DNA of 49,395 nucleotides, counting the filler, from Bipalium vagum (Eukaryota), in the NCBI GenBank assembly GCA_037834085.1. It is 2 parts of 2 records of this genome, joined end to end, with 100 filler letters (N's around TTAATTAATTAA, not from the genome) between each part and the next. Parts side by side here need not be neighbours in the genome. Positions count along the whole stretch, not along the records: positions 1 to 26,886 come from JBBMKC010120937.1; 1 more part is not named here. The stretch is one strand, 5' to 3'. The translations under genes and the position numbers were made by a program. Positions 1 through 49,395 of this stretch are shown here, one piece after another. Positions within the stretch are counted from its first letter, which is position 1, and each line of letters starts with the position of its first letter. The notes beneath the pieces are model-generated. The model had not been told where the DNA came from. It saw nothing but the letters and a program-made list of their open reading frames with translations, and searched no databases.

Positions 1-83
1 GGTCGCTAGGGAAACCTCAGAGAAATATTTATCGATGCATGGCAGAGAAGGTGTAGTAAGTAACCATTTCCTGAAGATTTTGA
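1..83 (-). CDS. Candidate internal coding exon, truncated by window edge
   Basis: TTTCAG acceptor (AG at 85-84), then an open, more GC-rich frame (x)KIFRKWLLTTPSLPCIDKYFSEVSLAT to position 1; phase 1 start. Confidence 0.3.
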
Positions 84-679
84 CTGAAACGATAATTCTA
101 AAATATACAATTTATAATGTATATTTATAATAATAATAATATTTGAAATGATAATATATTATTATATAATGATTATATTTTATAGTTTCAGTTTCTGTTT
201 CAGTTTGAGACAGCAAAATGTGATACTGTTAGGGGTCAAAGCTTGTTGGGATCCCTGGGCTTCGCAGTCATTTACCTTTACTTTATATTAATAAAAGAAA
301 AAAAGGAGAACATTATTATGTTCCACATTGATAATCGTTTTATTTTGCTGGAAAAGTTTCTAAAGATGTCATGAACAGAGAAAACATTTAAGCCAACTTT
401 TCTGGTAAAATTTGGAGAGATATTATTTAGGATAATAAGTTTTAATCTCAGTAAATATTCCCGGCTCGAATGTGCTCCTTCACCACTTTTCGGCGTATGA
501 AGATATTTTCCGGTCACAATTTATTCACTTAGCATAGACGAACCACACAAAAATCACAAAGTTAGAGCTTTGTGAGGCCTGACATAATTCTAAATAATCT
601 CGACGTCGAGAATCGAGAAAAATCTTTCTTAGTATTTATTTAAATGAACTTAAAGTACATCTATTATTATTACTATGAT

Positions 680-1048
680 ACCTCATCGGTAGTGCCTTTG
701 GCGAACCAAATAGTTTGTTAAAATAAATTATTTTCAACCGTCCCTTAAAATGATTTACATTTTGAATCATTTGAGGTTCAGATTGTTTCTGTTAGGCCAA
801 TAGTTAATATAGAAAAATCGAAATCTATTTTGTGTATTTACACCCAGCCAATCAATCCGGTCGTTGACTATCATAAATGTGATGAAAATAATTCATTGTT
901 CCCCTTTTTAATCTGGACCGGTCCGTCAAGACACGCGAATTTCCAAAAATATCGTGGTTGCATTTTGAGGGAAACCGAAACGTATGCTTTATGGTTAAGC
1001 CATTGCTTATAAAATAATACTTGAGTCTATTTCAATGGCCAGTTGCTG
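680..1048 (-). mobile_element. Tc1-like element terminal fragment (family A, copy 1)
   Basis: Minus strand reads TA-CAGCAACTGGCCATTGAAATAGACTCAAGTATTATTTTA, a Tc1-type end shared with copies at 16461-16499 and 24058; inner boundary approximate. Confidence 0.65.
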
Positions 1049-4000
1049 TAATAATAACTCTAACTATAAATAAATCGAAAAATGATTAAGCTGAGTTAAT
1101 TAAAAATCATGATTATGAGATTGAAAACTTAAATAACACAAATGATTACTCCATCTCCATAATTTATAATTCTGATGCCTTAATAAAACTTAATAATGAT
1201 GATATTAACAATTTCCAACTTGAGTTATCAATTAAAGAACTAAATAATAATTATTTTAATAAAACAAATTATAATCAATAAATCTCCAATTTAAAAAAAC
1301 AACTATTGATTATATCTCCATAAATAATTCACATAATGATCAGCTCAATTTAATTACTAATTCAAACTTTAAAATTGTTTTATCCAATACTAATGAAGAT
1401 AATGATACCACATTTCTGAATAATGCTTTGAATCCTGTTGATAATAATATTAATGTCCTGACCCTCTCAGCCAAAATACAAAATTCAAAGAAGTCAATAG
1501 CAAGGGGAAATGTCCAATTAAATCCTTCACTATTTATCACACAAATCCTTACCTAATAAATCAATTCATCCACATACTTTAGACGAAATTGCCATCTATG
1601 ACTCCGAAAATGATGAAACTGAACCAGATGAAAGTGAATTGAATTCTTTATCTGCTACCATTAATTTTAATCCTTCACTTGAACTGTTTATCGAAATATA
1701 ACCTGTATAGGGGAGGTAGTCCAAAAGATACTCTCTACAGTGCTATCTTCCTTGATAAGATAAAATTCAACAAATTTAAACAACCATATCTAATTCTTTC
1801 TTCTCCAATTTCCTCATTCATTAATAAAAATAATATTAGGGTAAATGAGTTTCCAGTATTTCTTTGCTTCTGTGGTCTAGTGTTTACTAAACATTTATTC
1901 TATGCTCACATACCAACTACAACAAATCTCTTCAACAATTCCATCCATACAAAATCTTATTGATGTTCTTGTATCGAAAGCGACATTAAAAGCAACTGAT
2001 TCTCTGGGCTGGCCATTGAAGTTTACATACAAATCAAAACCCTTGATTCTGCTCAAATCATCTTTATAAGATTTGGTCCTTCGATGATCATCTCCCGAAG
2101 CCTTCATGAACAATTCTATAAACTATTTCCCATTTCCCAACTTACGGATTGAGAAATCTTTTATGGCAAATTCACTGAAATAGTCAATGAAGGGTTCTTG
2201 CCGATAAATAGACTCCAATAATTTCTTTTAGACACCTCTTCTCCAAATTTAACCCACAATCAATTTTTGGATAACCCATTAAATAAAATAGTCCCCTCAA
2301 TATTTTATATTGATAATGAACTTTTTCTTCTCCCTTTTTTATTGAAAATCTCCTAATCCAAAATACAAATACAGACTATGGACTGTTTATATGCAGATAC
2401 AAAATAGATTATTTTATTGAAAATCGACATTTCACGACTCCTGTCAAGCCAAATATGTGAACTGAAATTAAAAATAGTTTAAATAATAATTAATTTAAAA
2501 ATTATTCATAATAAAAATAATTATAATAATGATAAAAATCGTAATTCAAAATCTGACTGCATCCACTTTTAACTGTAACATTAAACCATATTGATTATTA
2601 AAATCAATATATTGCTGAACTATTGAATATTGGACGTAGAGCAATTAATAATTTATATTAACATTTATCTATTCGCTTTCGAATCTTGATTGGTCTAAAT
2701 ATTAATAAAACAATTAATGATTTTAGGATCTTCAATGTTGTACGTGGACTTAAAATGGTGAATGGTGAGGATTTAAACTTTAGACATTTTAGTGACTGAT
2801 TTAATTTCTGCTGTAGAGAAAAGAGCGAAATTAGATAACCCAAATAAAATAAAAACAACGCTTCAATGGTTAAGTGATAGGATAAAAACCAAATTATCTG
2901 TAAATAGAACTTGGTAGACTAACATTAGAGAATCAATCAGAGCATTAAGAGAAAATTTTAAGATTGATTGCGATTTTCTTCATATTGACAGTGGAATCAA
3001 CTTAAAATGTAAAATTCCAATTAATGATACTGACTAAAAATCCTATATTATAGAGGAAAATATATAATGCTTTAAGTTACTTTAATAGTTGAAAATCGCA
3101 TTCAGTAAAAAGAGTTTTAGTCCACTGTTTTAGCTTAAATCTAAAATCATGAATTCAATCTTTAAAAGTAAATCATTTCTCTGTATGCATCTCGAGAGGT
3201 GTTTCTTTTTGAAATGAACCATTGATTGAAGGTTTTGTTTTGGAAAGTTCCTGTCTATTTTCGTTTAAGTTCTGAATTTCCGAGTACTTTATGTTTTCCA
3301 ATCTAGAAAATCTTATAACCAGTTTCTGTAGATCCTCGTCTTTTAATTCTTGGTAGGACGCTTCCTTATTACCTTTTAATCAGAGTTAAAGTCTAAGCAG
3401 ACTAGTTTTTAGTCTCGATATTTGACATTAATTTATTTCATAAAATTGGGTATTTTGTTCTCTTCTCTGTTGAGCATCCTAATTATCCTGGTTCCTCTCT
3501 CTGTAGAATTTTTTGTTAGAAGGGCGATAACCAATTCCGGATAAGTAGTAAGACTGAGTTTGGAAATATTGGCTGGTAATGGTATATAACTGGTATTGCT
3601 TAGATTCAAATCTATAAATTTAGATTAAGTAAAATGTGCCAAGTTTTTAGTTATTCTTCTATCACCTTTTATTTCAGAGAGCCGTTGGTTTTTATCAAAT
3701 CTTTTATTATTTACAAAGATCACCTGATATCTCTTTTCTTTAAAGAGCACTTCTTCAGTCCATAAATCAAACATCTTTAAACGTTGTTATTTTCTCTTTG
3801 ACTAAAATGGAAAATACTTTAGTTAGTGTTCTTGTGCTGACTTTTTCATAATAAAGTGGTTTCTGTATTAAAAAGCGGTTCGAATTAATTCACATTCATG
3901 ACAGTTAGAAAATAAGCAAAAATTTATTTATAAAAAACGAGCCTCTTTTGAGGTGGATGTGAACCTCTGTTTTGCATCATCGTCCTCTTGGGTTTTCTGT

Positions 4001-4255
4001 TTTTTTGATTTGGATTAATTTTTCATCTCCACTTGTTTTCTAATATTCCCTGAAAAATGATTAAATGAGAGATGAAAGCAAAGAAGTAAGAAGGAAAGAG
4101 GAGTTAGATAGTAAGTATAATATTGGATAATAGGGGTTACCAATATAATAAGCGTAGTTACTTATAGAGAAACAAATGAAATAAAGAGACTTACATACAA
4201 AAGAAATGATGGGAAGCAAGACATAGTTATTAATAATCATTAAATTAGTTTAATT

Positions 4256-4900
4256 TTAGATTTCCAGTGATTCAAAATTATTTCTATTTTCATTGTAAAC
4301 GTGGTTTGAGTATAAATTATATGATTCTTGAATTGCTTTTAAAATTAATAGATTAGATAAAGTATTAATGTGCTTTTTATTTAGACATATTTTCTCAAGT
4401 GCTAAGTTGTTCTTTGGGTCCCATGAACCTAGGCAACCGATAACGATTATATCTAATGACATCTGGTATCTGATGGTTCGATTTAATTGTAAACTTAAAT
4501 ACTTATATTTCTTGTTATTTTTATCTCTCAAGTTTTTTTAAAGTTAATTTTTATATCTTATAACACTTTCATGTCGAGAAAGTACATCTTTTTGTTAATA
4601 TTATCTCGAATAATTATATCTGATCTAAGTCTTGTGGTTTTTCTAAGTTCGATAGGTTTCGATTCTAGTCTATAATAAATACAATATGTCGTAAGCAATT
4701 TCCACAAAACTTCTAATACATTGTTGAGTTTTTTAATTTTACATAAAAGAAATGATTTACAGGGATTCAATATGTGAACCTGAGTTTCTACGTGTTTTGC
4801 GATTTCCGCATTTTAATTGGTGCTTAGGTTTATTTCTTTTTGGTTTATAATATAATGAAAGATTATTTTTTTGGCTTTAATGAGAAAGTGTCATTGTTTA
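4256..4900 (-). mobile_element. 3' end relic of an RLE-type non-LTR retrotransposon (NeSL/R2/Utopia-like)
   Basis: Frameshifted pieces give a CCHC-like ETQVHILNPC, LRSDIII..KKMYFLDMKV (PD..D nuclease), KKYK and IVIGCLGSWDPKN motifs; no reverse transcriptase recognisable. Confidence 0.8.
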
Positions 4901-5538
4901 TCACTAAAGTCAATATTGATAATTATTTTTCATGATTTTAGACTTAAGCTAAAACAGTAGAATAAAATTCTTTGTATGGTGTTCGATTTTCAATTATTAA
5001 CGTAACTTGAAGCCTTGTATATTTCTTTTTCTTCTATAATATATGATTTTGAGTCAGTATTATTAATTGGAATGATACATATTAAGTTGATTTCATCGTC
5101 ATTGTGAAGAAAATCGCAATCACTCTTAATGCTTTAATTGATTCTCTTATTTTAGTCAACCAAGTTCTTTTTACAAATATTTAATTATACATATGGAGTG
5201 TTATTATTAGTTCCATAATTATAATTATTATTTCTAATTTCATTAATCAGGCAGTTATGAATTCTATCTCTAGTTGACAAGTGAAGCGGAGCCTTATTAC
5301 ACATAGTTGTGAGGATTTGAGATCTCACTACCATAGACGGATCACCTTCAGTCGGAGTTTTGCTACCAGCGTCAAGATTGACTTGATTTATAGTAATATT
5401 ATTTAAGTTATTATCATTATCAGTTAGAGCGGAATCAAACAGAATTACATTATTTGACAATACAAAAGTTCCAATTTAAAGATTGTTTTATAAAAAATAA
5501 TCTCTTTATAAGTTTCTGTTTTGCTTTCAGAATACATT

Positions 5539-6362
5539 TTATTTATATCTTTTTATGCAAAATAAGATGGCTTCTGCTTCCAAAAGCTCATCTGACAAAG
5601 ATCCATGCAGATCTTCAGTGTCTGAAGAAATAAACTAAAAATTATTTTATTAAATAAATTTTATAAAAAACATTAAACAGTGAATTGTTTTGTCATGGAC
5701 ATCAAATCATTTAAAGTCACCTAAAGTTGAGAGTGTCACCCTTCAGACTGCATGAATGAATCTCTTCGGTTTATAACTTGTAATGTTTTTACAAACTCTA
5801 ATAAATCAGTCTTTGGTTCTCCTATCCGAGGTTATACAGACACTAAAGATTTGCTAAACTTGGAGACGAATTCAAGACACCATTCCCATAAAAGGTGTGT
5901 GAAATTATAAAATGCCAATCATTTTTATCTATCTCTTTTTTCAGATTTCCTAAGTCAAATTTTTCATTTCCAGACACTCCAAAAACTTGGTTCTTCAATC
6001 CGGAATATTGCTTATAATCTCTGAGAGGATGACATTGGAACCATAATAAATAAAGATTTGAATAACGAAAACCTTTCAAGAAAAACGTGCCTCATCGTTG
6101 TATTTATTATTGATGAATATCGTCACGTTGTCACATTTTGTATTCGACTGGCATATTTCTTGATATCGGTGCAAAGAACACTCTAGGTGCTTCTTTTAAA
6201 TTGAAAGGCCTTGCACTCTTCCAAGTTGCACTTCAAAGCACACTGAGATGGAGCTGAGATATTGAGAAAGCTCTTGAAAACGCACGACTGGTTTTCCTTG
6301 TAATAATTGTTGGACGTTACAATTACAATGAAGGCAGAAAATGTTATTGCCTTTCGGAGCAT
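5539..6362 (-). pseudogene. Disrupted secreted Cys-rich protein gene (PAN/apple-like, possible C-type-lectin-like tail)
   Basis: Signal-like MLRKAITFSAFIVIVTS, then SQCALKCNLEECKAFQF; after a frameshift HLECSL; later GEP-containing segment and a short terminal exon ..AILFCIKRYK*; several frameshifts and stops. Confidence 0.45.
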
Positions 6363-6919
6363 TGGTAAATTTTTAGGATGAAACTTAAAATGGCGTTCTC
6401 TCCCTTCTAAAAATAACAAGATTTTTGTAATAATTTCAACGAATAAGATTTGATAATTTCTGTTTGGGTCTGTTAGGGATCACAACAGACATTTTTATGG
6501 ATTTCATTGAGTTTGCTAAAATTACGAGGCAGTGTAATATTGTAAGAAGTAAATTTTTTGTGTGGAAGACGTACTTCTTAACTATAAAAAAAACATTTAA
6601 TCACGAAAACATTTTAATCTCAAAAAAATACATTCCTGGGTCTTCAAATCAAAATTTCCGACGAAAAAAACTGCTAAGAAATTAAATTAATAATCATTTG
6701 TTTTCGGATGAATTTGATTGTGCCTCTGAATTAATATATATTGTTAAGACATCCCTACGTGTTTTTGATATGGAAAAACAGGACATAAACAAAAATTTAA
6801 ATAAAAGTGCAGGACTGAGAAGAAAAAGGAATTTTCAAATTAATTATAAAATAAGCAACACTTTATTTAATAACACTTTTACACCATCTTCTTTTTCATT
6901 TTTTTTAATCTTCACTTAG

Positions 6920-7860
6920 TTTATTTCACTCTTTTTTGTCAACCTTTGTTTTTCACCAATCCTCGACAGCGTAGAATACAACATATATAACATACTCAAA
7001 AGGTACCTTTACCTGTTAATGATTATATTCTTTTAATATTTTCGAGATTAAAAGAATAGTACACCCCATTTAAAACATTCAAAAAATAATTTATAAATCA
7101 AACCATAAAATGTGAACACAAGCTAATATCAATAACAATAAAAGTGAAACGGTGTTTCAATAAATCAAAAAATGAAATCAAAATATAAATCAGTAACAAT
7201 AGTCCTTTCATCCTTTTACTGCTCCAGTAAAATACTAACCGTATCGAACACAATAAAGCCTTGGATTGTTAATATAAAAGAACCGTTCATTTCCAAATGA
7301 CCAAGTGTTAAATTCTGTTCTCTCTTGAATCATACCATTGAATATAAAAAACCGTCAACACATTCCATATTGTCATATTTGGGTTTCAAAGATTTTTTTT
7401 CTTTTTGGAATTTTTGATTCGAAACTTAACTCGTTAACTCTTGCTTTATTTTTTTAATTGATAAGGATAACATTAATATTGCTCTCTTTTTAAAATTACT
7501 TTTCAGTTCACTCCACGAAAACAATTTTTTAATATTTTGGATTTCCGTTCCCGATTCAGCGAAAAACCTGATGGTCCTAACCGTATATATGTTGAATTCG
7601 TGCATTGAGACTGTAAAAACTGCAACTGTATCTAACAAAAAATTTCTGTGTATCCACAGAATGAATTATTAGAAAATAAGCAACTTGAAATTATCCCTAG
7701 TCCAAAGGATATTTTCCTAATGTAACATTTGCTAACGACTTTGTTAAAGTATTTATCATCATCATCATCACATTCTCCGTTGTTACCAATTGGTAAATCA
7801 TTGACAATAGCCATAAAACATTTGCATCAAAATATTTCCATTCATACAATTTTATTTAAG
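6920..7860 (-). pseudogene. Disrupted gene relic, possibly a membrane protein
   Basis: Overlapping ORFs 7632-7814 and 7426-7638 joined by a frameshift in a homopolymer, further coding-like stretches with stops and a hydrophobic segment near 7110-7200; no family recognised. Confidence 0.3.
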
Positions 7861-7938
7861 CTGATTTCATTTCTATTTACAAAAAAGAAAACAAAAAATT
7901 CATTTATTTATATTTAAACATTAAGGTTTTCGTTTCAC

Positions 7939-8718
7939 TCAGAGATCCGTTTCCATTTTCGTTCCGATCGGCTTTTCAGAGCAATTTGGGCAAACGTGAA
8001 TTGAACTGTGGAGAAACTCATCGCAGTCGGCACAATAATCCATCGTACAGTGACCGCACTTGTAACTCTATTTTTGATAAGAATATATAATTTGAAAGAG
8101 AAATTTATCCATTTTCGAAAATGTGAATGTATCATCTTTAATAATTTTCCTCTTAGAATTTTTAATTTTTTTTAAGGTCAAGGTTAAGTTTAAGACATTT
8201 TTTATTTTCTCTACACTATCTGCAAAAAGTAATCATACAATCGCTTTTCCATAAAAATGTTAGATTTAGAAAAAAGAAAGAAGCTTATGAAATGAAACAA
8301 AGTATTTATAAGTAGTACTGATGTGACTCCTTGCATTTAACAAAACGACTTATAAAATTTAATTATAAAACAAAATAAAATTAATGCAAATATTTGTAGT
8401 GTGACAGTATTGTTCATATCAGTTTGTTTTAATAATATTGATTGACCGATATATTTAAAATAAAAGTAAATAGTTATTATTTTTCTTATAATTTAATATT
8501 TCTATTTTTAAAAATTTTAAAATATTATTTAAAATGATAATATTTATAAATACTTTTTCACTTTCTTACAATTATCTTCGATTTTCGAAAGTGTGATATT
8601 ATTTTATAATTTTTTTTTATGATTTTTCGTTATATTATTTATATTTTATTTAAAAATGAATAATTTTTAAAATTATTTCCATAAAATTTTAATACATTAT
8701 TTTCGAAATATTTTTTTC

Positions 8719-8779
<61 letters not shown>

Positions 8780-9761
8780 TTAATTTAGATTTTAATAATT
8801 TTAATTTTAATAATTTTTTTATAATTATATATTATTTTTAAATTTTAATTAGTGCTTTTCATTTCATGTATTTTAAATGTCTTTGTTTTTAAATTAATAA
8901 ATTAATTTTATGTTTTGTTAAGAAATTATTTATTTTTATTGATAATACTTTTAGAATTGTTAAAATCTTAAAAATACTCTATTTTTTTTTAATTAATTTT
9001 TTTATGAAAAAATTTAGTTTTTCATTTATTTTATTTTTGACAAAATTTTAATTTTTTTTTGAAAAATAATTTTTAATTTTAAATAATTTTACTTAATGTT
9101 TCTTTTAAAAATTATTCAAAATGCAAAAAGAAAGAGAGAGAGAGGAAAGCAAAGAATGAAAGAGACTCACGAATTCTTCCTTCTCGATGGTCTTCATACA
9201 AGCGGAGCATCTATTGGCACACGGATAAAGAACCAGTCAAAAATATAAGAAAACAGAAAGATAAAATCGATACTTTCTGTGGCCGTCAAGATTTTCGCCG
9301 ATTTTCGATTCATGGAAGACGTCCAGTGGGAACAGGTGATGATAGGATCTGGCGAGATGGGGAGCCGAGACGAGGATGAGACCGCAGTTGTTGCATTCGA
9401 TTGGCACTTCGCAGTATGCGGAATCACAGCGCGGGCACAAGAACATTTGGGTCACGTCGGCAAAGTGGTGGTCGAAGTGACTGAACAAGGGACAAATGAA
9501 TCAAGATGTCGCGACAAAGAGAGGAAGAGAGGATTGTAAAATAAGTCTCTCTTACCAATTGCAAAGTTTGAACAATCGATCGAATTTTTTGTAACTGGGA
9601 AAACCTGATCGATGAAAAATTATTAAAACATTTATCGATCGATCATTGATCATAACAGAAATGAAAAAATATTATTATTGATATTTTAAAATATTAATTT
9701 CGAATGAATAAAATATCAATACCAACCCATGTGAATTAAGCAGGCTTCGTTTTCTTTCTAA

Positions 9762-9840
<79 letters not shown>

Positions 9841-12800
9841 GATAATAATAGATAATAAAAGAAAGAAAACCAACCAAGCTTGGGGGAGGGAGCACCAAAT
9901 TCTGAAAGCTGTACTTTAAATCGATTTCATCGAGAATTACTTGGAATTTTCCTGTAAATATCGATAGATGATCATTAAAAAAGGAAAAATAATAAAACCT
10001 TTAGTAACTTTAGCCAATTTTTTGAAAATGTACACTTCTGCCGACAACAAAATGGCTGAACAGCGAATGTTACTCTGTTGCACAGACTAAAACAATTTCA
10101 TTTTAGCAAAAATCAATAAAAAATTTCAAAAAAATTAACAATTATAAAAGTATTTATATATATGAACACGTTTTATATTGAAAAATAATAGAAAATCAAT
10201 AAAACTTAACCAATAAAATTCGTGATCAATATTTCAATTAAAATAATATTACAGGGTTATGTATAACATAAACAGGGTTACATTTATGTCTTTCTATATG
10301 CACTATTACACAAGCCTATATGTACTTAAAATTTTTAAAAATCAATATATATAAAAATTAGGATGCTAGTTTAATTATATCAATCAATGTCAAGGAAAGC
10401 AAGAAAAACCATAACAGTTGAATATGATCTTGCAGTTTAGATGTAAAATATTCAGAAAATATTCTTTAAGGTATATAATATCTACACTGGAGATCAGTAT
10501 TGGTGCTTGACGAAATATTCTTTCTTAACGAGAAAATAGTGAATCATTCCTTCCTGCAATAGAAAAGTATAAAAAAAAACTATAGCAGAAAAAACTTTAT
10601 CCAATATAATTGAACAAACTATATTCAAAAAATTTTCCTGCAATAATTCTGTCATCCAAAAGGGAATTCAAGAAAAAGTGTTGATGCTACAAATACGGTA
10701 TTTTCACAGTCAAATATTTCCAGGAAAATTAAAAAGATTAAAGTTACAAGAAAGAGGCTTTCCTTGGTTCCAAATGAAACGAACACCCAGATACGATTCG
10801 TGAACGTTCTATCTATGCTACTGATATTGCAAGGTTTGCCGATGAATTTTTAATATTTCTAGATGAAACAGATTTTAATGAGCATACGAATCGATAATAT
10901 GGTTGTTCACCTGTGAACACAAATTCCTGCTAATCGAAATATTGGATCTTTTACTTTTTTTCCTCCAAAACTTATTTTTTTCCGTTTTCCCCCCAAAAAA
11001 TTATCTCTTCCGTTTTTTCCCCTTAATAAAATTCTCTTCCGGATTTTTCCCACAAAAAAATCAATATTAAACCAATAAATAATAAGATAATAAAACAAAA
11101 AAACATCAATAACTAATCTTTTTTTAGATTCAACAATTGTTCTAATCATCATTGAAAACAATCTTTCTATATCCATTCTTTCTGATACAATCCGATCTTA
11201 TCTCCCAAGATACATTTTTAAATTTTTATTTAACTTTTACCCAATAAGATTCTATTTTTTGTGTATTCGCGTGTTTTTGGGTCTACAAAATATTTATAAT
11301 ATAATGAATGGTTGACTTTCAAATGACGAAATCAAATTTTTTCAAATCATTATAAGCTTTCCATTGATCACTTATAATAATTGTACCCTCTCGGCACACA
11401 TTTTTTTACTATTGGTAGTAGAGTGTCTGCTTCGTGTTCAGTTGCACATCTCGATGATATTTATGTTTGTATATTGGTATGTATATAATGCAAATTATTT
11501 GTCTATTTATAATGTAACCAAATAAAATTCTCTTCAGTTTTTTCCCAATTGACAAAAAAGATAAAAGATCCGAAATATTAACAGAAGCCTGGTTTGTGTT
11601 ATTGGAGCTGAAAGAGAAATCGCTCAGCAATACAAAACTGGATCATATTAATCTAATATGTTTAGTGAGTTTCTTAATAATTGTCTTGCTCCATGTTTTT
11701 TAAGGAATCCAAATAGAATTCTTATCATTAATAATGCAAGAATTCAGAAGATTAATGAAGCGACTTTAAAACGAAACAATATTACTTATGAGTTTCTGGT
11801 TTCATATTCACATGAACTCAACCTAATCGAAGAATTTTTCTCAATGTTGAAATCAAGGTTCCATTCTCTTAAAAGTCAAAGACCACAGCTGTGTATTGAA
11901 GAAACCTAAGTATTGTATTCTCAATAGATGACCATTTCAGTGACCAATGTAGAGGTTTTTCTAGAAATATGAGGCGATTAGTTGCTAAAGCAAGAATGAA
12001 TGAACCATTTGTTTAATAATAAGTTGCATTTTTAAATTAAATAAAATAAAACTGTTAATTTTTTTTTGAAAAAAGTACATATAGAAATACATAACCCAGT
12101 GATATAAAACCAATAAATCGTAACGATATTGATAAAAAATTAATAAAAAAAAAATCAATAAATCATAATTTCAAAAAATCATTGAAATAATAATAATTTG
12201 TTTTGCAAAATCGATTTTGTAATAATTATGTAAAAAAAGAATAAAATTTTAATTTTGTACTAAATAAAAAAAACCAGTTTTCCCACCGTTATGACGTCGT
12301 CAATGTTGTCGCGGTCACAGGATGTGAGACTGGCAAGCAACAAGATCACTTCTCGTGTGGCATATGACGGAATATGTCTGAAATGAAAACCCGGTCGAAA
12401 AAGAGTGGAAGAAAGCAGGTTTCAATGATGATAAAATTGCTACTAAGCAGTCCCTACTTCAAAATTGACTCGGAGCAGCGTAAAATGTTCTCCAGAGATA
12501 GTTCGCCTTCGCACTTGTCTTCTGACAAGCTCTGTAGGGCGTCAATATGTTTCTTAGGGTTGCCTGGAAAAGTAAAAATACCTGTATTACAAAGATAATG
12601 GATAAATACAAGGTTATTTACCACCGAGACTGGTTAATTTCTGCACGGTGCCGTTTTTCACCGTAAATATTCCCAGTTGGCTGATTGGATTCTGGTCAAA
12701 ATAATTCTCTACAAATGTCTTGGCGTTCTACATATAATGTTATCGTTAAAGTATAACAACGAAACGTTCACCTTTATAGAAAATGCTAATCGTGTTGGTT

Positions 12801-13085
12801 TCAAGTCCAAAATCTTCATGGCATCAGTCATGTCTATGAACAACAAGGTGTACCGCATCTTAAATAGTTTATTTTAACTGGTATTGAGACATAAATCCGT
12901 ATTCTTATTCTCACCATTCCCAATCTTATATTGTTCGGTCGTTTCTGGCTTTTACGCTTTCTTTCCGATTCCAGTTTTTGAGCCAAATAAAATAACGACT
13001 CTTCTTCCTCAATGATGGCAAAATTGTTTTCGTTTTCATGTTGCCAAGTGTAACCTTGAGACTCGTCTATATCACCACCAATCAT
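7939..13085 (-). CDS. GTF2H2: General transcription factor IIH subunit 2 (p44/Ssl1), 12 exons, 393 aa
   Basis: Exons 13085-12915, 12858-12772, 12727-12622, 12563-12458, 12377-12287, 10086-9999, 9951-9875, 9757-9727, 9604-9556, 9480-9274, 9210-9171, 8067-7939; all GT-AG and phase-compatible (1182 nt). Motifs [60 protein letters not shown] and C-terminal CGHC..CADCD..H..H.CPNC. Confidence 0.97.
8722..8777. repeat. (ATT)n microsatellite
   Basis: Perfect trinucleotide run in the last GTF2H2 intron. Confidence 0.95.
9762..9837. repeat. (AAT)n microsatellite
   Basis: Perfect run filling most of a 117-bp GTF2H2 intron. Confidence 0.95.
10252..12100 (+). mobile_element. Decayed IS630/Tc1-like DDE transposon in GTF2H2 intron 5
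   Basis: Ends TA-CAGGGTTATGTAT / ATACATAACCCAG; ATG at 10387; motifs [15 protein letters not shown] and [16 protein letters not shown]; stops and frameshifts; interrupted by a Merlin insertion. Confidence 0.85.
10944..11571 (-). mobile_element. Merlin (IS1595/IS1016-like) internal-deletion derivative
   Basis: TIRs GGATCTTTTA..TAAAAGATCC, perfect 8-bp TSD GAAATATT (10936-10943 and 11572-11579), tandem subterminal repeats, relic KVNHS..FVDPKT..IESYW. Confidence 0.85.
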
Positions 13086-14053
13086 ATTATTTAGAGCTTG
13101 AAATTAAATTTAAATTTGTAGCAAGTTTTTCTTTTCTTTGGATTATTTAAACAATTAGGATCTTAATCTAAATAATCTTTAAAAATTAATTTATAATAAA
13201 TCTTCGAGTTAAGCTTTTTATTTTATATGCCAAATATTAATAAAGTTTAGAAAGAAAAATTGTTTAATATTAATATACGAAACAAATATTAAAACGAAGA
13301 AAAATAAAAATATTTTTATAAATCTTGAAATAGTCCAATAATAAGTTAAATTTTAACTTAAAATCTTTCCAATTAACTTTAAAATTTTACAAAATTTCAT
13401 AAATATCATCTTTTTGTAGTAGGTTTTGTAGAGATTTAGAACCATATATTTCTTCGATACATATCAATATTCATTTGAAAATAAAAAATTACATCATTTA
13501 GTTCGTTCTCAATTATCTTTTATCATCTTGTGCAGTGGAACTCATCGTGTATTCATCTTATTGAATTTTTTAAAATTTTTCCAAAAAAATTCGTAATGGT
13601 AGTCATTTTATTTGATCTTTTATTGTATTTTCAAAATAATAATTAAAGCTCGTAAATTCTCTGACTGCAAAATCAAATGGTTCGGAAAGCTTGTGAAACA
13701 ATAAAACTATAACTTTAAGTTTTATTTAATAACTAATGACAATGTTTTCATTCAGATAAAAGAAGTAAGAAAAAAATAATATAAATATAAATAATTTTCG
13801 TTTAAAGGAAAATATAATAATAATTACCTTTTAAATTAATATTTTTAATTTTATTATTAACATTGATATTATTATTACTATTATTACGATGATAATAAAA
13901 AATGCATATCTTTATTATATATCCCATACCAGAAAAAAATTCTTACATTATAATGAACTTAAAAATTTTTCGCTGAGTTTTAGCTTTTATTTATTTTGAT
14001 AATTATCATCGAAATTAGAAGTAATATTTCGAAAATTTTTATCTCAAAATTTT

Positions 14054-15655
14054 TTACTGATTGTTCGTTAATGGAAAGAGTAGGGCCTGCCTAAGCATAA
14101 AGAGTTTTTTCACAATAATCTTCAAAAAAGTCATGGATGCTTCCAGATCTTCCAAATCATTCTTCCTAAAAATCAAAATATTGATTTCTAACAGTATCTT
14201 TTCGCGGACCCTGATCATATCCGTTTTCAGTGTGTGGGCCATGGCATACCGATTCTCTAAACTATTACTCTGGATCAAATAATGTATTTTGTATAATTGC
14301 CTAATCTTTTTCAAGAAGTCACTGTAACCTGAAGAGATAAGGGATGTAAATTGATAAAATTGTTCAATCAGCTGGATTTCCCCAGATTGGATATCATTAT
14401 CCAAGCAATACGTCGTGTCAATTGATCTTTGGAAATTCAACTCTTCAAAGAAGAAACATATTTCCTCCAGCTTTAACTGAAGGACCATTCTATTCCTATA
14501 AAGGTCTACTAAGGTTTTCTCTTTTAACATTGTCCCAAACTGGAGTCTTAAAAAATCATCTAACTTTTGAGCTGACTCGATCAATTTGATGATTATGTTA
14601 TACTGTTCAGCAAATATATTATAAGACCTGGGTTGAATGTCATTCTGGAGCTGCATCACTTCCCTATGAAAAGGACAGAATACCCTAAATAAGTGAAAAC
14701 TTTCAATACAACCTTTACAAATTTTGTGTTGACAGTTTGGAAGAGGTGAGGTACATATATTTTCTACTTCCAATCTCAAATGGGTGTCACAGATGATGCA
14801 CCATTCCACTGAATTATTAAAAATTTCCAGGTACTGCTTATGACCATGTTCTATGAATTCCAGCATGACTGCCTTCGAATATATCAAACAACTTTCAATA
14901 GTCTTGGTGAGATTGGCAAAAATCTTCATGTGTTTCGACATTTCAAGTAGGTCTCGCAAGTAGAAAATTATGGTGACATTCTTTTTTTGCATAAAGTATT
15001 TGAAGACTTTGTTTATGTACAAAAATTTTCTGTTTGCACGTTTCAGAAGCTCAAACAATGTTTTCAGCCTTTGTAAAATTGAAAAGAAATTCGAAAGTAT
15101 TGTTTGTTCTAAAACTTTTTTGTTAAACTTTTCCGCTTGTCTGAGAACTATTTTGATATCATTTTCAAAGTTTTCGTAAGACTCAGTATGAGACGTGGCA
15201 GCCGGCAAAAACCTTAAGATGAAATCTTTCAGATAGCATAATGCTTTCTCAAAATCACCTTGACTTTGTCCTTTACATTTTTTCACAAAATATTTTTCAT
15301 CAAATTTCGACAAGAGAGAAAGTTTCGGTTCCAAGATCTTGAATCTTTTCACCATTTTGGTCAATATCATCATGTGCTGCTGAATGGCAGTCTCAAAAAA
15401 GATTGTAAGTTTCTTGGAAAGCTTTGGATACAGGAAGTATGGAATTGACAACGTTTCATTGCTTTGGTCTCCAACTAGGACAATTTCGTGAATCACACCG
15501 CGATCTAAGGGACAGGTATGTTGTAGCCGTAGCCACCTTTCCAAACACCTCGAGCAAAAAGTGTGTCTACATTTTTTGGCCATGACCTGGTTATCTCTTT
15601 CCACTTCCTCCAGACAAACAGGACATTCGATCTTTACCACATTTTCTTGTTCCAT
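14054..15655 (-). CDS. Intronless 533-aa protein with two RING-finger-like domains; putative E3 ubiquitin ligase
   Basis: Uninterrupted ORF; C-x2-C-x14-C-x-H-x2-C-x2-C-x10-C-x2-D at aa 11-51 and C-x2-C-x18-C-x-H-x2-C-x2-C-x10-C-x2-H at aa 286-330. Confidence 0.88.
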   Translation of the reverse strand: MEQENVVKIECPVCLEEVERDNQVMAKKCRHTFCSRCLERWLRLQHTCPLDRGVIHEIVLVGDQSNETLSIPYFLYPKLSKKLTIFFETAIQQHMMILTKMVKRFKILEPKLSLLSKFDEKYFVKKCKGQSQGDFEKALCYLKDFILRFLPAATSHTESYENFENDIKIVLRQAEKFNKKVLEQTILSNFFSILQRLKTLFELLKRANRKFLYINKVFKYFMQKKNVTIIFYLRDLLEMSKHMKIFANLTKTIESCLIYSKAVMLEFIEHGHKQYLEIFNNSVEWCIICDTHLRLEVENICTSPLPNCQHKICKGCIESFHLFRVFCPFHREVMQLQNDIQPRSYNIFAEQYNIIIKLIESAQKLDDFLRLQFGTMLKEKTLVDLYRNRMVLQLKLEEICFFFEELNFQRSIDTTYCLDNDIQSGEIQLIEQFYQFTSLISSGYSDFLKKIRQLYKIHYLIQSNSLENRYAMAHTLKTDMIRVREKILLEINILIFRKNDLEDLEASMTFLKIIVKKLFMLRQALLFPLTNNQ

Positions 15656-15939
15656 CGCTCAATTTTATTGATTTAAAATGTAAAAAAATATTTTTAAACA
15701 ATTTTTTGACATTTATGAAAACGGTTCTATCCGTAATTTTTTGTATAAATCGACTAAGAGAATTTATTTTTAAAATAAATAAATATTTTGGATTATGTTT
15801 CTTTACCGAAATGACTATCACGTCTCTTTTTTGTCCTATCTGTTACATCAAGTTTTTTTGACCGATCTCAATTTTTTCCTATCAGGTAATTTATAATAAT
15901 ATTAATGATTTTTCATAAATGCGATAATCGTGGCACGAT

Positions 15940-16290
15940 ATTCAAGGAATGTATTGATTGTGTTTCATGGCACTTAAACACAAATAACTGCATACATTAA
16001 AATGGATATTTTTCTATTAGAAGAAAATCCTTTTTAGAGAAATTCAAAATTTGGTCATTTATTGCATTTATGGACCTAGGGCAGATCGCAAAAGTCAGTT
16101 AATGAAGACACAGGCGTTTCAAAATCTTTCGTTATTAATTACTGTGCAGAAGTAATGAAAAATGTGAGATTTTTCTTGAAAAATCCAATAAAAATTGGCG
16201 AGCTCATATCCGTACCACTTTTGGATTTTTGGTATGGTTGACGACTCCAAGAATGCAAACATATTTTTGAAGTTATTAAAAAATTACGTT
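15940..16290 (+). mobile_element. Merlin-type transposase relic
   Basis: Fragments SIRRKSFLEKFK, KNPIKIG and WIFGMVD..IFFEV, typical of ISXO2/Merlin transposases. Confidence 0.6.
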
Positions 16291-16299
16291 TTTTCTGTA

Positions 16300-16499
16300 A
16301 TGAAATATTTTTGAATTATCTTAGCTCTGTGGCAAGGTACTCCATCATACATGAACTGAAATCGTTCACGACCAGAAAACCAATAATTTTTTGAGCCCGT
16401 AATTCATTCTGGAGCACTTGCAGGTACTGTTGCGAATTCATGTCTCCATACCATTGTTCTTAAAATAATACTTGAGTCTATTTCAATGGCCAGGTACTA
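16300..16499 (-). mobile_element. Tc1-like family A, copy 2 (internally deleted)
   Basis: Same terminal sequence joined almost directly to GDMNSQQYLQVL..RFQFMYDGVPCHRAK, homologous to 24450-24560. Confidence 0.8.
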
Positions 16500-16770
16500 C
16501 AATTCAATATTTTTCTCGTCATGCAGATTATAGAGAAGAGTTTCCAAAATTTTAATTGCTTATGTTTACCATCACGGCCACATTTAATGTTTCCGTTGTC
16601 TTTTAGAGATTATTTAATGGTCATTAGAGAAATTTAAAGTAATCTGTGAAGAACGATTTTGTCAGTTGATATTTAGTTTTGAAACAAGAAAAATTCAAAT
16701 GATGTCCAAGAGAAAAAAGGAAATTTTAAATTTTAAAAATGTAATAGAAAATAACAATAACTCAACATAT

Positions 16771-17262
16771 TTATTTATTGTCTTTAGTATTTTGGTTTCC
16801 TTCTTTCACTCCCAATGATGATCTTCTGAACCAATTCGAAGAGTCATCCAGTTTCATTGATGATCCCTCACTGCTCAAGCTCTGAATGGAATCATGTTTT
16901 GGATTACTTGATTTATCACTGTATCCTTGAAAGGAATATCGATAAGGGGTTTTTAAATACTGTGCACAGCCATATTCAGAAGGATCGAAATAGTTGACAA
17001 ATGGATCAGAGACAACACAGGAATTCAGCATATTTTCAAATTCTATCCAAGAACTTGACGACAAAGATTTGTTCCACAAGTCTAGGTACTCGGTGTCGCT
17101 ATCATTATCGGAAACGGAGGAATTTCCGCTCTGGTGAAGATTTGTTGAATTTTCATGAAGGCAGTTTTCGTCTTCCTGTTTATAAATATACAAAGTAATT
17201 CGATCTGAGCTCCCAATCATAAACATGTTATTAAGTAAAAATATTGAAAATGCAACTGACAA
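16771..17262 (-). CDS. Ser/Asp-rich ORF of unknown function, possibly the 3' part of a disrupted gene
   Basis: 163-codon open frame in AT-rich DNA; start uncertain; coding-like sequence with stops continues upstream to about 17450. Confidence 0.4.
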   Translation of the reverse strand: MSVAFSIFLLNNMFMIGSSDRITLYIYKQEDENCLHENSTNLHQSGNSSVSDNDSDTEYLDLWNKSLSSSSWIEFENMLNSCVVSDPFVNYFDPSEYGCAQYLKTPYRYSFQGYSDKSSNPKHDSIQSLSSEGSSMKLDDSSNWFRRSSLGVKEGNQNTKDNK

Positions 17263-19107
17263 TTTAAGGTTAATTTTGAATAAAGTTCAAGATCATCTTT
17301 AAATTTTGTTGGTAATCCTTCATTATCAATCACAGCTTGATGACTTCATGAATTAGTTTGGATAAGAATGGTTAACAAATCTGCTGGCAAAAATTTTTCA
17401 GTCTATTTTGTTAAACCAAAATTTATAACTGGGGCCGGATAGAACAATAAATATCTTTGTTTTACTGTTATCAATAAACATTAAGTTTTAAATTTAGAAG
17501 CTTCCTAGCATTGACCAGCTTGATAATACATTTTCGTAAGAAAAGGATTATTTCTCACTTTTTATCACTATCATTAATGGGAAAGAATAACTCAATCTAA
17601 CTTTTCATGAAATAAAATTAATCACTTGAATGTACATATTATATAACCAAGGAAACCATACAGATATTATAAACTTTATTGATGGTGTTATTCTCAATCA
17701 AGAGAATTTGAAATGCCCGCGTCTCTTTTGGTTTACATTTCATATTTTTTAGTTTGTTTAACATTACTAATTTAATGCAAAAATGTTTTCAAAATAAAAT
17801 TTTTTTTAATATAAGAATAATATTTAATTAATATTAATAATATTTGATTAAAAGATTTTAAAGATATTTTCAAAGGAGCTGCCGAAAATGATTGAAATAA
17901 TGTCACAAGAAATTTGTAACTTCTAAAGAAAATTAATTTGCACATTATAATAAATGATAACCTTTAAAAATGTGGAATTTTGACAAAAATTTCTGTAGAA
18001 TTATTTTTCAAAGACTTGATAAAATTAAAACCTTTTCTATTTGTTTCTCAAATGGGATATTGAAAAAGTTTCATAAAAATTTTGAATTGTAAAATCTTTG
18101 ATGCAAAATTAAATAAAAATAAAACACTTAGTTTAACTAAAAAAAATTATTTCCTTCAAATTTTACTGTACAACAGTTGCTAATGCCTAATAATGCCTAT
18201 ACATAAATCTTAAGTTAACATTTTGAATGTCATTTGACTTAGATATGATAGAATTCGAATTCGTTTTAAATCATCAATTAAATCAATAATAGCAGAAAAT
18301 CTGTAAATAAAAGTAAATCTTAAGTTAATTTTTATAAGTTTACTTTCTGATTAATAAGATTTAATAAAAACTATTACACGTTAAAGGTCATAATTGACTT
18401 AAATAAACAATCAAATGACCAAAATTTTGTTTATAAAATGAAAAAAATCTGTTGAATTTGTTCAATAAAATTAAAATTAATAAATTTGAAAAAATGAAAC
18501 AATTATTTACATTTTGAAAATTAATTTCCTCTGAATTTGTTACATTAATGTGAACATTGGTCGTATTCTGTGCCATTATCGCTTCATAGTGGGCCTGGAA
18601 ATATTTTTCACGTTATTTATAAATAATAAAACCCACCTTTGCGAATGCGATTTTCCTCATAAAAATCCTCACAGAATTTCTGCTGTTGGAATTTTTGTCA
18701 TTTGACAATTTGTAAATGTTTGAAAAGCAGTTGAACTGGTTTAGTTTTGCCAAATAAAAGCAGGAAACGTTATCTGAACGATGAGAAAGTCATTTTGTTT
18801 TTTTACTTCATTTCAGTACTGAGGACAGGTTGGTCTACTTATAAACGAAACAATGGCACAGGTATCCCATAAAAAGAAATTGGAACAAAGGTTTACCAAA
18901 TTATTATATATTAAACTTTGACATAATGTAATAATCGTATGTCGCATAGTACAACGAATCATGGTAATTATTTTTGTTAAAAAAGTTCACAATAATAAAA
19001 GTCACTTGTATTGGGAGTATGCAAGATCAGATTCACGATATTCTGAGACACTGCTTAAAATCGATAAAATATAATGTTCTTGCTCATTGCAAGTGTTGCA
19101 GTTAATA

Positions 19108-20353
19108 CAGGGTGTCATGTAAGTCCCCGAGGAAAGTAAACTTAGATATTTCTTAAACTGACTGATATATTTAATCGCTTGCTCTATAAAATTAAAGAAA
19201 AATCTTTTAATTTTTATTTCATATTTCAAAAATATTTACAAAAATTATTCGAAATGACCACCATTAACTGATATACATAAGATCATCCTTTTTACAATAT
19301 TTAAAAATACACTATTCAAAGTTTCTGTGGTAACACTTTTTATTTCTTCGGGGATTTTTGTTTTCAAATCCTCAATATTTTTGATTTCAGATTTGTGTAT
19401 CGTATTCTTTAAATGACTCCATAAATAGATGTCAAGAGGAGTTAAATTAAAAGAGCAGCCCATCAAATTGTACCACCTGTTCGGAAAATGAGTGTCAAGA
19501 TACCGTCGTACATTTGTTGAAAAATGCGCAGGAGCTCCATCTTCCACACTTCAAACATAAAATAGTCTTGAAGCATTGATAGATAATTTTGGCCATTAAC
19601 AGTCTCAACTTCAAAGAAATACTGACCGATAATTTTATTTTTTGACAAAGCACACCAAACATTTACCTTCTGGGATTTTCTAGCAGTTTCATAATGAACA
19701 TGAGGATTACTTTCTGACCAATATCTGACGTTATGCCTATTTACTAATTCTTTTAGGTAAAACTTTGCTTCATCTGAAAAGAAATTATTTTCCTTAATAT
19801 CCACATTTTCTAACATTGGGACCAGGATTTTGCACATTCAAACTATATCTTGCAAATCCTCTTCATGTAATTCCTTCGTGAAATGGACCTTAAAAGGTTT
19901 CAATGATAACTGTTCTCTCATAATTCGGTGGGTTGTTGTTCGCGAAATGGAGCAGGTGGTTGTAACAGAGCGAACACTGCATTGCGGGTCACTTTCAATA
20001 ACTTTACTCATTTTCTGAACTCCATTTTCAGTGATCAGCCTTGGTCTTCCAGAATATTCACGATCTTTCACCGAGACAATCTCACAAAAACTCACTTAGA
20101 CAACTTTTTTTTGGTGAGGTTTTCCCAAATTTAATTTCCGTTTAACAACAAAAATTGAGTTGAATTTGGCCATTAGAAGTACAATTTTGATTCTTAACTT
20201 TGAATCTAACTAAATTAACTAAATCTAATTTTAAAATATTAAAACAAAACTTAGACTTACATAATTTAATATTATATAAATAGAATTGTCAATCGATTGA
20301 ATTTAATGAAATATATTTAAGTTTACTTTCTACGGGGATTATGGGACACCCTG
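19108..20353 (-). mobile_element. Near full-length rosa/DD41D-like Tc1/mariner element, frameshifted
   Basis: Imperfect TIRs CAGGGTGTC..AAAGTAAACTTA with TA on both sides; FFSDEAKF, VNRHNVRYWS, KVNVWCAL..IIG.YFF, DGAPAH..FPNRW and LTPLDIYLW motifs over three frames. Confidence 0.9.
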
Positions 20354-21154
20354 TAGTAAAACAAAAATCCGGCCTAATGAGATTTCAGCAGAAATATGAT
20401 TGGTCTATTGCACAACCTAAATAATTGTACTTTTATTTTTCTGAGATTACTCTTAATGACTTTTATTAAGATTATGTTTTGTATTATTCAAGACGCCCTA
20501 GTTTGACCTTGGAGTGCTAAACTGGAAGAGAACAGATGAATGACTGGATATGTCGCTCCCAAAGCTGGGGAATGTTATATAAATTGCGATTTTTCAATTT
20601 TAAGGTTGATAGTTGATTATGAGTGATGCCAATGATTATGCTCAAACTCTGAGTTCGTTAGTTAGCTAATGGGCCACAGAAAGTATTTGTGTAACTTACC
20701 GACCAACCTGTGATGAAGTCAACTCAAGGCCACATTGATTCTAGCTTGGGTTTTGGTTTTTATTTTATTGATGGTATTACGGTGTTTGAGAACTGCAGGT
20801 TGTGTCATCCAGAGAATCAAACGTATTGTTTTTTGCCTGGAGACATTTTGAGTCATTTCGTGATAACTTTGGTGTAAATCGTAGCACAATTAAATGACGA
20901 ACACAAATGAAAACTGTTTGGAGTCAGATTTTTATATTAACAAATATAAATATGAATTAGGTATAATTGCGCAGAATTCACCAAATTTTGTAATTTATGT
21001 TTGGTCTTTTTGTATTTTTAGCAAATTTTATTGGAAAACGAAACAAAATTCGAACAGAAATTAAATAACAAATTTGTCTACTTTTCAATCAAAAGAAAAA
21101 TATCAATCACCTTTTTACTATTTTAATTCTATTAGAAAGATAAACACGACCTAC

Positions 21155-21299
21155 CTATGGCCATGACTGGGTCGTAAATCACCAGTTGGTCGATGGTTAT
21201 GGGCTGATCGATGAGCTGTAGGCGACACTGCAGATTCTTCTTAATGGGCTTGGCGAAAATGATCAGATCAGTGAAAAGGAGAACTTTCACCGAGAGGGT
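21155..21299 (-). CDS. Isolated internal exon encoding part of a RhoGEF-type PH domain (PLEKHG5/6/7-like)
   Basis: TTTGTAG acceptor and GTAGGT donor, 145 nt, TLSVKVLLFTDLIIFAKPIKKNLQCRLQLIDQPITIDQLVIYDP; LFTDL..K..KK and P..ID.L pattern; high GC relative to flanks. Confidence 0.7.
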
Positions 21300-22229
21300 C
21301 TACAAAAATGACAGTCCATCATTTCTATCATTTTGATCTCATCAATATTTAAAATTAACAGTTAACTGACATCATCATCTCTCTTTTCTGATACCATTTC
21401 GCTTAAATATATTCTATTACCTGAACATTGAGAACGTTTATAAAACTTATTTTACTTTTACTTCACTTTACTCTAAAAATGCTGTATTAAAAGTGGAATT
21501 TGAGAACGTGGAAGAGTTGAACACATTTTTGAAGAACGGAAACTCTTACCGAAATCATAGGTTAATTAAACCCTTTGATTATGGAAAGGTTGTTAAAAAG
21601 ACTTGTTAATAAGGCTAATCGGTAAGTGGAATATTTAATTTAATAAATTTTTTATTTATTACATGTCACAATTATCCAAAAACTAAAAAAGAAATATGAA
21701 ACTATGAATGTTATTAACAACAAGGATCTTGATGTCAATAATTTTTATTATTTTCTCTGCTCAAAATTCGAATATTCAAACAAATTTAAACATCAAACTA
21801 TGAAATTTCCAAATCTTTATTTAAATTTATTGATTTTAATTAATTATAAAATACAATTATTTAATTATTGATTAAATTAAAACTGTATATTATAAAATTG
21901 ATGATATAAACTGGTCGAATTAAAAGTGAACCAGTAAAAGAAAAAAAGTTAAAATTGTATTATTTAATGAAAGATAAATGATAAGCAAATTATGTTTTTT
22001 GCAATAAGACAACCAAACACTTTTCTGTTGATTCTGTTTCTGTAGGTTATTGAAAAAATATTTTTTTTGAAAAAAATTGATTTTTAAATTATTTCTTCTT
22101 TTGTTGAAAATTTCCTTTGTCATTTGGCTTAATTTTTATGAAAAATATCAGTGCTAGTAATTCATACTCATATTAGAAAGCTTTATAAACCTTGTTCTTT
22201 GTTTTATCACTTAAAGGTATGAAAAAATG

Positions 22230-22480
22230 CTTGGTCAGTACAAATTCGACTTTATCGGAAATCAATATTTTATCGATAATTGTTGAAATATTTCGTGATC
22301 TATTCAAGTTTTTAAATTTTAAGCTTTAGTGTTGGGTTTAATGTGGATTTTCATTCAGGCAACAAAATTAAGCATTAAATAAAACAAAAGTCAAAAGAAA
22401 ATCGTTCCAAAATTTCAGCATTTGCAAAAACTGGATATTCTGAAAGAAAAATAGTCAATAAAATGTTGACCGACTCTGTT
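22230..22480 (+). mobile_element. Tc1-like N-terminal helix-turn-helix relic
   Basis: SKENRSKISAFAKTGYSERKIVNKM. Confidence 0.45.
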
Positions 22481-22554
22481 GGAATTTTATAAATTTAAAA
22501 TAATTTTTAAAAAAATCATAAGAGTAAGTCAGATAAGTTAAATCAAACAAAATA

Positions 22555-23704
22555 TAGGGTACGTTAGGTATTTGGGGACATAAGTTTAATTTTTTTAAAA
22601 TGATTTCTTAAATATACCAATGAAATTTGTTTAACTGAATCAATAGAATAAACAATAATGACAGTAAAACAAATCACTCAAATAATAAAGCAAAATGCTG
22701 TTTTAGTGGCATTGAAAGCTGATCATTCCAATTTAGAAATCGCACGATTTTTAAAAGTCGCAAGATCATCATCATAATATAGTAAGCCACGACCTTCCGA
22801 TAATTGGATAGTGTCAGAAACAGCAAAGTAAGAGGAAACGCTGTGATATGATGAGAACAAATGATTTTTTTCTAGGAAATTAAGTTGACTGTTGATGGCA
22901 ACCGCAGAAATTCCATGAGGTTTTTTGCCAAAAATTTCAAGGTCTCAGAGTGACCATTCTAAAATGTTGGTCATGTGTTAAAGAAAGGTCAATTTCTCTA
23001 AAAGCAAATCGTTTAAGTAAATTAAAAGTGCTCCTAACGAAACTCAAATCTTCAGCAACACAATATCTGATTTAGTTTTTCTCAGATCAAAAAACCTTTG
23101 ACCAAAATCACAAAATTAACAGAAGAAATGATTGATGGTTATCTAAAGACTCTTCTGAAGTCCCAATTGTTATGCAAAAAAATTTCTGGCATCAATCATG
23201 ATTTAGGGTTCTAAGTGCAGATCTTAGAGTGAATTCTATTGTTTACATTGAGGTCCTGAAAACAGTTGTGAAGTCCTAGATTGATTCAATGCGAAATAGA
23301 AGGCTTTATGTTTCCCAACAAAATTCTGCTCCATCACACCAGGCTCTGCTAACTTGTGAATGGATAGCTGAGAATATCCATGACCAGTTTTCTCCTGATA
23401 TTTGGTCTCCCAGCTCTCTAGTCCTAAATCAATTGGAACACTAAGTGTGGGGCGTTATTGAGAAGTAACATTTCCACAATACTTTACATTCCTTGGAAGT
23501 ATTCATACTGTTATTGTCCAATATGAGCCAGGACAACCTGGTTAAGGCAAGCAGGCGTTCGGAAGCAATGATCCAGTTAATTGTGGTTTTTGCATAAAAT
23601 TATGTAAAACATCATTACATTTTTGGTCAATAAAGCTATAACTTTTTATTATATTTCTGTGTTCCTTGAGATATCAGTATGTTCTCAAATACCTTCGCAT
23701 CCTG
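22555..23704 (+). mobile_element. Decayed maT/DD37D-like element
   Basis: Degenerate TIRs (TAGGGTACGTTAGGTATTTGGGGACAT vs CAGGATGCGAAGGTATTTGAGAACAT), TA flanks; FFSDQKTF, NRRND.WL, QQNSAPSH and WSPSSLVLNQLEH.VW motifs. Confidence 0.85.
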
Positions 23705-24057
23705 TATAACGAAGAATTTTCATTTCCTAAAGTACTTCCTAAAATGCCACAAAAATGTAGGAAAACCAAAATTGCGGACTTATTCCTCAACCATAAAAAA
23801 CAGAAAATTTAACGATTTCAAACTTTTCGAATGTTCTTCTCTTATCGATTTATTTCTAGAAACGGTTTTCGTCGATTTGTATGACTGATATCTGAATTAA
23901 TGCCTTATTGGAATCGAGATCCAAAAGCGTTCATTATTACACAGGATCCCCTTTTCATTTACGATAACGAATCAGTTTTTTTTATTCAACAAAGAAATGC
24001 AATCAGAAATTATTAATAGGTCGACTGTTGTCCAATAATAAACTTCCAATCTAAATA

Positions 24058-24562
24058 CAGTATCTGGCCATTGGAATAGACTCAAGTATTATTTTATATT
24101 ATTGCTCTTCGCCCAATCATAAAGCATAAGTTAACACCGGCCATGACAAAGAACAAACTAGCTTGGGGACTGAAATACAAATACTATGGAGACATATTTT
24201 GGTCAAAAATATAAATAAAAATTAATTTCTACAAAACGGGTTTCATTAAATCGGTTTATTTTCTGACGTCAGTTTTGCTTATCGGGTGAAAGCTCAGTCG
24301 GGCTTAACAATGACCGTATTACATTTTTTAGCCGTTTATCAAAGGAAAGATAATTACCTGAATGTGTAAGCCAAAGGGTTAAGCATCTGGTCCAAGTAAT
24401 GATATGGTCAATTATATCTGCGAAAGGTGTTTGGAAACTTTATTTTGTGGATGGCAACATGAATTCGTAGTAGTATCTGCAAGTGCTCCACAATAAATTA
24501 CAGCCTCAATTACAAATTTGGTTTCCAGGTCGTGAACGATTTTAGTTCATGCATAATGGAGT
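24058..24562 (+). mobile_element. Tc1-like family A, copy 3
   Basis: TA-CAGTATCTGGCCATTGGAATAGACTC end, then KHKLTPAM..LAWG and VKHLVQVMIWSIISAKG..LYFVDGNMNS. Confidence 0.82.
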
Positions 24563-24871
24563 AGTGGCTTCAGGTGAAGCCTTTAATATAAGGCATATCC
24601 TAGAATCGGGGAAACACGGGGAAATCAAATGACAGTTACTATTAATTTTGAAAGTAATACATTTTAATCAAAAGGTTAAATATTGATTTAACCATTGCAT
24701 TTATAAGTTTTAAAAAGATTTATTTTTACGTTCATGTTATTAATTATTCTTAAATTATAATTGTAATATATGAGGAAGAACAAAAGTCCTTTATCGGTGC
24801 CATAGATATTGATTGTTTACATACCTTTTTTACTTTATTTTTCTTACAAATTATGATTGGTATATTTTCTT

Positions 24872-24890
24872 GTTATTATTATTATTTATT

Positions 24891-24962
<72 letters not shown>
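24872..24962. repeat. (ATT)n/(ATTT)n microsatellite
   Basis: Simple repeat run. Confidence 0.9.
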
Positions 24963-24964
<2 letters not shown>

Positions 24965-26105
24965 AAAATGATAAACAATACAAATACTAACCTTTCTATT
25001 AAGTTGCTTCAATCTCAGAGTATCTTGGTGTAACAAGCACCTCACTTCATTTTCGTATTCATTTTTGACCTAAAAATTGTTTAATGAATAAATTAAATGG
25101 AACCTTTCACGGTTCGACGACACCGATCAATTAAAATCAAAATCTCTAGAATGAAAATAAACTGAAATCTATTTTACAGAGATAATAATGGATATTCGGT
25201 CCATTAAGCATGACCAAACAATGATGAAATCTACTTTATTGTAACCCTGTTACCTTTATTGTTTCTCCGGATGTGATGACATAAGAAATCTCTTTCGTAG
25301 TTCAGGTCGGTGGATATTTTGTTCATACACTGAATTTAAAGCTGAGCAATGTTTTCTTTTTAAGAAGGGAAGAAGGGTGGAAAAGTATGACATTAATAAA
25401 GAAAGAAGAAATAACATTACATTATCAATAATTTATGACACTCTTCCCGACAGTATCGGAGACTTTACAGTCGTCCCCTCATGGAAAATAATGAGAAAAG
25501 GCATTTTTTGATGAATCTAATAAGAGAAGAGAATGTAGAACCAGTTCAGGAGTCTCTCTATAGAGACTGGTCGTTGAAAATTTAATTTAAAGAAAAACAT
25601 CACTTATAATAAGAAGAAAGCCTTCAAAGTCACGCTTCGTTGCTTTTGATTGAATATTTAGACTTAAGGGAATCAGAAATATTTTTTTTCGTTTCATTTT
25701 TTATTAGTTAAAGTAAGCAGTAGGTATCCCTTTTACACTTGACCACATATTTCTTAATATTATTAATATTCATTTAATCCGAACCCCGTTCCTTACTGGA
25801 CGTGATCCCTCGAGATTGTGATGAAACGGCCTAATTCCGATTCCGTATAATCCAGACTAAATCGCCTGGCAACCGACAATCCAGATTAGGCATACACACA
25901 CACATGCGTATATATATGACATGTGAAAGTATAAATATTAAAAATATAATCCTCTGTGATAATATAAATAATTATATTATTAAAAAAAATAATTAATGAG
26001 AATTTATTATTATTGAGAAATATAAGAAAAATATGATTGCAATTTTTTTTTAAAAAATCATTTTTTAAAAATTTTTGAACAAATAATTTAAGAAAATTAT
26101 TTTAC

Positions 26106-26440
26106 ATTCGGTTGGTGCAAAAATAAAGTCGTTTTTTTGGCAAGTCATTAATTTCATTCATCTTAATAAATGTTCTGTTTGAATATTCAAAATATTTTGA
26201 TAAATTTTTGAAAGTAAAATTTTTACAAAGAAAATTTCTTTATAAATTACTTAAAATATTTCATAATTATCCTTTTTTAGGCGATTCAACCGAATATGGA
26301 AAAATATCAATATCGTAACATTTTTTGTATGAAAACAAATTGGTCACAAATGCAACCGAAACGACTCTCAAAACGAATAATGCATTTGGTACTGCAACTG
26401 TCAATCAGCGCATATAACATTATGGTTAAAAATGTTTATT
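26106..26440 (+). mobile_element. Mariner 5' fragment
   Basis: TTCGGTTGGTGCAAAAATAA mariner-like end; MEKYQYR..NATETT..NNAFGTATVNQR..W helix-turn-helix relic. Confidence 0.7.
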
Positions 26441-26886
26441 AAAAATAAATATTTTAAATCAAGGAAAGCAATTTTTCAAAATATTCTCCTTTTTTTAAAA
26501 TAATTTTATCTGAAACTTCTTTTGAAGAAAACTGATAAAAAAATTAAGAAAAGAAATAATTTTATTAAAATTTTTCGAAAAAATATATTTTGGATTAAAA
26601 AATAAATTAAAAAAAAATAAAATATTTCTAATTTTACTTTTATTAAATAAAAATTAATATTTTTTGCTTTAAAAATTTATATTAGGTCTACAAATATGAC
26701 TGCACCGTTTTTATTTTTTATAATTAAAATTAAAATGAAATTATGGTTTTGTATATTTTTTGTTGTTTAAATAATATTCACATTGGGCGCTAATTATAAT
26801 AATATAATAACTTTTTAAATAGTTTGCACATCATTAATTATTTACTATTTTAGATGACAACATTTGTGCCGGAAAATAACCATTTG

Positions 26887-26986
26887 NNNNNNNNNNNNNN
26901 NNNNNNNNNNNNNNNNNNNNNNNNNNNNNNTTAATTAATTAANNNNNNNNNNNNNNNNNNNNNNNNNNNNNNNNNNNNNNNNNNNN
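26887..26986. other. Artificial 100-bp assembly spacer (44 N + TTAATTAATTAA + 44 N)
   Basis: Symmetric N runs around a palindromic 12-mer with stops in all six frames; followed by (TAA)n 26987-27057. Confidence 0.95.
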
Positions 26987-27061
<75 letters not shown>

Positions 27062-27298
27062 GGATAATAATGCCGCTTTTAGTTCTCAATCCCAGTAAAG
27101 AATTGATTTAATGATGTAAAACTTTAATATTTTTAAAATTATTTCTCATATTTTATTTATTCTTATTAAGTCCCAGTTTTTTAAGTAATCAACTATATTA
27201 TTTTTCGAATTGAAAGTCACGATTTTAAAGATTTTTTAAAATTTATCGGTGTTAACAATCATGTTTGAAAAATCGAAAAGTAATGATTTTGGTAATAG

Positions 27299-33098
<5,800 letters not shown>

Positions 33099-35959
33099 GA
33101 TCATTATCAATCAATTATTATTAAAATCTCGATTTCTTTCTTGTGTTTGTTTGGTTTTCGCAAGTATGATTGATTTATTATAGCCTTTTCCGATCAGTCT
33201 CTCTCTCTCTCTGTCAAAGTCTCTCTAGCAACCACAGTAACAACAAAAACAAAATCTCATGTCACCTGGCGAAACCCAAACCTTAATCTTGTGATAATAT
33301 ATATATATCTCTGTAATTGTGTATGTAGGTCTGTAAATTTCGCTTCAGTCAGTCGCCTCACGAAGCAATAAAAAAAGAAAATCGTAAAAATAGTTAGTTT
33401 CAGTATAATTTTTGTTTTTTTGTTTTTCTTTATGTAATAATATCAGCAGACAAGAAGTCAACGAGTCAGACGTTTTGTGATCCACCACGTTCAGTGTTTT
33501 CAGATAATATTATAACCATTATTATCATAATAACTATTACTATTATTATTATTGTAGTTCCTAAAAATATTTTTCCATTTTGATCGTTTTAAAAACGTGT
33601 CTAATTGAGAAAATTATCCGATGGTTTTTGTTGAACATTTGAACTTTATTTTGTTAATAACATTTAATATTTTGAGCCTTGATATACAAGGTATTTTTTA
33701 TTAAGTCATATATAGGAGACACGAAGGTTTATATTTTAAAGATATTCTTCTAAGTAAATAAAATTACTTGACTGTTATTATCATCATTTTGGTTTTTGTA
33801 TTTTATACCGCTATGGACCGTAAATGGTCCAATATATTATCAATAAAAGTAAGGAATAAAGAAAATTATTAATCAAGTTATTTTTATTTTAGATAGTGTG
33901 AGTGCACTTTATGTTTAAATAACTGTCACCAAATTTGAAAATAAATTATTTTGATTTGGATAAAAATAATGTTTGACATTGGTTCAAAGTTACCTTAACC
34001 TTTTTAATCATTAATAATCTACCATACTTCAATACCAATATTAGAATGGAAACTACTCTTTACGAATAAATCAAAACATTATTAATGTCAAAATAATCAA
34101 ATGTTAGTAATAATATTATTAACATTATTATTATTATTTCTACTCTTATGATTTTACTTAGTTATATTTCCCCGGGGGGGGTGTCTTAGGTAAACCTAAC
34201 AAATACTTTCAAATGATAATAAATATATGTGCTCCTAAATTTGAATTTAAAAGAAGTAAAATATTTTCTGAAGCTTAATGAGCAGGTCATATGAAAACAT
34301 CTACAATATTATTTGATAAATTTAATTATTTAGGATTTTTTGTATTAGAATATTTTTAATTAATTGTGTACACATTTACGATGTATTAAAAATATAATTT
34401 CGGAAAATAAAAATACATGGATTCTGTACTTGTAAAGTTAATTCTAGATAATAAAACTATTGAAGATATGGAATATAAATTCAAAGATTTTATAAAACCT
34501 TGTTTGTTATTTCTTATGAAAGATTTGAAATGCAATCAAACTTTCATAGAATTTTATGCTATAAAATCTAAAATGAATAGTTATAGTTATTTATAAAATG
34601 CAAACATTTATACTAATAAAAAAATATGGAATAATTAAAAGTAATAAAATTGAATAAAGGCGTTTACTGATGATTTGAAAAATCATGAAATAATTAAAAA
34701 AGATAATTATAGTTTAAAATCTGAAAACATAATTGTAACACTTATCCACTAAACTTTACTGATTTTTTCACTTTTGTCAATACGTTTTAACAAATACGTA
34801 TGTATATGAATCAAACGACTACAATAAAACTATTCTTTCAATCACAAATACCAAGGTAATCACACAATAGCATAAAGGTCCAATGTCTCAAATAGTAAGA
34901 TTGAATGATACGGAAAAAAACAATCAAATCGAATATTCAAGTCAGTAATAGTTCAATACTTAACAAAATAATTAATAAGATTAATGTTAATTGTTAATAA
35001 GAATAAATAAATAAAAATAAAATAATTCAATGTGGAAATCACCGATATAGTAGACGATTGGTCCAAGGGTCGTTTGCTTAGCCTAATCCGATTCGCTCGA
35101 ATGAGATTCGGTTCTTCGAATCTTTTAATTTAAGAAACTCACTCATAACTCAAATCTTTATTTAAATCACAGACAAAATCGACCCAAAGTTGTAGGATTA
35201 GTAACTCAATTTTGTTTTTTTTCTCTATATTTTTTATGGCGGCCCATTCCGATTTTATCTTTTTCATTTTTCATAAATCCTCTTTTCCTATTCTTTATCG
35301 TTGGTTAATATATCTTCTTCGTCTGTTCTTCTTTATTTTAACTTTACTTCAACCCATTCCCAGACATCTTCTTCGCTCTTAGTATGAATTTCGTTCAAGA
35401 GAAACTGACTTCTTCTTAACCCTTCTCTGCTTGATGTTCATGATTACATATTGCTTCTTTCCTCTTCTATTGAGTACAACGAGATAAATATCTAATAAAA
35501 TTATATTATCTTCCACTATCATATCTTCCCATCTGGATGATGGTTTTACCTCTCGGTTCTTCTTTGCCTCCTAATGACACGGTGATCCACGGATTTCCAC
35601 ATTCCTCGTCAAATCCGTGGTTACATTATTTATCTTATGTTGACTCTTTGCTGGTTTTGGATATCTCTTATTGTATTCCTATCGAATCCAACTCCTATCA
35701 ACTCTAATTTTTTTAACTTCATAGCCTATCAATATTTTTTCTTCAATAGATCTGAATAATTCCATATTAGCCGTTAGTTCGTCTACTTGCCCTTCGACCA
35801 TCTCTTTTGTTATGCTAAGTTCGATTTTTTTATAGTCTGCTAAATATACTCCATCGATTTGTAAACTGAAACATAATAAACATTACCATTTCATACAATT
35901 TTTTCACTTTACTAAAATTTAGTAAAACAGGAGTTCTCTTTTTCAGTGAATTTTCAAGT

Positions 35960-36240
35960 TTCAACATGATAGGGATTCGAAACATATTTCGAAGATACAG
36001 GTATTGAAATCATGAAATTGATTTGTCAATTAGCGGACTTGAGTCATATTGAGAATTCATGGGCTTACTTGAAAAGAAAACGCAGGGAGAATGAGATAAT
36101 CGGAAAAGAAATCTTAAACGCATGTATCATAGAAGAACCATTAAAACTGCTACAGTTTCAGACCTTTTCTAAAACTGGTGTACAATGAAACGCTGATGGA
36201 AAGCATTAAAATAATAAATGCTCTTACTTTTAAAGAATGA
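35960..36240 (+). mobile_element. Tc1 transposase C-terminal relic
   Basis: QLADLSHIENSWAYLKRK resembles SPDLNPIENLW..LK. Confidence 0.6.
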
Positions 36241-36860
36241 GTAAAAGCATCAGCTAAATATGAATTATACAAATTTATATCTCAAAAGCAACAAAAACCG
36301 TGACTTATTTCAATTCAACAGGATATTGCGTCATTGACAGGGAAGATTTTTATGTTTCACTATACTTAAGCTACGAATTTTCGCCAAATAATATAAAAAC
36401 TCCGCTGAAAACCTTATTGGACAATCTTAAGATTGTTCTCGTTACTGTACAACCGATTTTATAAATCTATAAAACGTAAATAATGTCTTGAATACCGACT
36501 TTGATTTGTCAATTAAGAAAATAAAACACCATACATTTTGGGTAAAGTAAATTCTGGTCTACCGAAAAGTCCTGCCATTTGCAAATTAACCCAAAAATAT
36601 TTTTAATTTTTGCAATTTTCATGTTTTAATTCAAGTTTTTAACTAATCATTTAACAAATCAAGAAAGGAAACATTAACAATTCTCTTATAAACACTCAGA
36701 TTAAAATGTAATTTGCCACAGAATTTATCATATACTGGTAACAATAGATATTTTCGTACAATACTGTCACAAATCAAGGTATAAGATTTTTAAAATATAA
36801 AAATGAATCAATTTAGAAAACAAAAATTTTATTTAAACCTTAAAAAATCCCCAAATCTTA

Positions 36861-39800
36861 TCACATTTCAAACAACCGATTAAAATGTATTGTGCCTTTT
36901 ACGTCTCCGGTAATAATCTGGAATGCAAAAAAATGAGAAAAAATCCACAAATATTTCATTACCGTATTATTATAGAACGTTAGCGATAAAATCTCTCCCG
37001 AACCGTTGTTGATCGAATTAATCGGGGTTTTGAAAATCTGAGATCCCTGAATAGATTACAATTACTTTACCATCGTTTACATATTGACAAACCTTCAATT
37101 TGTATAACGATACAACCCCTTTACTGGTACCCACGATTGCATAGTTCCTTGTCAGACTCAGTGCATTGATGGAGTCAAAATGGTTGAGGGAAACTGTGTT
37201 TTTCATTTTCTAATACAAAATCCAATGTAAACTCGTTAAAATTCTAATCCAAATATTTTCATACAATTTCATAATTTCGAACAATCAACAATAATTAAAT
37301 AAACCAATTTTCGATTGATTTAAAAATTTGAAATCAATAAAATGAATATTTAATTGTAATTTTAAATTCCATCTTTCTCTGAATGGTCACAGAAATCATT
37401 CAATTTTCTCACAAAAAAAATTAAAACAAGTTTTCCAATTTTATCAAAAAATCTTTATCATGATTAACGATTAAAAAATCCTCACTTACAACGTAATGAA
37501 TAAAATGTATGTAATTATTGGTATAAGCCAATAATCTCTGTTTCGAGAGAATAAAAAACCCTTTCGGCACATCAACATGTGCCAACGGAGTGATGTTGCG
37601 AATCTTTATCAAGGTTTTAGCATCCCAAATGTTATATTCACCGTTCTAGAAAAACCGTTGATAAAATACATTACTTTTCTCCACCATCCATTACTTGTGA
37701 TCCGATAAAAAGGAGATTTCTGTCAATTTCTTTCGTGGCTGCTATCGCAGATACTGAAGAAGCTGAAACAGTAATATCACACATTTCTCGCTCCTTCTGC
37801 AAAGAATAGATTAAAACGTGACCATGTGCCGTTCCAAAATATATGTTATCCAGATAGTCACAAATACAGTTTATAGGTTGATCATAATCAACTCTTTTTA
37901 AGATCACACCAGTCTGGAAATATAGTAAAACCAATAAAATTAAGTATAAAACCCAATTCCAATCGCCTACATCAATGTTATAGATAAATAAGCTTTTATC
38001 CTCTCCTCCGCTGATCAACTTCTTCACGCCTGAAGGATACGCTGTTGCCAAAATACAATTGATTTTATTCTGAGCACCGATGTAGTTCATGATACATTCG
38101 TGGGTCTTCAAATGATATTGTCTCAGAAGACCACCTAACCCAGCAACAAACAATCGATTACTGAATACCGTAATGTCCGTGATGGCATCACCGACCGTCA
38201 AAGGGTTCAATATTGGCTCAATAGCGTTGAATAGACCATTGTCAGCATCAGGTTTAACGGATTTCAATGATTCCTCGTCAAAATCAAGCTTTAAGGATTT
38301 ATCGATCGACTCGTTTTTATAATCTGAAATGAAAAACGAAAATCGATATTTGTCTATTATAAATATTATGGACTCAGGGCAATTATAATTAAAATGTTTT
38401 GAAAATCGATAAAAATCCCACCTTGCAATTTGTTATCGTTTGGTAGCATGTCAAGGAAACTTGACGAAGATGTGTTATCGTTACTGACAGACGACAGAGC
38501 AGGTCGACTGTGCGAATCCGCAGAAAAAATTGATTCTGGACGATTTACAGACACCGCATCATTTGTTTTCTTGATCATCTTTTGCGGTGTTTCTGAGTCA
38601 TCGTCCGATTCTGATGAACTGGATTCCGGATATTTTCTCTTACAACCGACCACAACTGCAGATTTCTTCGGTGAACTCTGAACAAGTGTTTCGGAAATTA
38701 TCTCAACGTCACTTGAAGAATCTGAACAGATGTTTTCAATTGGCAATGATTCTGAAACGTTTTGCCTATTAAAAAATGAATAATCAACTGATTTTAATGC
38801 GATGGAATAAATAGATAATAATCTAATCTATAAAAACCAGAATCTCTGGTGAGGGTTTTAGATTGGATACGAGAACGACCAATCAAAGCACGCGACCATT
38901 ATCAATTGATTCATTTTATTCTATAAAATATATTATTAAGACTTACACACATGTCGATTCGATTTCGGTTATTTTATCGTCAAAACTGCTTTCAGAGAGT
39001 GAAGATTTTTTTTTATCCGACACACCTTCACATATTCCTCTACATACATTCTTAATCTTAGTAACGAGGTCTTTCTTTTCAATGTTCATTTCCTCCAATA
39101 ACTGAACTTGCTTTTCAAGCTCTTTTTTCAAATCTTCTACGATTTTACTTTGGTCAACGAGTTTCATCTCGATCAACGCCATATCGATGTGGTACTGTTG
39201 AAGATTTTGCAAGTTTGGGTTGACTATAAAATTTGATGTCGTGGTAATGGATTTCATGTCCTCGGTCATAGTTTTCTGAATCTTTTCGTCAATAACTGAT
39301 TCTGGGAACGGGTTATCACCTTCGATTCTTTCATTAACAGTTTCATTTTGAACATTTTGAGTTTGATCTATAGAGTTGAATAAGGTTAAAGATTTGTTTT
39401 TAATCTGTCTTTCAGTTTCTTTCGCAACAGCTCTTTTTGATTCACCACCTGAATTAAGAACGATTGATTATGAAATTATAATTAATAATCATTGAAGATC
39501 AGAAGGCTTAATTATATTACCAGGAGAATTAGTATCATTTGAAAAAAACCAGTTTGGTTTGTCCTTTTTGGAAGACTGGAGATTATTGGTTTCATTGTTT
39601 ACTTTCTTTGATTTCTTTTTTGTTTTTTCATTTTCTACGGATTGAGGATCGCTTGTTATACTGATTTTTGACTTGGATTTCTTCTTTTTAACATTTTCAT
39701 TGTCTGGTGATTGAAGATCAGCAGCAACATCTGCATTTGACTTTGATTTTTTCCTCCTCGACTTTTCTAATATGAAAATATTTTCTATATGAAATTCATA

Positions 39801-40090
39801 TCTGATTAATAATAATACTTGAACTGTCTGGGTTCAATATAATTTCTTGTGTACATGTTTTTGGCGATGATGCAGTTTCAATAGAATCGTTGTTTGTGAA
39901 AAACCACGTTGGCATATCATTATTTTTATTCTTTTGACTTTTTGATATTGGACTTTTTTTGTCTTTAAAAACTATTATAAGATATTATAAGAAAATAATA
40001 TTGATTACCATCAAACTCTAAACATTTGTTATTTTCTGTCTAAATAACAAGTTATGCAATTTTAATTTAAATAAATCTACCTTTTCTTCT
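36861..40090 (-). CDS. ZNF106-like WD40-repeat protein, 5' end unresolved
   Basis: Phase-compatible exons 40090-40081, 40039-40009, 39962-39819, 39766-39521, 39448-38947, 38765-38422, 38323-37971, 37913-37695, 37645-37490, then three more ending ..IITGDVKGTIHFNRLFEM* at 36861. Lys/Ser-rich region, coiled coil, and WD40 repeats resembling ZNF106 (KINCILAT, SVSAIAATKEIDRNLLFIGS). Confidence 0.85.
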
Positions 40091-40599
40091 CTAAAGTAAA
40101 ATTACATAAAGATCCAAAATAATATTAAAATTAAAACCTGCTTGAATTTAATTTTTTTGTCATTTAAAATTTAAAAAAATATAAGTATAACATATATTTT
40201 TGATTATTTAAACAAAATTATAGTTCAATATTTATATTTCAAAAATATCAACAAATATACTAATGAAATCAAACTATTTCAAGTTAGAACAAATCGGAAA
40301 AAACATTCAAAGAAAATGAAAATAAATTAAATTATGTAAATTATGAAATTTGTGGATTTCATGTTAAAAATATTACTTTTGTACAAAATTTTCAAAAGAC
40401 AGCTTTTATATTTTTTTATATATAATTCCTTATTTATTGTTTTTCTGATTACTACTACTACTAATAATAATAATTATTATTATTTAAAAGAGAGTTTTTC
40501 GATAATCAGAAATAAATCTTTTACACGAATATCACATAAAATATAAAATCAAAATGTTTATTAACTTTAAAGGGTTAATCAACCAAAAATCACAAAAAA

Positions 40600-41539
40600 A
40601 TGGGATATAAGAAATGTTAGATAAATGTCTATTTTGGGATGCTCCACAATATGATACGAAAGCTGCAACAAAATGGAACATTGAGAAACTTAAGTAAAAG
40701 TGGTCGTAGACCGAAAAATACACAAAGATCAGAAAGATCACTTATTCGTATGTCAAAGAAAAATCCCCAGAAAACAGCACGTGATCTTTTTATCAATTGG
40801 AAAACAAGCCAAACTAACTCACTTAGTACTGTGAAGTGCATTCTGAGAAAGTATAGCTCTCCGGACGAATTGCAGCAAAAAAAACCATATTTAAACGAGC
40901 GATATATAAAAAATCGTTTACAATGGTGCAGAGATTATAGCAAACTACTTCCTTCATTTTGGAATGAGGTGATTTTTTCTGATGAAAGTCGCATAGAACT
41001 GTTCTCTAAAAGAAGACAATACGTCCACAGACCGCAAGGATCAAGTTATAGTCCAAAATATACCACGAAAGCGGTGAAATTCGGAGGTAATAGTATCATG
41101 GTTTAGGGTGTAATTAAAGAAGATGGCACCAGAGTTCTGGTAAGATCGGACATTCTGGACGATTGGACGAATTCTGATGCCTACAAGGATGTATTGAAGA
41201 AAGGATTGCTCCAAATATATGATGCAGAGAATATATTTCAACAAGATAGAACTCCATGCACAAATCAAATAGGTGTCTTCTTTTTTGGACTTGAAAAAAA
41301 TCTGCGTACTCAGTGATTGGCCGGCTCAATCGCCAGATTTGAATATAATTGAGCCGTTGTGGACTGACCTAAAAGCCAGAGTTCATAGCTGTAGGCCGAC
41401 AAATATATAGGCACTGTGGAAGAATTTGGAGGATCAGTGGGCAATGATTCCAACATCTAAAATTAAAAATCTATATGAAAACATGCCAAGAAGGATGCAA
41501 GAGGTCATTAAAAATAAAGGCATAAATACAAGGTACTAA
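40600..41539 (+). mobile_element. Tc1-like DD34E transposase, disrupted
   Basis: SGRRPK, RLQWC, WNEVIFSDESR, VKFGGNSIMV*G, FQQD and DWPAQSPDLNIIEPLW motifs; few lesions. Confidence 0.92.
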
Positions 41540-42234
41540 ATTCGAGTATCGCCATTGTTCAGGAGGTTGACTTTTTATTATTATGTATTTGATCATTTGA
41601 AATGTAAATAAAAGATATTTTATTAACTTTTTATTCTTGTATTCAAAATGACTTAAAAATTGATGTTTCTGAACAAATCGGTTTTTCTAATTTACAAAAA
41701 TTTTACATTGGGAATTTTTGATTGGAAACATGTACCTCAACATATTCTATCATATATTTAAATATAGACAGGATTAAAGTACTTATAATTATATATTTTC
41801 ATCATTCTATCGAAATTTTAGAGATGGCCCAAAACATATGGACGGCATTGTATATTATTTGGTTTAAATCTAAAAAGAAAAGAAAATGCTTTCATAATCA
41901 TTACAAAATTTAAGTCGGAAAACCAATTTCTTTAATTCACATAATATGCAGAGATTTGATTTTAAAAATTAATAATTTTCATAAAAATCAGCCAAAAGTC
42001 TATGACTGAATTTCATTGATTAGAAAAATCAAAAAATCGAGCTCTATTCTTAAATGAATGGTCGAAATCATTATCAAGAACGCAACTGCGATATTCAAGA
42101 GCTGAGTAAATAAAGTTGATTTAATTAATTGATATAATTTTTATTAATGAAATACTTAATTATCAAGTTTTTTAATTATTTAAATTTACTAAATAATAAT
42201 TTAATTTTACTAAAATATTTTAATAAAATAAATT

Positions 42235-42410
42235 TATTTAAAATAGATAAACAAAAGTGACCGTGGGTTTATCAACGGAATTTTAGCCAAATTGAATTTA
42301 CTTTTACTTTAATAAATTATTTAAATTTACTCGATATTTACATAATAATTATTTAAAATAGATAAACAAAAATGATCCTTGGGGTATCACAATGGAATTT
42401 TAACCGAAAA
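42235..42410. repeat. Imperfect direct duplication (~55-bp core, two copies)
   Basis: TTATTTAAAATAGATAAACAAAA.TGA.C.TGGG.TATCA..GGAATTTTA.CC near 42235 and 42349. Confidence 0.7.
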
Positions 42411-42458
42411 ATTAAATTGTAAAAAATAAATTATTAATTAAACCATGGTAAATATTTC

Positions 42459-43069
42459 GGATCTATTAAATCTGCCGATCACGTTATGAAATCACTTTTT
42501 GTAACCAGTCTGACAATCACTAGACAAAAATTTTTTAAACACAACACTTTATTTATGAAATTTTCCTTCTTATCTTCATCAAACGTTGGTTTAATAGATG
42601 TTGTTACTCTATGGGATTTAACGCTGTGGTTTATTTTGATCTCATCACACTGCTCTATTGTGCCTGGCCCACCAAGACTAATGGGGTTATTTTTCCAATA
42701 TTTCAATATCTGTTTTATTAAAAAGTTCCTAAATCAAATATATACTTGATCAGATATCTTTCCTTCCTTAAGAATACCTTAATAATTATCTTGATTTTGA
42801 TTTTAAAATTAGAAATCCAGCAGCCAGTCCTTACACTGACACATGATTTGTATTTTATGCATTTGTTGTTTAGATATCTTCAAACTTAGCCGCCTGATGT
42901 CATTTTAACCATTTAAAGGACATTGTTTCCTTACAAGCAAAATAAATTTTCTCATATTTTATTAATTTTTTTTCCGGTAAACCAGTTAAAGAATTCAATA
43001 TCATTTAATAAACATAGCCTATCTAGAAATGAAGGACTTATTGTAATTGATAAGAAATTTAATAGATCC
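42459..43069 (-). mobile_element. Merlin deletion derivative
   Basis: 13-bp TIRs GGATCTATTAAAT; NPISLGGPGTIEQCDEIK..KSHR motif; no matching TSD. Confidence 0.8.
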
Positions 43070-44339
43070 ATTTAAATACCAATTAAAACTGACAATCACA
43101 AAGTATTGCTGTTAAGTCTGACAATCACTTCATGTAATCAATTAAATCACATTTTTATTTTATCCATTACATCAACTTTAAAATCTTGAAAAGTAATATT
43201 TATTATAAATTGGATAAAAATATTATCTAACAATGAATTTTATGTTCATTTACAATAGGAAAAAAATCATCCTAATAATTTCTTACATTATTAATTTTGC
43301 ATATTCTAATATATAAAATCGAATGTAATTACATTTATCAATTTTTATTTTAAATGATTTTTTAAAGCTACTTTTCTTTGAAAATATTTATCACATATTT
43401 CACATTAAAAGTTTGTATTTATTTCATCAGTCATTTTTTAGAACTAAATGTTTATTACGTTGAAGTGTATTGAAGTTAATTGAAATCGGTTCTTTTCATT
43501 GTTTTCTTTATAATTTTTATTGATTAAACTATTTTAATAAGTATTGTTAAAAAGAAGTAAAAAAATCAATATAGATACAAAATCTTTAATACTGGATTTC
43601 ACTTTTTAATTTTATTGTTTTAAAATGATAAAAAAATGATAAAAATTAAACAATTGAAAAATTAAAATATTGAAAAAATACAACAATTGAAAATTTTTTT
43701 TAAAAAATAAAATAAGTCAAAATTAAAAAATTGGGAAAATTTTAAAAAAATCAGAAAAAATTAAAAAAAAATACATTTTTCAGATTTGGGTTTAATGTTG
43801 GTTTTATTTTTTCATTTTAACACTACTGGTGATTGAAGTTTTGAATCAATCTTTTAAAAATTATTAACTATAATTAAATATAAATAATAAATTTTTTAAA
43901 AAATTAAATTCAAAAATTCAACTTATATATAGTATAATAAAATTAAATTTGGTTATGGTAATAGAAGTGTACTATATATTTATTTTCGAAATAATTTTTA
44001 AGCTGCAGATAATCAATTTTATTTGTTTTTTCACACGTGTCTCAAGAAAATATTTTTCAATAAAATTTCGTTAATTTTTACTTTTAATATTTTATAGTCA
44101 AATGATTTTCCAAAATGAAATGAAATAATTATGAAAGTAATTTAAAAATATTAATTAAACATTTATTTTTGTATGAATCGTGAAACTTTTAATAAGCCGA
44201 TTTTATAATTTCCTTTCATAATATAAACAACTTGTACTATACGTAAGTGGAAATCGCTAATGAAAAACTATAATAAATGTTATTAAAAATTAATATTTAA
44301 ATTTTATTGTAAATAAATCCAAGAAATCCAATATGATAC

Positions 44340-44428
44340 TTGATTTGAGAAGCATTGGTCCATCGTTTCCTCAAGTGGCTGACGGCATCCGCTTTCCAAG
44401 CATTGTTTGAAAAATTGTGTAAACAAAC
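44340..44428 (-). CDS. Candidate upstream exon of the WD40 gene
   Basis: AAG acceptor and GT donor, 89 nt, GC-rich island, VCLHNFSNNAWKADAVSHLRKRWTNASQI; phase-2 end matches the 10-nt exon at 40090. Confidence 0.5.
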
Positions 44429-46696
44429 CTTAAGCGAATAAATTATCTTTTTTCTGATTGGTCAAAATATGATATAAATGCTTCCAATTTTTCTCTATTA
44501 ATAATTTTTTAATAAGGTTAGAATTATAATTTTGATATTTATTATTAAGTTTTTACTTTTTCCCTTAGTTTTAAAATGTTATTTTTTAATTCAATTTTTA
44601 TTTTGAGTTTTTCTTTATTATAATATTTTTATATTTTAAATAGTTAAAAAATTTGAATGAGAAATGTAAATTAGAAAAAGTAAGAAAATTAATAATTTAT
44701 GACATTAATAATTTATAGAAAAACCTGTTATGTAATTCTAAATTTTAAATAGATTAAATGAAATTAAAACAAAGTTAAACTTTAATTATTTTATTTTAGA
44801 TATATCAGTTTAAAGCTATTGATTATATTTGTTTAATCACAGTCTTTTCACAGTATCATATATAATATAATAATTAATAATTAATAATAATTATAATAAT
44901 ATATTAATAATATATTAATAATATTATAATAATTAATAATAATAATTATAATTATTTGAAACAAAACCATTTTTCACTTTCGATAAATAAAAATTAATAA
45001 TTATTTTATTTAGAATTTTAAGTTAATATTATTTTATTTTACAGTATTTCTAACTAAACATTAAGAGAATTTTAATTGAATGTAAATGACACAAATAATG
45101 TAAAAATAAATATATTGATTAAAGTATAAAAAATAGTAAAATATTTCCAGAAGATGTCCTATTTTAATTATGGTAAATTAAACCTTGACGCACTTAAACA
45201 TTAAATTCCTAAATATTTCCTTAAAACAGGAAAGATAATCAAGCAGATAATTAAAAATTATTGAAAATTTTCATGAAAGAATATTTTTAATATCATATAT
45301 TATCGTTTGTTTTAATAACGATATATTCCAGGTAAAAATAATTAAAAATTACAAGAAAAATCTGTTTTTCCTAATGTGACAACTTTGAAAAATTGAATTA
45401 CAAAATATTACCTGATTTAATTTTAAAATATTTATTTATTAATTAATTAACCAAACCTAAAAAAATATTTATAATCATGATTATTATTTGTACATGTAAA
45501 TTTTCGATGTTATAATAATTAATTAAATAATTTTATGTTTACATAAGATTTCTGGGTTTAAGATAATTAAAAGAAATTATCATGAAAAAAATTTATTCGG
45601 TTAAATTCTGGTAATAGTAATACATTTTTACGATATCTCATTATTTATTGTTTGTTTTATTAAATTGAAATTAACAATATTTATTTTAAATCAAGGTCTT
45701 TAATAAAACAAAAGTTAACGATATGTACACTTAAAAATTGTTACGCTTATTATTAAAAAAATTTTTACAAATGATTTTAATTCTTAAAACCCTTAAATGG
45801 CTTAAATGTAAGCGTTTTTTGTTATGATGTTAATTAATAAAATATAGTAAATGAAATAAGAAATAAAACGGAAAATTTATCTTTATAACTGTCAGCTTGC
45901 CAACTTAAGAAATTATTGTTACAAAAGCGAATATCACCCTCTGATCACATTGGCATAACATCGGAGAAGTTAAAGTTGGTTCAGAATTAGATCTCGAAGA
46001 AATAATGATAATAAATAATGAAAAATGAAAACATTTATAATATTTCAGTACTGTTCCTTTTTTGCAAAAAAATAAAAATGATGAAAAGATAAATCGCAAT
46101 CTCTGGAAAGCGCCTAAACTCGAAATATGATATGAGTATGATAATAAGTAAAAATTTAACCAAAATAATTCTTTCGGGCTTGTACCTACCCACTATCCAA
46201 AATGGAAGCGGATTTCATGAAATATAATGCTTTAATTAATTCTTCAATGTTTTGTATTGCATTCCAAAATTGAATTGGCTTCTTGATTGTTTTAATGTGA
46301 TTATTAAATAATTATTTAAAGATTGAAAATTATGGTAATTGAAAGAGTGCTTCAGTTTACATCATTAATTGTAACATTAATAATAACATAAATTATTCGG
46401 TTATTTCGCCTGTTTTTTGTTAATAATTATTAATCAACTAATATAAAACCGAAACAATTTCTCTTATATTTACAGATTATTTTTTTCAATAATTATGGAT
46501 TAAATAACAACAGATACATACTATACACTATTTCTATATACATATTGCCTCGTCACAATAACCACGTTGTATTCATTTGAATAGGCAAATATACTGCGAC
46601 TTTAAGGACGACGAATAAAACCAAAATCTTGATTTCCAATTTTCTGTGATTGTGTCGATTTTCTAGTTGAGAGATGTTGTCTGATGACAACAATAT

Positions 46697-46750
46697 TCAC
46701 CCGAATAGAGACTCGAATCCTGGACTCTCAAATTCAAAGTCGGATGAATA
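46697..46750 (-). other. Possible tRNA-derived relic (SINE head or tRNA pseudogene)
   Basis: GACTTTGAAT (Gln-TTG-like loop) followed by B-box-like GGATTCGAGTC; stems do not pair well. Confidence 0.35.
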
Positions 46751-47437
46751 CGAAAAGATTTATTATTTGAAAACATTGTTACACTTATTTGCTCTATCAG
46801 AATAATTAAACCAAATATTTAATGTATTAGGGATCAAATTAAATTATGAACCCCTCATCAACAAAAACTCAAAATAAACTTAATTGATAACATATTCTCA
46901 ATGTCAACTACTATCTGCCATCTATATACCAAAGAATGAATGCCATCGGAATAAAATTCAGTAGTTTTTTATCAAAGAACATTTATAAGTCATTTCTTAT
47001 GTCGTCCAGGTTTTCATGATTTTTTCATTTGGGTAAGTGAGCAGAACAGATGTTAATCTGTAGCCGCGATGTCTGGGCTAATATGTATAAACTATTATAC
47101 TATTATATTTTCAATAATGAAAAAATTTAATATGTAACAAAGATTAGAATTAGTATAATATAATTTATTAATAATAAATAAAAAAAAGTATTATTAATAA
47201 ATTATTAAAATGTAATAATTATTATATTTCTTTGAATTTATGTTCGACCTTAAATGAAGAATTATAACCATTATGTATGATTAATTTAATTATTTATAAG
47301 TAGATTTTTGGTTAATAAAAAGTTGGAAAAAAGTATAATTTGTCAAAGAAAATTTTTTTTAAAAACCTTTTTAATGTACTCGTTCTCAAGAGTGATTTTT
47401 GAAAAAAATAATTTTACCATATTTTTCAGAAAATAAA

Positions 47438-47498
47438 ATGAAAATTCTTCTAATTGCTTCGATACTTTTTGCCATTCTCCATATGTACGCAAGTAAAG
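47438..47498 (+). CDS. First coding exon of a secreted or membrane protein (signal peptide)
   Basis: AAAATG start, MKILLIASILFAILHMYASK, AG|GTAATC phase-1 donor; TTTTCAG acceptor just upstream. Confidence 0.6.
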
Positions 47499-48029
47499 GT
47501 AATCATTTTTTATTATTTTTAATAATTATAAAAATGTAACAAAAATGTTTTATTATATTTTATTTATACTATGATGGATGACTGTGGGATTTATTTTAAT
47601 TATCATTTTATAATTTTGGTTTCTAAAAATTATATTTATTAATAACTTTTCTTATTTATAATGTGGTAATAAATTCCATTACTAATTATGATTTCTTTGA
47701 CATATTTTTATTTAATATTCCCACTAAATCATTTAATGTATGATTTAAAAATTAAATTATTATTATTATTATTATTATTAAAATTAAAGATTAAATTAGA
47801 AATCAATTTTATCTCATCAATATCAAGATGAAATCTGTCATAATATTTTTATTTTACCACAAATAATGATAATAGTAGTAATAATTTTTAGTTTAAAATT
47901 ATTAAATAAAGAACACTAAAATACTTTTACAAACTGTATATTTATCACAAATCAATTATTTAAACAACTACTTTAAATTATTATCTTGCGATAATAATAA
48001 TAAATAATAATAATATTAAAATAATAATA

Positions 48030-48601
48030 CAGGGTTATGCAGAAATATAAAGAAAAATATTCAAAATATATAATGGAAATGTACACTAAATAAATTATTG
48101 TCTCGCCAAGGTTTTTCTATAAACCGCCTCATATTGCGAAAATAATCACTTAAATCTATATCGTTATGCATGAGTACTTGAATAATCAATCGTCCCGATC
48201 TATAATGGTTCTTATAAAGAATGATACAGTATTTGCGAATTGTAGCTGAGGCGAGTTTGGTGGCAGAAATCTTTAAGCAATACCTCGTTCTGTCAGCAAC
48301 TTAATAACATCTTTGCGTTGATGTAACCTGCAATTGTCCATCACCAATACATCCTCAGGATTTAAAATAAAAAATTAATAAAAATCAGATGTCAAAACAA
48401 TGAAACCTGACTTTTAAACAGCAACCGTGCAGCTGATATTTTTGGCTGACTAAAATGTGATCAAATTTAAATAAAAAAAATCGAATTTTTTTCTATATAT
48501 TTCTGAATAATTTTCTATATATTTTGAATAGATTTATAAATATTTTTGCATAGAATTATATATATTTTGAATATTTTTCTATATATTTCTGCATAAACCT
48601 G
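48030..48601 (-). mobile_element. IS630/Tc1-like deletion derivative
   Basis: ~43-bp TIRs CAGG(G/T)TTATGCAGAAATATA(A/T)AGAAAAATATTCAAAATATATA, TA on both sides; relic DVLVMDNCRLH..FLPPNSPQL. Confidence 0.9.
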
Positions 48602-49395
48602 TAATACTATTAAAATACTATTAAAAAAATAATAATAAAACAAGTAAAGCTTTCAAAACCTTGCGAAATAATTATGAAGAAAGATATTTTTCAAAATTAT
48701 AAAAAAAAGATTTCATTACTGAATCTAAAGTCGTGATTTAAGACCTAACATTTTTTGGATGAAACGATATTGTGGCAGAATCCCTCGAATTAATATTTAA
48801 TGTAATAAAATTAAGTATTATTGTATCTTTAATTCTTATCTCGAATCATTTCAAAGTATATCAAAATATTTTTGATCGAAAATGAAAATTTTTACTTACA
48901 TTAATTAGAAGTGCATTTATGAATTTGAATAAGCACACAAGACGATTGTTTTGTAAAATCTTTTTAATAAAACAAGAAGAAATATTATTATTGTATTCTG
49001 TAAAGCTTTGAAATAAATTCACTCTTTTCATTCTTTAAATTTTAGAAAATACACTACTAAAGTTTTGACACCCCTAACGAAAATAGGAAAATTGAAGATT
49101 TCAGTTTTATACAACTGGTTTTATTTCTTTTATTTAATGATTTTGGGCAATTTATTAATAGAAAAATTATTAAAAAATTAAAATAGCATAAATGTTGTTG
49201 TATAATTTGTTAAAATTTTAGCACACTGATGAATGTCAACAAAATATAGATTTTATTGGGTGTACAAGTTGAAAGTGACGTTTTCATAAATGATAATGTC
49301 ATTTATTAAGATGAGATGTTTTAGTAATCATATATATTTGTTTTAATACTATTTTTAACGCGCTTTAATTAAAAATATGTCCGACATATTAAAAG

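What the first reader, a model, noticed from the sequence alone, without database searches (positions are those of the whole stretch)
14054..15655. Intact intronless protein built as [variant RING + helical region] x2
Seen: a 1.6-kb uninterrupted ORF among intron-rich genes and decayed TEs. RING1 ends CPLD (C3HC3D) and has Trp in LERW; RING2 ends CPFH (His as eighth ligand) and has IESF at the equivalent position. Each is followed by about 200-230 aa of Leu/Ile/Phe/Lys-rich sequence. Known: C3HC3D RINGs occur in TRAF6/RNF41-type ligases; RBR ligases need an IBR between RINGs, which is not evident here. Inference: an internally duplicated, single-chain pseudo-dimeric E3 ligase of retrocopy, viral or TE-cargo origin. 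I do not recognise this architecture.
Basis: partly seen in the sequence, partly recalled or inferred. Interest (0 to 1): 0.75.

Follow-up and report, generated by a model that had tools for sequence, protein, structure and literature searches.

The report
Twin RING-and-bundle ubiquitin ligase family
An intact, intron-free gene in an animal genome encodes two RING zinc fingers, each followed by a predicted four-helix bundle; it belongs to an unnamed, fast-changing protein family and likely works as a ubiquitin-tagging enzyme whose variable bundles would pick its targets.

Summary
The 533-codon ORF and both RING fingers are real. It has relatives: 13 other full-length proteins (504-605 aa, 13-21% identical to it) share the two-RING layout, all unnamed, from Logan or ENA assemblies. 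A model from a 21-row alignment (pLDDT 66.5) shows each RING followed by a four-helix bundle, and both bundles match the same common fold. RING1 scores best against PHRF1-type RINGs; RING2 scores best against the family's own RING1. Internal duplication is therefore likely, but the bundles show no sequence similarity, in a test whose positive control also failed. RINGs are conserved (34% and 40% identity) while bundles are not (15%, 14%). No family member was found in viral or JGI metagenome contigs. Best reading: an old host family of single-chain RING E3 ligases with fast-evolving adaptor bundles. E3 activity, RING-RING contact, expression, substrates and host lineage are untested. I found no description in 7 literature searches; single-chain tandem RING ligases are known (PRT1).

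The parts
14054..15655 (-). Single-exon ORF, 533 aa (P0001), two units of RING plus helical bundle
15503..15625 (-). RING1 (aa 11-51), C3HC3D, PHRF1-type; W41 and R52 present; followed by a predicted beta-hairpin (aa 57-70)
   Evidence: Pfam; profile ranking; model pLDDT about 90
14855..15445 (-). Bundle 1 (aa 71-267): four predicted long helices 71-117, 131-176, 179-223, 227-267
14666..14800 (-). RING2 (aa 286-330), His as eighth ligand in this member, Asp in most members; I288, F320, P328, F329, R331
14063..14626 (-). Bundle 2 (aa 344-531): four predicted long helices 344-377, 382-413, 424-463, 466-531; the least conserved part

Best explanation
This is an intact single-exon host gene of an old, unnamed, fast-evolving family whose product has two RING fingers, each followed by a predicted four-helix bundle, and it likely works as a single-chain RING E3 ubiquitin ligase that likely arose by duplication of one RING-plus-bundle unit. 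Shown: the ORF, both ligand sets, the family, conserved RINGs against variable helical regions. Predicted: the two bundles. Inferred steps: (1) RING1, likely borrowed from PHRF1, binds an E2~ubiquitin conjugate and is the main catalytic finger (Arg after the last ligand in 17 of 19 RING1s; its role as 'linchpin' is recalled knowledge); (2) RING2 keeps the hydrophobic E2-type surface but mostly lacks that Arg (2 of 19, this protein being one of the two), so it likely supports RING1 or is a weaker second site, as RING2 does in plant PRT1 (about 0.35 that the two RINGs touch); (3) the bundles likely carry target recognition and diverge quickly; targets unknown.
Confidence: 0.6

Rival explanations
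1. Two independent, both active ligase modules on one chain: the RINGs do not touch and each unit binds its own E2 and target (a fused pair of monomeric RING-plus-bundle genes).
For: RING2 is at least as conserved as RING1 (0.40 vs 0.34), keeps an aromatic residue at the Trp position in 19 of 19 and Ile before the second Cys in 17 of 19; this protein has Arg after both RINGs. A 251-aa protein with one RING and a helical tail ends at the same residue on two contigs (P0018, P0153) and may be a free single unit. Model pTM is only 0.52.
Against: Arg after RING2 is missing in 17 of 19 members. P0018's tail shows no homology to bundle 1 (-6.1 bits). The two-unit layout is kept in 14 very divergent proteins, which suggests coupling.
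Confidence: 0.17
2. Not a unit duplication: a second RING was added to a helical protein separately (for example from another PHRF1-type gene), and the two bundles are unrelated.
For: No bundle-to-bundle similarity in any test. PHRF1-type RINGs score close behind family RING1s for the RING2 profile (median 34.9 vs 37.6). PHRF1-like proteins with two RINGs exist among the hits (P0015, P0030, P0111).
Against: Similar unit lengths in all 14, same predicted topology, 10 of 12 best RING2 hits are family RING1s, and the negative tests lack power.
Confidence: 0.11
3. A viral or transposon cargo gene that entered the genome.
For: Single exon among split genes. Nearest Atlas clusters by features are giant-virus RING proteins (0.92) and the best viral structural matches are ICP0 RINGs (E 3.9e-4). 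A high-copy repeat lies just upstream.
Against: Those matches cover the RING only (61-87 columns for most top rows). No relative in IMG/VR by protein query or by the strict RING2 motif (0 hits); all 47 loci from the looser motif (44 metagenome, 3 viral) scored at most 38.8 bits against the family profile, against 241-543 for the members that built it. Neighbours are host genes; GC3 0.42 lies within the 0.26-0.66 of 12 other coding stretches; no long inverted repeats bracket the gene.
Confidence: 0.06
4. A non-catalytic scaffold: the RINGs bind zinc and partners but transfer no ubiquitin.
For: Non-Cys eighth ligands; Trp missing from RING1 in one subfamily (9 of 19); Lys or a gap at the eighth position in 3 of 19 RING2s.
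Against: Asp-type RINGs of TRAF6 and PHRF1 are active ligases (PMC3166285 and PMC11886831 passages); RING1 of this protein has V13, W41, P49 and R52 in the E2-contact positions (positions recalled).
Confidence: 0.06

Closest known systems
PHRF1 / SCAF11-type RING proteins (P0111 named PHRF1 of Schistosoma; PMC11886831 passages)
   Same: C3HC3D RING with Trp, CP[LIV]DR ending and a following beta-strand; best non-family scores for the RING1 profile (median 60.4 bits for 7 PHD-bearing RINGs vs 38.2 for 168 Cys RINGs).
   Different: No PHD, no SCAF11-like C-terminal domain, no long disordered region; helical bundles and a second RING 275 aa downstream instead.
Arabidopsis PRT1, single-chain tandem RING E3 (PMC12370974, passages)
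   Same: A canonical RING1 and a non-canonical RING2 in one chain; in PRT1 they form an intramolecular dimer needed for full activity, which is the working model here.
   Different: PRT1 links its RINGs by about 80 disordered residues and recognises substrates with a ZZ domain; here a predicted four-helix bundle of about 200 aa separates them and a second bundle follows. No homology outside the RING was tested or is claimed.
TRAF6 / RNF41 C3HC3D RING ligases
   Same: Asp as eighth ligand.
   Different: No TRAF zinc fingers or MATH domain; TRAF6 matches the family profile over the RING only (36 bits).
Aphid IAPs with two RINGs (PMC7768685, passages)
   Same: A lineage-specific gain of a second RING in an invertebrate ligase family.
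   Different: They carry BIR domains; none is found here.
Alphaherpesvirus ICP0 RING
   Same: Best single-RING match in the PDB sequence search (1chc, 49 bits) and in the viral structure library.
   Different: Cys as eighth ligand, one RING, match limited to the RING.
Schmidtea mediterranea RING transcripts whose best human hit is PHRF1 (PMC8807557, Table S1 rows)
   Same: 18 of 393 listed transcripts hit human PHRF1, 17 of them at 35-61 bits, the size of a RING-only match: a possible expansion of the same kind.
   Different: The table gives no sequences, so membership is untested, and the host of this window is not shown to be a planarian.

Membership tests
RING-HC finger (C3HC3D variant) | Eight cross-brace zinc ligands, RING1 | tested here: met
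   C11, C14, C29, H31, C34, C37, C48, D51; four Pfam RING models above cut-off and one at it; model pLDDT about 90
RING-HC finger (C3HC3D variant) | Eight cross-brace zinc ligands, RING2 | tested here: met
   Seven canonical ligands plus H330; RING1-RING2 profile match probability 98.5; two of three RING2-only fragments hit Pfam RING models at E<=0.05. Pfam lists no separate RING stretch for this protein's RING2
RING E3 ubiquitin ligase | E2~ubiquitin binding and ubiquitin transfer | not testable with these tools
   Only the expected surface residues can be seen
RBR ligases | IBR domain between RING1 and RING2 | tested here: not met
   aa 71-267 is four long helices with two Cys; the weak IBR hits (E 5.7e-5 and 0.012, below cut-off) lie on the RINGs themselves
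PHRF1/SCAF11 | PHRF1-type RING | tested here: met
   8 of the 12 best non-family hits of the RING1 profile are in PHD-bearing proteins; the trees do not resolve the link
PHRF1/SCAF11 | PHD finger and SCAF11-like C-terminal domain | tested here: not met
   Neither among the 16 Pfam families at E<=1; both are found in the control P0015
TRAF family | TRAF zinc fingers and MATH domain | tested here: not met
   Absent from the Pfam list; the model has no beta-sandwich
TRIM family | B-box after the RING | tested here: not met
   Absent from the Pfam list; no Cys/His cluster between the RINGs
PRT1-like single-chain RING dimer | Two RINGs, one non-canonical, in one chain | tested here: met
PRT1-like single-chain RING dimer | Intramolecular RING1-RING2 contact needed for activity | not testable with these tools
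PRT1-like single-chain RING dimer | ZZ domain | tested here: not met
   Absent from the Pfam list
Any described protein family for the helical regions | Significant family or fold match specific to the bundles | tested here: inconclusive
   No non-RING Pfam family shared by more than one member among the 25 of 32 families shown; NCBIfam only a RING-length rad18 hit far below cut-off; fold matches are generic bundles

The most novel reading that the evidence does not exclude
An undescribed animal family of self-contained pseudo-heterodimeric E3 ligases: a PHRF1-derived RING was joined to a four-helix bundle, the unit was duplicated, RING2 became the built-in activating partner of RING1, and the two bundles now serve as hypervariable receptors, an expanded intracellular surveillance repertoire that tags pathogen or selfish-element proteins for destruction, possibly matching the PHRF1-like RING expansion listed for planarians.
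Probability: 0.15. Interest if true: 0.78.

Novelty: new variant of a known kind. Interest (0 to 1): 0.5.

Why it matters
The parts are known kinds (RING finger, four-helix bundle) and a single-chain RING pair has a precedent in plant PRT1, but this layout was not found in Pfam, NCBIfam, the PDB, the viral structure library, the Atlas clusters or 7 literature searches. It gives a natural test of how tandem RINGs divide labour: members differ in the Trp of RING1 and in the last ligand and following Arg of RING2. If the bundles prove to be positively selected receptors, it would be a new ubiquitin-based recognition repertoire in an under-studied animal group; if the host is a flatworm, RNAi makes that testable.

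Full report
Observation. The ORF at 14054-15655 on the minus strand runs from ATG to stop for 533 codons. Shuffles of its DNA give at most 152 stop-free codons in 300 tries. RING1 (aa 11-51) has Asp as eighth ligand, Trp41 and Arg52, and passes Pfam cut-offs. RING2 (aa 286-330) has His as eighth ligand and Phe320 in the Trp position; Pfam does not list it as a separate RING in this protein, but family profiles of the two RINGs match at probability 98.5.

Setting. The window is mostly 17-37% GC. On the minus strand the gene lies about 970 nt upstream of a split TFIIH p44 gene (Ssl1 hit; p44 match E 5e-20; first exon assigned by recall) and downstream of a high-copy repeat and a 151-aa ORF without Pfam hits. 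A split SRPK gene lies further on and is closer to human SRPK1 than to yeast Sky1, so the host is likely an animal. Features of that SRPK remind me of flatworms; this is recall and was not tested. Contigs of run X1 over the gene have depth 24.8 and 26.7, close to five of the six other long pieces (21.6-23.9; one at 12.7), which fits one near-identical copy; X1 may be the source of the assembly. GC3 is 0.42, within the range of 12 other coding stretches whose limits I set by eye.

A family. The search of 50%-identity representatives gave 459 hits; among the 150 shown, most match one RING, but a set extends beyond it or has a second RING at the same distance. A second search with the RING2 region added 6 proteins. 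In all, 14 full-length proteins including this one (504-605 aa) have RING1 near the start, RING2 246-298 aa later and 236-343 aa from RING2 to the end. The 13 relatives are 13-21% identical to this protein, carry no name, and come from Logan or ENA assemblies. They fall into two subfamilies, with and without Trp in RING1 (support 98). For 7 of 14 records the contig is less than 360 nt longer than the coding sequence, so these are either nearly intron-free DNA or spliced transcripts; which, I could not tell.

Constraint. Mean pairwise identity is 0.34 for RING1, 0.40 for RING2, 0.15 for bundle 1 and 0.14 for bundle 2 (91 pairs). Bundle 1 is recognisably homologous within each subfamily (this protein 17.7 bits against a best shuffle of 2.9; 9 of 9 in the second subfamily at 45-143 bits), bundle 2 much less (this protein 0.8 bits). 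Across subfamilies neither bundle is detectable. So zinc fingers are held while the helical regions change fast. This is protein-level evidence of selection on the RINGs; dN/dS was not computed.

Origin. The RING1 profile ranks PHRF1-type RINGs first among 207 non-family RINGs (8 of the best 12 in PHD-bearing proteins), one of the group being named PHRF1. The RING2 profile ranks family RING1s first (10 of the best 12). Asp is the commonest eighth ligand of RING2 (11 of 19; His 4, Lys 2, Glu 1, gap 1). RING2s form one group in both trees (support 83 and 68), and a single clade of both RINGs is not rejected (p-AU 0.58); the trees are otherwise unresolved and do not group the RING1s. With similar unit lengths and the same predicted topology, one old duplication is the simplest account. 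Against it, the bundles share no detectable sequence, but the positive control fails too. No member was found in viral contigs or JGI metagenomes: protein query blank, strict motif 0 hits, 47 loose-motif loci all far below family scores. Viral look-alikes match the RING only.

Mechanism. RING ligases act by holding E2~ubiquitin in a closed state (PMC7752041, passages). RING1 keeps Arg after the last ligand in 17 of 19 members; RING2 in 2 of 19, though it keeps an aromatic residue at the Trp position in 19 of 19. I infer RING1 is the main catalytic finger and RING2 a supporting partner or weaker site, as in PRT1, where RING1 is essential and the intramolecular dimer raises activity about tenfold (PMC12370974, passages). 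This protein is one of the two with Arg after RING2, so both fingers may work here. The bundles are the only other parts and are the likely target-binding surfaces. Contact between the RINGs could not be tested. None of these steps is shown.

Literature. Seven full-text searches returned no description of this layout; subscription papers are mostly outside the library. Seen: PMC12370974, PMC3166285, PMC7768685, PMC7752041 and PMC11886831 as passages; PMC8807557 as passages, section 15 and supplement rows, where 18 of 393 planarian RING/U-box transcripts have human PHRF1 as best hit. No sequences are given in the rows seen, so the link is a lead. All other papers were seen as search listings only.

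Verdict. A real gene and a real, apparently undescribed family with a twice-repeated RING-plus-bundle build. It is a new variant of a known kind: the chemistry is probably that of ordinary RING ligases and a single-chain RING pair has precedent. Interest 0.5; higher if the bundles prove to be a diversifying receptor set.

Noticed in passing
window 9270-13082 (-): Split TFIIH p44 (Ssl1) gene with transposon remnants in its introns: a DDE_3 piece at 11652-11906 (+), E 1.1e-7, and a broken piece near 11230-11480 (-) that resembles a Merlin-type transposase (recalled).
   Followed up: partly
window 15880-16500: High-copy repeat directly upstream of the gene (summed depth about 3700-4300 in run X1); minus-strand translation with stops resembles a decayed Tc1/mariner transposase (recalled); no Pfam hit for the open piece.
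   Followed up: partly
window 19102-20359: Mariner-like element with imperfect terminal inverted repeats (arms 19102-19149 and 20313-20359), broken transposase, the highest copy depth in the stretch laid.
   Followed up: no
window 16771-17226 (-): Ser-rich 151-aa ORF with no Pfam hit; may be the last exon of the split gene at about 21100-24400, which looks like a RhoGEF by recall only.
   Followed up: no
window 27299-29919 (+): Split SRPK gene.
   Followed up: partly
window 36861-39984 (-): Split WD40-repeat gene with a long low-complexity N-terminal part (weak propeller hits); Tc1 transposase remnant at 40621-41106 (+).
   Followed up: no
P0018 / P0153 (Logan): A 251-aa protein with one Asp-type RING and a helical tail, same end on two contigs: a possible free single unit, but its tail shows no homology to bundle 1.
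   Followed up: partly
P0015, P0030, P0111, P0136: PHRF1-like proteins with two RINGs before the PHD finger (insect P0015 with two Asp-type RINGs; Schistosoma P0111 with a different first RING): RING doubling recurs in this RING lineage.
   Followed up: no
window 15810-15861 (+): A short frame with one CPIC motif on the opposite strand, about 150 nt upstream of the start; ends in a stop after a T run; probably chance.
   Followed up: no
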